A stretch of 64,000 nucleotides of DNA, from assembly GCA_050115495.1 (NCBI GenBank), contig JASFQK010000030.1, forward strand, positions 1 to 64,000, given 5' to 3'. This document shows, piece by piece, positions 1-64,000 of this stretch (position 1 is its first letter; each line of letters begins with the position of its first letter). Position numbers and translations under genes: made by a program. The DNA comes from Phycisphaerae bacterium (GTDB taxonomy: Bacteria > Planctomycetota > Phycisphaerae > UBA1845 > Fen-1342). The notes beneath the pieces are model-generated. The model had not been told where the DNA came from. It did no database searches and saw only the letters and a program-made list of their open reading frames with translations.

Positions 1-150
1 CCGCGCGCCTGGCTCCCCCGCCTCCTCGCCACCCTCCTGCCCCGCCGACAACCTGCCCCACCGCCCTCCACCTCCACCAGGAGATCAACCCGCCGCAAAC
101 GTGCGAATCGACAAACGTAGGGCGGCCCGTGCCCGCCAGCCCGCCAATCC

Positions 151-180
151 GCGCCAGAATCCGCCAGAACGCGCCAGAAC
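151..180. repeat. Three tandem 10-mers (G/C)CGCCAGAA(T/C)
   Basis: gcgccagaat ccgccagaac gcgccagaac; a similar 10-bp-period CAGAAT array lies at 37831-37876. Confidence 0.75.
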
Positions 181-202
181 CTAGCATTCCTAGGATTCCC
201 CT

Positions 203-231
203 TTGCTTCTCTCCCGAAGCGCGTCTATCTT
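203..231 (+). promoter_or_regulatory. Putative sigma70 promoter
   Basis: TTGCTT (203-208), 17-bp spacer, TATCTT (226-231). Confidence 0.45.
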
Positions 232-237
232 TCACGT

Positions 238-800
238 GCTCACGCAGTTCCCGGGCCCGCCTTGACGGACCCTCGGTCTTCGGAGCCAGGACGCCGATCG
301 AAACGTTGTAGCACGGCTAACCCCGTGTGGTCGGCGACCAAACCGCGAAGACCGATCGTCTCGTGACCCGTGCGTCGGCGGAGCACCTTGCCGAGCGTCG
401 GCCCGTAGCGGCCGGTCTCCGTGCCGGCCGTCTGTGGCGTCCGGGCTCTGCACCGGACGTCTTCGTCCGACCTCCGTGTCGGACGTCGACCGCCGGCGAC
501 CGTTCACTTCGGTGAACACGGCACTGGTGCTCAGAGGACGCCGCTCGCATCGGCGAACGCCAGGACACGGCTGCCTGCACGGAACCGCACCCTCGCGGTC
601 ACTCAGCGCAGCACCGGAGCGGATCTTTGACAACTGAACAAGCCTCCCCGGCCACACGGCGCGGGGTCGCTATCGCCGGCTCTCTGCCACGCCCACAGGC
701 CGCTGGCGAGCACGCAGGGCGAGCCGTGCCCGCCGGATGCGGTCGGATGAATCCGTAACTGGCGTGCACAGCCGCCCCACATGCTCCGGCGGGACCTGTG
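238..800 (+). ncRNA. Putative structured non-coding RNA/leader with boxA-like motif
   Basis: No credible ORF. Stems TCGGTCTTCG/CGAAGACCGA, CGCCGATC/GGTCGGCG, GTTCAC-TTCG-GTGAAC, CCCGCCGGA/TCCGGCGGG. GATCTTTGACAACTGAA at ~622-638. Confidence 0.35.
405..485. repeat. Cluster of GTAG-type REP palindromes
   Basis: GTAGCGGCCGGTCTCCGTGCCGGCCG plus two variants; related copies at 7572-7597, 7667-7692, 36906-36932, 37081-37106. Confidence 0.7.
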
Positions 801-866
801 AACCCGACTTCCCCCCCGACGTCCTCCCCGTTAGCCCCTCCCCGCAATAGCGATCTTCCTATCCGC

Positions 867-1265
867 CTACTCCTCCCAACAAACCACGACGGCCTTCACA
901 ACAACCGTCGCGTTCGGAGGAACACTCTTCGCCGGGAGAAACACCTCGAATTCCCTGTCCCCTTGCGGCGGCACGTCGAGCACCTCGACCATGGGATTCG
1001 CGGCCTGCACGGCGCCTGCCTCGTCCAGCAACTGGACGAGCAGGACGACGGACGATGCCGAGCGGGCGTCCTCATTGACCAGCACGCCTCTGACGACACA
1101 TCCCGCGCCCGTCGCTTCCCAGGTGACTTTCTCGGTTCTCAGGTGTGTGGTGTCGCGGTGCGCCGCTTCGTCGAAGGACGTCTCGCGCACGTGCCGAACG
1201 ACATGGAACGCGATCGCCCCGACGATCACGAGTGACAACAACAGGATTTTCGCGTGACGCTTCAT
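867..1265 (-). CDS. Membrane-anchored FxLYD-like Ig-fold protein
   Basis: Start MKRHAK overlaps the upstream stop; N-terminal TM; VRGVLVNE...VQLLDEAG...VPPQGDREFEV pattern. Confidence 0.6.
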   Translation of the reverse strand: MKRHAKILLLSLVIVGAIAFHVVRHVRETSFDEAAHRDTTHLRTEKVTWEATGAGCVVRGVLVNEDARSASSVVLLVQLLDEAGAVQAANPMVEVLDVPPQGDREFEVFLPAKSVPPNATVVVKAVVVCWEE

Positions 1266-2128
1266 CAGTGGTATGGATTCGATAGGTTGGGCATCGTCGT
1301 AACCCCCTCCCACTCGGGGTACTCACCGACATCAAAGGGGAATACCCGGATCAACTGCGCGTGCCCATCCAGGAAGGCGGCGTTCGCCCAGACATGCCCC
1401 CGCCCGCGCTTGTGCCAGTGCGCCTTCGGATGGGCCGCGATGGACGGCATGGTCCGGTGAATCGGCAGATCGCCGATCACCACTTTCCTGCTCGGATACG
1501 GGAAGAAGGTTACCCGGAGCGGCTCGGCGTTGGGCAGGGGAGTCTCCGCGAAGTCGCCGTAGCAGAAATCCAGCCCGACCAGCTTGGCCAGCCCCATCGG
1601 CATGAGCACGCCCATCCCGCGGTTGTATCCGGAGGCGTAGAAATAGCTGGTCCCATAGAGCTCATGCGCCGTCAGGTTCGGCGGGTAACGCGCGTTCTCG
1701 ATCCAGTAGATCGGCTCACCCTTGTCACACGGACACCGGAATAGCTCGTATGAATCGGCTACATACGGGTTGAGGAGCCGCTCCTCCGCGGGCAGACCGC
1801 CGCCGAACATGACGGCAGGCGCCCAATCTTCGTCTTCCAGGTCCATCCGCCCTTTCCGGCCGCCGAGTTCATGCCCCGTCGCCACGGGCACGACTCCGTT
1901 ATGCTCGCCGGTGTAGCAGAAGAAGCCAACCATGATCTGTCGCAGGTTGCTTTGACATACAACCGCCTTGGCTTGCTCTCTCGCCTGCTGAAGAGATGGC
2001 ACCAAGACGCTCATCAGGATGGCCACGATCGCAACGACCACCAGCAGTTCGATCAGTGTGAACGCCGCTGCCCGTCCTGCGTATCCGCTACGCATCAGCC
2101 CCTCCGTCGGCTGACCGGCAGACGTCAT
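1265..2128 (-). CDS. Prepilin-type N-terminal cleavage/methylation protein (DUF1559/H-X9-DG type)
   Basis: [42 protein letters not shown]-terminal [18 protein letters not shown]. Confidence 0.9.
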
Positions 2129-2194
2129 CAGGCAAGCCTCCTCCTTTCAACGGTCCACACCTCGACGACACAGGCTGCCACCGAGATCACGAGA

Positions 2195-3256
2195 TCAGCC
2201 GCCCGTACACGCCGCCTGAAGGACGCTGAAGTCGGCCAGATCCACATCGTCGTCGCCCCCATGCAGGTCAGCCGCCTCGCAGTCGGGGCCGACCGAAACG
2301 CCCGGACCATCGAGGCAACCGGCGAAAACGACAACATCGTCCACGTCGACATCGCCGTCGCCGTCAAGGTCGCCGAGCATGCCGGGCAACGGGTCCACCG
2401 TGTAGGCGATCGTCGTGTTCCCGATCAGGCTGTTCAGCGTGATTGACACATCGCTGTCTGTATAGACGGGATTGCTCTTCTCCATCTGGATGACGAGCAG
2501 ACAAGTGGCCTCCGTCGGCAAACGCGGGGCGATCTCCTCCAGCAGGTACTGCTCGAAGTCCCCATCGAAGAAGCCCGCCGGATCGTCCAGTTCGACCGCG
2601 GCCATCCCCGCCTCCGTCAGCTCGGTCACCGGAATGAGATATCCACTCTGCGGCCGATCATTGAACGTGGCGTCGATATCGTTGGGATCGGGATTGCCGT
2701 CGGTGTTGGTTGCCAGGTAGAAGTCGAGCAGGTAACTGATCGACCAGTTGCCAGCCGCAGCCCTCTCCCATGTTCCGCCGTTGGGAAGCCCATCAACGTT
2801 GTATTGCGGCTCCTGCGTAGCCGGGTCGCCCTCTGCAACCAGGGCCTGGTTCATCTGCGCAACGGTCGTTGCCTGCCCGACGTAGCACTGCTGAACAACC
2901 TGGACATTCCACGAATCGGCGTCCGCATACGAAAGCGCCATCGTCAAGGCTGCCTCCCCGGAAAGCGAAGGGGCCATCACGAACGACGAACCGCCAACAC
3001 CGCTCGGATCGGCGAAGTTGTGGCTGAGCGCTCCGAGAGGATTCCACCCGGACGCATACGGGTAGTCGTCCCCCGTAAAGACCAACCAGTCGCAGGATTG
3101 TGATGATTGGGCTGGCTTCCGACCGACCGCCGACGGCAACTCTGGCGTCGCCTGCGAGTTGTCCCACGTCAACAACGTGAAGTGCAGGGTCGTATCCTCA
3201 GCCAGGGCACCCGCCACCATCGCGACTGCACCGAGCGTGACAAGAACTCGACACAT
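2195..3256 (-). CDS. Secreted protein with C-terminal dockerin/EF-hand-like domain
   Basis: Signal peptide MCRVLVTLGAVAMVAGALA; GDLDGDGDVDVDD...DVDLADFSVLQ. Confidence 0.8.
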   Translation of the reverse strand: MCRVLVTLGAVAMVAGALAEDTTLHFTLLTWDNSQATPELPSAVGRKPAQSSQSCDWLVFTGDDYPYASGWNPLGALSHNFADPSGVGGSSFVMAPSLSGEAALTMALSYADADSWNVQVVQQCYVGQATTVAQMNQALVAEGDPATQEPQYNVDGLPNGGTWERAAAGNWSISYLLDFYLATNTDGNPDPNDIDATFNDRPQSGYLIPVTELTEAGMAAVELDDPAGFFDGDFEQYLLEEIAPRLPTEATCLLVIQMEKSNPVYTDSDVSITLNSLIGNTTIAYTVDPLPGMLGDLDGDGDVDVDDVVVFAGCLDGPGVSVGPDCEAADLHGGDDDVDLADFSVLQAACTGG

Positions 3257-3472
3257 GCTTCGAACCTCCCACCAGTAATCGCCAAGCACGCAGCCAGCGA
3301 CTGCCTTGGCAAGCCCCTGCCATTCCTCGCCACCGCCCGCCTGCTCCTTCCCCATTCCGGAGTTCCACCCAGCCAGCAGCGTGCGGCAGGCCCAGGCACC
3401 CACGCAACTCCGGGGTGCCGAGTACGGCACCCCGAAGCCCGTGAATGTCCCCTCAAATAGCCGCGCCCCGGC

Positions 3473-4090
3473 CTAACCCCGGCGCCTGACGGCGAACAGG
3501 ATGCCGGGAAGCAGCAATAGCGTGCTGCTCGGCTCCGGTACAGCCCCGATCGCGTCAACGAATCCGCCGCTCAAAGAGGAAGTGCTGACGCGTTCCACGC
3601 GGATGTACTGAACGTCCGCTAGTCCGCCCAGATCAAACCAGCAATCCTCCAGGTAGCCCGGCTGCCCCCCGCCAATCGTGCCAATTTCCGTGAAGTTGGT
3701 CCCGTCCGAGCTGGCCTGCACCGACGACCCGTAGTTAGGCCCGAAGTACCCCACGACGAGCACGTCATCGCCGGCACCGTCCTGGACGAGTGTGTCGAAC
3801 TTGACCGTGAACGAGTCACTGGCCGGGGGCATCTTCCAGCCAGCAACGTAATCATTATCCTCCGCATCCCAGGCGTAGCCGTTGGGCGGATCGCTCTGGT
3901 CTGCGTCCGGCGCGCCCGTCAGCCACCACGTGGTCTCCGAACTCATCAACTCCCCACCGAAACACATGATGCTGCCCGTCCAACCCTCCACCGAGTCGGC
4001 CCACACGCAGTCCTCGTACGCCGCGCTGGCCGCACCCACGCAGTTGACGACCAGTGCAATCGCCAAAACGGTACCTGCCCACACCTTCAT
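3473..4090 (-). CDS. PEP-CTERM sorting domain protein
   Basis: Signal peptide; C-terminal VPEPSSTLLLLPGILFAVRRRG; upstream TTGACA-N16-TAAAAT (4205-4178). Confidence 0.9.
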   Translation of the reverse strand: MKVWAGTVLAIALVVNCVGAASAAYEDCVWADSVEGWTGSIMCFGGELMSSETTWWLTGAPDADQSDPPNGYAWDAEDNDYVAGWKMPPASDSFTVKFDTLVQDGAGDDVLVVGYFGPNYGSSVQASSDGTNFTEIGTIGGGQPGYLEDCWFDLGGLADVQYIRVERVSTSSLSGGFVDAIGAVPEPSSTLLLLPGILFAVRRRG

Positions 4091-4576
4091 TCTTCTCCTC
4101 CTCTCGTCCGCGAGAAAACAGAAATCCCAACCCTATCAGTGCCAATTAGAGGCACGAACGAGTAACCAAACGGCGCCATTTTATGACATCTAGTTTATAT
4201 GTCAAGCAACGGGTTGTAAAACCAACCGATTGCTTCTCTCGTCAGCGCCGCGGAAAGACGATTCGCTCTAACACACTGGCCTTGAATGGTTTACGTGCCG
4301 TACCCGACACGAAAGACGGGGCGACGGGCCGCTGTTCCCGGCTACGCGCGCGTGCGAAATGCCTGGCTCCCATCGAAGGACCGATAAACGGGGGACAGAA
4401 CACGCTGGGGAGGGAGAATCCGAGCCAAGGCTCCGGCCTCCAGCCAGCTGACCAGTGCCCGTCGCCGGATGGCGAGCAGACGGCGGGTCGCTACACTGGC
4501 GTTACGGCTCGCGGTGAGGGGGCGGGTGGCGGACCCGCCGGCGAGCGGCGTTGAGGGAAACCGGGAGGCCAGCGGT

Positions 4577-5476
4577 ATGGATACGTGGTGGTTTGCGCCG
4601 TTGTGTGTGGCCGCGGTGTGGGTCGGAGCGGTCGGGCATATCGCGGAGAAGGAGTGGGCCGCACTGTCGCCAACGTCGCCGACCGTGACGCGACTATCAC
4701 AGCCGCCAGCGGCGGCCCCGCACGCACAGCCGCCGGCAGAATCGCAGCCGGCCGAAACGGAAGAGGCGGAAGAGACAGCGGAGTCGGCGGAGTCGCCGTC
4801 GCGTGGGCGGCCGCAGAAGGCGGTCCAGTTCGTTAAGAGCGTGAACAGCGATCTCGCGTCGACGTACGCCCGCGAGGGAGACGACAGCACGGCGCAAATC
4901 AGCTATGGCCTGTCCACCCTGCTCGCCGAGGGCCAGCGCGTGCCGGAGCATATGCAAGTGAACTGGCCGCGGTCGAAGAAGCTGGCGCTGGAGTTCGTCC
5001 GGCGAATCAAAGCCGGGCCGCTGCTGGAGAAGCGATACGAACTCAAGTTCACGCCCACGCGCGTGTCGATGGCGGAGAAGGGCATCGCCGTCCGGGGCGA
5101 GTGGCGCCCGTTCCAGCGCAACTGGAAGAGCTACATCAGCAAAGCCGCCCAGAAGAAACACAACGCGTTCATGAGAAAGCTCACCGGGCAACTTGCCAAG
5201 TCGAGGCGGGAGCAGTTTGAACGAGGCGTCAAATCGGTCAAGGACCGTTACGAGACAATCGCCATATCCTGCGTGATCCCGGCGAACGGCGTGGACTTCG
5301 AGAAGGTCAAGGCTGCGAAGTTCATCACCGTCACGGGCCGGATCATGGACTTCGACTTCGAGGGTCAGGTAACCAGCCAGAGCTCGGACGAGTATTGCCC
5401 TAACAAGCGCCCCCACGTCTCGTCAATCAGCTTCGCCGTGGAGGAAGTCGACAGGAAGCTCCGCTCGGACGACTGA
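4577..5476 (+). CDS. Hypothetical exported protein
   Basis: GGAGG SD before ATG 4577; hydrophobic N-terminus, low-complexity linker, Lys-rich globular part. Confidence 0.6.
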   Translation: MDTWWFAPLCVAAVWVGAVGHIAEKEWAALSPTSPTVTRLSQPPAAAPHAQPPAESQPAETEEAEETAESAESPSRGRPQKAVQFVKSVNSDLASTYAREGDDSTAQISYGLSTLLAEGQRVPEHMQVNWPRSKKLALEFVRRIKAGPLLEKRYELKFTPTRVSMAEKGIAVRGEWRPFQRNWKSYISKAAQKKHNAFMRKLTGQLAKSRREQFERGVKSVKDRYETIAISCVIPANGVDFEKVKAAKFITVTGRIMDFDFEGQVTSQSSDEYCPNKRPHVSSISFAVEEVDRKLRSDD

Positions 5477-5543
5477 GCTCGAATCGGCTGGGCAAGCAAC
5501 GCTTCGTTGCCTCATCACCCTGAGCGCAGCCGAAGGGGTTGCC

Positions 5544-6329
5544 TCAGTTGATCTCGTGCGCTAGCGGCCCGAGGACCTGGCGGAGCAAATCGGCCGCGGG
5601 GTAACCGGGAGCGCGGTGCTGGCGGAAGCCTTCGCCGAAACGGCTGCCGATGCGCTGGCCGCGCTGCTGGTTCCAAGCGCGGGTCGCGTCGCAGAGCTGC
5701 TCGACGTCGGCGAAACCGGTCGTTCGTGGCGAGGCGGTGGCGTGCCGGGCCAGCATCTTCGTCTTCATGTCGAACGTCGCCGAGATGTCCACGATCAGCC
5801 CGGGCTCGACCGGCCGGCCGGACACGTCGCACAGCGCCGGCGGATCGACGTGGTACAGGTGCGGCCTGCGGCCGGTAGGCTCGGCCGAGTTGTGGCCGCC
5901 GGCGACGCGGTAGTTTTTCGCTGGCGCTGCGAGGCAGGCCTGCCGGAAGATACGACCGGTCTCGTCGTGGTCGGGCGAAGGGTCGAGCGGCCCGTGTGTG
6001 AAGACGACCGCCGGCCGGATCTGGCGGATCAGCGCCGTCGCCCGCCGGCACCACTCGTCGCTGTACGCCACGGCGAGGTCGCCGCCGTCCAGGCAGTACC
6101 ACTCGCCCTCGAGCAGCGCCGCCGCGGCCCAGCCCTCGTCCCGGCGAAGAGCGGCCTGCGTGTCGGCGGGCAGCTCGCCGCCGCCACATTCACCCACGGT
6201 GAGCGACGCAACGGCCACACGCCAGCCGCGTTGCCGCAGCAGGGCCAGCGTGCCGGCACAGAGCATCTCCGCATCGCCGGGATGGGCCCCGACAGCGAGC
6301 ACCACGGGCTCTTCGACGAGCGTGCTCAT
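5544..6329 (-). CDS. PIG-L/LmbE family deacetylase
   Basis: VLAVGAHPGDAE, RRDEG, VFTH...DH, VDISATFDMK..MLARH. Confidence 0.85.
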   Translation of the reverse strand: MSTLVEEPVVLAVGAHPGDAEMLCAGTLALLRQRGWRVAVASLTVGECGGGELPADTQAALRRDEGWAAAALLEGEWYCLDGGDLAVAYSDEWCRRATALIRQIRPAVVFTHGPLDPSPDHDETGRIFRQACLAAPAKNYRVAGGHNSAEPTGRRPHLYHVDPPALCDVSGRPVEPGLIVDISATFDMKTKMLARHATASPRTTGFADVEQLCDATRAWNQQRGQRIGSRFGEGFRQHRAPGYPAADLLRQVLGPLAHEIN

Positions 6330-6466
6330 ACGCTTCCTATCGGCTGGACGCCGGCCGGTCTCCGGCGAAGCTCGCCGGCCTGTCGCGGCCGGCTCAAGGC
6401 GCACAACCTACGGCAAGCCGGCCGGGCAGTACAATGCACGGGACCCGACGAGCCCGGACCGCGACC

Positions 6467-7408
6467 ATGCCACACGAAGACACGTTCATCCTGCACGACC
6501 ACCGGCCGGCGTACCTGCGGCCCGACGTGGCGGCGACACTGCCGCAACGAGCCGAACGCGCCCGGGCCGAGCTGCGCTGCTGCCGGGCGTGTCCGCAGCG
6601 CTGCGGCGTCGACCGATCGGCTGGCGAGACCGGCTTCTGCGGCGTCGGTCGGCGGGCACGCGTCGCCTCCGCGTTCGCCCATTTCGGCGAGGAGAGCTGC
6701 CTCCGCGGCACGCACGGCTCGGGCACGATCTTCTTCTCCGGCTGCAACCTGCACTGCGTGTTCTGTCAGAACTGGGACATCTCGCAACGCCCCAACGGCC
6801 AGGAGCTCGATCCGCCGCAACTGGCCGAGCTGATGCTGAGCCTCCAGGAAGCCGACTGCCACAACGTGAACCTGGTCACGCCCGAGCACGTCGTGCCACA
6901 GGTGGTCGAGGCCCTCGTGCTGGCGATCGACGGCGGGCTGCGCGTGCCGGTGGTGTACAACACGAGCGCGTACGATGCGCCGGAGTCGCTTACCCTCCTC
7001 GACGGCCTGATCGACATCTACATGCCGGACTTCAAGCTGTGGGAGTCGGCGACGGCCGCCCGGCTCATCCACGCCGGCGACTACCCGGATATGGCTCGGG
7101 CGGCGATTCGCGAAATGCACCGGCAGGTCGGCGATCTCCATCTGTCGCCAACTGGCGTCGCCTGTCGCGGACTGCTGCTGCGGCACCTGGTAATGCCCGG
7201 CCTGACGGCGGAGAGCGCCGCGATCTGCCAGTGGCTGGCGACGGACGTCTCGCCGAACACGTTCGTGAACTTGATGGGGCAATACCGCCCGGAGAACGAG
7301 GTCGCGGCAGACCGTTTCCCAGACATCAGTCGCCGGCCGACCGCCGCCGAACTGACCGCCGTCCGCACCGCGGCACGAGCGGCGGGTTTGTGGCGGTTTG
7401 ACAATTGA
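6467..7408 (+). CDS. Radical SAM protein, PflX-like
   Basis: CRACPQRCGVDR, HFGEE, SGTIFFSGCNLHCVFCQNWDIS, YMPDFK, NLMGQYRP. Confidence 0.9.
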   Translation: MPHEDTFILHDHRPAYLRPDVAATLPQRAERARAELRCCRACPQRCGVDRSAGETGFCGVGRRARVASAFAHFGEESCLRGTHGSGTIFFSGCNLHCVFCQNWDISQRPNGQELDPPQLAELMLSLQEADCHNVNLVTPEHVVPQVVEALVLAIDGGLRVPVVYNTSAYDAPESLTLLDGLIDIYMPDFKLWESATAARLIHAGDYPDMARAAIREMHRQVGDLHLSPTGVACRGLLLRHLVMPGLTAESAAICQWLATDVSPNTFVNLMGQYRPENEVAADRFPDISRRPTAAELTAVRTAARAAGLWRFDN

Positions 7409-7429
7409 GACGGCGAAGCGAGGCATCCG

Positions 7430-7720
7430 ACGTCGGCCACGGTGCCGCCTGTCCGAGCCCTGAGCGGTAGCGACGGGTTGATCGCGCGACACGGCGGCGC
7501 TTGGCGACAAGCCGTTCCCTGCCGGTCCCGGCTCGGATGGATGGCGCGGGCGTGGCGCTTGTCACGTTCGACGTCGGCCACGGGGGGCCGACGCTACATG
7601 CCGGCGCCTTCGGCTTCAGCATGCCACACTCCGGCTCAAGGCTCAGGGCTGACGGCTCGCCAAAGACGTCCGGTACGGAGGTCGGACGCTACGGGGCGGG
7701 CGGCACGGAGCCTGGCCGTC
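7430..7720. repeat. REP/REPIN-like palindrome cluster
   Basis: CCGAGCCCTGAGCGGTAGCGACGGG...CCGTTCCCTGCCGGTCCCGGCTCGG inverted pair plus two GTAG-type palindromes. Confidence 0.6.
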
Positions 7721-7786
7721 GGACCGGCGACAAGTTCTGACAGGCCGGCGGGTGGGTTCGTAGTAGCATCGTGTTATACTATGCCC

Positions 7787-8689
7787 ATGCGTCCTGAAGA
7801 GCAGGCACCGGAACTGCTGCGATCGCTCGGGCTCAATCGGCTCGAGGCCGAGGTCTACACGTTCCTCTTGCAGCGGCGCGAGGCGGTCACCGGCTATCGC
7901 GTGGCCAAGGCCCTCGGCCGCCCTACCGCCAACGTGTACAAGGCCATCGACGCCCTGGCCCGCAAGGGCGCCGTCGCCGTCGACGAAGGTGCCCGGCGGC
8001 TGTGCCGGCCCACGTCGCCGGCGGAGTTCCTCGGTCAGCTCGAACACACGCTGCTGGACCGCACGCGACAGGCCGCCCGGCTGCTCGCCAACCTGCGGCC
8101 CGCCGACCAGGACGAGCGCGTGTACGACCTGCAATCGCCGGCGCTCGTGCTCGAACGCTGCCGGGCCATGCTGGACCGTAGCCGCGTCATCGCCCTCGTC
8201 GACGCCTTCCCGCGTGCGCTTCAGGCCGTCCTGCCGGCGATACGAGCAGCGGTGCAGCGCGGCGTCGAAGTTCACGTGCAGACGTACGAGCCACGGCGGA
8301 TCCCCGGGGCTCGCGTCGTGCAGGCCCACGGCAGCGACGAGATCCTCGCCAACTGGACCAGCGAGCAGCTCAACGTCGTCGTGGATAGCCAGGAGATGCT
8401 GCTCGCCCTGTTTCACACCGACCTGTCGAGCGTCCACCAGGCCATCTGGACCAGCAGCCTGTACCTCTCGTGCATCACGCACGTCGGGCTGCTGCGCGAA
8501 CACGTGTTTCACAACGTCGCCGCCCTCAGCCGTCAGCCCGGGTTCCCGCCCCGGCTCCGGCGGCTGCTCGAACAGCAACCGTTCTTCCACGCCGCGACCG
8601 CCCCGGGGCAGCAGAAGCTCCTCGCCCGGTTCGCGGCGGTACGGCCGGCGACACAACCCATAGGAAAACGGAGGCGAACTCGGCAGTGA
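7787..8689 (+). CDS. TrmB family transcriptional regulator
   Basis: LRSLGLNRLEAEVYTFLL...TGYRVAKALGRPTANVYKAIDALARKG; TATACT 6 nt before ATG (leaderless). Confidence 0.85.
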   Translation: MRPEEQAPELLRSLGLNRLEAEVYTFLLQRREAVTGYRVAKALGRPTANVYKAIDALARKGAVAVDEGARRLCRPTSPAEFLGQLEHTLLDRTRQAARLLANLRPADQDERVYDLQSPALVLERCRAMLDRSRVIALVDAFPRALQAVLPAIRAAVQRGVEVHVQTYEPRRIPGARVVQAHGSDEILANWTSEQLNVVVDSQEMLLALFHTDLSSVHQAIWTSSLYLSCITHVGLLREHVFHNVAALSRQPGFPPRLRRLLEQQPFFHAATAPGQQKLLARFAAVRPATQPIGKRRRTRQ

Positions 8690-10065
8690 ACCGCCACATG
8701 ACGAAGATGAGTTGGGTCGGCATGGTCGCCGTGATCGGTGTGCTCGCCGCGTGCTCGGCCCGCGGACAGGACTCCCAGCCAGCAAACGACGAGGAACTCG
8801 CCAAGGTCGTCCGCCGACTGGAGCACGAAGTCGAGGACCTGCGCGGTTGGCGGTTCAAGCGGCCGGTGAACGTCGCGGTCTGCACGCTCGACGAGCTGCG
8901 GGCGTTCATGGACCGCGATACTCACGATGACGCCGGTGGCTGGGGCGAGCAGGCCCGATCCGAAGCGGCGCTCAAGATGATCGGCGTGATTCCGCCGGAC
9001 TGCGACCCCGCCGCCGTGTTCGAGGAGGTGATGACCGCGTTTGTCCCCGGCATCTACGACGATGAGACGAAGACGCTGAAAGTCGTGGATCGGCCGGGCA
9101 TGGACATCAACTCGTTGCACCTGCACGGCGTGATCGCCCACGAACTCGTGCACGCCCTGGATGACCAGTACTTCGACCTGCACACGATGATGCGGGACGA
9201 CATCTCCAGCGATGAGAGCTTCGCCGTCATGGCGATCGTGGAAGGTTCGGCCGTCACACTTCAGGAACGGTTCAAGTGCCGAGCTCAGCGCAGCGGCAAG
9301 TACGACCTGGCGGCCGCCGCCCGGGCCGACGCGGCCGAGATGGAGCAGATGCGGGCGCTGTTCGCGGCGCCGGCGTTCGTGCGGTCGTTCATGGCGCGGT
9401 TCCCGTGCGGCATTCGGTTCCTGCTGCGCGGCGACATGTCCGCCTTCATGAATCCGGACGGCCCGGCGAGCGTGGCGGAAACGGTGCGCGCCGCGCTGAC
9501 GAACCTGCCGCGCTCGTCCGAACAGATCATCCACGCGGAGAAGTACTGGGACGATGCGCAGCGCGACGAGCCCGTCGTCGCCGACGATGCCACCATGGAA
9601 AAGCTGCTATCCGGCCTGTCATTGCACATCGTGCACCGCGACACCGTCGGCGAGTTGATGTGTGCCCTCCTGACGCGGCCGGCCGATCAGCGGGTCAACC
9701 CGATCATGCTGATGATGCCGGACACGTGGACGAACGAGGCGGCCGAGGGCTGGGGCGGCGATCGACTGTACCTGCTGACCGCAGCGGCGGTCGAAGAGCC
9801 GCTCGAAACGGCACCGCAGGACCTGTGCGCGTTGTGGATCACGGTCTGGGACACCCCCACCGACCGCGACGAGTTCCTCGCCGAATACGCCCGGTGCCGG
9901 AAGCAGCCAGAGCGGACGGTCGTGCCGCTCGGCGATCGCAGCGCCGCGTTCCTTTTCGCCGCGAACGAGAGCCGGCGGCAGGCGATCGAGCAAGCCCTGC
10001 GCACGGCCCCGCCGCTATGGACGCATGGCAAACGGCCCTGGTCGTTCGATGGACCGGTGGACTGA
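8686..10065 (+). CDS. Putative lipoprotein with zincin HEXXH motif
   Basis: LAAC lipobox; VEDLRG..FKRPV; IAHELVHALDDQYFDL; EG.A; SSEQIIH; AAEGWGGD. Confidence 0.75.
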   Translation: MNRHMTKMSWVGMVAVIGVLAACSARGQDSQPANDEELAKVVRRLEHEVEDLRGWRFKRPVNVAVCTLDELRAFMDRDTHDDAGGWGEQARSEAALKMIGVIPPDCDPAAVFEEVMTAFVPGIYDDETKTLKVVDRPGMDINSLHLHGVIAHELVHALDDQYFDLHTMMRDDISSDESFAVMAIVEGSAVTLQERFKCRAQRSGKYDLAAAARADAAEMEQMRALFAAPAFVRSFMARFPCGIRFLLRGDMSAFMNPDGPASVAETVRAALTNLPRSSEQIIHAEKYWDDAQRDEPVVADDATMEKLLSGLSLHIVHRDTVGELMCALLTRPADQRVNPIMLMMPDTWTNEAAEGWGGDRLYLLTAAAVEEPLETAPQDLCALWITVWDTPTDRDEFLAEYARCRKQPERTVVPLGDRSAAFLFAANESRRQAIEQALRTAPPLWTHGKRPWSFDGPVD

Positions 10066-10138
10066 GCCTTCTCGAAACGCGCTCCCGCAACCGCCGCGGC
10101 GATCCCGCCGCTAATGTGTTATTGTTCTGCGAAGACAT

Positions 10139-10166
10139 TGTCAGGAACGCGCCCGGCGAACGACTA
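10139..10166 (+). promoter_or_regulatory. Putative ECF sigma promoter (autoregulatory)
   Basis: TGTCAGGA-N14-CGACTA; same architecture at 11213-11240. Confidence 0.7.
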
Positions 10167-10230
10167 ATGTGTATGTCGCGCCGGTTGCCGCTACAATCCC
10201 GTCGCCGTTGATGCAAAAAGGAGGCACGCC

Positions 10231-10830
10231 GCGGAACCCGCCGAGCGAACTGCCGCCGGAACGACGCCACCCGGTCCACCGTCCGATCCGCTCGCCTGGG
10301 TCGACCGGCACGGTGACGCTCTGTACCGATATGCGCTGCTGCACATCGGCGATGCAACACAGGCGGAGGACCTGGTCCAGGAGACGCTCCTCGCCGCACT
10401 TCAAGCCAGAAGGCAATTCGAAGGGCAGTCGAGCGAGCGCACCTGGCTGATCGGCATCCTGAAGCACAAGCTGATCGATCAGTTGCGCCGCGGCCAGCGG
10501 GACCCCGTGAACTCGGACGCCATGGCCGCCATCCTGAGCGAGACCTTCACGGACAAGGGCACCTGGCGTAACGGGCCCAAGCGCTGGGGACGCAGCCCCG
10601 ACGCAGCGGCCGAGAACCGGGAGTTCTGGGATGTGCTCGCCCTGTGCCTGAAGCTTCTGTCGCCGCAGGCCATGTTCGCGTTTTGCCAGCGCGAGCTCGA
10701 GGACACCTCATCGGAGGAAATCTGTGAGGTGCTCGACGTGACGCCGACGAATTTCTGGACATTGCTCCATCGCGCCCGCACGCGGTTGCGACGCTGCCTG
10801 GAGTCCAACTGGTTCAGACGCGAGGCTTGA
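10231..10830 (+). CDS. ECF RNA polymerase sigma factor with no canonical start codon
   Basis: Frame reads WVDRHGDALYRYALL..AEDLVQETLLAAL..FEGQSSERTWLIGILKHKLID upstream of the listed 10483 ORF; AGGAGG at 10219-10224 precedes GCG at 10231. Confidence 0.8.
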   Translation, partial: AEPAERTAAGTTPPGPPSDPLAWVDRHGDALYRYALLHIGDATQAEDLVQETLLAALQARRQFEGQSSERTWLIGILKHKLIDQLRRGQRDPVNSDAMAAILSETFTDKGTWRNGPKRWGRSPDAAAENREFWDVLALCLKLLSPQAMFAFCQRELEDTSSEEICEVLDVTPTNFWTLLHRARTRLRRCLESNWFRREA

Positions 10831-10838
10831 GAGCCACC

Positions 10839-11126
10839 ATGCGCCGCCTGCTCGAATTCCTGCAAGACCTGAACCGCCCCTGCCGCGATATGACCGCGCT
10901 CATTTCCGCATCGTTCGATCAGCAGCTCCCCTGGTCGAAGCGCTTCGCCTACCGCCTCCATATCCTCTACTGCACGTCGTGCCGCCGGTATCGCCAGCAG
11001 TTAGGCGCCCTCCGCCGCGGCCTGCGGGCGATGGGCACCGCCCTCCGCCGAGAGGAGCCGGGCCCCGGCCCGAAACTCGCCGACTCCGCCCGCCAGCGTA
11101 TCACCGACGCATTGCAGAAGCCCTGA
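10839..11126 (+). CDS. zf-HC2 (ZAS) anti-sigma factor
   Basis: CRDMTALIS...RLHILYCTSCRRY (HxxxCxxC), directly after the ECF sigma. Confidence 0.85.
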   Translation: MRRLLEFLQDLNRPCRDMTALISASFDQQLPWSKRFAYRLHILYCTSCRRYRQQLGALRRGLRAMGTALRREEPGPGPKLADSARQRITDALQKP

Positions 11127-11212
11127 ATCACACCGACCGCCCGGCGTAGCCGCCCCGATCCAGGCCCCGTGCGCGGTTCCGCCACCGCCGGCCCAAGAAA
11201 TCGCACTTTTTC

Positions 11213-11240
11213 TGTCAGGATTACCCGTTTCGTTCGACCA
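11213..11240 (+). promoter_or_regulatory. Putative ECF sigma promoter of the spondin PEP-CTERM gene
   Basis: TGTCAGGA-N14-CGACCA. Confidence 0.7.
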
Positions 11241-11320
11241 ACAACCGAACGCAAGTGGCACGCGGGTGACGTCATCCGCGGTCTCAATTCACTGCATCTC
11301 CACGGTAGAGGAGAAAAAGA

Positions 11321-12094
11321 ATGCGCAAGACTCGTTTGGTCGTCTGCACGGGCCTGCTGAGTGCCTTGTTCACCACCGCCGCCCTAGCCGACGATGTGCA
11401 GGTCCGCGTGACGGTCCAGAACCTCGCCCCTGCCAACAGCGTCACGTACTCGCCGCTCAGCGTCGGGTTCGGCAACGGCACGTACGACGCGTTCGATGCG
11501 GGCAGCCTCGCCGGCTCCGCGATCCAGAACATCGCCGAGTTCGGCAACCCGGTCGACTGGTTCCCCGCGTTCATGGCCGCCGAGCCTGACGCCACGCTCG
11601 GCCAGGTCGTGCCGAATCCGCCCGGCCCCCTCACGCCCGGCCAGTCCGCCTCGACCGATTTCACGGTGGACCCCACCATGAATCGCTACTTCTCTTTCGG
11701 CGCGATGGTGGTGCCCAGCAACGACTACTTCATCGGCAACGACTCGCCGATGGCATACGAGCTCTTCGACGGGGCGGGCCAGCTCAACCTGACGAGTATC
11801 TCGCTCTACGGTAGCGACGTTTGGGACGCCGGCACCGAGGTCGACGGCGTCTTCGGCGCGGCGTTTCTGGTTGGCTCCAGTGCCGCCGACCACACGCCGG
11901 ACGATGAACTCATCGCGCACGACTACATGGACCTCGACATGTTCAACGGTCTGACGACCGCGGCGGGGTACACGTTCGACCGCCAGTTCTGCGCGGACGA
12001 CGAGATCTACCGCATTTCGTTCGCGATCGTCCCCGAGCCCAGCGCCCTCGCCCTGCTCGCGGTGGCCGGATTCTTCGCGCTCCGGCGGCGCTAA
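11321..12094 (+). CDS. Spondin_N-domain PEP-CTERM protein
   Basis: VTVQNLAP, IAEFG, MVVPSNDYFIG, WDAGTEVD; VPEPSALALL..RRR. Confidence 0.9.
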   Translation: MRKTRLVVCTGLLSALFTTAALADDVQVRVTVQNLAPANSVTYSPLSVGFGNGTYDAFDAGSLAGSAIQNIAEFGNPVDWFPAFMAAEPDATLGQVVPNPPGPLTPGQSASTDFTVDPTMNRYFSFGAMVVPSNDYFIGNDSPMAYELFDGAGQLNLTSISLYGSDVWDAGTEVDGVFGAAFLVGSSAADHTPDDELIAHDYMDLDMFNGLTTAAGYTFDRQFCADDEIYRISFAIVPEPSALALLAVAGFFALRRR

Positions 12095-12434
12095 CTCGTA
12101 GCGTTCCCCGATCTGTCGGCGGGCGTAGCGCGTGTGGCTCGGCGAACTTCGGCATCGCCGCCGCCGTCCCCCGCCGACGCCGTCTGCCAGTGTTCAGACA
12201 CCAGCGACCCGGTCGCCCACAAGCGGCTGGGTCGTCTGGTTTTGGCACATCATCAGGGATTCCGCGGACGTCCGCGGGCTGACCGAGTCGTTATGACACA
12301 CAACCCCCCGAGAGCATTGACCGCCGAAGGCGGCAATAGCCCGACGTGTCCCCTCCTCCACGGCGCAACTGCGGCTCCGCCGCCGTTGCGCCGCGGGATG
12401 AGGGATATGTCTGTCTCTGTCTGGCCTGGGCGGC

Positions 12435-13169
12435 TTAGCGCCGTCGCAACACGGCCACCACACCCAGCAACAGCACGACCGTCGCCGGCTCCGGAACCAA
12501 CGACATGTCGTCGTAGTAGACGGAGGTCGACTCGGGCGTCTGCGGCGCGCCGGCGTACAGGTCGACTGCCGCGATGTTCAGCAGACCGTCGGTGTCACCG
12601 CCGAACACGCCGGTGGTCCACTGGTAGCCTTCCCCTGCCAGAGCGGGGTCGTCCAGCAGCGTCCCGTTGTAGTACACCTGCACCCAGTCGGCATCCAGGT
12701 CGATGTACGCTTCGATCGCGATCCACTGATCCGCCACGTAGGGCATCACGACCGGCGTGGACGAACCGCAATCCGCCGAGAGGTTCCCGGTGGTCGGATC
12801 GAAACTGATCTGCACAGACCAATTGAACGGCCCGGACGGGTCTGAGTAGTTGTTCAGCAAGATGAAGTGCTGATTGCCGACGAGATCGCTTGGAATGTAC
12901 TGGTAGGCCGTGTAGACCCACTGGCCCTCTGTATACCCCGAGTACTGGTGCACCGAATCCGAGTTGGCGTAGACCTCCTGCGACTGGGTTCCCGTGCGGG
13001 CCATCAGATCCGTGACGAAGCCGGTCGCGCCGGAGTCGCCACCCCAGCCCTGCCAGCCGCCCTGCCCGTCGATCGGCCCGAGCGTATAGGGCTCGAAGCC
13101 GTCGTTCCAATTGCCCAGAGCACTCGCGCAGAGAGCGAGCACCAGGGCCGCAACTAACACGCGGTTCAT
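12435..13169 (-). CDS. PEP-CTERM sorting domain protein
   Basis: Signal peptide; DGQGGWQGW; VPEPATVVLLLGVVAVLRRR. Confidence 0.9.
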   Translation of the reverse strand: MNRVLVAALVLALCASALGNWNDGFEPYTLGPIDGQGGWQGWGGDSGATGFVTDLMARTGTQSQEVYANSDSVHQYSGYTEGQWVYTAYQYIPSDLVGNQHFILLNNYSDPSGPFNWSVQISFDPTTGNLSADCGSSTPVVMPYVADQWIAIEAYIDLDADWVQVYYNGTLLDDPALAGEGYQWTTGVFGGDTDGLLNIAAVDLYAGAPQTPESTSVYYDDMSLVPEPATVVLLLGVVAVLRRR

Positions 13170-13422
13170 CCCTTTCCTCCTATGCCACGAAGATGTGCAT
13201 TGACACGGATGTGAAGAAGATTCCCGCCCGCCCAACGACCCAAGCACTATTCATTGTTGGCTTCCGCTGGCGCGCGCAGATTCTGGCTTCGTACCGACGT
13301 GATAACCTGATTCTCGGCTTAACAAACACGAACGACCGCACGCACTGTCGGCTGAATAGGCTACAGCGGACCCCGCGGCGGCCGGACTCCGTCTCGGCCG
13401 CCGAATGGTGATAGAGCAATGA

Positions 13423-13537
13423 CCTGGAACGGGCGAGACAACGCTGGCCACGCGCCTGGCGACGATCCTGCCGCCGAGGACGCTGGCCGAACCGATCGAG
13501 TCGACGCGGGCCAGTTCGGCGGCGGGCCGGCTGCCGA
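13423..13537 (+). pseudogene. Degenerate fragment of comM/yifB (Walker A region)
   Basis: Ungapped 115-nt match to 16853-16967 with 19 mismatches by hand count; translates PGTGETTLATRLATILPPRTLAEPIESTR. Confidence 0.85.
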
Positions 13538-13585
13538 ACCTGACCCGGCAGCCGGCCTCGCGGCAAGTCCACGGGAACTTTGGTT

Positions 13586-15763
13586 CTACTTGCCGCCGGT
13601 CAGCAGTTCGATGAACGGGTTGATATCGAAGTTGTCGATGAAGCCGTCCCCGTTGACGTCGGCGTTCAGTCGATCACAGTCCGGGTAGGCCGCTTGGTAA
13701 GCGGCGGGGTTCGTCAGCGCCAGCACAAACGCGCTGATGTCGAAGTTGTCGACCGCTCCGTCGCAGTTCAGATCGCCGGAGAGCAGCGCGCCTGGCTCGA
13801 CGCCCAGAATCTCGACGTCGTCGATATTCCAGCCGCAGGCGCCACCGAGATAGGTCGGCCCCATGGTCCACTGGATGTACACGGTCGACTTGCCGTCGGC
13901 GAAGCCGGAGATGTCGTACTCCACGAGCTGCCAGTCGCTGTCGTAGACTTCGTCCTGGTTAAACCAAATGGTCAGGAAGAAGTCGCCGTCGGTGCTCAGG
14001 CGGACGTAGGCGCTGTCGGGTTGATCGCGTACGCCGAGCCAGCGCTGGAACCGCAGCGTCACGTGACTCAGGTTCGAGCAGTCCAGCGCGCCGGTCGTGA
14101 GACTCGTGTACCACAGGTTGCCGGGGTAGTCGCCGTTCAGGTTGTAGCCGTACACGTTCGGTCCGGTGTACCCGCTCGTGGGATCGGGCGAGCCGTGCGC
14201 GCCGCCGTGGCCGGTCGGCTGGCCAAACGCCCACTGCCCTTCGGTCTGCCAGCCGGGATCGGAATCCAACGGAAACGAGTAGATGACGTGGGGAATGCCG
14301 ATTTGCAGTGTGACGTCCCGCACGCGGTCACCGTGATGGTTGGTGAGATTAACGAGCGAGACCGTCGCCTCGTAATCGCCGTGCGGCAGTGACGCCGCGT
14401 TCTCGTTGAGGCTAACGGTAACGTCGACGCTCCCGCCCGCCGGGATCATCCCGCCCGTGTTGTCGATCGTGATCCAGTCGGCGTCCGCGCCGGCGCTGTA
14501 CTCGATCGGGAAGGGCTCGTTGTTGGTCAGCGTGTACGCCTTGGTCGGCGGGTCGAACGGACCGCTGTACGGCCCGATCGAGAAGAAGTCGTCGAGCGGC
14601 TGCACGCCCATGCCGACCGACGCGGGAAGCTGATTGAACAGCAGGTGGGTGGCGTTGGCGAGATCGGTGTTGCCGTCGTCATTCAGGTCGGCCGCGACGA
14701 TGTTCTCGCCGAGCTGGCCGAACCGAGCGATCGTCTGATGGAGCGAAAGCCCACCCGCGCCGTCGTTGAGCAGCAGGCCGGTCTCCTGATGGCTCTCCGC
14801 GTCGCCGTAGACGGTGCTCGTGACGGCCACCTCGGGTGCGCCGTCGCCGGTGACGTCGGCGACCTTGAACACCTCGACGACGTAATACGCCGGCTCGTGG
14901 GGCTCGTAGGTCGCGGGCGTGCCGAACGTGCCGTCGCCGTTACCGAGGATGACCGTGACGGTTTCGCTGCCGTCGTTGAGCGTGACCACGTCGAGATGGC
15001 CGTCGTTGTTCATGTCCGTCAGCGCCATGTCGAACGGCTCGGTCTGACCGATGTTGACCGTGTACGGCGGACCCGGGTTGCCGTGTCCGTCGCCGAGGCC
15101 GAGCTGCACCGTAATGACGGGGTCGTAGCCGTCGACGGAGACGATGTCGAGGACGCCGTCCTCATCGACGTCGCCGACGCCGACGCCGATGCCGCCGGCG
15201 ACGTCGCTGCTAACGAACTCGGTGTAGAACGTGCCGTCGCCGTTGTTGAGCAGGACCGGTCCGTTGTTGGGCGCGACGATGTCGATGTCGCCGTCGTTGT
15301 CCATGTCGCCGAAGCCGAGGGCGAAGCTCGTACCGTGGCCGTTGGAGTATTCGTTGATCGGCCCGAACGTGCCGTCGCCGTTGCCGAGCATGACGCCGAT
15401 GTCGTCGTCGATCACGTCCAGCGCGCCGTCGTCGTTGAGGTCGACGGCGAACACGGTGTGCGCGCCCGACGAATCGATCAGCGTCTGCGTGCTGAACGAT
15501 CCCTGGCCGTCGGTGTTGAAGCTGATCTTGTAGTCGCCCGGGTAGATGAGCTGGCCGAAGCTGTCGTAGCGCGCGGGTTGAACGGTGAAGAGGTCGACGT
15601 CGCCGTCGCCGTCGAAATCGCCAGGAACGGTTCCGAAGCCGCCCGAAAAGCCCCAGTACTGCGGTTCGCCGAAGATGGCCTGTTCGGCCCACGCGGAGGG
15701 GATGATCGCTGTTGCAGCGAGTACCGCCAGGAACGGCGTGACATGGCTCATGCGGAATGACAT
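13586..15763 (-). CDS. Secreted FG-GAP/VCBS repeat protein with BACON-like and dockerin domains
   Basis: Many GDxDxDGxxD and LGNGDGTF repeats; C-terminal GDLNCDGAVDNFDI...ADVNGDG. Confidence 0.9.
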   Translation of the reverse strand: MSFRMSHVTPFLAVLAATAIIPSAWAEQAIFGEPQYWGFSGGFGTVPGDFDGDGDVDLFTVQPARYDSFGQLIYPGDYKISFNTDGQGSFSTQTLIDSSGAHTVFAVDLNDDGALDVIDDDIGVMLGNGDGTFGPINEYSNGHGTSFALGFGDMDNDGDIDIVAPNNGPVLLNNGDGTFYTEFVSSDVAGGIGVGVGDVDEDGVLDIVSVDGYDPVITVQLGLGDGHGNPGPPYTVNIGQTEPFDMALTDMNNDGHLDVVTLNDGSETVTVILGNGDGTFGTPATYEPHEPAYYVVEVFKVADVTGDGAPEVAVTSTVYGDAESHQETGLLLNDGAGGLSLHQTIARFGQLGENIVAADLNDDGNTDLANATHLLFNQLPASVGMGVQPLDDFFSIGPYSGPFDPPTKAYTLTNNEPFPIEYSAGADADWITIDNTGGMIPAGGSVDVTVSLNENAASLPHGDYEATVSLVNLTNHHGDRVRDVTLQIGIPHVIYSFPLDSDPGWQTEGQWAFGQPTGHGGAHGSPDPTSGYTGPNVYGYNLNGDYPGNLWYTSLTTGALDCSNLSHVTLRFQRWLGVRDQPDSAYVRLSTDGDFFLTIWFNQDEVYDSDWQLVEYDISGFADGKSTVYIQWTMGPTYLGGACGWNIDDVEILGVEPGALLSGDLNCDGAVDNFDISAFVLALTNPAAYQAAYPDCDRLNADVNGDGFIDNFDINPFIELLTGGK

Positions 15764-16183
15764 TCTGCTCTCCTCTGTGATGATGTGACGCTGTCGTGTC
15801 CAGCACGGCCCCGCGGACTTGCGCGCGACCGCCGCTGATTGGTCGCAGAATCGGCCCGGCCCTTGCAGATCGCACGCGGAAAATCACCGTAACCTGCTGA
15901 CGTGGCAAACGGTTACGGAACCCGATCGAGTGCAGAAGACCTGGTGAACGCCCGGGCCGTCAGGTTGTCCCCCTTTCCTTTGTGAACAACCGCGTCACTT
16001 CGGTTTATTCCGTCTTTTTCGATGACGAACGACTTGCGCGCGTGTTGTGCTCCTCGGCTTCAGCAGCGACGAATCCACGTTAGCTGGCCATTGAGCCGAC
16101 CGGACGCGGACGATTGCGCTCGGCGGACAGGCTCGCAATTGCCGCCGTAGCAAGCCGCCCCACCCGCCAGTAGAATTCCGACT

Positions 16184-17710
16184 ATGTTTGCCCGATTACA
16201 CAGCATGGCTCTGCAGGGCATCGAGGCCGTTCCTTGTGAGGTGGAGGTGGACGTCGCCGGGCGGGGCTTCGCCGCTCCGGCGCTCGTCGGCCTGCCGGAC
16301 TCGGCGGTGAAGGAGAGCCTCGATCGCATCCGCGCCGCCCTGCAGAATTCGGGGTTCGTCAAGCCGCGGACGCGCACCACCATCAACCTCGCCCCCGCCG
16401 ACATCCGCAAGGAAGGCCCCGCCTTCGACCTGCCCATCGCCCTCGGCTGGCTGCTGGCCGACGATCAGTTGCGCAGCGACGTCATCGACGAGCACTTGAT
16501 CGCCGGCGAACTGGCCCTCGACGGGCGTGTGCGGCCGATCAAGGGGGCCCTGTCGCTGGCCATGCTCGCCCGCGAGCGCGGCTTCCGCGGGCTCGTTGTG
16601 CCACGAGATAACGCCGAGGAAGCGGCGGTCGTCGACGGCATCGAGGTCTACGGCATCGACTCGCTGACGCAGGCGGTGAGCTACCTCGCCGGCGAGTTGC
16701 CGCTTGAACCGACATCGGTCGACCTGGACGCCCTGTTCGCTCGGGCGGCGAAGTACGACGTCGACTTCTCCGACGTCCGCGGGCAGGAACACGTGAAACG
16801 GGCTCTGCTCATCGCCGCCGCCGGCCGACACAACGTGCTGATGATCGGGCCGCCGGGAACGGGCAAGACGATGCTGGCCAAGCGGCTGCCGACGATCCTG
16901 CCGCCGATGACGCTGGCCGAATCGCTCGAAACCACGCGGATCTACTCGGCGTCGGGCCGGCTGCCGAGCCAGGCCAGCCTCATGGCCACGCGGCCCGTCC
17001 GCCAGCCGCACCACTCGATCAGCATTCCGGCCCTCGTCGGCGGCGGAACGGTGCCCTCCGCCGGCGAGATCTCCGCCGCCCATCACGGCGTGCTCTTCCT
17101 CGACGAATTGCCCGAGTTCACCCGCAGCGTGCTCGAATCGCTCCGCCAGGTCATGGAGGACGGCGTCGTCACCATCGCCCGCGCCCACAGCGCCGTCTGC
17201 TTCCCGGCGGATTTCCTGCTCGTGGCGGCGATGAACCCCTGCCCGTGCGGCTACTTCACCGATCCCCGGCGGCCGTGCAAGTGCTCCGCCCCGCAGATCG
17301 ACCGCTACCTGGCCCGCATCTCCGGCCCGTTGCTGGAGCGGATCGACATTCACATCGAGGTGCCCGCAGTGCCGGTAGCGGCCCTGCGCGACATGCAGCC
17401 GGGCACGGACAGCGCCACCATGCGTGAGCAGGCTGCCCGGGCCCAGGTGGTCCAGCGTGAGCGTTTCGCCGGCGGCACGACGACAAACGGCCGCATGACC
17501 TCGCGCGAGCTGCGCAAGCACGCCGCCATCGACGCCGATGGCGAGCGTATTCTGCGCCAGGCCGTCGGCGAGCTCGGCCTCAGCGCCCGCGCCCACGACA
17601 AGGTCCTCCGCGTCGCCCGCACCATCGCCGACCTGGCGGGCGAGAAGAACGTATCAGCGACGCACCTGTCCGAGGCGATTCAGTATCGGAGGCTGGATCG
17701 GAGTCTGTAA
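16184..17710 (+). CDS. comM: YifB/ComM Mg-chelatase-like AAA+ ATPase
   Basis: VGLPDSAVKES, INLAPADIRKEG, GPPGTGKT, LFLDELPEF, AAMNPCPCG, LSARAHDKVLRVARTIADL. Confidence 0.95.
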   Translation: MFARLHSMALQGIEAVPCEVEVDVAGRGFAAPALVGLPDSAVKESLDRIRAALQNSGFVKPRTRTTINLAPADIRKEGPAFDLPIALGWLLADDQLRSDVIDEHLIAGELALDGRVRPIKGALSLAMLARERGFRGLVVPRDNAEEAAVVDGIEVYGIDSLTQAVSYLAGELPLEPTSVDLDALFARAAKYDVDFSDVRGQEHVKRALLIAAAGRHNVLMIGPPGTGKTMLAKRLPTILPPMTLAESLETTRIYSASGRLPSQASLMATRPVRQPHHSISIPALVGGGTVPSAGEISAAHHGVLFLDELPEFTRSVLESLRQVMEDGVVTIARAHSAVCFPADFLLVAAMNPCPCGYFTDPRRPCKCSAPQIDRYLARISGPLLERIDIHIEVPAVPVAALRDMQPGTDSATMREQAARAQVVQRERFAGGTTTNGRMTSRELRKHAAIDADGERILRQAVGELGLSARAHDKVLRVARTIADLAGEKNVSATHLSEAIQYRRLDRSL

Positions 17711-17912
17711 CCGTGGCGGCGAGGCCGCACGGGTTGTTAACTGGGGAGCAGACGTCGGCGTTGGCGTCAGACGCGGTTGGTTTCCGGGTCTCGTGCGCGC
17801 GACCGGCTGGCCTGTGTATTCGTCAGACCCGCGGGTATCATACCGCCGGCTGCCGGGCGGGAGTGTCGTGCATGTCGCACGAGTCCGGCGCCGACTTACA
17901 GAGGGTCCAGCC

Positions 17913-19070
17913 ATGTTGTTGCGCAATCGCGCGATGTTGTTCGCGATCGGCACCGTCCTCGTCGACCTCGGTCTGTCGGCGGCGGCAACCGCCCAGGAGA
18001 AGGAAGCGACGCCCGACGAGGCTACGACGCAGCCCGCTAGGCTGACGGTCGGTGATCCGGCGCCGCCCGTGCAGGTCGAGAAGTTCCTGAAAGGTGACGC
18101 GGTCGAGGCGTTCAAGCCGGGCCACAGCTACGTCATCGAATTCTGGTCCACCTGGTGCGGTCCGTGCCGAGCCGGCATGCCCCATCTGACCGAGCTTCAG
18201 AAGAAGTTCAAGGACAAGGTCACTTTCGTCAGCGTGAACATCTGGGAGGACAAAGAGTATTCCGAGAAGACCCTCGCCAAAGTGCAGGAGTTCGTCAAGA
18301 AGAACGACGAGAAGATGGGCTATACCGTCGCTTACGACGGCGCGGCGAAGAAGATGGACACGGCCTATATGAAGGCCGCCAACGAGAACGGCATCCCGAC
18401 CGCGTTCATCGTCACCACCGACGGGAAGATTGGCTATATCGGCCACCCGCAGAATCCGCGTTTCGAGGAGACGCTCCAGCAGCTCGTCGACGGCACGTTC
18501 GACATAGCGAAGGCGATTGCGGCGTGCAAGGAAGAGCAGGAGCGCCAGGCGGCGTGGGAGAAGGCCTACGGCCAGTACGTCGCGTTGATGACCGAGGCCC
18601 GCGCGCTCGTCGAGGCCGGCAAGATCGACGAAGGCTTGGCCAAAATCGACGAAGCGGGGAAGCTCTTGCCCGACGCGGACCCGGCCGGCGTGGACATGCA
18701 GAAGTTCCACGTGCTGATATACGCGAAGGAATACGACCAGGCCTACGCCATCGCGGCTCGGCTCGTCGCGGGGCCGTTCAACGACAATGCCTCCGCACTG
18801 AACAGCATCGCCTGGTCGATCGTCGACCCCGAGGCCGCGATCATGAAGCCCGATCTGCCCCTCGCCTTCAAGGCCGCCGAGCGGGCCGTCGAACTGACCG
18901 AGTCCAAGGACGCCTCCATCGTCGACACGCTCGCCCGCTGCTACTGGCTGAAGGGCGACAAGGCGAAGGCCATCGAACTCCAGACGCAGGCCGTCGCGTT
19001 GTGCGAGGACAATCCGGCGATGAAGGAGTCGCTCCAGAAGACGCTCGACGAGTACAAGCAATTGCAGTAA
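17913..19070 (+). CDS. TlpA-family redoxin with C-terminal TPRs
   Basis: Signal peptide; LTVGDPAP; EFWSTWCGPC; GIPTAFIV; LNSIAW, DTLAR. Confidence 0.9.
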   Translation: MLLRNRAMLFAIGTVLVDLGLSAAATAQEKEATPDEATTQPARLTVGDPAPPVQVEKFLKGDAVEAFKPGHSYVIEFWSTWCGPCRAGMPHLTELQKKFKDKVTFVSVNIWEDKEYSEKTLAKVQEFVKKNDEKMGYTVAYDGAAKKMDTAYMKAANENGIPTAFIVTTDGKIGYIGHPQNPRFEETLQQLVDGTFDIAKAIAACKEEQERQAAWEKAYGQYVALMTEARALVEAGKIDEGLAKIDEAGKLLPDADPAGVDMQKFHVLIYAKEYDQAYAIAARLVAGPFNDNASALNSIAWSIVDPEAAIMKPDLPLAFKAAERAVELTESKDASIVDTLARCYWLKGDKAKAIELQTQAVALCEDNPAMKESLQKTLDEYKQLQ

Positions 19071-19335
19071 GCAGCCAGGTTGTGCAAAGTGTCCGGCGAC
19101 ATGGCTCGTCGGCGGAGGCGTTGCGGTACATAGCCAGCGAAGAGCTGATCGCCGCAACGCCTCTGCCCGACGCGATTCGGTAACGCCGGCTGGATCGCAG
19201 CCTGCAGGATGTTCGGCGAAAGCCGAGGGGAGCAACCGCTCACCGGGTGTGGGGATCGCGGCGACCACGAACCAGACACTCCCAACACACTGGTTTGGGC
19301 CTCGGTGACCCGCCGGTCGAATCAAGGAGTCGCAC

Positions 19336-19896
19336 GTGCCACTGTGGGACTGGCTGTTTGGTGGAAAGGACCCGTCCGCAGACTGGGTGGCCGACCCGGC
19401 GGTCGCCCACGTGTTGGATCTCGATCGGCCGAGCCTGTGCGGCATTGCGCTAGGGGACTCGGCCGACGAGATCGCCCGTCTCGGCCCACCGGAAAACCGG
19501 CATGCGACCCGCGATGAGCAATACTCGTACGACAAACACGGCTTCACGATCGACGTGGACGAACGGGCGGTCAGCGGATTCATCATCTTCTTCGTGGAGG
19601 TGAAGGGGCTGCGCTGCACGCCCTTCTCGGGCGAGGCCGTGCACGCGGGCCAGACGTTCACCTTGTCGGCGGAGACCCGGGAAGGGGAATGGCGCGAGCG
19701 CTTCGGCGAGCCGTACTGGCGTGACGCCGACAAGGGTGAAATCCTGCTCTTCTACGAACTGGGCGACGTGGAATGGCAGGTGGAATTCGATCGGACGGGA
19801 CACCTGCGTGTCCTGAACATCGTCACGCCGCCCATGTTCAACGATGCCCGTCAGCGGGCAGCGTACGGCGTCGACAAGCCGTGGCCACCGAGGTAG
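19336..19896 (+). CDS. Hypothetical protein
   Basis: AAGGAG SD; coding-like codon usage; FGEPYW motif. Confidence 0.65.
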   Translation: MPLWDWLFGGKDPSADWVADPAVAHVLDLDRPSLCGIALGDSADEIARLGPPENRHATRDEQYSYDKHGFTIDVDERAVSGFIIFFVEVKGLRCTPFSGEAVHAGQTFTLSAETREGEWRERFGEPYWRDADKGEILLFYELGDVEWQVEFDRTGHLRVLNIVTPPMFNDARQRAAYGVDKPWPPR

Positions 19897-19988
19897 GCAC
19901 CTAACCCAGACGACGGGCCCGGGGCAACGGCATCGCCGCGGGCACCGCGACCGAGGGCAGAAGCGAGGGAACTTCTGGGGAGTCTCAG

Positions 19989-21614
19989 GTGTACGGACTG
20001 ATCGGAATAGGGTTACTGCTGGCGATCGGCTATTACATCGTGCTGCCGATCGTTGTGGGCCGGAAGATCAGGGTCGCGGCCGAACCCGAGTTTGAAAACG
20101 TGCCACCGGACGACCCGCGGATCCCCGAGGCGGTCCACGCGTTCTCGCAGGACGTGGGGGCTGAACTGGCTCCCCTGGGCTTCACTCCGGCAGCCTACGT
20201 CATCAACACGGGCACATTCGCGGGGATGACCGGCTACATCACCGTCTTCGAGCGAGCCTCTTCGCGCGATGTAGCCGCCGCGATGGCAGTCTTCGGCCAG
20301 GCAACGCCCGCGATCACCACGCAGAATTACACCGTCGAGTTCGGCTGCGAGTTCGTTGACGACACGGAACTGGACACCAGTAACACGGATGAGATCCCGG
20401 GCCTCCCCGCTCGGCGTGGACACACTGTCCGGCGAATCCCCGGGATGGCCAGCCTGGCGGAGCTGTACCGCGTGCACGAGGCGACCGCGCGGCACAGCGG
20501 CCTTGCCAGAAAGCCGGTGCCCGCTCCGGACCAACACGCAGCCGCGCTGCGCAGAGGAGCACTCAAGGACTTCCGGAACGCCGTTGACGCGGGCTGGATG
20601 CGGCTCGACGCCAACGAGCAGGTGTATCGCAACACCCTGAAGGGCTGCCTGCTTAGCATCACGCGTTACCTGTGGCCCGTCGCCACAATCGGCCGCGCCA
20701 TGATGAGGCGCCGGGCCCGGACCCAGTTGCGTGAGCTGGGCCTGCCGACCGATTACGCGACGGTCGACTACAAGCAACGATACATGAACCTGCCGACGCG
20801 CGGGACCGCTCCCGCGGCAGAACCTCCCCCCGGCCCGCCAGTCGCCGCACCCGCCATGGCCGCAGAGGAGGCGACGTGCACCGGCTGCGGGCGGTCCATC
20901 ACCGACGCGTATTACCTGGCCAAAGGCCGTACGCTGTGCGCAACGTGTGGGGAAGATGCTCAACTCCGCTCGACGTCCGGCTCGAGGTTGTCACGGGCTT
21001 TCGGGGCGCTCGTCCTGGGCGGGCTGGCCAGCGTGTTGGCGGCGGTCTTCTACTTCGCGGTGGCGGTCTGGACCAACCACGAGATCGGCTGGATCGCGCT
21101 GCTGACCGGTCTGCTCGTCGGGGGCGCCGTCTGGCTAGGCTCACGTTGCCGCGGCGGCCGGCGATATCAGGTTCTGGCGATACTCATGACCTACTGCGCG
21201 ATGGGCCTGTCGTACACCCTGCTTGTCGTGCGCGAGTATATGGAGGACCCCGAGGCGTTCGAGCAGAGGGTGTTGGAGGGAGAGGATGAACCGGCGCTCG
21301 GCGACGCCTCGCACGAACCCTCGCCGTTCGGAGAGGACGATTCGACAGTGGAGTCGGCCGAGGCGGACGAGCAGACGGAGAGCCAGCCGACGTCGGCCGC
21401 CAGCGCCGACGACGAGCCCCTCACAGCCACCGAGATCCTGTTGGTGCTGGCCTCGGTGATCATGCTGATGTTTGTTCTGCCCGTTATCCTCGCCATCGAA
21501 TCGCCGTCCGTGATCCTGTTCGTGGGCATCGCCCTGTGGGAAGCCTGGAGAATCAACAAACGTCGCCCGCCCGACGTCAACGGGCCGTATCCCGTCGGCG
21601 AAGGTCCTCGGTAG
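19989..21614 (+). CDS. Hypothetical membrane protein with central CxxC-CxxC zinc finger
   Basis: CTGC...CATC followed by several TM helices; looks like a two-module fusion. Confidence 0.7.
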   Translation: MYGLIGIGLLLAIGYYIVLPIVVGRKIRVAAEPEFENVPPDDPRIPEAVHAFSQDVGAELAPLGFTPAAYVINTGTFAGMTGYITVFERASSRDVAAAMAVFGQATPAITTQNYTVEFGCEFVDDTELDTSNTDEIPGLPARRGHTVRRIPGMASLAELYRVHEATARHSGLARKPVPAPDQHAAALRRGALKDFRNAVDAGWMRLDANEQVYRNTLKGCLLSITRYLWPVATIGRAMMRRRARTQLRELGLPTDYATVDYKQRYMNLPTRGTAPAAEPPPGPPVAAPAMAAEEATCTGCGRSITDAYYLAKGRTLCATCGEDAQLRSTSGSRLSRAFGALVLGGLASVLAAVFYFAVAVWTNHEIGWIALLTGLLVGGAVWLGSRCRGGRRYQVLAILMTYCAMGLSYTLLVVREYMEDPEAFEQRVLEGEDEPALGDASHEPSPFGEDDSTVESAEADEQTESQPTSAASADDEPLTATEILLVLASVIMLMFVLPVILAIESPSVILFVGIALWEAWRINKRRPPDVNGPYPVGEGPR

Positions 21615-21793
21615 ACTCGCAAACGAGAGAAACTCGACGGCGATGCGTTCGTCATCGGCGCTTCCGTACCGGAAGCTCGATTGAACACATCTCTCGTCGG
21701 TGCACTCACCAGTTGAAGTCAACCGCGCGGCTCCTGGGTCCCCTTGGCCTGGTGCACGCATCGTTCTTACGTGGAGACGTTCCCGTACTGACG

Positions 21794-22450
21794 CTACTTC
21801 AACGGCGTTGACCACGCGAGCTGCCGCCAGGGGCTTTCCGCCTGGGTCAACAGCCACTTCACCCCCTCGGCAACGTCCGGACGGGAGTCGACGCCCTTCA
21901 ACCAGTAGACGGCGCCAAGCGCGAAGTTCCGCCCCAGTTCATCCCAGGAGCGATAGGCCCCTTGTATCCGCTCGGCAACCCGCAGGATGAGCGGCCAGGA
22001 TTCCGCCTCACGGAGGTACTCGGCCGTGACACCGAAACGAACCACATCGATCAGACGCGCCAGGTCCCAGGCAACGATATGGCCATCCTTGAACTCGTCC
22101 AGGTTGACCCACACGAAGTGCGCCTGCTGCATGGCCTCGGCCGAGAGGTCCTGCACGAGAGTCTCGAATCCGTCCTGTTCGAGCCCACACAATTGCCGAT
22201 GAAGTACGGAGAAATGAGCGTTGTGGCCTTCGTTCTCCAGCCAATCAATCTGGCGAAGGCAGCCCTCTCGGTTGTGCGCACCCCACCATTCCGCCAGGGA
22301 GGTCCGCGCCTCTTGCGCGTCGAAGACGCACCGCGGCAGACAGTCCAGCCTGTCGCCGTGAGGCACCGCACAACACGCGCCCGCGGCGAGCGCCCAGCGC
22401 TGCGGCAGAGACAGCTTCCCCCCACCCCAGAATCGGCCCCAGTTCACCAT
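21794..22450 (-). CDS. DUF1266-like protein
   Basis: LAEWWG, WLENEGH, AWDLARL, YRSWDELGRNFALG..YW. Confidence 0.75.
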   Translation of the reverse strand: MVNWGRFWGGGKLSLPQRWALAAGACCAVPHGDRLDCLPRCVFDAQEARTSLAEWWGAHNREGCLRQIDWLENEGHNAHFSVLHRQLCGLEQDGFETLVQDLSAEAMQQAHFVWVNLDEFKDGHIVAWDLARLIDVVRFGVTAEYLREAESWPLILRVAERIQGAYRSWDELGRNFALGAVYWLKGVDSRPDVAEGVKWLLTQAESPWRQLAWSTPLK

Positions 22451-22830
22451 GTCAGAAGGCTCCTCCGTGCCGGACCGGCGCGCCCCATACGAATCGAGAG
22501 ATGTGGCCCCGGCGCGACGTTGGTCGGTAATCCCTCTTCCGCTGCATGTAGCTTACTGCCGCAACGCGGGTCGGCAAGCACAAGTGCCGCCTGACTCACG
22601 TGACACGCCCAGCGAGTCCCGTTCTGCAGGCAGACTCGAACTCCACAGCGATATACACACTCACGCCAGTCGCGCTGGAGATAGACCCACATCGTGGGCT
22701 GGAACGACCGGTGCGGCGCGCTGTATCCTATGATGGGAAGTGGGCCGCCTGCCCGCACGTCGAGGCCCGCGATTCTAACCAGCGGCGGACGCGAGCGGGC
22801 GGCGAGCCGTTTGCCGACGAGCACAACGAC

Positions 22831-23325
22831 ATGGAACCGACACCCGAACTGTCGTCTTTCTACGCACTCCAACCAAACACGCTGACCTCTGACCGTCTGT
22901 ACCGCATCTTCATCACGCGGCAGGCGATCTGCGGGGCCTGGGTCGCTGGTCAGTTCCACAGCCGGGAATCAGCACAGCAGGTCCTGGTCGTCACGCTCGG
23001 CCTGCTGAGCTTCCTGGCCAGGCCGCTGGTCAACCGCTGGCTGCGCAAGCGAGAGGAGCGCGAGCAGTTCTACGATGCGCTCGACCCCGACGGCGCCGAG
23101 TTCCTCGAAGCCGACAAACGCAACTTCCGCCTGCTTCCGATGGACATCGACGGCGTGACCATCACGCAGAAGAAAAAGTTCTCCGGGCACGGCGTGCGCG
23201 GCCCCCGGCTCACGATCACCCGCTCGGACGGAAAGGCGCTCAAGCTGGTCGTCCTCCCGGAACATGAACCCCAGATCGTGCACACCGCCCTCTGCCGGCT
23301 TATACCCGGTGCCGAACTGGTCTGA
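22831..23325 (+). CDS. Hypothetical membrane protein
   Basis: Single TM segment; coding-like codon usage from ATG 22831. Confidence 0.6.
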   Translation: MEPTPELSSFYALQPNTLTSDRLYRIFITRQAICGAWVAGQFHSRESAQQVLVVTLGLLSFLARPLVNRWLRKREEREQFYDALDPDGAEFLEADKRNFRLLPMDIDGVTITQKKKFSGHGVRGPRLTITRSDGKALKLVVLPEHEPQIVHTALCRLIPGAELV

Positions 23326-23336
23326 GGATGGCGCCG

Positions 23337-23442
23337 TCAGGCGCGGCTGGGCAGCGGGACGTCCACCAGCAACGCCGCCGGAACGGGCGGAAACGCCAGC
23401 CGCACGCGGTAGCAGTCACAGTCCGCCGTCCTCCAGCCGAGG
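23337..23442 (-). pseudogene. Duplicated 3' end of the 27864-29105 gene (left direct repeat)
   Basis: 23350-23442 matches 27877-27969 (93 bp, 5 mismatches); LGWRTADCDCYRVRLAFPPVPAALLVDVPLP. Confidence 0.9.
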
Positions 23443-23469
23443 ACGTGAAACTCACGCCGTCTACCGGCC
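23435..23469 (-). promoter_or_regulatory. Putative bacterial SECIS element
   Basis: After UGA: lower stem GGCCGG/UCGGCU; upper stem GGCGUGA-GUU-UCACGUC starting at +12, loop G at +19. Confidence 0.6.
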
Positions 23470-23643
23470 TCATATGGGTCCTGTGCAAATGTCGCTCTCG
23501 CGTTGCGCGAAATACTTGCGGTCCTCCTCGTAGTGACACTTCTTGTATTTCTTCCCGCTGCCGCACCAGCAGGGGTCGTTGCGATCGAGCTTCCTTGCCG
23601 CTTCCGGCGGCCGTGGCCGAAAGAACCTGTCCCAGAATCCCAT
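23461..23643 (-). CDS. Small SEC-C motif protein, candidate selenoprotein (UGA at 23472-23470)
   Basis: [68 protein letters not shown] SD; absent from the ORF track. Confidence 0.75.
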
Positions 23644-23765
23644 CCGTACCTCTCCTGTCGTCGGTTTGCACTCACTCGCCTGTAATCAGGGTTGTCCGTG
23701 GTCCGTTGCACCCGAACTGGCCTGTGTCTGACCACCAGGCATCAGGCCGGGGAGCCACACTCGAC

Positions 23766-24359
23766 TCAGGGCTCTTCCACACCAAGAACGTCGCGAATAG
23801 CCTGCTTGATCGTTCCCTTGGGCAATGCCCCGGTCACCATCTGAGGCTTGCCACTGCTTGGCACAAAGAGCATCGTCGGAATGCTCCGGATGCCGAACAC
23901 GGCGGCCAGCTCGCGCTCAACACCTGTATCCACCTTGTAGATGCGGATTTTCCCGTCGTATTCCTGGACCAACTCGTCCAGGACGGGCGCCAGGACCTTG
24001 CACGGCGCGCACCAGTCCGCGTAGAAATCGACGATGCATGGCACGTCACCCTCAAACCGCCATTCCCTGTTCTGTTCGAAATTGAAGACTTTCTGCAGGA
24101 ATTCCGCCTTGTTCAGATGTTGCGTCATGATGACCTCACGTGAATCAGTGGAACCACTCGCGCCCTCGGTGCTGCGGAGCGACGAGACTTCGACGTTGTT
24201 GGTGCACTCGACCGAGCCGGCGCGTTCCCCTCACACCGGGCCCTCCCGAAGTTGGGTCAGGGCAAGAGCGGCAACCAACATGACCGGAACCAGGGCGGGA
24301 GCCGCCAGCAGGCGCCTGAGCAAGGAACGGTTCGCGGCGCGTTTCGTGCTGGACTGCAA
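23766..24359 (-). CDS. trxA: Thioredoxin (core 23766-24128) with an in-frame N-terminal extension across UGA 24233-24231; candidate selenoprotein
   Basis: DFYADWCAPC, GIRSIPT core is certain. AGGAG-TTG at 24359, hydrophobic segment, EGPV-U-GE, then an open frame into the Trx ATG. Confidence 0.75.
24201..24230 (-). promoter_or_regulatory. Putative bacterial SECIS element
   Basis: After UGA: GCUC-GGUC-GAGU apical hairpin (loop +18 to +21) with UGCACC on its 3' side, resembling the E. coli fdhF SECIS. Confidence 0.65.
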
Positions 24360-24500
24360 CGTTGTCTCCTGGCGTTTCGCTTCGCGTTCCTGTGCCTGAG
24401 CCGGAATGCCTGTCCGGGTCGTGCGAAGCTCGGCCCGGTTCGGGCTTCAACCAATGATCAAGGTCACGACGGTGACCGCCGAGTTCCACGGAAGCGCACG

Positions 24501-25856
24501 TCACGCTTGCGCGGCGAGGAGTCCGAGCGCCTCCTCGCAAGCCTCCACGATAGCGTTGCGCGCGGGGAAGAAACTCTGCCAGGGTTGGGCGCTGTAGCTG
24601 AGCCTGGCAAGCTGTTCCAGCGTCAGGCCCTGCTGAATCGCCAGAGTGATCGTGTCCACCTTGTCGGTCGTGGGGGTTTCGCTGAGAACCTGCCCGCCGA
24701 GGACACGTTCGGATTGTGCGTCAGCAACGATCTTGACTTTCAGTTTGGTGGCACCTGGCATCATGGGGAACAGGCTGGTCGTTGAGCCGTGGCCGCCCAC
24801 CACCTCGAAGCCGCGTTGCCGCGCAAGCTCCTCGGTAAAGCCGGTAGCGCCCACGCGATACTGGAAGGCGCACGTGGCAGCGCCGTTCAGGAAGCCCAGG
24901 TATTCGTCGGCAATCCCGGCGACGTTGCGGGCAGCCACTTTCGCCATGGGAACGGCATTGGTGGCCAGCTTCCCACCGACCGGCTTGCCATCGATGGCGG
25001 AATGGAAATGGCAATTGTCGCCGGCCGCGTACACGTCGGGGAGGCTGGTACGCATGCGTGCATCGACGACAATCCCATCACGCTCAACTGCGAGCTTCGG
25101 GTGCTCAAACAGGCCGACGTCGGGCTTCATGCCTACACTGAGACAGACGAAGTCTCTTTCCGGGTCAATGTCGATTGTGTCACCGTTGGTCAGTCTGACC
25201 TGGCAGACCTGCTTCTCGACGGTCTCCATCTTCTCGACGCCGACGCCCAGTCTGAGATGGATGCCCTTCTCGACGAGAACGTCGTGCAGGGGCATCGCCA
25301 TGTCTTCGTCGATCATGTTCGGCAGAACGTGGTTGGCGATATCGACGAGGTGCGTGTCGAGCCCCTTCTGTCGGTAGGCTTGGGCCTGCTCGATGCCGAT
25401 GGCGCCGGCGCCGATTACTGCTACTCTCCTGGCCCGTGCCTGGACGCGGCCAATCAGGGCGAGCATGTCGCCTTGGGTCTTTATGGTGAAGACGTTCCGG
25501 GCGGTCGCGCCGGGGATTGAAGGTCTGACCGGGACGGCGCCCGTTGCGAGGAAGAGTGTCTTGTAGCGAAAGACGGTTCCATCCGAGCCGGTCACCTCCT
25601 TGTCATCGAAGTTGACGTTGACGGCGTGAGTACGTACGAGGTTGACACCGACGTCGGTGACAAGCGAGTCCTTCTTGTACACCCTCTCGTGTTCGAAGAG
25701 CCCCTCAATCGCGTAGGGGATAGCGCAGTAAACCATCGAGTGCTCTTCCGGCCTGAGCATCGTGATGCTGGTCTCTAGCCGCAGCTTCCTGAGGGTCCGG
25801 CTGAACGTGATTCCGGCTGGTCCGCCGCCGATCACGAGTACATCTGACGTTACCAT
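24501..25856 (-). CDS. FAD-dependent oxidoreductase, CoA-disulfide reductase/NADH oxidase family
   Basis: VIGGGPAG; single-Cys YCAIPY; LATGA; VIGAGAIGIE; TSLPDVYAAGD. Confidence 0.9.
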   Translation of the reverse strand: MVTSDVLVIGGGPAGITFSRTLRKLRLETSITMLRPEEHSMVYCAIPYAIEGLFEHERVYKKDSLVTDVGVNLVRTHAVNVNFDDKEVTGSDGTVFRYKTLFLATGAVPVRPSIPGATARNVFTIKTQGDMLALIGRVQARARRVAVIGAGAIGIEQAQAYRQKGLDTHLVDIANHVLPNMIDEDMAMPLHDVLVEKGIHLRLGVGVEKMETVEKQVCQVRLTNGDTIDIDPERDFVCLSVGMKPDVGLFEHPKLAVERDGIVVDARMRTSLPDVYAAGDNCHFHSAIDGKPVGGKLATNAVPMAKVAARNVAGIADEYLGFLNGAATCAFQYRVGATGFTEELARQRGFEVVGGHGSTTSLFPMMPGATKLKVKIVADAQSERVLGGQVLSETPTTDKVDTITLAIQQGLTLEQLARLSYSAQPWQSFFPARNAIVEACEEALGLLAAQA

Positions 25857-25936
25857 CTGCGGAAAGCTCCCTGCTCGTCTGTACGGGTGTCGCCGTCGCT
25901 AAAGCGTCCGCCGCGAGCACACTACGCAGCCTGTTC

Positions 25937-25952
25937 TGCAATGCGCGCGCCG
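25937..25952 (-). promoter_or_regulatory. sigma54 (-24/-12) promoter
   Basis: CGGCGCGCGCATTGCA (GG-N10-GC) on the minus strand, ~80 bp upstream of the oxidoreductase. Confidence 0.7.
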
Positions 25953-25993
25953 AGCTCGCAGCCTTCGCCGCGAGGTGGATGTAAACATTTAGT

Positions 25994-26006
25994 AATCAGT
26001 GAGTTA
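25994..26006. promoter_or_regulatory. IHF-like binding site
   Basis: AATCAGTGAGTTA fits WATCAR-N4-TTR; lies between the enhancer and the sigma54 promoter. Confidence 0.55.
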
Positions 26007-26071
26007 CAGCAGAGGCCGCACCGCGAGAGCACGGCTGGGCCGGTCGCGCAACGTACGACTACGCGGCGGAT

Positions 26072-26087
26072 TGAACAGAAGTGTTCA
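26072..26087. promoter_or_regulatory. Palindromic upstream activator site
   Basis: TGAACA-GAAG-TGTTCA; 13-bp core ACAGAAGTGTTCA repeated at 27590-27602. Confidence 0.65.
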
Positions 26088-26153
26088 CACCGCAGGCTCA
26101 ACCCTCGGGTCTTATGTCGTAACGATCGCGGAGAATGCTGCCCGGTAGGACGA

Positions 26154-27530
26154 CTACTCGCGCGGTTCGTGGATTCCGAACTCCGACATCCGTTTGTACA
26201 GCGTGGTTCTGCTAATGCCAAGTCGGCGAGCCGCCTTGGCGATGTTCCAGCCTGCCGCTGCCAGGACCTCTCGCACTCGTTCGGGCAATACGTCCGACCG
26301 GCCGCGCGCTCGTGACGAAGCCGGTGGGTCCTTGGCCAGCGGCTCCGCAACGAGGCCTTCGCGCCGCAGCAGTTCGGGCGGCAGGTGCCTGGGACGAATG
26401 AGGCCCCGGCGCGCTTTGACGAACGCATACTCGATAGCGTTCTCCAGTTCGCGCACGTTGCCCGGCCAGGGGTGATCGAGCACAAGCGCCAAAGCGTCTT
26501 CGTCGAGCCCGTCGATCTCTCTCCCGGTGCGTTCGCGGAACCTCTCGACGAAATGCTGGGCCAAAAGCGGGATATCAGCGCGCCGTTCACTGAGCTTCGG
26601 CAGCCGGATCGGCACAACCCGCAGGCGGTAGTACAAGTCCTGTCGGAAGTCGCCGGAGGATACCAACTCCATGAGCGGCCGGTTGGTCGCGGCGATCACT
26701 CGAATGTCGACCGCGATCGGCCGCTCGTCCCCCACGCGCTCGATCGTTCGCTCTTGAAGCACGCGCAACAGCTTGATCTGAATGTTGGCGGATATATCGC
26801 CGATCTCATCGAGGAAGATCGTGCCGCCGGACGCCGTTTCGAAGCGGCCTCGCTTGTCGCGGGAAGCTCCTGTAAACGCACCGCGGGTGTGTCCGAACAA
26901 CTCGCTTTCGAGCAGGCTCTCCGACAGAGCGGAGCAGTTCACGGGCACGAACGGCCCGGCGCCTCTGGGGCCCAAATGGTGAATGGCGCGCGCAACCAGC
27001 TCCTTGCCCGTACCGGTGTCCCCCTCGACCAGAACCGTCGCGTTCGAATCCGCGACCTCCTCGACCAGCTCGAACACGTCCTGGATCGCCTTGCTCTTGC
27101 CCATGATGTTGTGAAGCCGATAGCGCTCGCCGAGGTCACGCCGCAGGCTGACCAACTCGGTCACGTCACGGAAGATCACGACGCCGCCCCTTGCTTCCCG
27201 CTCACCTTCGCGAAAAACGACGCTGCGCATCGCGAAGACCCTTCGTTGCCCGGCGTGCGTTTCGACGGTCACCTCGTCGAAGTGGGTCGGTTGCCTCTTG
27301 GCGATCGACTCCCTCAGACGGGATCCCGGGGCGCAGATCTCCTCGCCGAGGAGGCAGGGGCATCCGTGGCTCAACGCTTCCGCTTTGGAGATCTCCAGGA
27401 GCCGGCAGGCAGCGCTGTTGATACCGATCACGTTGCCGTGGTCGTCGAGCGTGACGATGCCCTCGTCGAGGCTGTCAAGGACCGCCTCGAACTCAGCACC
27501 GTCCAGTACGTGGTGCCTCGGCCGGGCCAT
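26154..27530 (-). CDS. PAS-domain sigma54-dependent activator (Fis HTH)
   Basis: [50 protein letters not shown]. Confidence 0.95.
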
Positions 27531-27586
27531 AGCATCCGCACTCGGTTCTCCGGGTGAGGTCAGAAGCGCTTCACCCGGCAGGAGTG

Positions 27587-27614
27587 TAGACAGAAGTGTT
27601 CAGGTTGAACAGAA
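27587..27614. promoter_or_regulatory. Second activator site (putative autoregulation)
   Basis: TAGACAGAAGTGTTCA followed by a TGAACAGAA half-site, upstream of the activator. Confidence 0.6.
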
Positions 27615-27863
27615 CGCAGAACGACGTGCTCCTCCTGGTCTCACCCGGCCACTATGAGTCGGTTCGCGACAACCTGCTTAACAGCAATGTGTTACAGCGA
27701 TTCCGCCAACCGCCTGCCTCAGCGCGTAACACGGGCCTCAACATCACGCGGCCGACTGGCCAGGCGCCGCAGCTGACCGTCGTCCCGGGGCAGGCCCGCC
27801 GGCAATCCATGACGCGGCGTGCCGGCTCGTGCCCGGGACGGGATTGCTCTGAAGGCGGCGGCA

Positions 27864-29105
27864 TTACGTGCGGGTCGGCAGCGGGACGTCCACCAGCAAC
27901 GCCGCCGGAACGGGCGGAAAGGCCAGACGCACGCGGTAGCAGTCGAAGTCCGCCGTCTTCCAGCCGAGGCGCTCGCAGCAGTAGCTGATCAGCTCGCGGT
28001 AGCGGCCCATCTCGCGAATCGGTGGAACGTCCGGCCGGCACGATAGCCGCTCCACGCGTGCCGCGATTGGCAGCAGATCAGCCTCCGTGTAGTGCGTCCC
28101 CAGGTTCTCCGTGAACATGTCGCTCGCCAGCCGCAATCCCGGCGAGATCTCCCCAAACAACTCCCGGTTCAGAAATACGTCCATCACGACGAGCTTGGCC
28201 GGCGTCCGCAGCGGAGCCTTCGTGCCCAACCCGCCGTGCCGCTCGTCCGGATAGCACGGCTCCGCCCGGCGGATGACCTCGCCGGTGAGGCACGTCACCG
28301 ACTGCGCTTTGCTGACGCCCGACTCGGCGAGCACGTTGTCGATGATGCCGAACGGGCCGACGCAGCGCCGCACGGTCGGCAGCGGTTGTGAGCAGAACCC
28401 GGTCACCAACGGCACATCGAGCTGCGCCGCCCCCGGATCGATCGGCTCTCGCGGAAACTCACCGCGCACCTCGCCGGCGTCGTCGATCGTGTAGAAACGC
28501 GAGATGCGCCAGGGGACCTGCGGCCGCACGCGTCGCAGGTCGACGAAGCCGCGAATCACGGCGGCGTCGATCGTCTCGCCGTCGCCGGACGGTTGGATCA
28601 GGTAGGTGTGCACCTGCATGCGGGCCTGGACGCCCCAGATGTAGCTGTTCGCTTCGTAGGCGGTCTTGCGCTGCTCCAGCCCGACGTCGATGTCCGCCGC
28701 ACGGGTGTGCCCGTTGACTATCATGTCGAACAGCTTGCGGCTGCCCGCTTCCGACTGCATGAACGCCTGGAGATCCGCGAACGCCCGGCGGGCCTCGTCG
28801 ACAGCGGGGCGTGGGGCCTTGCCTCGGGCCGCAGCCCGCAGGAACAGCCGAATCCCGCGTTCGCCCGGCACGTACTTCATGGCCCGTAGCGGATCCCTGG
28901 GCTCGAGGACTTTCACGAACTTCCACGCCAGCCGGGAATCGACGCCGATGGACTGCACCAGGTCCGCCGCCCGCACGTCGTGATGCCCGACTAGCGAGGC
29001 GATGACCTCGGCGAGAGCGGCCCGCACGCGGGAGAGCACTTCGCGGGCCTTGGCCTCAAATGGGGAGAGGTTGGCGGCGTTGGCATTATCGACTGTCGTG
29101 GGCAT
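27864..29105 (-). CDS. Uncharacterised ~413-aa protein with N-terminal HTH-like region, paralog of 43366-44580
   Basis: RAADLVQSIGVDSRLAWKF; TACAAT 6 nt before ATG 29105; divergent from a PEP-CTERM gene. Confidence 0.8.
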   Translation of the reverse strand: MPTTVDNANAANLSPFEAKAREVLSRVRAALAEVIASLVGHHDVRAADLVQSIGVDSRLAWKFVKVLEPRDPLRAMKYVPGERGIRLFLRAAARGKAPRPAVDEARRAFADLQAFMQSEAGSRKLFDMIVNGHTRAADIDVGLEQRKTAYEANSYIWGVQARMQVHTYLIQPSGDGETIDAAVIRGFVDLRRVRPQVPWRISRFYTIDDAGEVRGEFPREPIDPGAAQLDVPLVTGFCSQPLPTVRRCVGPFGIIDNVLAESGVSKAQSVTCLTGEVIRRAEPCYPDERHGGLGTKAPLRTPAKLVVMDVFLNRELFGEISPGLRLASDMFTENLGTHYTEADLLPIAARVERLSCRPDVPPIREMGRYRELISYCCERLGWKTADFDCYRVRLAFPPVPAALLVDVPLPTRT

Positions 29106-29382
29106 GTGAAGATTGTACCCGCGAACAGGCCGAAACACAAGGGCGTATTAACACTCATGGTAGCATCATAAATCAATTGTTTTCAGGTTGTTACGTTATA
29201 TCAAAGAGATTCTCTGGACATTACCTTTGGAGATGATTATGATCGGCTCTTAACGAGCCGCGCGCCGCGTGAACCGTAGTTCGGCCGGCGACCTCCACAG
29301 CGCCTGCGGACGCGCGCCACATCGAACGGAGGAGTGTCAGTACCCGCTCGTAGCGGGTTCCGGCCGACCGAGGAGGAGCGTC

Positions 29383-29961
29383 ATGAAGTGTGCATGTCTC
29401 ATCACGGCCATCATCGCCCTGGCCATCTCTGCCAACGCCGCCACCGTCTATGACACCGAGGCGGACTTCCTGTCGGTCATCGCGTCCAACTACTATCTCG
29501 AAGACTTTGACACCCTCGTCAGCGGCGAGACCTGGGACGCCCCGGGCGCCAACGGCTTCGACTTCCTCGCCCAGGCCGACGGCGGCGTCGCCGCCCGTAG
29601 TGAGGGCGACCCCGCCGCCCCATGCCTCTCGGCCAACTGGGTCGACGGCACCCTCGAAATCGTCTTCACCGGCGCCCCTGTCACCGCCCTCGGTGCCAAC
29701 TTCTGCACGAAGCGCTTCATGCACGGCACTGACCAAATGAACGTCATCACGCTCAGCGATGGTACGGTCGAGCAGTTCATGGGGCTTGGCTTCCGCGGCT
29801 TCACGAGCGACGTGCCGATCACCAGCTTCACGCACGTCGGCGTGGATGACCCCAGCTACGCCTACGGCTGGCTCGACCACTTGTACGTCGGCACGATGGT
29901 CCCCGAACCCGGGGCCATCGCGCTATTGTCCCTCGGCGCCCTGTTCCTGCGCAGGCGCTAG
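29383..29961 (+). CDS. PEP-CTERM sorting domain protein
   Basis: AGGAGGAG SD; signal peptide; VPEPGAIALLSLGALFLRRR. Confidence 0.9.
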   Translation: MKCACLITAIIALAISANAATVYDTEADFLSVIASNYYLEDFDTLVSGETWDAPGANGFDFLAQADGGVAARSEGDPAAPCLSANWVDGTLEIVFTGAPVTALGANFCTKRFMHGTDQMNVITLSDGTVEQFMGLGFRGFTSDVPITSFTHVGVDDPSYAYGWLDHLYVGTMVPEPGAIALLSLGALFLRRR

Positions 29962-30095
29962 GCCCGGGTGGGCGGCGCGTTCGGGACCACGCCCGCCGGC
30001 GATCCCGAACAGCGTCTCCCGCATCGCCCCCCCACACGCCCGGCGATTCGGCGGAGCCGTTTTGTCCGTTCGCCGGGCGTGCTTTCTCTTCCGAG

Positions 30096-31856
30096 GTGCT
30101 GACCATGACCGCGCTCGCCGCTCTCGTGATCCTCGCCGCCCCGCTCTTCATCACCCCCGACTCGACCAACCGCCAGACGACTTCCGCAGAAGCCACGGTA
30201 CGCATCGGCCCGCCCACGTCGCGAGACTGCATCTGGGACAACATCCCCAGCGGCATCCTCTCGACCGCCGTCCACGCCTCGCAGCGCGACGAGGTCTACC
30301 CGTTCCGGGCCGGTGCCGCCGACGACTTCATCTGCGGGGCGTGCTCGCCCGCGGGGCAGGAGTGCGCCATCGTCTCCGTGCAGTGGTGGGGCCAGTTCTT
30401 CAACCCCGGGCCGCCGGGCAACGCCACCGCGTTTGAGATCAACTTCTACGCCGACGATGGCGATCAGCCGACCGGCGCCGGCCTGGACAACCCGCGTCCG
30501 ACGGCCGCCATCGCCATCGACGTGCCGATCGAGGACATCAGCACCGTGCTGGTCGGCAGCAACATCTACCAGTTCGACTACATGTTCCCGCCGGGATCGG
30601 AGCCGATCCTCCAGTCACAGACGCGCTACTGGCTCGAGATCGTCTCCGTCAACGTCACCAACCCGCAATGGGGTCGCAGCAGCACGGCCAGCGATCAGAC
30701 CCTCGCCGTCGCCACGCAGGGCTTCCCCGCGCTCAACATGCCCTACTGGACGCCGATCGAGGGCCGCGACCTGGCCTTCCGCGTGTATTCCACGAGCGGT
30801 GGCTCCGAGCCGCTCCCGCTGCGGCTCCTGCCGGTCGGCAACCCGGGCAACCTGCCCGATCTGCGCACCGACGCCGCCGGCGTCGGTGCGGTCCCGTACA
30901 CCTACCAGATCGGCGAGACCGAGATCACGGCGGGCCAGTACTGCGAGTTCCTCAACGCCGTCGCAGCGGACGACACCTACGGGCTGTACAACCCGGAGAT
31001 GTGGGACAATGCGATGGGCTGCAAGATCGAGCGGCTCGGCGCGCCCGGCGCGTACACGTACCAGGTGAGCGCCGCGTGGGTGAACCGCCCGGTAAACTAC
31101 GTCTCCTGGGGCGACGCCGTCCGCTTCGCCAACTGGCTGACCAACGGCAAGCCGCACGGCCCACAGGACCTGACCACGACCGAGGACGGCTCGTACTTCG
31201 TCAACGGCGCCGTGGAGGTCATCGAGTTGCAGACGGTCACCCGCGCTCCCCAGGCGATCTTCGTACTACCCTCGGCCGATGAGTGGTACAAGGCGGCCTA
31301 CCACTACAATGACGGCCCGACCGATCACTACTACGACTATCCCACCGGACACGACAACCTGCCCAGCAACGACATCGTGAGCCCGGATCCGGGCAACAAC
31401 GCCAACTTCTTCCAGGACGGATTCACGCTCGGCTCGCCGAGCTGGCGCACGCGCGTCGGCGAGTTCGAGAACTCATTCAGCCCCTACCGCACCTTCGACC
31501 AAGCCGGCAACGTGTGGGAGTGGACCGAGGAGCCCTACAACTGGTCCGATCGAACCTGCCGCGGCGGGTCGTACGGCTCCTACGACAGCCACCTGCGGCC
31601 GGACTCCCCGCTCCGCCTGTGGAACATCGTCGAGGATGAGGAGATCGGTTTCCGCATCGCCAATGTCGCCCCGCCCCCCGGGGACGTGAACGGCGACGGC
31701 ACCGTTAACCTCGACGACCTCGATCTCTTCGTCACCTGCCTGGCCGGTCCGGACAACCTGCCCGGCTGTGAGACGCCCTGGGCCGACATCGACTGGGACG
31801 GCGACGCCGACCTGGCCGACTTCGCTACCTTCCAAACCGCCTTCACAGGCGACTGA
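30096..31856 (+). CDS. Secreted FGE/SUMF1-fold protein with dockerin-like C-terminus
   Basis: EITAGQYCEFLNAV, RPVNYVSWGDAVRFANWL, LPSADEWYKAAY, DQAGNVWEW, RGGSY, IGFR; GDVNGDG. Confidence 0.85.
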   Translation: MLTMTALAALVILAAPLFITPDSTNRQTTSAEATVRIGPPTSRDCIWDNIPSGILSTAVHASQRDEVYPFRAGAADDFICGACSPAGQECAIVSVQWWGQFFNPGPPGNATAFEINFYADDGDQPTGAGLDNPRPTAAIAIDVPIEDISTVLVGSNIYQFDYMFPPGSEPILQSQTRYWLEIVSVNVTNPQWGRSSTASDQTLAVATQGFPALNMPYWTPIEGRDLAFRVYSTSGGSEPLPLRLLPVGNPGNLPDLRTDAAGVGAVPYTYQIGETEITAGQYCEFLNAVAADDTYGLYNPEMWDNAMGCKIERLGAPGAYTYQVSAAWVNRPVNYVSWGDAVRFANWLTNGKPHGPQDLTTTEDGSYFVNGAVEVIELQTVTRAPQAIFVLPSADEWYKAAYHYNDGPTDHYYDYPTGHDNLPSNDIVSPDPGNNANFFQDGFTLGSPSWRTRVGEFENSFSPYRTFDQAGNVWEWTEEPYNWSDRTCRGGSYGSYDSHLRPDSPLRLWNIVEDEEIGFRIANVAPPPGDVNGDGTVNLDDLDLFVTCLAGPDNLPGCETPWADIDWDGDADLADFATFQTAFTGD

Positions 31857-31926
31857 CGCCGCACTCGCGGGCGGAAGCGCGGCGCGTATTGCCACGCTTC
31901 CCCCCGCCCGTGTACGCTGGACCCCC

Positions 31927-32181
31927 ATGAGTGCTATCACGATACTCGGCATCCTGGCCGGCACGCTGACCACCGCCGCCTTCACGCCCCAGGTGGTCAA
32001 AAGCTGGCGAACGCGACACACGAAAGACGTGTCGCTCGGCATGTTCATCATCCTCTGCGTCGGCACCACGCTGTGGCTCATATACGGGCTGCTGATGAGC
32101 GACCTGCCCATCATTCTGGCCAACGCCGTCACGCTCGTTCTGGCCACTTCCATCCTGGCCCTGAAGATCCGGCACGGCTGA
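31927..32181 (+). CDS. SemiSWEET (PQ-loop) transporter
   Basis: AGTLTTAAFTPQVVKSWRTRHTKDVSLGM...LWLIYG...PIILAN. Confidence 0.9.
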   Translation: MSAITILGILAGTLTTAAFTPQVVKSWRTRHTKDVSLGMFIILCVGTTLWLIYGLLMSDLPIILANAVTLVLATSILALKIRHG

Positions 32182-32467
32182 CGCCCGTCTTCCCGTCGGC
32201 GGCCTGCTCTCCATCACCGACGCCAACCGCCTCATCGCGACGGACTTCCGCGTGGGCACGTCTCCCGTCACTCCGGCTGGAAGGGACAAGCCGGAGGATT
32301 TGTGCAAAGCCCGAGGAACCAGATCGGAATCGTCGTTGTCTGTCGCTGCGCGGCGTTGACTGGCGATACCTCTCCACTGGACCGATGAAGATGGAGTGAC
32401 ACGTTGCGCGAGAGCGCCGCACGACAAGTCCTTCGCCGCAAGCGATCACCGAGCAGGAAGGTCCGAG

Positions 32468-34207
32468 ATGAGTCTGAATCAGAAGACCACGGTCATGGTC
32501 GCCATTCCCGTGATGGCAGTCGTCGGTCTGGTGTTGGCAGGCGCGTGGACGCTGCGTAATGCGAGCCAGAAGCTCGACGATATCGTCAACCGGCAATTCG
32601 TCGGCCTGATCGACGGCGAGATCGCGCCGCTGATCACCGAGCAGTTGCTCCCCGTAGTCGATCGCGATCTGCCCCTCGTGCACAACCTGGACCACAGCAT
32701 GCAGTTGATGCTGGAGGCCGATCGCGACATGCACCAGGCGCTCATCGCCGAGCGCGCCAGTCAGACGGCGGAGGGGGACGCGTTCGCCGCCGCCGACACG
32801 GCCAACGCCGAGAACATCGAGCAGGCCGAGACGCGTGTGAAGAAGGCTTCGGAACTCTTCAATTCACAGGCCACGCGCGACCTGTACGCCAAGTTCACGA
32901 CCGAGTTCAGCAAATGGCGGACGGTCTCGCGCCGCGCGGTCGAGCAGGCCGCCGGCGGGACGGTCGAGTCGGACCTGGCCGGCGAGTCCGCGGCGGCCTT
33001 CGACTCCGCCCGAGGGCTGCTGGACCAGTTGCAGGGATTGCAGCAGAAAGACATCGACGCCGTCATAGCCGCCGTCGCGGCGAAGCAGACGGCGATCGAC
33101 GCCCGGCGCCAGACCGTCGACCAGCGGAAGGCCGCCGCCGTAGCGGATGGCCATGATGCCCAACACCGGGCAGCCAGCGCCACGACGCTGTTCCTCGTTA
33201 TCGGCGGCCTCGTGGCGATCATCGTTCCGGCGATTGGCTTCGTTATCGGGCGCAGTCTCTCGCGCACGCTCCAGCGGGTCGTCTCGGCCCTCTCCACCGG
33301 GGCCGAACGCGTGAACGGTGCCGCGGCCCAGTTCGCCAGCTCCGCCCAACAGCTCGCCGAAGGGGCCAGTACGCAGGCTTCGTCGCTCGAAGAGACGTCC
33401 GCCTCGCTCCAGGAGATGGCGGCGATGACCCGCACGAACGCCGAGCACGCCAGACAGGCCAACGAGTCGGCGGCGCAGGCCCGCACAAACGCCGAGACCG
33501 GCGACCAGACGATGGACGAGCTAAACCAGGCGATGGCGGCGATCAACGAGTCGTCCTCGCAGATCGGGAAGATCATCAAGGTCATCGAGGAGATCGCCTT
33601 CCAGACGAACCTGCTGGCCCTCAACGCCGCCGTCGAGGCCGCCCGGGCCGGCGAGCACGGCAAGGGCTTCGCCGTCGTCGCCGAAGAAGTGCGTAACCTC
33701 GCCCAGCGGGCCGCCGGCGCCGCCGGCGAAACGACCGCCCTGATCGAAGGCTCGGTCAGCCGCGCCCGCGCAGGCACGGAGGTGTCCAATTCGGCCGCGG
33801 AGGCCCTGCGCGCCATCGCCCGCGACGTGACGACGGCGGCGGGATTGCTCGGCGGCATCTCGGAGGCTTCCGGCGAGCAGGCCCAGGCCGTCGAGCAGCT
33901 CAACGTCGCCGTGTCGCAGTTGGATCACATCACGCAGCAGAACGCGGCCAACGCGGAAGAGTCCGCTTCCGCGTCCGAAGAGCTCAGTGCGCAGTCGAAG
34001 AAGCTAAACGCCATCGTCGCCGACCTGCGATCGATCATGGGGCAGGGTCAGGCGACGCGGGAGCCATCATTCACGGCAGCGAAGCCGAAGGCCGTCGCGC
34101 CGAAGCCGCAGAAGCTGCCGGCTGCCAAGTCGGGCGGTTTCGGCGGTGCGGCGTCTTCCAACAGCAGCAGCGAATACGAAGACGCGGGCGACCTCAGCGA
34201 CTTCTAG
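32468..34207 (+). CDS. Methyl-accepting chemotaxis protein
   Basis: Two TMs; [39 protein letters not shown]. Confidence 0.95.
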
Positions 34208-34409
34208 GGCGCATCGCCGAAGACACGGTCGAACGGCCGGCGAAAGCCATAACCGCCGGCCGGACGGGTGCCGTGGCGACAAGTCGGCGCTGCGGGGGGC
34301 ACTCTGTACAGGCTGAGCCTCGGGGGAACGCTGTGCCGTTCTGGCGGCGGCTGTGCTACAATGGCGCCTACTGTCGCATCTGGCAACGCCACCGAGGGGT
34401 ATCGGCGGG

Positions 34410-36848
34410 ATGCAGCCAACAACGCCAACCAGTCTTCTGTTTCCAAAGCCCTCGACGGAGGATCTGTTCGAGCGCTGGTGCCTCATCCTCTTCCGCACGC
34501 ACTTCGGCGGAAGCAATTGGGACCGGTTCCGTGGCCGAGGACGTCCGCAGCACGGTATCGACATCCTGGGCTGCGACCAGGACAAGCGCTCCGTGGCCGT
34601 CCAGTGCAAGATGCGCAACACCGGCTCGCCGTTGACGATGGACGAGATCAAGGCGGATGTGAAGAAGGCGAGGAAGCTCGACTCGCCGCCAGCCGTCCTC
34701 ATCTTCGCGACGACCGATGAATCGAAGAAGTTGCAGCAGGAAGTGCTGAAGTACTCCAAGAGACGCCAGGCCGCCGGCGCCTTCCCAGTCGAGATCCGGT
34801 ACTGGGGCGACCTGTGCGACCTCGCCAACGACCACCGCGAGATACACGCCCGACTCTGGAGCACGCTCCGGTGCGAAGCCGCCGACAATCTCGCCGCCGC
34901 GGGCATCAGCCAGAACCAGAACTTCGTCGGCCGCACGGAGGAGCTGGCCAGACTCCACAAGATGCTCACCGTCGGCTCGACCCAGATCACGCAGGCTATC
35001 GTTGGCGAAGGCGGCATCGGCAAGAGCGAGTTGGCCAAGCAGTACGTGTTTGAGTTTGCCGACGAGTGGGACGGGCGCTGGTGGTTGGATGCGTCGGAGG
35101 CAGCCATCGAGGCAGCCACCGCCCGGCTGGCCGAACGGTTGCTGGGTGACGACGCCGTCCACGACCATTCTCCGAACCAGATCCGCATCGCCCTCGTCAA
35201 CTTCCTGAGCGGCGAGAAGCACCTGTTGGTGCTGGACAACATCCAATCCGCCGAACAGGCCAAGCGATTCGCCCTCCAGTCGCCGGCCCGTGTGCTCATC
35301 ACGACTCGGCGGCGAGACATCCCGCCGGCCGTCGCCGGCAAGCTGGAACTCGAAGTGCTCGACCGCGAGGACGCGATCAAGCTACTGACGTCGGGCCGCG
35401 AGGACCTGCGTACCGCCGAGCACCGCCCGACGCTGAAGGCGATCGTCGACCACCTGGGCTGTCACGCCCTGGCAGTGGCTGTCGCCGGTGCACGCTTGTC
35501 GCAACCGCCACCACCCACGCCAGCCGAACTCCTGACACAGCTCCAGGAAGCCGAAGTCGGGACGCTGAACGACCCGTTCGAGGAAGGCGAACCGAACGAG
35601 GAGTTGGGTACCGGCTACCGGCACAAGGTGGCGGCATCGCTGAGCCTGCACCTGCCGACGTTCGCAAACACGCCGGCCGCGCGGTTACTGGAGCTGGCGG
35701 CCTTCTGTCATCCAAGCAGCATCCCGGCCGACCTCCTGGCCGACGCCGCCGGCTTGCCGCTGGCTGAGGCGAAGAAGGCTCTGCGGGAGTTGCACAACGT
35801 CTCGATCGTGAAGTGTGACGAAGCCGTGAGCATCCACCGGCTGACGCAATCGGTCATGCGAGCGAAGCTGGCTGACACGGCCCGGCGAGAGGCGCTGGCT
35901 GCACTGGTCGGCGTGATGACGAAGCACTTCGCCGATCCAGACGAGTACCGGCGTTGGGCCGAAATGGACCGCTACGCCGCTCACGCCACAGCGGTCGTGG
36001 AACACGCAGACAAACTCGCCGGAACCGAGGATGCGGGGTATCTGGCGAACCAGACCGGCCTTTTTCTGAATAACCTCGGCCGCTTCGACGCCGCCCGGCA
36101 GAACACGGAGAGGGGCGTCGCGATCGCCCAGAAGGTCTCTGGACCACACCACGCCAACGTCGCAGCCGGCTACAGCAACCTCGCGACGATCCAATACCAG
36201 CAGGGCGATCTGAACGCCGCACGCGAGAACATGGAGAAGGCTATCGCGATCGAACTCAAGCACTTCGCCCCGGACCATCCCGCACTCGCCACCAGCTTCT
36301 CCAACCTCGCGCTGATCCAGAGAAACCAGGGTGACCTGAACGCCGCGCGGGAGAACATGGAGAAGGCCATCGCGATCAAACTCAAGCACTTCGCCCCGGA
36401 CCATCCGTCGCTCTCCACTGGCTTCTCCAACCTCGCAATGATCCAGCATGCTCAGGGCGACCTCAACTCCGCGCGGGAGAACACGGAGAGGGCCATCGCG
36501 ATCGAACTCAGGCACTTCGCTGCAGATCACCCCAAACTCGCGACACGCTACTCCAACCTCGCGGTCATACAGAAGGACCTCAACGACCTCGTTGGCGCGA
36601 GGACGAGCGCGGAGAAGGCCATCGGAATCCAACTCAAGCAGTTCACACCGGACCATCCCGACCTCGCTATCCGTTACCATAACCTGGCAGGGGTCCTCGC
36701 GGCAGAGAAGGACTTTGCGGGTGCAGCGGAATGGGAGACGAAGGCGCTGGGCATTCTCCTCAAGCACTTCAAAGACGCGCACCCAACCGTGAAGCTTGTG
36801 CGGAAGACTCTCGCGCGCTACCGCGCGCAGGCAGAGGCCGGGAAGTAG
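34410..36848 (+). CDS. Mrr-like nuclease - STAND (NB-ARC) NTPase - TPR protein
   Basis: FE...QHGIDI...AVQCK; FVGR; GEGGIGKS; LLVLDN; VLITTR; GCHALAV; IHRLTQ; 42-aa TPR units. Confidence 0.85.
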   Translation: MQPTTPTSLLFPKPSTEDLFERWCLILFRTHFGGSNWDRFRGRGRPQHGIDILGCDQDKRSVAVQCKMRNTGSPLTMDEIKADVKKARKLDSPPAVLIFATTDESKKLQQEVLKYSKRRQAAGAFPVEIRYWGDLCDLANDHREIHARLWSTLRCEAADNLAAAGISQNQNFVGRTEELARLHKMLTVGSTQITQAIVGEGGIGKSELAKQYVFEFADEWDGRWWLDASEAAIEAATARLAERLLGDDAVHDHSPNQIRIALVNFLSGEKHLLVLDNIQSAEQAKRFALQSPARVLITTRRRDIPPAVAGKLELEVLDREDAIKLLTSGREDLRTAEHRPTLKAIVDHLGCHALAVAVAGARLSQPPPPTPAELLTQLQEAEVGTLNDPFEEGEPNEELGTGYRHKVAASLSLHLPTFANTPAARLLELAAFCHPSSIPADLLADAAGLPLAEAKKALRELHNVSIVKCDEAVSIHRLTQSVMRAKLADTARREALAALVGVMTKHFADPDEYRRWAEMDRYAAHATAVVEHADKLAGTEDAGYLANQTGLFLNNLGRFDAARQNTERGVAIAQKVSGPHHANVAAGYSNLATIQYQQGDLNAARENMEKAIAIELKHFAPDHPALATSFSNLALIQRNQGDLNAARENMEKAIAIKLKHFAPDHPSLSTGFSNLAMIQHAQGDLNSARENTERAIAIELRHFAADHPKLATRYSNLAVIQKDLNDLVGARTSAEKAIGIQLKQFTPDHPDLAIRYHNLAGVLAAEKDFAGAAEWETKALGILLKHFKDAHPTVKLVRKTLARYRAQAEAGK
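36170..36673 (+). repeat. Four ~126-bp tandem units encoding TPRs
   Basis: SNLA.IQ..QGDLNAARENMEKAIAI.LKHFAPDHP repeated with high nucleotide identity. Confidence 0.8.
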
Positions 36849-36905
36849 GGTAGCAACATCGGTGGCGGGGCGCGTCGTCGCGAGTGAGGCGTTGCCCGCA
36901 AACAA

Positions 36906-37106
36906 CGTCGCCCACGGGGGGGACGACGCTACAAGCGTTCCTGGCGTGTGATGTGCTCTGCGCGACCACAGACGGTCAGTCGCCGGGTGCCACTGGTGGC
37001 TTGTCCACCAGTGCCCCGGAGGCAGCGTCAGCCAAAGACGGCCGACATCCCGGCGCGCCGGGTGCCGCTACGCAACGCGACGGCCGACACGGAGGTCGGC
37101 CGCTAC
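36906..37106. repeat. REP cluster (two families)
   Basis: GTAG-type palindromes at 36906-36932 and 37081-37106; GCCGGGTGCCACTGGTGGCTTGTCCACCAGTGCC at 36982-37015. Confidence 0.75.
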
Positions 37107-37146
37107 AACCAGCCGACGCAGCCGCTACAGCACGGTCACCTGCCCG

Positions 37147-37725
37147 CTACTGCGCGGCGTACAGCACGATGAAGTACCCGAAGCACTCGGTATCGCTCTC
37201 CAGGGCGAGGTCGAGTGTCGGCGGGAGGTCGTCGCCGGGTTCGAGGTCTTCGAGAATGCCGGTCGAGAGGTGGACCTCTTCGCCGTAGATGACCAGGTCG
37301 AGCGTCATGATGTGCCAGCGGTCGCCCTGTGAGTCGGTCCAGCGGTCGTAGTAGCCCGTGCCCGTGACTTCGTTCTCCTCGCCGGCGAACGAGAAGAACC
37401 AGTCGGCGACGGTCACGTCATAGGCCCGGTGACCCGGCGGCGTGTGGTGGTTCGGCGTCAGCGTGAAGCTGCCCGTGAACTCGAGCGCCGCCAGCAACGG
37501 GCACATGCAGCCCTGCTTGCCGGCCTCGCTGCCCAGGCAACCCTCGGCGAAGATGCTCTCCGGCGACAGCACGTACTCCGTGCCCGGGCTCGCCGACACG
37601 GCGATCGACGCGCTCACCGCCGGCGACGCGTCCCGCACCGGCGATACCGCCGCACCCGCCACCAGAAGCACGCCCACCCCCACCGCAAAGCCCATCGCCA
37701 ACCGCGAGTATCGTGTCACGCTCAT
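37147..37725 (-). CDS. Hypothetical secreted protein
   Basis: GGAGG SD; N-terminal hydrophobic segment; GC...GCMCP motif; acidic. Confidence 0.65.
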   Translation of the reverse strand: MSVTRYSRLAMGFAVGVGVLLVAGAAVSPVRDASPAVSASIAVSASPGTEYVLSPESIFAEGCLGSEAGKQGCMCPLLAALEFTGSFTLTPNHHTPPGHRAYDVTVADWFFSFAGEENEVTGTGYYDRWTDSQGDRWHIMTLDLVIYGEEVHLSTGILEDLEPGDDLPPTLDLALESDTECFGYFIVLYAAQ

Positions 37726-38013
37726 CTGCCTGTCCTCCATAGCAGAGCTGATGGAGCGCGGCCGCCGACCGCCGGCGGAAAAGAAGTGTGTGATGCCCAG
37801 CGCTCCGGGTGATAATCCGTCACTGGAGCGCAGAATCCGCCAGCGGCGCGCAGAATCCGCCAGAATCGAGCAGAATGGGCGCCGCCGAGCGCGAATCAGC
37901 ACCCATCGGGGCGGCGCACGGTCGCCGCAGTCCCCCACACAGCGGACAATCAGGAGTGGGGAGCGCAGGCGGCCGGGCACGAACCGCCCGGCCGCCAGCG
38001 TCGCCGCCGCCGG

Positions 38014-39423
38014 TTACCCGCCGGTGAGCAGGTCCACGAACGGCGAGATGTCGAAGTTGTTCACGGCCCCGTCGCCGTTGACGTCCGCCAGGTCGCGGTC
38101 GCAATCGGGGTAGGCGTCCGCGTAGCCCGCTTCATCGGTCAGGGCCAGGACGAACGCCCGGATGTCGAAGTTGTTCACGATCCCGTCGCAGTTCAGGTCA
38201 CCCAGCGCCGGCGGCCCGAGGTTGTTGCGCATGTAGAGATCGATGTTGCCGTCGCGCTTGTCCTGCCAGACGGCACAGAAGCCGGTGTCATACTCACCCA
38301 GTCTGACGTAGCTCGCCCCCTGCTGAGGCAGATCCATGGGGTCGATGTGCTCGTTTTGAGAAACGCGGAACTCGTCCCCCCACGTCAATCCCGAGTCGTC
38401 ACTGAACTTGTACCGGATGATGCCGTAATCGGCACTGCTCCAACTGGCCGGCCAGCCGCTGTCGCCGTGGTACTGGCACCAGACGGCGTGCAGGCCCTCC
38501 TCGTCGGTCAGCAGCTTCGGCCGCGCGCCGTAGAACGTGTCGTTCAGTTGCAGGTCGCTGCTCCACGTCGCGCCGTCGTCGGTGCTTCGCGAGTACACGA
38601 TGTTGAAGTAGTTGCTGCGATCGTCTTCCCAGGCCACAACGAGCGCCTCATCGGCGACGGCAATCTGGGCGAGCTGCGCGTGCGGTCCAGCGCCCTGAGA
38701 AACCGCCACCGGCGTGGTCCACGTATCCCCGTCGTCGGTGCTTCGGCAATACCGGATGCGCGGGGCAAACTCGTAGCGCCCGAAGGCCATGTGAATAACG
38801 CCGTCAACCACTGCGAACGTCGGGTGCTCGACCGTGTCCCAGGGCAGCAGCGGCTTCTCCTCCCAGGTCCCACCGCCGTCACGGCTGACGTACAGGTAGC
38901 TGTAGATGATCTCGAACTCCCAGTCCATGTTCTGGGCGTAGACGAAGAGCACGTCGCCGTACGTGAAGGCGTCAACCGCCTCGATGTTGTCGCGCTCTCC
39001 CACCCGCACCGGTTCGGCGAAGGTCTCGCCGCCATCTGTGCTGTTGGCGCAGTAGAGCCACTTGTACTCTTCCTCTTCATCCTCGAAGTACTCGGTGAAC
39101 AGCAAGTGCAGGCCCTGTTCGTTGGCGCAGATGGCCGCGTTGTCATAGGGCATTCCGTCGAAGGCGATCCACGGGCCGTTCCACGTTTCGCCCTTGTCGG
39201 GGCTCATCATCAACGTGATCTTGGTGTCTTCCCAGTCGGTCCAGTCAAGCCAGAGCACGTAGAGCGCATCATCCGGCCCGGTCGCGACCCGCGTGACGTA
39301 CTGCACGACCGGATCCTGGGTGATGAAGGACTCATCTTCCCAGTCGCCGCCGGACGCGACGCCCGCGGCCAACAAGACGACCGCGAACAAGCCCACGAGG
39401 CGGGCGCTAATCAAACGACTCAT
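38014..39423 (-). CDS. BNR/Asp-box (sialidase-like propeller) protein with dockerin domain
   Basis: Repeated S.D.G.TW motifs; GDLNCDGIVNNFDI C-terminus similar to that of the 13586 gene. Confidence 0.85.
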   Translation of the reverse strand: MSRLISARLVGLFAVVLLAAGVASGGDWEDESFITQDPVVQYVTRVATGPDDALYVLWLDWTDWEDTKITLMMSPDKGETWNGPWIAFDGMPYDNAAICANEQGLHLLFTEYFEDEEEEYKWLYCANSTDGGETFAEPVRVGERDNIEAVDAFTYGDVLFVYAQNMDWEFEIIYSYLYVSRDGGGTWEEKPLLPWDTVEHPTFAVVDGVIHMAFGRYEFAPRIRYCRSTDDGDTWTTPVAVSQGAGPHAQLAQIAVADEALVVAWEDDRSNYFNIVYSRSTDDGATWSSDLQLNDTFYGARPKLLTDEEGLHAVWCQYHGDSGWPASWSSADYGIIRYKFSDDSGLTWGDEFRVSQNEHIDPMDLPQQGASYVRLGEYDTGFCAVWQDKRDGNIDLYMRNNLGPPALGDLNCDGIVNNFDIRAFVLALTDEAGYADAYPDCDRDLADVNGDGAVNNFDISPFVDLLTGG

Positions 39424-39711
39424 TTTCCCGCTCCTTTCTGCAACGCGTGAAGTGAATGACGCCGGGCGTGTGCCGGCCCTCGACGTCCGGTGCTGCGCGT
39501 GCTTTCGTTCATCTTAACACGCCACGAGCCACCCGAATAACACAAACTCCACAAGACATCACCGCGTTGATGGTCGCTGAGTCCCGGAGTCGTTACTTCG
39601 CCATGATCTGCGCGCACCGGGACTCTACGCAGCGTCCGCGGCGAACGCTGCCACGCAAACGGTGAGGCGCGTAGTCAATCCCCCCTCCCGACGGGCGTCG
39701 ACGCTCGCCCT

Positions 39712-40266
39712 CTACCGCCGACGAACGGTCAGCACGCCGACAGCCAGCAGCAACAGCGCCCCCGGCTCCGGCGTCGTTTCCACGCCGATGGAATGGATCG
39801 TCGGGCTCGAGCCGGTGTTGGTCAGGATGTCCTCGACACTGACGTCGACGTAGCCGTCGAAGTACATGTGGAAGTTGCTGTATAGCAGCAGCGCTTCGCC
39901 CGCGCTCTGCGGCAGTGGCTCGAACGCCGGGGGCACCTCGGCAACGAGCACGTCGTTGATGCGGTCGCTCTGGATCGTGCCGGCATCTGTCTCACCACCG
40001 AACAACCCGCCCGGGTCGACGATGCCCAGTTCGTGGAACGTCACCTCACCGTCGCCCAGCACGATGTCGAACTCGGCCAGCCCGAGCGCGTCATCCGCGC
40101 CGCCACCCCAGACGTAGACGTCGAAGTAGCCGTCATAGAAAAACGGGAAGTCGCTCGTGTTCCCGTCCGGCGCTTCGCCGTGCCCGGTGACCTCGAAGTA
40201 CACATCCCCCGCCGCCACACCCATGCCCAGCATCAAGACGATCGCGACGATTACCGGTACGCGCAT
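39712..40266 (-). CDS. PEP-CTERM sorting domain protein
   Basis: Signal peptide; TPEPGALLLLAVGVLTVRRR. Confidence 0.9.
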   Translation of the reverse strand: MRVPVIVAIVLMLGMGVAAGDVYFEVTGHGEAPDGNTSDFPFFYDGYFDVYVWGGGADDALGLAEFDIVLGDGEVTFHELGIVDPGGLFGGETDAGTIQSDRINDVLVAEVPPAFEPLPQSAGEALLLYSNFHMYFDGYVDVSVEDILTNTGSSPTIHSIGVETTPEPGALLLLAVGVLTVRRR

Positions 40267-41067
40267 TGTTCTCTCCTCCTGCGCTTGTGACTTGCGTCTC
40301 CCGCCCACATCGAGCCACCACGCACGAACAGCGGCGCCGCCACCCACCCCAGCGAGCGAGTTGCGGGTGCCATCGTGACGTGAACTGGAGACGAACATCC
40401 CTGGTCATCCGCCGGCCGAGACCAGCAGACACACACGTCGCATACTGCAACTCAACCGTCATCATTATACCATAACAAGCCAGCCCAGCGAACAATCTTC
40501 TCGGACCTGCCGAGTTGTTGCTGTCTCGACGGTCCGCGCCGGCGAATCGGCCCACGTGCCGTGCGCGCCACCGTGGACGGAACCGCATCGCGCCCGTACG
40601 CTGGGCACCGTGAAGCGCGTCGCCGCCTTCGTTCCGCCGCGAGGTCGCCGTGTGGTGGGACCAACTGGCTCTGCCGACCGCCTTCTCGGCGGAGACGACG
40701 CCCGCCGGTCTGCCCCGTCAGGCCATGCTGGGGCGCCTCCTGCGTGAGGGGCTCGACGACGCGAAGGCCGTTCTCGCCGGATGGACGCCGCGCCACGGCA
40801 CGAGAGTCCCTCGGCAGCACGGCGAACTGGACGAAGGCCGAATGGCTACCCGGCCGCGGCCCGAGCCGCCAGCTCATCCGGGTCACGTTCCAGCCGCCGA
40901 ACGAGCGGGCTCCATCGGCGACCCTGGCCCGGTCGCACAAGACGTTTACGCTGCTCAGCCCACGAAAGCTCGCGATAGACTTGTGCCACTGGCTGATGCC
41001 GAGGCTGTGACCTTAACACATTCGCGTTAAGACCGTCATTGCCCAGCAGGCAAACGGGAGAACCACG

Positions 41068-41568
41068 ATGTCATCCGCGGCCAACCACCCGCAACCAGCG
41101 AAACCAGAACTCGCCCTCTCCGACAAAGCCAGGAGTCATCCGGCGTGGCTGCGGCTGGAGGATCAATTCGGGTGGTACCACCGCAAGAGCATGCATTGCC
41201 AGAAGAGGTACAAATGGCTGAAGCTTGTGCAGATCGTCCTCGCGGTCGCCATACCGATTTTCAGCCACCTCCCGCTCGTCGCCGAGTGGCTCACGTCGGT
41301 GGCCGGGGCGCTGATCGCGATCCTGGAGGGCGTGCAGCACGTCTTTCAGTATTCCACGCTGTGGATGAGGTATCGCTCCACCGCTGAGCACCTGAAACAC
41401 GAGAAATTCCTGTGCCTTTCGGCGGCCGGACCCTACCGCGATCTGTCCGAGCAGGAGCGGTTGACATTGCTGGCGGAGCGTGTGGAGGAGCACGTGTCGA
41501 CCGAACATGCCGCCTGGCTCCGCGAGACGCGGCGCGTAACGACCGAACGGAAGCCCGAGACGAAGTGA
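41068..41568 (+). CDS. DUF4231/SLATT-like two-TM protein
   Basis: RLEDQFGWYHRKS...two TMs...WMRYRSTAEHLKHEKFL..AGPY. Confidence 0.85.
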   Translation: MSSAANHPQPAKPELALSDKARSHPAWLRLEDQFGWYHRKSMHCQKRYKWLKLVQIVLAVAIPIFSHLPLVAEWLTSVAGALIAILEGVQHVFQYSTLWMRYRSTAEHLKHEKFLCLSAAGPYRDLSEQERLTLLAERVEEHVSTEHAAWLRETRRVTTERKPETK

Positions 41569-41955
41569 CCGCCGTAGAGCCCGCACCGCGCGGCACCGGC
41601 CACAACGACCGAGAACTCGTGGAGACCAGTCCGGACCCGGCCTCTTCGTCACACGTTCCGGATTCACAGTCCACTCGGCGCCGGTCCCACGGCGCTCCGT
41701 GATTAAGATTCCGTTGGGGCGGCGGCAGTACGTGGCTATACTGCCGCCGACCCTGAGCGGAGATGTGGCCGGCCTGTGTCCCGGCCGGGCACAGGCAAAC
41801 CGTATCCCACCACCCCGAACCCCGGCGAGGAGGATCGTGCGGGGGCGCCGGCCAATCGCTCCGCCGAATACGTCGCGGCAAACCGTGTGTAAGACCGGAT
41901 CAGCCATAATCCTGCGGAATCTTCCCTGTGCCTCATTCAAGATAAGGAGACATAC

Positions 41956-43209
41956 GTGATGACCCTGGCGGAATTCGACACCGGCAGCACGGGCTTCATG
42001 CTCGTGGCGACCAGCCTGGTCATGCTGATGACCCCCGGGCTGGCCTTCTTCTACGGCGGCCTCGTCGGGCGTAAGCACACCCTGACGATCATGACGCAGA
42101 GCTTCGTCTCGCTGGGCTGGACCACCGTGCTGTGGTTCATCTGCGGCTACTCGCTCTGCTTCAGCGGCACGATGGCGGAGGGCACCGACTTCGCCGGCCT
42201 GATCGGCAACTTCAAGCTGGCCTTCCTGAACGGCGTCGACCTGAACACACCGTTCGCCGCCGGCCTCATCCCGCTCTTCGTGTTCGTGGCCTACCAGATG
42301 ATGTTCGCCATCATCACTCCCGCCCTGATCACGGGCGCCTTCGCCAACCGCGTCCGCTTCAGCGCCTACATGATCTTCCTTACGCTGTGGCTGTTCCTCG
42401 TCTACTTCCCACTCGTCCACATGGTCTGGGGCGGCGGCCTGCTGGCGGCCAAATACGGCGTGCTCGACTTCGCCGGCGGTATCGTGGTCCACGCCAGCGC
42501 GGGCATGGCGGCCCTGGCCTCGGTATTCTTCGTCGGCAAACGCGGCTCGGTCGACTCCGGCCCGCACAGCATCCCGCTGGTCGCTCTCGGCACCGGCCTG
42601 CTGTGGTTCGGCTGGTACGGCTTCAACGCCGGCAGCGAGCTCGCTGTCGACGCCATCACCGTCACGGCCTTCATCAACACCGACATCGCCGCCTCGTTCG
42701 CCGCGATCACCTGGCTGGCCATCGCCTGGGTCCTCGAGCGCAAGCCCAAGTTTGTCGGCCTGCTCACGGGCGCTGTGGCCGGCCTGGCCACCATCACGCC
42801 GGCAGCCGGCTTCGTCACGCCCATGAGTGCCATGATCATCGGTATCGTCGCCGGCGCCGTCTGCTACGGTGCCGTCGCCCTCAAGAACAAGCTCCACTGG
42901 GACGACGCCCTCGACGTCTGGGGCGTGCACGGCGTCGGCGGAACCATCGGCGTCGTCATGCTCGGCTTCTTCGCCTCCGAGACTGTGAACCCCATGGTCA
43001 CCAGCAGCCTGGAGACCGCCGGCGGCCGCGGCGGCTTCATCCTCACACAGATCATCGTCGTCGCGATCGTCGGCGTGTACTGCTTCCTGTTCTCCTGGGT
43101 CATGCTGGCCGCGATCAATGCCTTGGTCACCGTGCGCGTGACGAAGCAGGAAGAGGAGACCGGCCTCGACGCCAGCCTGCACGGTGAGATGGCCTACCTG
43201 GCCGACTAG
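41956..43209 (+). CDS. amtB: Ammonium transporter
   Basis: LMTPGLAFFYGGLV, YQMMFAIITPALITGA, DFAGGIVVH, LLWFGWYGFNAGS, DDALDVWGVHG. Confidence 0.97.
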   Translation: MMTLAEFDTGSTGFMLVATSLVMLMTPGLAFFYGGLVGRKHTLTIMTQSFVSLGWTTVLWFICGYSLCFSGTMAEGTDFAGLIGNFKLAFLNGVDLNTPFAAGLIPLFVFVAYQMMFAIITPALITGAFANRVRFSAYMIFLTLWLFLVYFPLVHMVWGGGLLAAKYGVLDFAGGIVVHASAGMAALASVFFVGKRGSVDSGPHSIPLVALGTGLLWFGWYGFNAGSELAVDAITVTAFINTDIAASFAAITWLAIAWVLERKPKFVGLLTGAVAGLATITPAAGFVTPMSAMIIGIVAGAVCYGAVALKNKLHWDDALDVWGVHGVGGTIGVVMLGFFASETVNPMVTSSLETAGGRGGFILTQIIVVAIVGVYCFLFSWVMLAAINALVTVRVTKQEEETGLDASLHGEMAYLAD

Positions 43210-43236
43210 CCGCTCGCAGAACGTCTCGATGACATC

Positions 43237-43281
43237 AACAAGCCGCAGGCGGCGCACTCAACGTGCCGCCTGCGGCTTGTT
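43237..43281. terminator. Long hairpin between convergent genes
   Basis: AACAAGCCGCAGGCGGCGC...GTGCCGCCTGCGGCTTGTT. Confidence 0.6.
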
Positions 43282-43365
43282 CACGCGCGGACCGCTCAGC
43301 CGCGGCACGCTTCAACGTGGTTCCGGCGGGACGATACCCCCGCACCACTCCCCCCATCGACCCGC

Positions 43366-44580
43366 CTACTCCTTCGGAATAGGCGCATATGTGCGGATAT
43401 CGACGACCGTATGCAGGATCGGATAGCTGGCCCGACACCGGAAGATATCAAACTCGGTCCGCTCCCAGCCAACCTCGCTCAGCACGTGCCGCACCATCTC
43501 CGGGCAACGCGGCACGACCGGATCATGCAGGGCATCCAGCGGCGTACCCAGATAGGTTACCGTCTCCTGGCTCGGCATCGCGTACGCGAGTTCACTCCGC
43601 ATGGCCCGATCCGGAAGCAGTGAGTAGCCATACGTGTGTGTCTTCACCAATGACGGGTCATATACGCCGTGCGGAACGAGCAGATCCATGACCAGCTCCT
43701 CGCACGGCATCGTGATGAACGTGCCACCGCCGGCGCTGAGCTGCTCGCGCCGGACGACCACGTTGTGCAGCGTCGTTGCCATGAAGAAGTCCACGCGAGC
43801 AGTCCGCCCCACGCCGAGCATGTGCAGCGCTTCCGTCAGATAGTCACCCTCCCGCTCGACGGACATACTGGGTGGCGGATCGCTGCAGAAATCCGTCAGC
43901 AGCCACGGGCTCCGATCAACCTCACCCACGCACATCGAGTGGCTGCGCTCGACCAGCGCGTGCCGGAAGGCCACCGGCAAGGACTGAATGCGGCGGTTGG
44001 CGCGCAGTCCCAGCACGCCACGCATCGCCATGCCATCGCTGGTCTTCGCCCCCGCGTCATGCTGGTAAATCGTGCAGCGGTACATGGTGGCCGCCTGGAA
44101 TCCCCACAAGCTCGCATTGGCGCGAAACGCCGCCCGCCGCTGCTTGAAACTGATCTGCTCACCCGCTTGGCCGCCGAGCGCGGCGATCATCGCATCGAAG
44201 GTGCCGCGGTCGCCGGCATGGTGCTGAACGAAGCGGTCGAATGCCTCGTACGTGTTCGCCGCCTCATCGATCACCTCGGCCCGGAATCCCTTTCGCCGCG
44301 CCGCCTCGAAGAGCTTGCCCATCGATTCCGCCTGCGGGATGTGCGGGACGGCATCGAACGGATCCTTGGCAGTGGCCAGCCGGAAGACCTGCCAGGCAAG
44401 GGACGTACGCACCTCAAGAACGCGCTGGAGATCGGTCGCCCGTTTGATGGCCGCCGGCGACGCGGACACAAGGCGACTGATGGCGGCTCGGAGACGCGTC
44501 AGCACCTCCTCCGCATCCCTTTCGAAGTGATACTCAGGTGGAGCGCCCGCGCGTGCATTCCGCGTGTTTAGACCCGTCAT
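43366..44580 (-). CDS. Uncharacterised ~404-aa protein, paralog of 27864-29105
   Basis: RATDLQRVLEVRTSLAWQV; QRRAAFRANASLWGFQA; GWERTEFDIFRCRASYP; TACAAT 6 nt before ATG 44580. Confidence 0.8.
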   Translation of the reverse strand: MTGLNTRNARAGAPPEYHFERDAEEVLTRLRAAISRLVSASPAAIKRATDLQRVLEVRTSLAWQVFRLATAKDPFDAVPHIPQAESMGKLFEAARRKGFRAEVIDEAANTYEAFDRFVQHHAGDRGTFDAMIAALGGQAGEQISFKQRRAAFRANASLWGFQAATMYRCTIYQHDAGAKTSDGMAMRGVLGLRANRRIQSLPVAFRHALVERSHSMCVGEVDRSPWLLTDFCSDPPPSMSVEREGDYLTEALHMLGVGRTARVDFFMATTLHNVVVRREQLSAGGGTFITMPCEELVMDLLVPHGVYDPSLVKTHTYGYSLLPDRAMRSELAYAMPSQETVTYLGTPLDALHDPVVPRCPEMVRHVLSEVGWERTEFDIFRCRASYPILHTVVDIRTYAPIPKE

Positions 44581-44801
44581 GCGGCGATTGTACACAAGGT
44601 CCAAAATCGGGCCAGACTCACTCATGCCTGCATTCTACCATGAAAACGAATATTCGTGCGAAAATTAGGTTGAAATTTCATGTGAATCCCGATACCGTGA
44701 AACTGCGGCGATCAGACGCTTGCGGTGCCGTCGTCAGTGTGGGCGACACGTCCGACCGCCGCCGACCCCGCGGCCACCGGCCGCCTCCGGAGGAGTGAGT
44801 C

Positions 44802-45500
44802 ATGACGCACAAGTTGATCCCCCTAGTCGCGGTAGTGTTCTGTGCCGGCACGGTCTTCGGTGACGTGCTGTGGGACCAGAGCGACCTCTACACCGACGCC
44901 TTCGCGGCGTATGAAGAGGAGAACGTCGGTAACGACGAGGAGTACTCCAGCTACGTCGTCGACGATGTCGAGGTCGGCGAAACCGGCTGGAACATCGAAA
45001 CCGTATCCACGTATATGACCAACTTCACCAGCGACTGGTCCGACATCAGTCAAGCTCGCCTGAACATCATCCCCAAAGACGGCCTCGTGCCGTCCAACAC
45101 GTTCGACCCGCGCGACGGCACGCTCGTCCCGGTCACGGCGACCGAAGTCAGCGGCTACTACTGCGTTCTCAAGATCACCGCGGATAGCCTGGACATCACG
45201 CTGACGCCGGGGCAGTACTGGATCGGCCTGACCCCCCTCGTCGACACCACCTACGGCCTGGAGGGGCACGTCGCCACCGAGACCAGATTGCTGGACGAGC
45301 CCGCCTGGCGGAATCCCGCCGGCGGCTGGGATGACTACATGAGCCTTGGCACCGACTGGATCCAGTGGGGTGACTACGACACCGAGTGGCGTGACTACTA
45401 CTACGACTCAGCGTTCATGGTCACTGGCACGCCGACGCCCGAGCCGGCCTCACTGGCCCTGATCGCGCTGGGCGCCCTCGCCCTGCGGCGGCGGAGCTAA
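44802..45500 (+). CDS. PEP-CTERM sorting domain protein
   Basis: Signal peptide, DVLWDQS, TPEPASLALIALGALALRRRS. Confidence 0.9.
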   Translation: MTHKLIPLVAVVFCAGTVFGDVLWDQSDLYTDAFAAYEEENVGNDEEYSSYVVDDVEVGETGWNIETVSTYMTNFTSDWSDISQARLNIIPKDGLVPSNTFDPRDGTLVPVTATEVSGYYCVLKITADSLDITLTPGQYWIGLTPLVDTTYGLEGHVATETRLLDEPAWRNPAGGWDDYMSLGTDWIQWGDYDTEWRDYYYDSAFMVTGTPTPEPASLALIALGALALRRRS

Positions 45501-45568
45501 CGTCGTTCGACCGCAACGGTACGGCCTCTCGCGCCGGCCAGCACAGACAACTGGCAAAGGACACTGAA

Positions 45569-46243
45569 ATGCCCCGCTTCGCTCTCATCCTCGGCCTGAC
45601 GCTGACCCTGGCGCTGGTGTCCGCCGCGCCGGCCGAGACGATCGTACGCACCGCGTACATGGACACCTACGTCGATAGCAGCCAGCCGGCCGAGAACTTC
45701 GGCCAGGACAACTGGCTCCACGTCGGCATGGCCGCCGCCGGCGGCAGCGGCACGATACGGGACCTGCTCTGTTTCGATTACGGTGACCTACCGACGAATC
45801 CCGGCATGATCGCCTCGGCCACGTTGCACGCCTGTCAATTCCAGGTTCAGGGCGGCAGCGCCGGCCGGACCGTCGGCGTATACCGCGTCACAAGCACGTG
45901 GGACGAGGCTTCCGTGACCTGGAACACGCAGCCCACAGTCGATGCTTCCACGGTCTGGGCGACGGAGGTCGTCGGCACGAACCAGGATGGTGGCTGGATC
46001 ACCTGGGACGTGACCGACCTCATCCGCGCCCAGGCCAGCGGCGCACTGCCGAACTGCGGCCTCGCGCTATGCGATCTCAGCGAAGGCCTCGGCACGCCGT
46101 CGCTCGGCACGGTCTGGAGCACCGAGTACATCTTCAACAACAACGAGAACTTCCAGTTGACGATCGAAACCGTGCCCGAGCCAGGCAGCCTTGCGGCACT
46201 CGCTCTGGCCTCATTCGCCGCCTTCGCCCGGCGGCGTTCGTAA
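45569..46243 (+). CDS. DNRLRE-like domain PEP-CTERM protein
   Basis: DTYVDSSQP..NFG, IASATL, WDEASVTWNTQP, WDVTDLIR; VPEP. Confidence 0.85.
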   Translation: MPRFALILGLTLTLALVSAAPAETIVRTAYMDTYVDSSQPAENFGQDNWLHVGMAAAGGSGTIRDLLCFDYGDLPTNPGMIASATLHACQFQVQGGSAGRTVGVYRVTSTWDEASVTWNTQPTVDASTVWATEVVGTNQDGGWITWDVTDLIRAQASGALPNCGLALCDLSEGLGTPSLGTVWSTEYIFNNNENFQLTIETVPEPGSLAALALASFAAFARRRS

Positions 46244-46302
46244 GGCGCGTGAGCAGAAGCGTAGTACGTCTCCGCGCCACGTATTTTCGAGGAGGAAGAA
46301 CC

Positions 46303-46995
46303 ATGAAACGCATCGCGACCCTCACCGCCCTGGCCCTGGCGGCAATGCTCTTCACCGCCAACGCTTTGGCGGACAGCATCGCGCTGAGCCCCACCAAGGA
46401 CACGTTCGTGTACAGCGCCACACCCACGACCAACTACGGCCAACTGGACAGCTTCCTGCTGGGCGAGGCAGCCCCCGCCGGCGCCGGGACCATCCGTGGC
46501 TACCTCCAGTTCGATCTAACCTCACTGCCCAGTAATCCGAGCCTGATTCAGTCCGCCGTCTTCCGCGCCTATCAGCACGCTCCGAACACGGGCGGTCCCA
46601 GAGACTGCTACATCTACGGCTGCACCAGTTCCTGGACCGAAACGGGCATTACCTGGAACACGCAGCCCTTGCACGACTACACAACGACATGGGCCGTCGC
46701 CGAAGTTGGTGACACCTGGCAATACCCTCAGGGGCTGGTCGACTGGGTCGAGTGGGACGTGACTGACCTCGTCCGGGCCCAGGCCAGCGGCGAGTACCCC
46801 AACTACGGCTGGTCGTTCCGCGTCAGCTTCGAAACATACGGCGCTCCCCGCGTTGGCTACTTCCACAGTAACGAGTACCTCGGCAACCCGGAACTCCGCC
46901 CCCAGCTCGTTGTCCAGTGCTCCACTGCCGTTCCCGAGCCGGCGGCAGTCTCTCTGCTGGCCGTGGGCGGGTTGTTGGCTCTCCGCCGGCGGTAG
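46303..46995 (+). CDS. DNRLRE-like domain PEP-CTERM protein
   Basis: DTFV..TNYG, YLQFDL, WTETGITWNTQP, WDVTDLVR, RPQLVV; VPEP. Confidence 0.9.
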   Translation: MKRIATLTALALAAMLFTANALADSIALSPTKDTFVYSATPTTNYGQLDSFLLGEAAPAGAGTIRGYLQFDLTSLPSNPSLIQSAVFRAYQHAPNTGGPRDCYIYGCTSSWTETGITWNTQPLHDYTTTWAVAEVGDTWQYPQGLVDWVEWDVTDLVRAQASGEYPNYGWSFRVSFETYGAPRVGYFHSNEYLGNPELRPQLVVQCSTAVPEPAAVSLLAVGGLLALRRR

Positions 46996-47083
46996 CGGTT
47001 GGTTGCGTGCGGCGGGCCGCCCGCTGCACGCCCACCGTGATGGATGAGTAATGATGTCTGGCTCTCACTCAAGGATAACCGTG

Positions 47084-47764
47084 ATGAAAACATACGCTCC
47101 CCTCCTGATCGTAGGTGTGCTACTGGCCGCGGCGAGCGCCGCCCTCGCCGACAATCCCCGGATCTACTACCCCTGGAACGACACGTACGTGGACAGCGCC
47201 CTTCCCGACGCCTGCTTCGCCACCTCGCACGAGCTGCGCATGGGCAGTGGCCCCGATCGCAACCGTGCCGTGCGGACCTACATCGGCTTCGTGATCCCGG
47301 ACGACGAGTTGCCTCAGGACACGCAGCTCATCGAGTCGGCCACGCTGCACATATACCAGTTCAACACGTCCGGCGACGCCGCCGGCCGTACCGTCGGCGT
47401 GCGTGGCTCCACATCCGACTGGTCCTGGCACGGCCCGACCTGGAACGACCAGCCCGAGCTGACGAGCACCGTGTACGCCAGGGCGACCGTCGGCAATCCG
47501 AACGATATCGGCTGGATCGAGTGGGACGTCACCGAACTCGTCCGCCGCTACGCCGATCCGGACTACGTGAACTGGGAGTTCTACGACTTCATTCTGTGCG
47601 ATGTGCATGAGGGTACCGGTGCCCCCAGCATAGGGTACTTCGAGAGTCACACCCACGGTGGTACGCCGGGGCTGGAGCCCTATCTGGAAGTAGTCGCGAC
47701 CCCCGAACCGACCTCCCTCCTCCTCCTTGGACTGTCAAGCCTCGCCATGCTGCGTCGCCGCTGA
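47084..47764 (+). CDS. DNRLRE-like domain PEP-CTERM protein
   Basis: DTYVDS, IESATL, TWNDQP, WDVTELVR; TPEP..RRR. Confidence 0.85.
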   Translation: MKTYAPLLIVGVLLAAASAALADNPRIYYPWNDTYVDSALPDACFATSHELRMGSGPDRNRAVRTYIGFVIPDDELPQDTQLIESATLHIYQFNTSGDAAGRTVGVRGSTSDWSWHGPTWNDQPELTSTVYARATVGNPNDIGWIEWDVTELVRRYADPDYVNWEFYDFILCDVHEGTGAPSIGYFESHTHGGTPGLEPYLEVVATPEPTSLLLLGLSSLAMLRRR

Positions 47765-47805
47765 TACCCACAGCCGCGTGCGCACAGGCGTGAGCAGTCC
47801 GCACT

Positions 47806-47852
47806 GAGTCTCCCGCGCCGTGGGGGCCTGGATCAGACGGCGCGGGAGACTC
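47806..47852. terminator. Hairpin between convergent genes
   Basis: GAGTCTCCCGCGCCGT...ACGGCGCGGGAGACTC. Confidence 0.55.
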
Positions 47853-47886
47853 CTCCTTCATATCCGGCTTGACGATCAGCAGGTCT

Positions 47887-48765
47887 TCACGGCGAGAAGA
47901 ACGTCTGCTGCACCAGCGTGACGTTCTCGGGCAGGCAAGCGTGCACCGCCGACGCGTACGCGGACATGTCCTCGTCCGTGCAGCCGGTCGTGGCCACGTC
48001 GTCCAGGCAAGCGAGCAGTTGCGCCGCCTCGTCGGGCGAGCCCGGCAGGTCCTCCGGGTCGCCCGATGAAGCCAGCACCAGGATCTGCCCCACCGGGGAG
48101 GCGTCGGCGAGGCTGAGCGCAATCTCTAGCGTTTGGTCCGGGCTGAGCGCCGCCATCGTGTGTCCGTGGGAATCCCACTCGAACAGCTCCCACCCCAGGC
48201 AGCGACAACCTTCGTCGCAAGCCCGAAACAGGGCCACGACGTAACACGTTTCCTCTGACACCGTCCGGAAGCGAGCCAGCCCCGTATCCTCGCCGTCCTC
48301 GGCCTCAGGATCGTGGCACAGCAGAATCGGCACGCACGCCGCCTGATCCAGGTTCAGCGGCGCCACACAGCGTTCACCGACCGGTCGCGGCTGCACGTCG
48401 GGCACGCTGTAGCGCAGTTGCAGGACGTACACGGCCGCCATCGCCGCCGCCGCCACCGCCGTCCCCATCACCCACCGCCCGCGCGTCAAACGCCACGCCG
48501 ACCGTGCCTGCGGCCGCGCGATGTTCTCGGCAATCTGGAAAGCCTCATACCGGGCGCGGCACAGTCGGCAGCGCGACAGATGGCGCCACTCCTCCCGCGT
48601 CGGCGTCAGACCCGCCCGCACCAAGCTGCCCAGCCGGCCCATCGTCAGGCAGGCCGGCGTGCGCGAACTGGCCGCGGCGAGGTCATCCGGACCGTCGCTT
48701 TCCACCGCCAGGCGGATCAGGTTTTCCAGCCCGCTGTCCTTCACGAACGGATACCTCCGGGCCAA
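47887..48765 (-). CDS. Putative membrane-anchored zinc anti-sigma factor
   Basis: HLSRCRLC (HxxxCxxC), one TM, Cys-rich C-terminal domain; follows an ECF sigma. Confidence 0.7.
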   Translation of the reverse strand: MARRYPFVKDSGLENLIRLAVESDGPDDLAAASSRTPACLTMGRLGSLVRAGLTPTREEWRHLSRCRLCRARYEAFQIAENIARPQARSAWRLTRGRWVMGTAVAAAAMAAVYVLQLRYSVPDVQPRPVGERCVAPLNLDQAACVPILLCHDPEAEDGEDTGLARFRTVSEETCYVVALFRACDEGCRCLGWELFEWDSHGHTMAALSPDQTLEIALSLADASPVGQILVLASSGDPEDLPGSPDEAAQLLACLDDVATTGCTDEDMSAYASAVHACLPENVTLVQQTFFSP

Positions 48766-48773
48766 TGCCCCGG

Positions 48774-49442
48774 CTACTCACCCCCTTGTTCACCCCAGGC
48801 GAGCCCGCGCTCGACCAACTCCTCCGTAAATCCTTTATCCGCCAAGCACTTACGCATTTTCTCCAGGGCTACTTTCTTCCGCACGTTGATGGTGCTCGCC
48901 GCCGCCCCCAGCCGCCGGCCCAGGGCCCGCTCCGATTCCCCCTCAGCCAGACCCGCCAGAACCGCCCGCTCCTCCGCCGTCAGACTATGGGACGTCCGCA
49001 TCCGATGGAGGCAGTCCTGGACGGCGTCCAGCAGCTCGCTGAAATGCAGGGCCTCCTCCGGCAGCCGCGACCCGTACAACGCGTCGGCGACGTCATCGAC
49101 GCTCAGCCGCGTCTCCGCCGGCCGACCCGCCGCCCGCAGGTGCCGCAGCACCATCTTGTAGCCGATGGCGTACACGAACGTCGTGATGCGGGCCCGCTCC
49201 GGGTCGTACCGCCCGCCGTGCAGCGCCCGCCAGACCTCGACCCACGTCATCTGGCTCAGCTCTTCGACGAGTTCCGCCCGGCCGCCCACGCGCCGCTGAA
49301 TGAACCGGCTCAACCCGCCGCCCAGCCGACGATGCAGTTCCTCGAACGCCTGCTCGTCCCCCTCCATAGCCCGCATAGCCAGCGTGTTCGCCGGCGGCGG
49401 CGATGACGGATCGGGTCGGGATGTGGCGGGCGGCTCGGACAT
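48774..49442 (-). CDS. ECF RNA polymerase sigma factor
   Basis: GDEQAFEELHRR, EELSQMTW, YDPERARITTFVYAI, region-4 HTH. Confidence 0.85.
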   Translation of the reverse strand: MSEPPATSRPDPSSPPPANTLAMRAMEGDEQAFEELHRRLGGGLSRFIQRRVGGRAELVEELSQMTWVEVWRALHGGRYDPERARITTFVYAIGYKMVLRHLRAAGRPAETRLSVDDVADALYGSRLPEEALHFSELLDAVQDCLHRMRTSHSLTAEERAVLAGLAEGESERALGRRLGAAASTINVRKKVALEKMRKCLADKGFTEELVERGLAWGEQGGE

Positions 49443-49508
49443 CGTGTGATCTTGGTGGCGAACTACAGCATGCGGCGGCCGGGAACGCAACCCGCATCCT
49501 CGGCTCCG

Positions 49509-49609
49509 ACAGCCCGTCGAAAAAGGGGACTAGCTCCGAGCCGGAAGACCCTGCCCGGCCTCGGAAACCGCGCGGAGCTCGGTGCCTGTCCCCTTTTTCG
49601 GCGGGCTGT
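49509..49609. mobile_element. MITE/REPIN-like palindromic element
   Basis: Inverted ends ACAGCCCGTCGAAAAAGGGGAC / GTCCCCTTTTTCGGCGGGCTGT; second copy at 50334-50419. Confidence 0.75.
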
Positions 49610-51714
49610 TACGGCTGTTCGGTCAGCGCCGCATGCTTCTCCAGCAGCACGCCGCGGAACGGATCGCCGGCCTGAACCGTCGGCAATAGCCGCTCCAACT
49701 CCCGCTGGGCGTCGTCACGCCGGTCGAGGGCCATGAGCGCCGTGATGTACGTGTCGATGTAGTCCGCCTGCCCCGGAGCGATGGTGATCGCCTGCTCGGC
49801 GTATGGCAACGCCCGCACCGGATCGCGCAGCTCCGGCGGCTGCGCTGTCAGCAGGCTCCACGCCAGATTGTTGCGGGCGGCGGCGGCATGCTCATGACCG
49901 GGCGTCGCGACGTATTCCTCCAGCAACGCGATGGCCGTGCGGTGATCGCCGCGCTGCGTGCAGATGTCCGCCAGTGCGACCTGCCCCTGTTCGTCGTGCA
50001 CGCCGCCGAGCTTGAAGTAGCGCGCGAGGCACTCCAGCGCCGTGTCTTGCTCGCCGGCTCGCCAGTGCGCCAGCCCCGCCGTGCGCCATGGTGTGCTGTA
50101 CTCGGGACAGATAGCCAGCGCCCGTTCGGCGTCCGCGACGGCCTCGCCGAAATGCTCCGCGTTGTACGCATCCGCCGCCACCGATGCCCACAGCCGGGCC
50201 GAACGCGGCTGCCGCAGTGCGTCCACGAGATTCAGCCGCGCCGTGGAATGGAACTCGCCGTTGCGCTGCACCGTCAGAACCGCGCAGAAGATGCCGACGC
50301 CACAAACCGCCGCCAGCAGCGCGATGGACGCCGGTCGAAAAAGGGGACCGGCTGCGCGCCGCAGACCCTGCCCATCGCCGGACGATGCACCTGGCGCGGT
50401 GCCTGTCCCCTTTTTCGACAGCATGCGCACAGCACCCTGCACGATCACCCCCGCCAGCAGGCACCAGCCGACGCTCGGCAAATACAGCAGCCGCTCGGCG
50501 AAGATCGTGCCGATGACGATGTACGTATTCGAGACGATGCTGTACGTGATCAACAGCGTCCCCAACGCAACCAGCACCACCCGCCGGCGAAACCACGAAA
50601 CCGCCATTAGCCCCAGCATCACGACCAGGCAATCCGCCCCCCACGCCAGCCGCGGATCGCTCCATCGCCGAACGGTGTCGATGGCGGCGTACGAATAGTC
50701 CCAGCTCAGCGGCCGCGGCCAAGCGAGCAGGCCAACCGCCTTGCCAAAAACCGCCAGCGGCGTGCCCCAACGCGCCAATCCAGCACTTTCTCCCGGCTCC
50801 AGGTGATAGTCAGGATGGGCGATCACGTTGTCGACGATGTTGATGGCGGTCGCCGGCCGTTGCAGCGTCCCAAGTGCCGCCCAACGCGCCGCCAATACGA
50901 GCGCGACGCCGCCAAGAAGCGGCAGATAGCAACGCCACAGGCGCAGCCGCCACCACCCCGCCGCTCGGCGTATCTGCTCCACGCGCGGCCGGGCGATATC
51001 CATCAGCAGGACCACGCCCGGTAGCACGAGGACGCTCTCTTTGCACAACGCGCCGGCGGCAAAACACACCGTCGCCACGACCGGTCGGCGCCAACCGCTT
51101 CGACCCGCCGCCCCATCCTGCCACCAGAGCCAGACCGCGGCGAGACCGAACAGCGCCGCCGCCAGATCCGCCCGTCCAACGATCGGATTGAGCGCATCGG
51201 CGTGGATCGGGTGAACGATGAACACGCTCGCCCCAGCCAGTGCCGCCCACGCCGACCCCAGCAGCGCCCGCCCCCACAGGAACAGCAACAGCCCGACGCC
51301 GGCGTGCAGCAGCAGGTTCGGCAGGCGGAACGTCCACGGCGCCTCGCTCACCGCCCAGTTCAGCCCGTAGCTCAGGCTCACCAGCGGGCGATACAACAGA
51401 TCGGCGTCCGGCTCGTTCCAGTACGCACCGGTGACGAGCGCCCCGAGCCGCCCCTCTTGCACGCGTGCATCGCGCAGAATCGCCAGTTTGTCGTCCGTGA
51501 GGAAGGGGTTAGCCAGTGCGTTGCCGTACACGGCGAACGTCAGCAGAACGAGCCACGCGCCCGCCAGCCACACGGCCCACCCCGACCACCGTCGCCCGCC
51601 CGCCGGCGGAGCAACCTGCGCAGCCGCTGTACCGCGATCTCTCCGGTTCGTCACGTGCCGTGCTCCGTCGTCCAGCGCCGCGGCCACCCACCGCGCGATT
51701 ATACAACATACCAC
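49609..51714 (-). CDS. TMTC-like GT-C membrane glycosyltransferase with TPRs (start uncertain)
   Basis: FLTDD, YRPL..LSY, NLLLH, F.VHPIH..A...IVGRADL, CKE, LSWDYS, AERLLYLPS. Confidence 0.85.
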   Translation of the reverse strand: MVCCIIARWVAAALDDGARHVTNRRDRGTAAAQVAPPAGGRRWSGWAVWLAGAWLVLLTFAVYGNALANPFLTDDKLAILRDARVQEGRLGALVTGAYWNEPDADLLYRPLVSLSYGLNWAVSEAPWTFRLPNLLLHAGVGLLLFLWGRALLGSAWAALAGASVFIVHPIHADALNPIVGRADLAAALFGLAAVWLWWQDGAAGRSGWRRPVVATVCFAAGALCKESVLVLPGVVLLMDIARPRVEQIRRAAGWWRLRLWRCYLPLLGGVALVLAARWAALGTLQRPATAINIVDNVIAHPDYHLEPGESAGLARWGTPLAVFGKAVGLLAWPRPLSWDYSYAAIDTVRRWSDPRLAWGADCLVVMLGLMAVSWFRRRVVLVALGTLLITYSIVSNTYIVIGTIFAERLLYLPSVGWCLLAGVIVQGAVRMLSKKGTGTAPGASSGDGQGLRRAAGPLFRPASIALLAAVCGVGIFCAVLTVQRNGEFHSTARLNLVDALRQPRSARLWASVAADAYNAEHFGEAVADAERALAICPEYSTPWRTAGLAHWRAGEQDTALECLARYFKLGGVHDEQGQVALADICTQRGDHRTAIALLEEYVATPGHEHAAAARNNLAWSLLTAQPPELRDPVRALPYAEQAITIAPGQADYIDTYITALMALDRRDDAQRELERLLPTVQAGDPFRGVLLEKHAALTEQP
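50334..50419. mobile_element. Copy of the palindromic element inserted in frame in the CDS
   Basis: GTCGAAAAAGGGGAC...AGACCCTGCCC...CGGTGCCTGTCCCCTTTTTCGAC; encodes SKKGTGTAPG...AAGPLFRP. Confidence 0.8.
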
Positions 51715-51846
51715 CTGCTACCCGCCTCGCTTGAACACCCCCGCCCCAGGCGTTCCAATGCGCATAGCGAGACGCGGGCGCCCAGCGGATCGCTGACCCG
51801 CTCGACGCCGGCCGCTCGAACACGGCCACCCTCCCGGAGACACCGC

Positions 51847-53127
51847 ATGACCGCTTACCGCCTCGCCGTGACGCTGGCCCTGCTCGCCCTCGGCTGCTGC
51901 TGCACACCCGCCCAGACCACCCAGCCGGCCGAAGGCACCTGGACACCCCTTCTCCACGGCGACACGCTGGACGGCTGGACCCAGCGCGGCGGCGGAGCCA
52001 CGTACCGCGTCGACGACGGCGAGATCATCGGCCAAACTGTCCCCAACACGCCCAACACCTTCCTCTGCACCGACCAACTCTACGGCGACTTCATCCTCGA
52101 ACTCGAATTCAAGGTCGATCCGCGGCTCAACTCCGGCGTCCAGATCCGCAGCAACAGCGTGCCCGGCTATCGCCACGGCGTCGTGCACGGCTACCAGGTC
52201 GAGATCGACCCGTCGGACCGCGCCTGGTCGGCGGGCATCTACGACGAAAGCCGCCGCGGCTGGCTCTGCGACCTCGAGAAAAACGAAGCCGCCCGCCAGG
52301 CCTTTCGACAAAACGAATGGAACGCCTTGCGTATCGTCGCCCGTGGCCCGCGCATGCAGACCTGGCTCAACGGCGTACCCGCCGCCGACCTAACCGACGA
52401 CCTGACCCGCACCGGCTTCATCGCCCTCCAGGTGCACGGCACAACGTCGACCGAGCCGCTCGAAGTCCGCTGGCGCAAACTCCGCATCCAGGATCTCGGC
52501 ATCCCCGACCGCACGCCCCCCGCCGGCGCCATCGTCCTGCTCGACGCCGGCGGCGATCTCTCCGCGTGGCAACATCCCGACCGACCCGGCCAGACCATCG
52601 GCTGGAAGTTCCACGACGGCGCCCTCGAAATCGAGCCCGGCACCGGCAGCATCATCACCCGCCGCCCGTTCGGCGATTGCCGCCTGCACGTCGAGTTCTG
52701 CACCGACGACAACGGCCAGACCGGACAAGCCAACGGCAACAGCGGCGTCTACCTCCAGAGCCGCTACGAGGTGCAGGTCCTCAACTCCGCCGGCCAGGAG
52801 CCCGCTCTCGACAACTGCGGCGCCATCTACGGCGTCAAGGCCCCGGACATGAACATGGCCCTCCCCGCCGGCCAGTGGCAGACCTACGACATCACCTTCC
52901 GCGCCCCGCGCTGCCAGCCCAATGGCGAGAAACGCTCTCCGGCGCGCCTGACCGTCTACCAAAACGGCACCCGCATCCACGACAACGTCGAGATCCCACA
53001 GAACACCGGCACCGGCCAGCCGGAAGCCCCGGGCGACGCCCCCCTCCTGCTCCAGGACCACGGCAACCGCATCCGTTACCGCAACATCTGGATCGCACCG
53101 CTGCCTGCCGCCGCCGAAGACCAGTAG
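51847..53127 (+). CDS. Tandem DUF1080 (3-keto-glycoside hydrolase) protein
   Basis: Two domains: LNSGVQIRS..GYQVEI..GFIALQVHG and GNSGVYLQSRYEVQV..LLQDHG. Confidence 0.9.
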   Translation: MTAYRLAVTLALLALGCCCTPAQTTQPAEGTWTPLLHGDTLDGWTQRGGGATYRVDDGEIIGQTVPNTPNTFLCTDQLYGDFILELEFKVDPRLNSGVQIRSNSVPGYRHGVVHGYQVEIDPSDRAWSAGIYDESRRGWLCDLEKNEAARQAFRQNEWNALRIVARGPRMQTWLNGVPAADLTDDLTRTGFIALQVHGTTSTEPLEVRWRKLRIQDLGIPDRTPPAGAIVLLDAGGDLSAWQHPDRPGQTIGWKFHDGALEIEPGTGSIITRRPFGDCRLHVEFCTDDNGQTGQANGNSGVYLQSRYEVQVLNSAGQEPALDNCGAIYGVKAPDMNMALPAGQWQTYDITFRAPRCQPNGEKRSPARLTVYQNGTRIHDNVEIPQNTGTGQPEAPGDAPLLLQDHGNRIRYRNIWIAPLPAAAEDQ

Positions 53128-53134
53128 GAACGCC

Positions 53135-54415
53135 ATGAAACGGACCAACACGCTCTCGCGCCGCCGTTTCCTCCAGCAAGCCGGCCTGCTCGCCACCGCC
53201 CCGCTGCTCGTGCCGGCCACCGCCCTCGGCCACGCGGGCCGCCGAGCCCCCTCGGAGCGCATCACGCTCGGCCTCATCGGCCTCAAGAAGATGGGCCGCG
53301 CCCACCTCGACCTGCTGCTCGGCGATGGCGACGTGCAGCTCGTCGCCGTCTGCGACGTAGACCGCAGCGCCCGCGACGAGGCCCAGCGGAAGGTCGACCA
53401 GCACTACGGCGCCGCCCGCCGGGACAGCCACCACGCCGGCTGCGCCGCGTACAACGAGTACGAGCGGATCATCGAGCGGGCAGACATCGACGCCGTGGTG
53501 ATCGCCGTACCCGAGCACTGGCACGCCATCATCGCCATCGCCGCCTGCCGTGCCGGCAAGGACGTCTACTGCGAAAAGCCGCTTTCTCTCACCATCCACG
53601 AAGCGCAGGAGATGGTCCGCGCCGCCCACCGCTACGACACCATCTTCCAAACCGGCAGCCAGCAGCGCTCCGATGCCCGCTTCCGCTTCGCCTGCGAACT
53701 GGTGCGCAGCGGCCGCCTCGGCGAGATCCGCAGTGTGCACGTCGACGTCGGTCCGCCTTCGCAGGACATCCCCCTGCCCGCCGAGCCAGTCCCCGACGGC
53801 TTCGACTACGACCGCTGGCTCGGCCCCGCCCCCTGGGTCCCCTACAACAAGCTGCGCTGCGGCTCGTACTACGAGGACGGCTGGCGCCGCATCCGTGACT
53901 ACTCCGGCGGAAAGATGACCGACTGGGGCGCCCACCACTTCGACATCGCCCAGTGGGGTCTCGGCATGGACGGCAGCGGCCCCGTCGAGATCGTCCCGCC
54001 CGACGAGCAGCGTGGCACACCCCTCACGTACCACTACGCCAGCGGCGTGCAGGTCTTCCACGGCGGCGCCGACGGCGTGCTCTTCGTCGGCACCGAGGGC
54101 CGCCTCGAGGTCAACCGCGATCACCTCACCACGTGGCCCGACACGATCGCCCGCTCGCCTATCACCCCCAATGAGGTGCATCTCTACGAAAGCCCCGGCC
54201 ACCATCAGGACTGGCTCCGCTGCATCCGCGCCCGCCGCCGACCCATCTGCGATGTCGCGATCGGCGCCAGCTCCGTCACGGTGTGCCACCTGGGCAACAT
54301 CGCCTGGTGGCTCGGCCGCCCGGTGAAGTGGGACCCCGCGAAGCAGGAGATCATCGGCGACGAGGCCGCCGCCCGCTGGCTGGACCGCCCGAAGCGGGCC
54401 CCGTACCGCCTGTAG
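53135..54415 (+). CDS. Gfo/Idh/MocA oxidoreductase, Tat-exported
   Basis: SRRRFL; PEHWHA; GKDVYCEKP; QTGSQQRS; DWGAHHFD. Confidence 0.95.
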   Translation: MKRTNTLSRRRFLQQAGLLATAPLLVPATALGHAGRRAPSERITLGLIGLKKMGRAHLDLLLGDGDVQLVAVCDVDRSARDEAQRKVDQHYGAARRDSHHAGCAAYNEYERIIERADIDAVVIAVPEHWHAIIAIAACRAGKDVYCEKPLSLTIHEAQEMVRAAHRYDTIFQTGSQQRSDARFRFACELVRSGRLGEIRSVHVDVGPPSQDIPLPAEPVPDGFDYDRWLGPAPWVPYNKLRCGSYYEDGWRRIRDYSGGKMTDWGAHHFDIAQWGLGMDGSGPVEIVPPDEQRGTPLTYHYASGVQVFHGGADGVLFVGTEGRLEVNRDHLTTWPDTIARSPITPNEVHLYESPGHHQDWLRCIRARRRPICDVAIGASSVTVCHLGNIAWWLGRPVKWDPAKQEIIGDEAAARWLDRPKRAPYRL

Positions 54416-54564
54416 CCACTCGCACCGGTTGACCCCGCTGCGGCCGAGGGCGAGAATTGCGTCTTCGGTCCGGGAGTCTCACGTTCACCGCGGACCGTGG
54501 TGCGGGACAAACCAAGCTCGGTTTCCGCGGTGCATTCAACTATCGCACGCAAAGGAGGATCGTC

Positions 54565-55848
54565 ATGCACGCAGGCAAGCTCTTCTCGCTGGCCGTTGTA
54601 TTGGCCCTCGCCCCCTTCGCCTTCGGCCAGGTGAACTTCGCCACCGCGGTGGACGTCGCCGCCGGTGACGGCACGCAGACGTTCGAAGGCGCCGCCATCG
54701 CCGCCGGCGACTTCGACGAAGACGGCGACATCGATCTCGTCGTCACCAGCACCAACCTCGACCTCGTCGGCGACCCCGTCGTCATCCTCGCCAACAACGG
54801 CAACGGCGGCTTCACCATCGCCGACAGCATCGACCTGCGCCGCCGTCCCGCCGCCGCCGTCGCCGCCGATCTGAACGACGACGGCCACCTCGATCTGGCC
54901 ATCGTGCTCCTCGCCGATGACGAGGTTGCCGTCCTGCTGGGTGACGGGACCGGTGCCTTTGGCGCCGAAGAGCGCTACTTGACCGGTAACGGCCCCGTGC
55001 ACATCACCGCCGGCGACGTCGACGGCCAGAGCGGCCTCGACCTCGTCGTCGCCAACGAGCAGGCCGACACCATCACCGTCTTCTTCAACGACGGCGACGC
55101 CAACGCCACGTTCACGATGGCCCTGGACGTCGTCGTCTCCTTCCAGGACGGCCCCTCCCGCTCCGAGCCCAACGGCACCGCCATCGGCGACTTCGACGGC
55201 GACGGCGACAACGACATCGCTGTCAGCCTCGCTGCCCGCAACCAGGTCGACGTGCTCTTCAATGATGGCACCGGCGACTTTGGGGCCTACGTCCTCTACG
55301 ACGTCGGCGGCGATCCCGAGGCCATCGCGGCCGCCCTGCTCAACGATGACGCCTACGTCGACCTCGCCGTCGCCAACCGCACGGACGACACCATCAACGT
55401 CCTGCTCAACAACGGCGCCGGCGCCTTCACCGTGCTCGCCGCCACCGCCGCCGGCAACGCCCCGACCGACCTCGTCGTGGCCGACATGGACGATGACAAC
55501 ATGCTCGACCTCGTCACCGCCAACCGCGAAGGCGACAACGTCAGCGTCCTCCTCGGCGACGGCGACGGTACGTTCGACGCCCCCGACAACTTCAACGTCG
55601 GCGGTGGCCCCGTCGGCCTCGTGGTCGCAGACCTCGACGACGACGACCTGCTCGACATCGCCACCATCAATCAGGAGAGCAGCCTGACCGACCAGGACGA
55701 GGTCTCCATCCTGCTGGCCACGGAGGAGGACGAGCCGGGTACCGACGGCAGCACGGTCCTGCCCCGTTGCGGGAACTTCGGCGGCCTGCCGTTCTTCATG
55801 ACCGTGTTGGGTCTGGTCGCCATGAAGCGACGCGTCGGCCGGCCGTAA
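54565..55848 (+). CDS. FG-GAP/VCBS repeat protein with C-terminal Cys-Gly/TM/basic tail
   Basis: Seven xDxDxDGxxD-type repeats; PRCGNFGGLPFFMTVLGLVAMKRR. Confidence 0.85.
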   Translation: MHAGKLFSLAVVLALAPFAFGQVNFATAVDVAAGDGTQTFEGAAIAAGDFDEDGDIDLVVTSTNLDLVGDPVVILANNGNGGFTIADSIDLRRRPAAAVAADLNDDGHLDLAIVLLADDEVAVLLGDGTGAFGAEERYLTGNGPVHITAGDVDGQSGLDLVVANEQADTITVFFNDGDANATFTMALDVVVSFQDGPSRSEPNGTAIGDFDGDGDNDIAVSLAARNQVDVLFNDGTGDFGAYVLYDVGGDPEAIAAALLNDDAYVDLAVANRTDDTINVLLNNGAGAFTVLAATAAGNAPTDLVVADMDDDNMLDLVTANREGDNVSVLLGDGDGTFDAPDNFNVGGGPVGLVVADLDDDDLLDIATINQESSLTDQDEVSILLATEEDEPGTDGSTVLPRCGNFGGLPFFMTVLGLVAMKRRVGRP

Positions 55849-55880
55849 CACCCGCCGCTCGCTTCAGTAGATGTGACGCG

Positions 55881-56957
55881 CTAGCGCGGCCAGCGCTGCT
55901 CCACCGGCGGAATCGCCGGGAAGGCAGCGTGTGGCTCGACTTGGTACCAGTATGCCGTCGACGCGATATCGTCCGTCAGCGGCTGAAACTTCCCGTTCGG
56001 CCACCAGCCCAGCGCCTGCACGGTGACGCGCAGCCGTTGCCGAAACCGGATCGGGTCCATGATGTGCCAGCGGTACAACCCGTACTTCGGCACTTCATTC
56101 GGCTCGTGCCGGACGAGCGGCAGGCCCAGGTACGGCGTCGAGTAGGGCTCCTCGCGCCCGTCCGGTCCGCCGAACCCCCACGCGCCGCCGAAGTAATCCT
56201 CGGTGCCCGTGCCGCAGATCGTCGGATGCTGCGCATCGTCGTCAATGTAGAACTTGACTTCGCCCTCGCCCCACCAGCCGTTGGATAACTGCGTCCAGGC
56301 GAGGTACGTGCCGACGTAATGGCCGGCCCCGCTGACACCGTCGAGCAGCGTATGCTCCGGATGCTCCCGCTGCGTCAGCGAACGCCGCCACTGCGCGTGC
56401 AGGTACGCGGCGCCGGCGGGAACCTCGCACAGCGCGTACGTGATCTGATAGAAGAACCCGCGAATGCGCTCGCGGTGCTGGCTCTCGATCGTGATCCGCG
56501 CCCCCTGCCGAAACGGCATCGGCCAGTAGCAGTTAAAGCCACCGGCCGGATTCACCGCGACCGGCAGCGAGTTCACCTTCGTCCGCAGCGCGTGGCCGCA
56601 CGCGAAGAAATCGCCCAGCGGCACTTCGATCGACGGCGTCGCCTCGCCGTCCCAGTACATGCGCAGATTGCAATCGCGGTACGTCTTCACGTCGGCGGTG
56701 ATCCAGATGTGCTGAATCAGCCCCGCGCCGGCGATGTCGGCCAGCACCACCGTCTGCCCCGGCTCCAGGTCGATGCACGGCCGCACCTTCCAGCCCGGCC
56801 CCAGGCCCGACGCACAATCGCTCGGCCCCGGCACGGCCCGCGCCCCGCCGCCCTTCTCCCCCGTCGGATTCTCCGCACAGATCGAGCGCGTCTCCGCCTC
56901 GCTCAGCAGCGGCAGGCTGGCCAGATTCGTCGCAAACGGCAGGGGGAAACCGGTCAT
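55881..56957 (-). CDS. Glycoside hydrolase family 172 (DUF2961)
   Basis: ENPTGEKG, IQHIWIT, VPLGDFF, NCYWPMPF, WWGEGEVKFYID, GTGTEDYF. Confidence 0.9.
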   Translation of the reverse strand: MTGFPLPFATNLASLPLLSEAETRSICAENPTGEKGGGARAVPGPSDCASGLGPGWKVRPCIDLEPGQTVVLADIAGAGLIQHIWITADVKTYRDCNLRMYWDGEATPSIEVPLGDFFACGHALRTKVNSLPVAVNPAGGFNCYWPMPFRQGARITIESQHRERIRGFFYQITYALCEVPAGAAYLHAQWRRSLTQREHPEHTLLDGVSGAGHYVGTYLAWTQLSNGWWGEGEVKFYIDDDAQHPTICGTGTEDYFGGAWGFGGPDGREEPYSTPYLGLPLVRHEPNEVPKYGLYRWHIMDPIRFRQRLRVTVQALGWWPNGKFQPLTDDIASTAYWYQVEPHAAFPAIPPVEQRWPR

Positions 56958-56981
56958 TCCCGAGACTCCTGGAAACGTACG

Positions 56982-58865
56982 TCAGCGCTGCGCCTCGGCC
57001 CGCAGACGCGCCAGCGCCTCGCGGTCCGGCAGCCGCACGATCGGATACACGTTCAGCCGCTCGTCCCAATACGGTGACCGGCGATAGAAGAAGTCCAACC
57101 GGGCCGACCCGTCGGCGGCGAACTTCTCATCCGTCGCCAGCCGCTCGGCGAATTCCGCCGCCAGCGCCGGATCCTCCGCCCGCATCCGCTGGGCGATCGG
57201 CTCCATGACGAAACCCGCGCAGTACTCCTTCTGCTCGAAGATCGCGTTCATCAGCCCCCAGGCCACCAGCGAGTCAGGCGACGCCGGCTCGAGCAGCGTG
57301 CCAACCAGCCGCGCCCGCGGCTGATCCATGGGCACGACGAACACCGCGCCAGCATCATAGTCCTCCGTACTCCGCTCCGAACGCACCTCGTAGCTCGGCC
57401 GCTGCCGCCCCTCGTACGATCGCGCCGCCAGCTCGACGTGCTCGAAACGGTACGTCTCTACTTCCAGCCGCGCAGCGTGCCGCAGCCGGAACAACAGCAC
57501 ACCGTGCCAGCGCAGGCGGGCGATGACGTCGCCCCATTCCGCCGGCACCAGATACGCTGCCGGCGGCGCGACGGTCCGCTCGGCCCGCGCCTGCTGATAG
57601 AGCCGCGTCTCGACGTCCACGGGCGCATCGCCGTATTCGAGCACCTGCCCGCCGGTGATCTCGCTATTCCGCCGGCGTATCTCGTACCCGTGGTAGATGA
57701 TCGGTTCCGACTCGTCCGAGCGGGCCTGCGTAAGCACAAGCTGCCCATCCTCACCCGCCCCGAGCTGCCGGCAGGTGCGGTCATCCGCCGCACTGCACAC
57801 CCGGCGCAGCGCCGCCGGATCGCGGTTGAGTTCGCGCAGCACGTGCCACATGAAGTCGTACGTTACGCGCACGCGCCGTTCGTAGCTCTTGAAGGCGTGC
57901 GCCTCGAGCAGCAGCGTCGGCCGATTGCACATCGCCCCATAGCCCGTCGAGAAGCGCGGCCCGAACGACACCACTGCCTGCACGCCCTGCCCCGGATCAC
58001 CCGCATCGCGTAGACCCGAGTACGGCAACACGAGGTGCCCTTCGTCCGCGAGCGGCGACAGCACCGCCGGCAGGAGCGTCCCGTCGATCCATGCCGCCAG
58101 CTCCGCATCGACCGCCGGCCCGCTATCGATGGCGTAGAACAGGTCGTATCGGTGATCGGCGCCGTTGGTCGTGTGGTTGTCGATCAGCATGTCCGGCTGC
58201 CACTGCCGCCAGCAGCGCAGCCAGCAACGCATCTCGACCGCGTCCGCCTTCGTGTAGTCGCGGTTGAGGTTCAGATTCGTCGCCGTGACCCGCCAGCCCA
58301 TCTCCCGCGGGCCGTTCTGGTTGATCCGGCTGTGCGGACCGAAACGCTCGTGCCCGTCGGCGTTGAAGATCGGCATGATGACCAGGATGACGTGGTCGAG
58401 CAGCTCGCGCTGTTCACCCGTGATGAGAATATCGCGGGCCAGCGCCAGGCTGGCGTCCTTGCCGGCGCACTCGCCCGGGTGGATGCAGTTCTGCACCAGC
58501 ACGATCAGCTTATCCGTGGCCGCCGCCGCTTCGGGCGTAAACGCCCCATCGCGTGAGAGAATCAGCAGTGGCAGCGGTCGTCCCGCCGCACTAAGGCCGA
58601 ACGTCGTGCAGCACGCGTACGGCGACGTCACTCCCAGCCGCCGGCAGAAATCCACGATCTCGTCGTACCGTCCCGTCTCGGCGTAGTCCGTGCGCTCTGC
58701 CCGCGTGCGCCACGCATCGGGCAGTGCTTCGGGTGCGATGTAGTCGGCGAGAACCAGTCCACCCTTCGTCTCCCGATCGGCGGTGCAGCCGGCCAGCCCC
58801 TCCACCACGACCGCCACGCCGCACACCAGCAACCAGCGACCCATCTCAGCTCCTGTTCTTTTCAC
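56982..58865 (-). CDS. M14 family metallocarboxypeptidase, putative lipoprotein
   Basis: IHPGE, NADG, NLNRD, DNHTTNG; LAGC lipobox. Confidence 0.9.
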   Translation of the reverse strand: MKRTGAEMGRWLLVCGVAVVVEGLAGCTADRETKGGLVLADYIAPEALPDAWRTRAERTDYAETGRYDEIVDFCRRLGVTSPYACCTTFGLSAAGRPLPLLILSRDGAFTPEAAAATDKLIVLVQNCIHPGECAGKDASLALARDILITGEQRELLDHVILVIMPIFNADGHERFGPHSRINQNGPREMGWRVTATNLNLNRDYTKADAVEMRCWLRCWRQWQPDMLIDNHTTNGADHRYDLFYAIDSGPAVDAELAAWIDGTLLPAVLSPLADEGHLVLPYSGLRDAGDPGQGVQAVVSFGPRFSTGYGAMCNRPTLLLEAHAFKSYERRVRVTYDFMWHVLRELNRDPAALRRVCSAADDRTCRQLGAGEDGQLVLTQARSDESEPIIYHGYEIRRRNSEITGGQVLEYGDAPVDVETRLYQQARAERTVAPPAAYLVPAEWGDVIARLRWHGVLLFRLRHAARLEVETYRFEHVELAARSYEGRQRPSYEVRSERSTEDYDAGAVFVVPMDQPRARLVGTLLEPASPDSLVAWGLMNAIFEQKEYCAGFVMEPIAQRMRAEDPALAAEFAERLATDEKFAADGSARLDFFYRRSPYWDERLNVYPIVRLPDREALARLRAEAQR

Positions 58866-59634
58866 GGCGGTTCTTCTCCCCCCAGTACAGCACCACGCCC
58901 CCCATATTCATCCGCTGTGCCGTCACCCGGCGGAAACCCACATCGGTCAGCCGCCGCATCATGATCTCCGGCGGCTCGAACGTTTCCATCGACCGTGTCA
59001 GGTAGCAGTACGCCCCGACGTGGTCGCCGGCCACCCACCGCCCCAGCCACGGCAGCACGACCCGGCAATACACGCCATACACCCACCGCAGCACCCGCCC
59101 CGCCGGCGGCGCGAACTCCAGGATCAGCACCCGGCCGCCCGTCCGCAGCACCCGGTACATCTCTTCGAGCCCGGCCTGCAAGTCCTGGAAGTTCCGCACC
59201 CCGAACGCGCAACTGACCACGTCCACCGATTCATTCGCCAGCGGCAGTTGCAGTGCGTCCGCCTCGATGAGCTCCACGGGCACATCCAGGCCCGTGTAGT
59301 CGCCGCGGTCCAGCATCTCCCGGGCGAAGTCCACTCCGATCAGCCGCGCCGGCGGCGGCGAGCCGTGGGCGAACGCCCGGATCATGTCCCCCGTGCCACA
59401 GGCCACGTCGAGCACTTCGTCCGTGGACTGGACGCAAGCGGCGGCCACCGTCCGCCGGCGCCACACCGCATCGCGCCCGAACGTCGCCAGCGTGTTCACC
59501 CGCTCGTACCCGCCGGCGATGGCGTTGAACATCGCCTGCACGCGCTGCGCCTTGTCCTGCTGGCCGTGCGGATCGCGCAGCGCCGCCCGGTCCCAGGCGG
59601 GCGGACGGGACGGTACGGGTGCGGGGTCGGTCAT
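58846..59634 (-). CDS. ubiE: UbiE/MenG methyltransferase
   Basis: VQAMFNAIAGGYE..N, VLDVACGTGD, AFGVRNF, EMYRVLRTGGR..ILEF, AY.YL. Confidence 0.9.
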   Translation of the reverse strand: MTDPAPVPSRPPAWDRAALRDPHGQQDKAQRVQAMFNAIAGGYERVNTLATFGRDAVWRRRTVAAACVQSTDEVLDVACGTGDMIRAFAHGSPPPARLIGVDFAREMLDRGDYTGLDVPVELIEADALQLPLANESVDVVSCAFGVRNFQDLQAGLEEMYRVLRTGGRVLILEFAPPAGRVLRWVYGVYCRVVLPWLGRWVAGDHVGAYCYLTRSMETFEPPEIMMRRLTDVGFRRVTAQRMNMGGVVLYWGEKNRREKNRS

Positions 59635-59726
59635 GGCGGGCGGATTGTAACCGCCCCATCCCCCGCCCGCGCGTGCACCGTACACCTTCCGACGTTCCCC
59701 CCGGTGCCACCGGTGGCTTGCCGGGT

Positions 59727-59760
59727 GCCGGGTGCCACTGGTGGCTTGCCCACCAGTGCC
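59727..59760. repeat. REP palindrome, second family
   Basis: 34 bp, one mismatch to 36982-37015. Confidence 0.8.
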
Positions 59761-59943
59761 GCCTTTCCGTGACGCCCACGCCACGCCCACTGTGCCACTG
59801 CTCTGTGAGCAGTGTCTTCGTCCCGCCAGAAACGCCCCGCCCGCCCCCCTTTTGCCCCTCTGCTCCCTTGCTCCTTTGCTCCTTGGCCCCTCTGCCCCTT
59901 CCCCTCACTGTACCCCCTCACCACCGCCCGCTACTCTGCTCAC

Positions 59944-61380
59944 ATGGATCGTCTCCACCGCGGCCTGGTCTGCGCAATCCTCGCGGCAGGCGTGGCCCTG
60001 CGCCTCGCCCTGGCGCTCGCGATCCCGCCCGACCGGGCCTACGACGACCACTACGAACCCGTGCGCATCATGCTCGACAAGGGTGTGCTGCCCAGCGCCG
60101 CCGACTGCTGGGAGTGCTACCAGCCACCGCTCTACTACGTGATTTCCGCCGGCCCGGCCGCCCTCGCCCGCAGCATTGCGGCAGCCATGGGCGCCCCGGA
60201 CACCGCCGAGCAGGCCGCCCGCCGCGCCCTCCAGATCGTCTCATTCCTCGCCGGTTGCGCGACGCTGTGGGTCTGCCGGCTCATCCTCCGCCGCTTCCCG
60301 GAACTGACCCGCCACGAAGCCCTCGGACTCGCCTTCGTGGCGTTTCTGCCGCGACACGTCTACATGTCGGCGATGGCCACGAACGACGCCCTGACCTACC
60401 TGGCAGCGTCGCTGGCCGTGTACGCCGCCTTACGAACGCACGCCGCCGGCTGGCCGACGCGTGGCTGCGTGCTGACCGGTCTGGCTGCCGGCACCGCGGT
60501 GCTGTGCAAGGGCTACGGCTGGGTAACGGTCGCCGCCATTCTTCTGCTGATCTGGCTCTTCACGCGTGTACGGGGCACAACGCCGCCGCGCCGCGAGCTG
60601 ACGCGCCCGCTTCTGCTGACCGCGGCCGCCGCCTTCGCTCTCGGCATCTGGCTGGTGGCCCGCAACGTGTGGATCTACGAGCACCCGCACGTCGACAACT
60701 TCGAGATGTTCCCCGAAACGCCCATGCGTTATCAGCCACCGGGCTCGATCGGGCAGACCAGCTTTGCGTCGTTGCGCTGCCGCGACCTGCTCACTCACCC
60801 GTGGGTCCACGTGACCCACGTCGACAGCTTCTGGACACAGCTCTACGCCCGCCTCTGGTTCGACTACGAGGGTTTCAACACGACGCTCGGCCCCTACCCG
60901 CCGTGGTCCCGACTCTGGGACCGCTGCGCCACGGCCGAGCCCGCGTGGAACGGCAACCGGTGGGACATGCTTCTCAGCTACGCCGACGATGAGGTACCGC
61001 CCGGCTTCCGCCGCGTCGCCGTGGTGGCGTACATCGCCGGCGCACCGCTGACGCTCGCCGTGCTATGCGGCCTGGTGCTGGCAGCGCTGCGCGCCCGGCG
61101 CGACTTCCGCTTCGCCCTCATCCTCGTCCACGCTCTGTTCGCCCTGAGCGTGCCGCTGGTGCAGACGCTCCGACTACCCCACTTCGCGGCGATGAAGGCC
61201 GCCTTCGCCCTCAGCAGTCTGACCAGCGCCGCTGTCCTGGCCGCCCTGCCCGTGGCGACCATCCGCCACAAGTGTTGCTCGCTGTTGCTGGCTGGCGGAT
61301 TCTGGCTGCTGCTGGCGGCAATTGCGGCGACGGATATCGCCTACGTCGTTCTGCAATTCACGTGGCCGCCAGCCCCCTGA
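59944..61380 (+). CDS. GT-C fold glycosyltransferase (ArnT/PMT-like)
   Basis: YDDH, YQPPLYY, TND.L, LCK, WLVARN; multiple TMs; TACTCT 6 nt before ATG. Confidence 0.8.
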   Translation: MDRLHRGLVCAILAAGVALRLALALAIPPDRAYDDHYEPVRIMLDKGVLPSAADCWECYQPPLYYVISAGPAALARSIAAAMGAPDTAEQAARRALQIVSFLAGCATLWVCRLILRRFPELTRHEALGLAFVAFLPRHVYMSAMATNDALTYLAASLAVYAALRTHAAGWPTRGCVLTGLAAGTAVLCKGYGWVTVAAILLLIWLFTRVRGTTPPRRELTRPLLLTAAAAFALGIWLVARNVWIYEHPHVDNFEMFPETPMRYQPPGSIGQTSFASLRCRDLLTHPWVHVTHVDSFWTQLYARLWFDYEGFNTTLGPYPPWSRLWDRCATAEPAWNGNRWDMLLSYADDEVPPGFRRVAVVAYIAGAPLTLAVLCGLVLAALRARRDFRFALILVHALFALSVPLVQTLRLPHFAAMKAAFALSSLTSAAVLAALPVATIRHKCCSLLLAGGFWLLLAAIAATDIAYVVLQFTWPPAP

Positions 61381-61418
61381 CCCGTAAGGCGCGTTCCACC
61401 CGCCGCTCCTCGTCGCGC

Positions 61419-61470
61419 AAAAAAAAGCGAGCGGGTGTCAGGCGCACCGCGGCGCGACACCCGCTGCTTT
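61419..61470 (-). terminator. Intrinsic terminator after the 6S RNA
   Basis: AGCGGGTGTC...GACACCCGCT stem followed by T8 on the minus strand. Confidence 0.8.
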
Positions 61471-61471
61471 A

Positions 61472-61674
61472 TCTGGAACAACCTCCGCCATTGCCGGTGG
61501 GAGAGGTTTGCTGGAACCTAGTAAACTAGGTGGGTGGCCGTCGGCGACTCTGACCAAACGCTCTGAGGCGCCTCCGCCGGAGCTCTGCCTGCCCGGCCTC
61601 CCTGATTCCAGCGTATCGGTCCTCGCAAACGTCGTCTCCCGTGTCGAACACCGCAGGGGTTGGTCCGTTCCAGT
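61472..61674 (-). ncRNA. ssrS: 6S RNA
   Basis: Minus strand CCCTGCGGTGTTCG...GGGAG...CACCCACCTAG-TTTA-CTAGGTTC...CGGCA; closing stem CTGGAAC/GTTCCAG; TATACT upstream; terminator downstream. Confidence 0.8.
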
Positions 61675-61897
61675 CCTGCTGTGACAAGTATAGTCATAGC
61701 ATCGGTCGATTCCAAAGCGGAAATTAGGCGCTCCCGTCCGCGAAGACACCGCTGTTTCCCACGATTTTCGGCACAAATATCCTTGACTTCGCACGCACTG
61801 TCGCCCGTGTCGGCGACGGCCGGCGCACACGCTCCCAGTCACCGATGGATCGTGCTACACTTGGCGACGGTGAGCCGGCGTGCGATGATGAGTGACG

Positions 61898-62518
61898 ATG
61901 AACGAACACGGGCGGGTACAGGCGGTCGCGCGCCTTCAGCAAGGCGACCTCGAAGCGTGGCAGCAGCTCGTCGTCCACTATCACCAGCCGTTGCGACGGT
62001 TGGTCGAGTCACAGATCGACGCGCAGCTCCGCCGGCGCATCGACCCCGATGACGTGCTCCAGCAGGCATACGTCGCCTCGTTCACGAAACTCAACGAGCA
62101 GCGCTTCGACGGGCCGGCCGGCTTCCATGGATGGCTCGAGACGATTGTGCTCAGCAAGCTACACGATGCGCAGCGCGCCGCCGGCCGCCGAAAGCGCGAT
62201 GTCGCCCGCGAGATAAGCGACGCCGGCGCGGCGACGTCCTATCCCGACCTGTGTCACCGCCTGATCGGCGCCGACACGACGCCCAGTCACCACCTGGCTC
62301 GCGATGAGGCTGTGGGCGCCCTGATGTCCAGCCTGGCCCGCCTGAGCCACGAGCAACGCGAGGTGATCCGCCTGCGTTATCTCGAAGGCTGGTCCGTCGC
62401 CGACGTCGCCCGCCACCTCGACAAGACCGAACCCGCCGTGCACATGGCCTGCCACCGCGGCCTGAAGGCCCTCCGTCGCCTGATGGTCTCCCTGACCGAC
62501 TACCTGATCCGCTTCTAA
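61898..62518 (+). CDS. ECF sigma factor, planctomycete type
   Basis: GDLEAWQQL, LRRRIDPDDVLQQAY, F.GWL, TTPSH, QREVIRLRYLEG. Confidence 0.9.
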   Translation: MNEHGRVQAVARLQQGDLEAWQQLVVHYHQPLRRLVESQIDAQLRRRIDPDDVLQQAYVASFTKLNEQRFDGPAGFHGWLETIVLSKLHDAQRAAGRRKRDVAREISDAGAATSYPDLCHRLIGADTTPSHHLARDEAVGALMSSLARLSHEQREVIRLRYLEGWSVADVARHLDKTEPAVHMACHRGLKALRRLMVSLTDYLIRF

Positions 62519-62590
62519 TGCACCGTGCTCAAGCGTAATCAGGCGAATCGGCAAGGTAACGAGGCAAAGACGCCGCGGCTTCTCCGTCCC

Positions 62591-64000
62591 TCACGGCTCT
62601 GACACACTCGGCACCTCTCGCCCCTCCCGAACAAGCACATGCCAATGCTCGCGCCAGTACCGCTCATCCAGACCCGCCCGCGCCGCGCTCGACACGACGA
62701 ACTGCTGCACATCGAGGTGCCGATCAACGATCAGTATCCCCGGCCCCCGTACGTCCGCCCCGTGCGACAGGTTCACCGCAAACCACGGTCGCAACTCGCC
62801 ACGGGCATCGGCGATCACCTCCAGACCGCTGATGCTCGTCCGCTCACCCGGCAGCGGAAGTCGTGGCCCCTCCACCCGCTCGGGCGCCAACGCCGTCCAG
62901 CTCGACACCGGACAATCCAGGAAGCCATAGGCGTGCACGTGCGCCGGCGCCAGCTCCGGCAGCCGCGCCGCCAACGGCGGCCCAACGCCTTCCAGATCGC
63001 TCGGATCCAGCACCATCGCCACGCCGACGAAATCCGCCCGCGTCACCGGCGGCGGATCGCCCCGCCGTGGCTCGAAGTACCCATCCAGCTTGTTGTTCAA
63101 CCCCGCCGCCGCGATCGCCGGCCGACTCGGACCGAAGTAATCCGGCACCACCTGCACGAACGACAACTCACCCGCATGCCAGAACGTCGCCCGCACAGCT
63201 CCCGTCCGGCCATCGAGGATCGACAGACGCGTCGGATACTCGTACGGGTCCCGCGCGACGGCGATCACCTCGTCACCGGCCCGCCCGTCGAGATCCGCCG
63301 CCGTCAAAAGCGTATACTTCACCGCGGTCGGGGGCGCACAATCCGGCCAGCGCCAATCGAACGATAAACGCTGCTGCCACACTTCCGCTCCGCTGTCGGC
63401 GTCAAACCCATACAGCCCCGCCCCCGCCGCCGGCGCCGACAACCCAGCCACCACGAGCTTCCGCCCCGGTGACTCGCCCGTCACCAGCGTGACGGCACCG
63501 ACCTCCGCTCCCGGCGCCGGGAACTCGTGGAATACGCGTTCCGACCCCGCGACGCCATACCGGGCCAGCACCACGTGGGGCCGCTTCTCGTCCACCCACA
63601 CGACCGACACCGGCTCCGTAGTGCTCGCCCGCCGCTCGCGCTGTGCCCACCAGCCGCCGCCAATGAGCAGCAACACGGCGCACACGCCGCCAATCAACCG
63701 CCGCACGAACCGGCGCCGCTGCGCACGCAGCGCCACTCGCCCACCGCCCGTCAGTGCCGCCAGCGTCTCCTCCGCCGACGCGAACCGATCTTCCGGCCGC
63801 TTGGCCATCAGGCGCAGCGACAACCGCGCCAGATGCTGATCGGCACGCCCCTCCACCCGGCACGGATGCTCCGGTTCCTGGTGCAGAATGCGGTGCAGCG
63901 TCGCCGTCGGCGTTCCGGTGCGAAACGGCGTTCGGCCGGTGAGCATCTCGTACAGCACCACCCCCGCCGAATACAGATCCGCGCGATGGTCGACGTTCTC
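62591..64000 (-). CDS. Ser/Thr protein kinase, C-terminal part with TM and extracellular propeller-like domain (5' end outside window)
   Basis: DHRADLYSAGVVLYEMLTGRTPF, LMAKRPEDRF, TM, ADLDG. Confidence 0.9.
   Translation of the reverse strand, partial: ENVDHRADLYSAGVVLYEMLTGRTPFRTGTPTATLHRILHQEPEHPCRVEGRADQHLARLSLRLMAKRPEDRFASAEETLAALTGGGRVALRAQRRRFVRRLIGGVCAVLLLIGGGWWAQRERRASTTEPVSVVWVDEKRPHVVLARYGVAGSERVFHEFPAPGAEVGAVTLVTGESPGRKLVVAGLSAPAAGAGLYGFDADSGAEVWQQRLSFDWRWPDCAPPTAVKYTLLTAADLDGRAGDEVIAVARDPYEYPTRLSILDGRTGAVRATFWHAGELSFVQVVPDYFGPSRPAIAAAGLNNKLDGYFEPRRGDPPPVTRADFVGVAMVLDPSDLEGVGPPLAARLPELAPAHVHAYGFLDCPVSSWTALAPERVEGPRLPLPGERTSISGLEVIADARGELRPWFAVNLSHGADVRGPGILIVDRHLDVQQFVVSSAARAGLDERYWREHWHVLVREGREVPSVSEP

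What the first reader, a model, noticed from the sequence alone, without database searches (positions are those of the whole stretch)
23435..25952. Hidden selenoprotein redox operon: two adjacent genes share G-P-[IV]-UGA-G plus SECIS-like hairpins
Seen: the sigma54-fronted minus-strand operon is a CoADR/NADH-oxidase-type flavoprotein, then a thioredoxin, then a SEC-C mini-protein. The last two have unrelated domains, yet each has a UGA in the same peptide context (EGPV-U-GE and TGPI-U-GR). Each UGA is followed by a hairpin with a G-initiated apical loop at +18/+19. Established: bacterial SECIS elements sit immediately 3' of the Sec UGA (E. coli fdhF has a GGUC loop at about +19). Inference: this is an NAD(P)H-to-thiol/selenol relay that automatic annotation would truncate. 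I do not know of a described system with this composition.
Basis: partly seen in the sequence, partly recalled or inferred. Interest (0 to 1): 0.88.

Follow-up and report, generated by a model that had tools for sequence, protein, structure and literature searches.

The report
Hidden selenocysteine-tailed SEC-C mini-protein
One of the two proposed selenocysteine codons is real: a 60-residue metal-binding mini-protein almost certainly ends in Cys-x4-Sec-Gly-Arg and belongs to a widespread selenoprotein family that annotation cuts short, whereas the codon in front of the thioredoxin is most likely a stop in a broken leader.

Summary
The operon, both TGAs and both hairpins are in the sequence, and the genome has selA, selB, selC and selD. 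The two TGAs differ.

SEC-C gene (23643-23461): a DNA search with no constraint on the tail found TGA at this column in 105 of 106 evaluable homologues. Usually a Cys lies five residues before it and a second, freely varying stop two codons after it (77 of 105). A G-loop hairpin follows near +19. Six paralogues lacking the Cys end with any stop and lack the motif. This is a selenoprotein family with a U-X-X-stop tail; NCBIfam and a 119-family catalogue do not list it. This scan found the family before on other DNA (e1-5226437).

Pre-thioredoxin TGA (24233): the only syntenic copy has TGG plus a 2-nt deletion there. No protein homologue covers the leader, and the thioredoxin has its own start. 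It is not Sec.

G-P-[IV]-U-G occurs in 1 of 105 family members, and flavoprotein plus thioredoxin flank only 2 of 45 loci. The shared motif and the conserved relay therefore fail. No Cys homologue or experimental proof was found.

The parts
26154..27530 (-). PAS + sigma-54 activator + HTH_8 gene (458 aa), probable activator of the operon
   Evidence: Pfam PF00158, PAS, PF02954; 86% identical copy in the same position in L072
25938..25951 (-). sigma-54-type -24/-12 site (GG-N10-GC)
   Evidence: Pattern match here, at the same place in L072, and in front of the thioredoxin in L073; function inferred
24501..25856 (-). FAD-dependent pyridine nucleotide-disulfide oxidoreductase (451 aa), CoADR/NADH-oxidase type, single redox Cys44 in YCAIPY; no Sec
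   Evidence: PF07992/PF02852; TIGR03385 227 bits, below its 578.8 cut-off; a YCA[ILM]PY motif was matched in 116 of 120 listed homologues
24231..24359 (-). 42-codon signal-peptide-like leader (AGGAGA + TTG) ending in TGA 24233-24231; a broken or decaying N-terminal extension, not a Sec site
   Evidence: L072 has TGG plus a 2-nt deletion here; no protein homologue; only L072's genome matches clearly among 71 genomes
23766..24128 (-). Thioredoxin (120 aa, W-C40-A-P-C43) with its own GAGG ribosome-binding site; ordinary Cys enzyme
   Evidence: TIGR01068 99.3 bits, cut-off 96.8; 5 of the 6 hits are 120 aa and all 6 start at this Met
23461..23643 (-). SEC-C mini-selenoprotein gene, 60 aa: N-terminal amphipathic-looking segment, C25-x-C27-x8-C36-H37 knuckle, helix 38-52, tail C53-T-G-P-I-U58-G-R-stop
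23470..23472 (-). Sec codon TGA (U58)
   Evidence: TGA in 105 of 106 evaluable metagenome homologues and 11 of 11 Cys-tailed Desulfobacterota-centred loci
23442..23458 (-). SECIS-like hairpin: stem GGCGUGA/UCACGUC, loop GUU at +19
   Evidence: a matching hairpin in 81 of 103 homologues against 2% of shuffles
23293..23442 (.). 150-bp direct repeat (84% identical to 27820-27969); the two copies bracket the activator-to-SEC-C cassette
   Evidence: blastn; homology with L072 runs from 27733 to 23437, close to the inner edges of the repeats

Best explanation
The 60-codon gene encodes a selenoprotein. SelB-Sec-tRNA bound to the hairpin at +12..+28 decodes TGA 23472 as Sec; two more residues are added and TAG ends the chain. 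Shown by comparison: the conserved TGA column, second stop, hairpin and Sec machinery. Inferred from homology: the SecA-type knuckle (CxCx8CH with Ser29 and Tyr33) binds Fe or Zn. Inferred from anatomy: a short, possibly membrane-seeking N-terminus and a basic helix present a flexible C53-x4-U58 tail. That tail cycles between selenenylsulfide and thiol/selenolate, acting as a small redox arm that keeps metal or Fe-S sites of partner proteins reduced and is recycled by a thioredoxin. Here it has been placed at the end of a sigma-54 thiol-redox cassette (flavoprotein, Cys thioredoxin). Elsewhere it sits most often in NifB/NifX-DUF5320-ARMT1-MinD/4Fe-4S clusters. The TGA before the thioredoxin is a nonsense change (TGG in the syntenic copy) in a decaying signal-peptide leader. 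Odds: Sec at U58 about 0.93; pre-Trx TGA not Sec about 0.92; redox-arm role about 0.5.
For: Genome has selA, selB, selD (with its own TGA) and tRNA-Sec above cut-offs. The metagenome pattern fixed only the knuckle: 120 matches, 110 distinct, 4 cut by contig ends; 105 TGA and 1 TAA, the TAA locus being L193, where the Cys-to-TGA segment is deleted. These loci span about 30-70% GC. Cys lies 4 residues before the TGA in 87 and 5 before in 15 of 105. U-X-X-stop in 77 of 105, with the second stop free (TAA 37, TAG 19, TGA 21). The residue before that stop is Arg or Lys in 61 of 77, using all six Arg codons. Strict G-loop hairpin in 81 of 103, against 2% of shuffles and 3-4% of ordinary ORF ends in this genome. 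Internal control: 11 of 11 Cys-tailed loci end TGA-X-X-stop, while 6 paralogues without the Cys end TGA 1, TAA 3, TAG 2, without the motif. Carrier genomes: selA in 16 of 19, and the 3 misses have selB. The knuckle matches solved SecA and YchJ metal-binding domains. The model has a helix at 38-52 and a low-confidence tail. Pre-Trx column.
Against: No Cys-for-Sec homologue was found among 225 short SEC-C proteins examined, so the classic Cys/Sec-pair test is not met. selA co-occurrence discriminates poorly: the 6 no-Cys control genomes also have selA, and so do 42 of 44 sampled genomes of this order. RNAalifold on a MAFFT alignment gave no consensus structure because loop sizes put rows out of register, and the pair types were read from fitted stems. 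The strict hairpin test misses this genome's SelD site. Many loci are related. There is no proteomic or labelling evidence. Gene neighbourhoods vary, so the physiological role is weakly constrained. The pre-Trx verdict rests on one syntenic MAG, whose deletion could be an assembly error (its TGG would still be Trp, not Cys). The N-terminal amphipathicity is modest against shuffles (median p 0.10) and that segment has pLDDT below 50.
Confidence: 0.8

Rival explanations
1. Sec is inserted, but the C-x4-U tail is a soft-metal binding site. The protein is a tiny two-site metallochaperone or metal buffer (knuckle plus thiolate/selenolate tail) for cofactor-assembly operons, not a redox catalyst.
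For: The commonest neighbourhood is NifB/NifX, DUF5320, ARMT1-like and MinD/4Fe-4S genes (17 of 129 loci; 7 of 45 with long flanks). PMC13188914 suggests metal-ligand roles for Sec in UXX-star proteins (passage). A subgroup carries one more Cys, as CxxxCxxx-end (13 proteins).
Against: Thioredoxins neighbour 6 of 45 loci, and a rubrerythrin neighbours L091. A spacing of 3-5 residues is tolerated, as expected of a flexible redox arm.
Confidence: 0.3
2. The TGA is an ordinary stop, followed by a back-up stop and a hairpin with another job (terminator or RNA-stability element). The protein is 57 aa.
For: No Cys homologue. Read-through adds only three residues. TGA is the commonest stop in this genome (1378 of 2986 long-ORF ends).
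Against: The first stop is TGA in 105 of 106 while the second varies freely. The two codons between them show Arg/Lys selection. The hairpin is at a fixed distance with a G loop and has no TTTT run after it in 81 of 103. Paralogues without the Cys lose all of this.
Confidence: 0.05
3. One reading: thioredoxin and SEC-C protein are both selenoproteins in a dedicated NAD(P)H to thiol/selenol relay.
For: The leader is in frame with the thioredoxin in this genome and has an RBS and a TTG start. The TGA is confirmed in a contig of a run that may be the window's source. The three genes are also together in L072.
Against: TGG and a frameshift at that column in L072. No leader in L073. No homologue of the extension. 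The hairpin is not the MFE fold and fails the bSECIS model. No Cys partner near the TGA that is kept in L072. Composition seen in 2 of 45 loci.
Confidence: 0.05
4. The main output is regulatory. Ribosome pausing or termination at the terminal UGA, depending on Sec-tRNA supply, tunes downstream genes or switches the mini-protein between a 57-aa and a 60-aa form that act differently on SecA/SecB/ribosome partners.
For: Sec lies three codons from the end. The gene is often inside operons. The SecA knuckle binds SecB and ribosomes (bioRxiv 10.1101/613315, abstract and passages).
Against: The strictly kept Cys five residues before Sec points to chemistry in the peptide. Here the gene is last in its operon.
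Confidence: 0.1

Closest known systems
UXX-star selenoproteins (families 1 and 2, NF041114 and NF041211; HUGP/GUXX-star fusion NF041212), listed in PMC13188914 Table 1 from Haft and Tolstoy 2025
   Same: Sec three residues from the C-terminus (U-X-X-stop in 77 of 105), missed by gene callers. The definition of the motif is recalled from the 2025 paper, which the library does not hold.
   Different: The body is a SecA-type knuckle, not a glutaredoxin-like or methyltransferase domain. There is one Sec, paired with Cys as C-x4-U. None of 53 read-through members matched any UXX-star model at E<=0.1.
SecA C-terminal metal-binding domain (Pfam PF02810; PDB 1OZB, 1SX0, 1TM6) and the YecA/YchJ domains
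   Same: CxCx8CH with the conserved Ser and Tyr. These bind Zn or Fe (bioRxiv 10.1101/613315, abstract and passages). YchJ uses such cysteines as a redox switch (PMC13377102, passages).
   Different: Free-standing 60-aa protein with a helix and a Cys/Sec tail. SecA chains matched only through their C-terminal knuckle, so kinship of the N-terminus with SecA's amphipathic helix is a resemblance, not a result.
Bacterial SECIS consensus (3-9 nt loop, 4-16 bp stem, G in the first two loop positions, 16-37 nt spacing; PMC13188914 passages)
   Same: The SEC-C hairpin meets all four constraints.
   Different: It lies mostly past the protein's own stop codon, so it is free of coding constraint. The pre-Trx hairpin fails the model.
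CoA-disulfide reductase / NADH oxidase family (TIGR03385, NF046103); a Sec form with UGxP is catalogued in PMC13188914
   Same: Single redox residue near position 44, same domain set.
   Different: Below the curated cut-offs; Cys, not Sec; a distinct YCAIPY / YSAQPWQ subfamily.

Membership tests
Bacterial selenoprotein (SEC-C gene) | Host encodes SelA, SelB, SelD and tRNA-Sec | tested here: met
Bacterial selenoprotein (SEC-C gene) | TGA conserved at one column in homologues | tested here: met
   105 of 106; 11 of 11
Bacterial selenoprotein (SEC-C gene) | SECIS hairpin at a conserved distance with a G loop | tested here: met
   81 of 103 against 2% of shuffles; loop start at +18 to +21 in 89 of 103; alignment-based folding gave no structure
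Bacterial selenoprotein (SEC-C gene) | Sequence constraint continues past the TGA | tested here: met
   Arg/Lys at +2 in 61 of 77 with varied codons, then a free stop
Bacterial selenoprotein (SEC-C gene) | Cys-containing homologues at the Sec column (usual, not universal) | tested here: not met
   None among 225 short SEC-C proteins from two searches
Bacterial selenoprotein (SEC-C gene) | Selenium incorporation shown by experiment | not testable with these tools
   Needs 75Se labelling or MS
Bacterial selenoprotein (pre-thioredoxin TGA) | TGA or Cys codon at the column in homologues, in frame | tested here: not met
   TGG plus a 2-nt deletion in L072; leader absent in L073
Bacterial selenoprotein (pre-thioredoxin TGA) | bSECIS model | tested here: not met
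   MFE loop is UCG
UXX-star selenoprotein families 1 and 2 | U-X-X-stop terminus | tested here: met
   U-G-R-TAG here; 77 of 105 in the family
UXX-star selenoprotein families 1 and 2 | Match to NF041114 or NF041211 | tested here: not met
   0 of 53 members at E<=0.1
SEC-C / SecA-like metal-binding domain | CxCx8C[CH] with conserved Ser and aromatic residue; PF02810 above cut-off | tested here: met
   46.4 bits against 20.4; invariant columns
SEC-C / SecA-like metal-binding domain | Binds Zn or Fe | not testable with these tools
   By homology only
CoA-disulfide reductase (TIGR03385) | Score above curated cut-off | tested here: not met
   227 against 578.8 bits
Thioredoxin (TIGR01068) | Score above cut-off; WCxPC | tested here: met
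   99.3 against 96.8 bits

The most novel reading that the evidence does not exclude
The family is a Sec-only, free-standing redox arm. It is a SecA-tail mimic that docks on membranes, SecB or ribosomes through its N-terminus and knuckle, senses Fe or Zn, and delivers a TrxR-like C-terminal Cys/Sec couple in trans to partner enzymes such as this tail-less flavoprotein. That would link selenium redox chemistry to protein export or metallocofactor assembly in anaerobes.
Probability: 0.12. Interest if true: 0.8.

Novelty: new variant of a known kind. Interest (0 to 1): 0.55.

Why it matters
It adds a multi-phylum selenoprotein family (Planctomycetota, Desulfobacterota and Nitrospirota by DNA; more lineages by protein label) that databases store as 57-61-aa 'SEC-C domain' proteins cut at UGA. 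It appears to have no Cys version, so Cys/Sec-pair searches cannot find it. Its SECIS lies mostly outside the coding region and gives over a hundred natural variants of a minimal SelB-binding hairpin. At 60 residues it is easy to make and test, and it joins a well-studied SecA module to selenium chemistry. The result also removes a false lead: the thioredoxin is not a selenoprotein, and the operon is not a conserved two-Sec system.

Tried and rejected
(1) Sec before the thioredoxin: rejected.
(2) Shared G-P-[IV]-U-G motif: 1 of 105.
(3) Conserved three-gene relay: 2 of 45. None of the six same-genus genomes had this thioredoxin, and their best flavoprotein match was 33% identical.
(4) A C-terminal Sec on the flavoprotein: the residues after its TGA differ between the window and L072. 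Homologues end at varied lengths, many in an ECV tail; their DNA was not checked.
(5) RNAalifold covariation: no structure.
(6) A codon-score scan for the genome's selenoproteome missed SelD, so it was not used as a control.
(8) Expression: five short contigs from one RNA run match the operon exactly at depth 2-4, none covering either TGA; this does not show transcription.
(9) SecA N-terminus kinship: no match in solved SecA chains.
(10) No complex prediction was run, because no binding is claimed.
Full report
1. Observation. The minus strand carries a PAS/sigma-54 activator (27530-26154), a GG-N10-GC site at 25951-25938, a 451-aa flavoprotein (25856-24501), a 120-aa thioredoxin (24128-23766) and a SEC-C mini-gene (23643 onward). 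Reading TGA as U gives ...[10 protein letters not shown]-stop for the mini-gene. A TTG leader...LREGPV-U-GER..., is in frame with the thioredoxin. The thioredoxin has its own GAGG+ATG 34 codons after that TGA. The genome (92% complete) has selA, selB, selD with one internal TGA, and a tRNA-Sec, all above curated cut-offs. Related loci come from MAGs labelled Planctomycetota or Phycisphaerales.

2. The SEC-C TGA. A protein search returned 635 hits; the closest end almost uniformly at 57 residues, four residues after a Cys. To test the codon without bias I scanned metagenomes with a pattern that fixed only the knuckle and a downstream D-x-x-Y-F. Of 110 distinct sequences, 4 ran off the contig, 105 had TGA as the first in-frame stop and 1 had TAA. 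In that one (L193) the stretch from the Cys to the TGA is deleted and TAA is the usual second stop.

The last Cys lies 4 residues before the TGA in 87 cases, 5 in 15 and 7 in 1; it is missing in 2. The next stop follows after 2 residues in 77, 3 in 12, 5 in 14 and 9 in 1 (1 cut off). The two-residue class uses TAA 37, TAG 19 and TGA 21 times. The residue before the second stop is Arg or Lys in 61 of 77, with all six Arg codons used. The loci run from about 30% to 70% GC.

Folding +7..+38 gave a median z of -2.9 against base shuffles, with the loop starting at +18 to +21 in 89 of 103. A strict test (G-started loop at +17..+22, at least 5 contiguous pairs) passed 81 of 103, against 2% of shuffles and 48 of 1378 TGA, 50 of 1135 TAG and 16 of 473 TAA ends of long ORFs in this genome. 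Limits of these tests: the strict test misses this genome's SelD site, the pair types were read from fitted stems, and RNAalifold found no consensus on an out-of-register alignment.

An independent sample of 251 genomes from the phylum of a Desulfobacterales carrier gave 17 hits. Eleven carry the Cys and all end TGA-X-X-stop, with a G-loop hairpin in the MFE fold of 10; one of the 11 is the centre genome already seen as L076. Six lack the Cys and end TGA 1, TAA 3, TAG 2, without the two-residue tail. Named genome loci from Planctomycetota, Nitrospirota and Desulfobacterota also all have TGA (rows were picked for a Cys near the stop, not for the codon).

selA was found in 16 of 19 carrier genomes, and the three misses have selB. 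This is only consistent evidence: the six control genomes also have selA, as do 110 of 301 genomes of the class and 42 of 44 sampled from the order. G311, flagged unpublished, enters only the class tallies. No Cys-for-Sec homologue turned up among 225 short SEC-C proteins, even when a profile with Cys at that column was used.

3. The pre-thioredoxin TGA. L072 carries the same four genes at about 82% DNA identity. Its leader keeps the RBS, the TTG and the hydrophobic stretch, but reads GTG-TGG-GGG at the column. A 2-nt deletion follows and puts the leader out of frame with the thioredoxin. L073 (thioredoxin plus SEC-C) has a sigma-54-type site instead of the leader. A protein search with the read-through residues 1-110 found six thioredoxins, none aligning to residues 1-77. 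A DNA search of 71 genomes found the leader clearly only in L072's genome. The proposed GGUC hairpin is not the MFE fold and fails the published bSECIS constraints, which about two thirds of random sites pass. The simplest reading is a signal-peptide-like extension broken in two different ways. G-P-[IV]-U-G occurs in 1 of 105 SEC-C members, so the shared context is chance.

4. Context. Among 45 family loci with at least 1.4 kb on both sides, 6 have a thioredoxin, 4 a related flavoprotein (two only 26% identical) and 2 both (this window and L072). Seven lie in NifB/NifX-DUF5320-ARMT1-MinD/4Fe-4S clusters (17 of all 129 loci). PAS/sigma-54 activators recur. In sampled Desulfobacterota-type genomes the gene sits among unrelated housekeeping-type genes. 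The cassette is missing from the six same-genus genomes searched and is bracketed by a 150-bp direct repeat, which suggests acquisition as a block (inference). The flavoprotein has one redox Cys (YCAIPY) and scores below the CoADR and NADH-oxidase cut-offs. Such enzymes act on CoA-disulfide, O2/peroxide or persulfides rather than on thioredoxin (recalled).

5. Mechanism. Shown: the recoding signature. By homology: the CxCx8CH knuckle with Ser29 and Tyr33 matches solved SecA and YchJ domains, which bind Zn or Fe (bioRxiv 10.1101/613315; abstract and passages seen). Modelled: helix 38-52 and a flexible tail, mean pLDDT 73. Inferred: C53 and U58 form a reversible selenenylsulfide, recycled by thioredoxin (about 0.5). 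The alternatives are a soft-metal site (0.3) or a mainly regulatory element (0.1). The N-terminus looks amphipathic (median moment 0.55 over residues 1-9, median shuffle p 0.10), like the lipid-binding N-terminal helix described for SecA (bioRxiv 10.1101/2021.03.26.437172; passages seen), but this is a weak lead.

6. Comparison with what is known. Table 1 of PMC13188914 (119 families; seen through section 7 part 1 and passages) has no PF02810 entry. BSepDB's main text has no 'SEC-C' (PMC13326102; passages; its supplement was not read). Searches for selenoprotein + PF02810 and selenocysteine + 'SEC-C motif' found no paper, and selenoprotein + UXX-star found only the review. NCBIfam 20.0 has no family-level match for 53 read-through members, and public records name members 'SEC-C domain-containing' or hypothetical at the truncated length. 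Haft and Tolstoy 2025, which defined UXX-star (recalled), is not held, so a passing mention there cannot be excluded. The protein works like a UXX-star selenoprotein but is not a member of the modelled families. This scan reported the same family from another genome (e1-5226437); my reading was recorded before that look-up, and the evidence here is my own.

7. Verdict. One real, uncatalogued C-terminal selenoprotein; one false Sec call; an operon that is a local arrangement rather than a conserved system. New variant of a known kind; interest 0.55.

Noticed in passing
window 23293-23442 and 27820-27969: 150-bp direct repeat (84%), a copy of the 3' end of the 424-aa gene at 29138-27864, brackets the activator-flavoprotein-thioredoxin-SEC-C cassette. 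Homology with L072 stops near both copies, and the cassette is 62% GC against 65-66% in the flanks.
   Followed up: partly
window 24359-24129 (-); L072 5289-5520: Signal-peptide-like leader kept at about 57% identity but broken differently in two genomes; possibly the remnant of an exported thioredoxin.
   Followed up: partly
L285-L290: Paralogous SEC-C mini-proteins with a basic Gly/Arg/Lys tail, no terminal Cys and ordinary stops, in genomes that have selA.
   Followed up: partly
proteins P0070, P0087, P0094, P0096, P0102 and others: Subgroup ending CxxxCxxx, probably CxxxCxxxU; DNA not inspected.
   Followed up: no
flavoprotein homologues P0273-P0387: Many end in a YPDLxECV-like tail with a penultimate Cys that the window's copy lacks.
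   Followed up: no
G000 C4:66045(+), C24:38902(-), C9:127472(-): Other in-frame TGA candidates with coding-like sequence on both sides (RFC-U-GH, GCG-U-TM, CVGK-U-EE); unverified.
   Followed up: no
G000 C3:95769-95868: ARAGORN calls a second tRNA-SeC (tca) here, which the Rfam tRNA-Sec search did not list.
   Followed up: no
L043, L074, L075, L157, L161, L165, L170, L196: The SEC-C selenoprotein gene sits inside NifB/NifX-DUF5320-ARMT1-MinD/4Fe-4S operons, in some loci behind a PAS/sigma-54 activator.
   Followed up: partly
window 17538-19070 (+): Redoxin/TlpA-type thioredoxin-fold gene (WCGPC) about 4 kb from the cassette.
   Followed up: no
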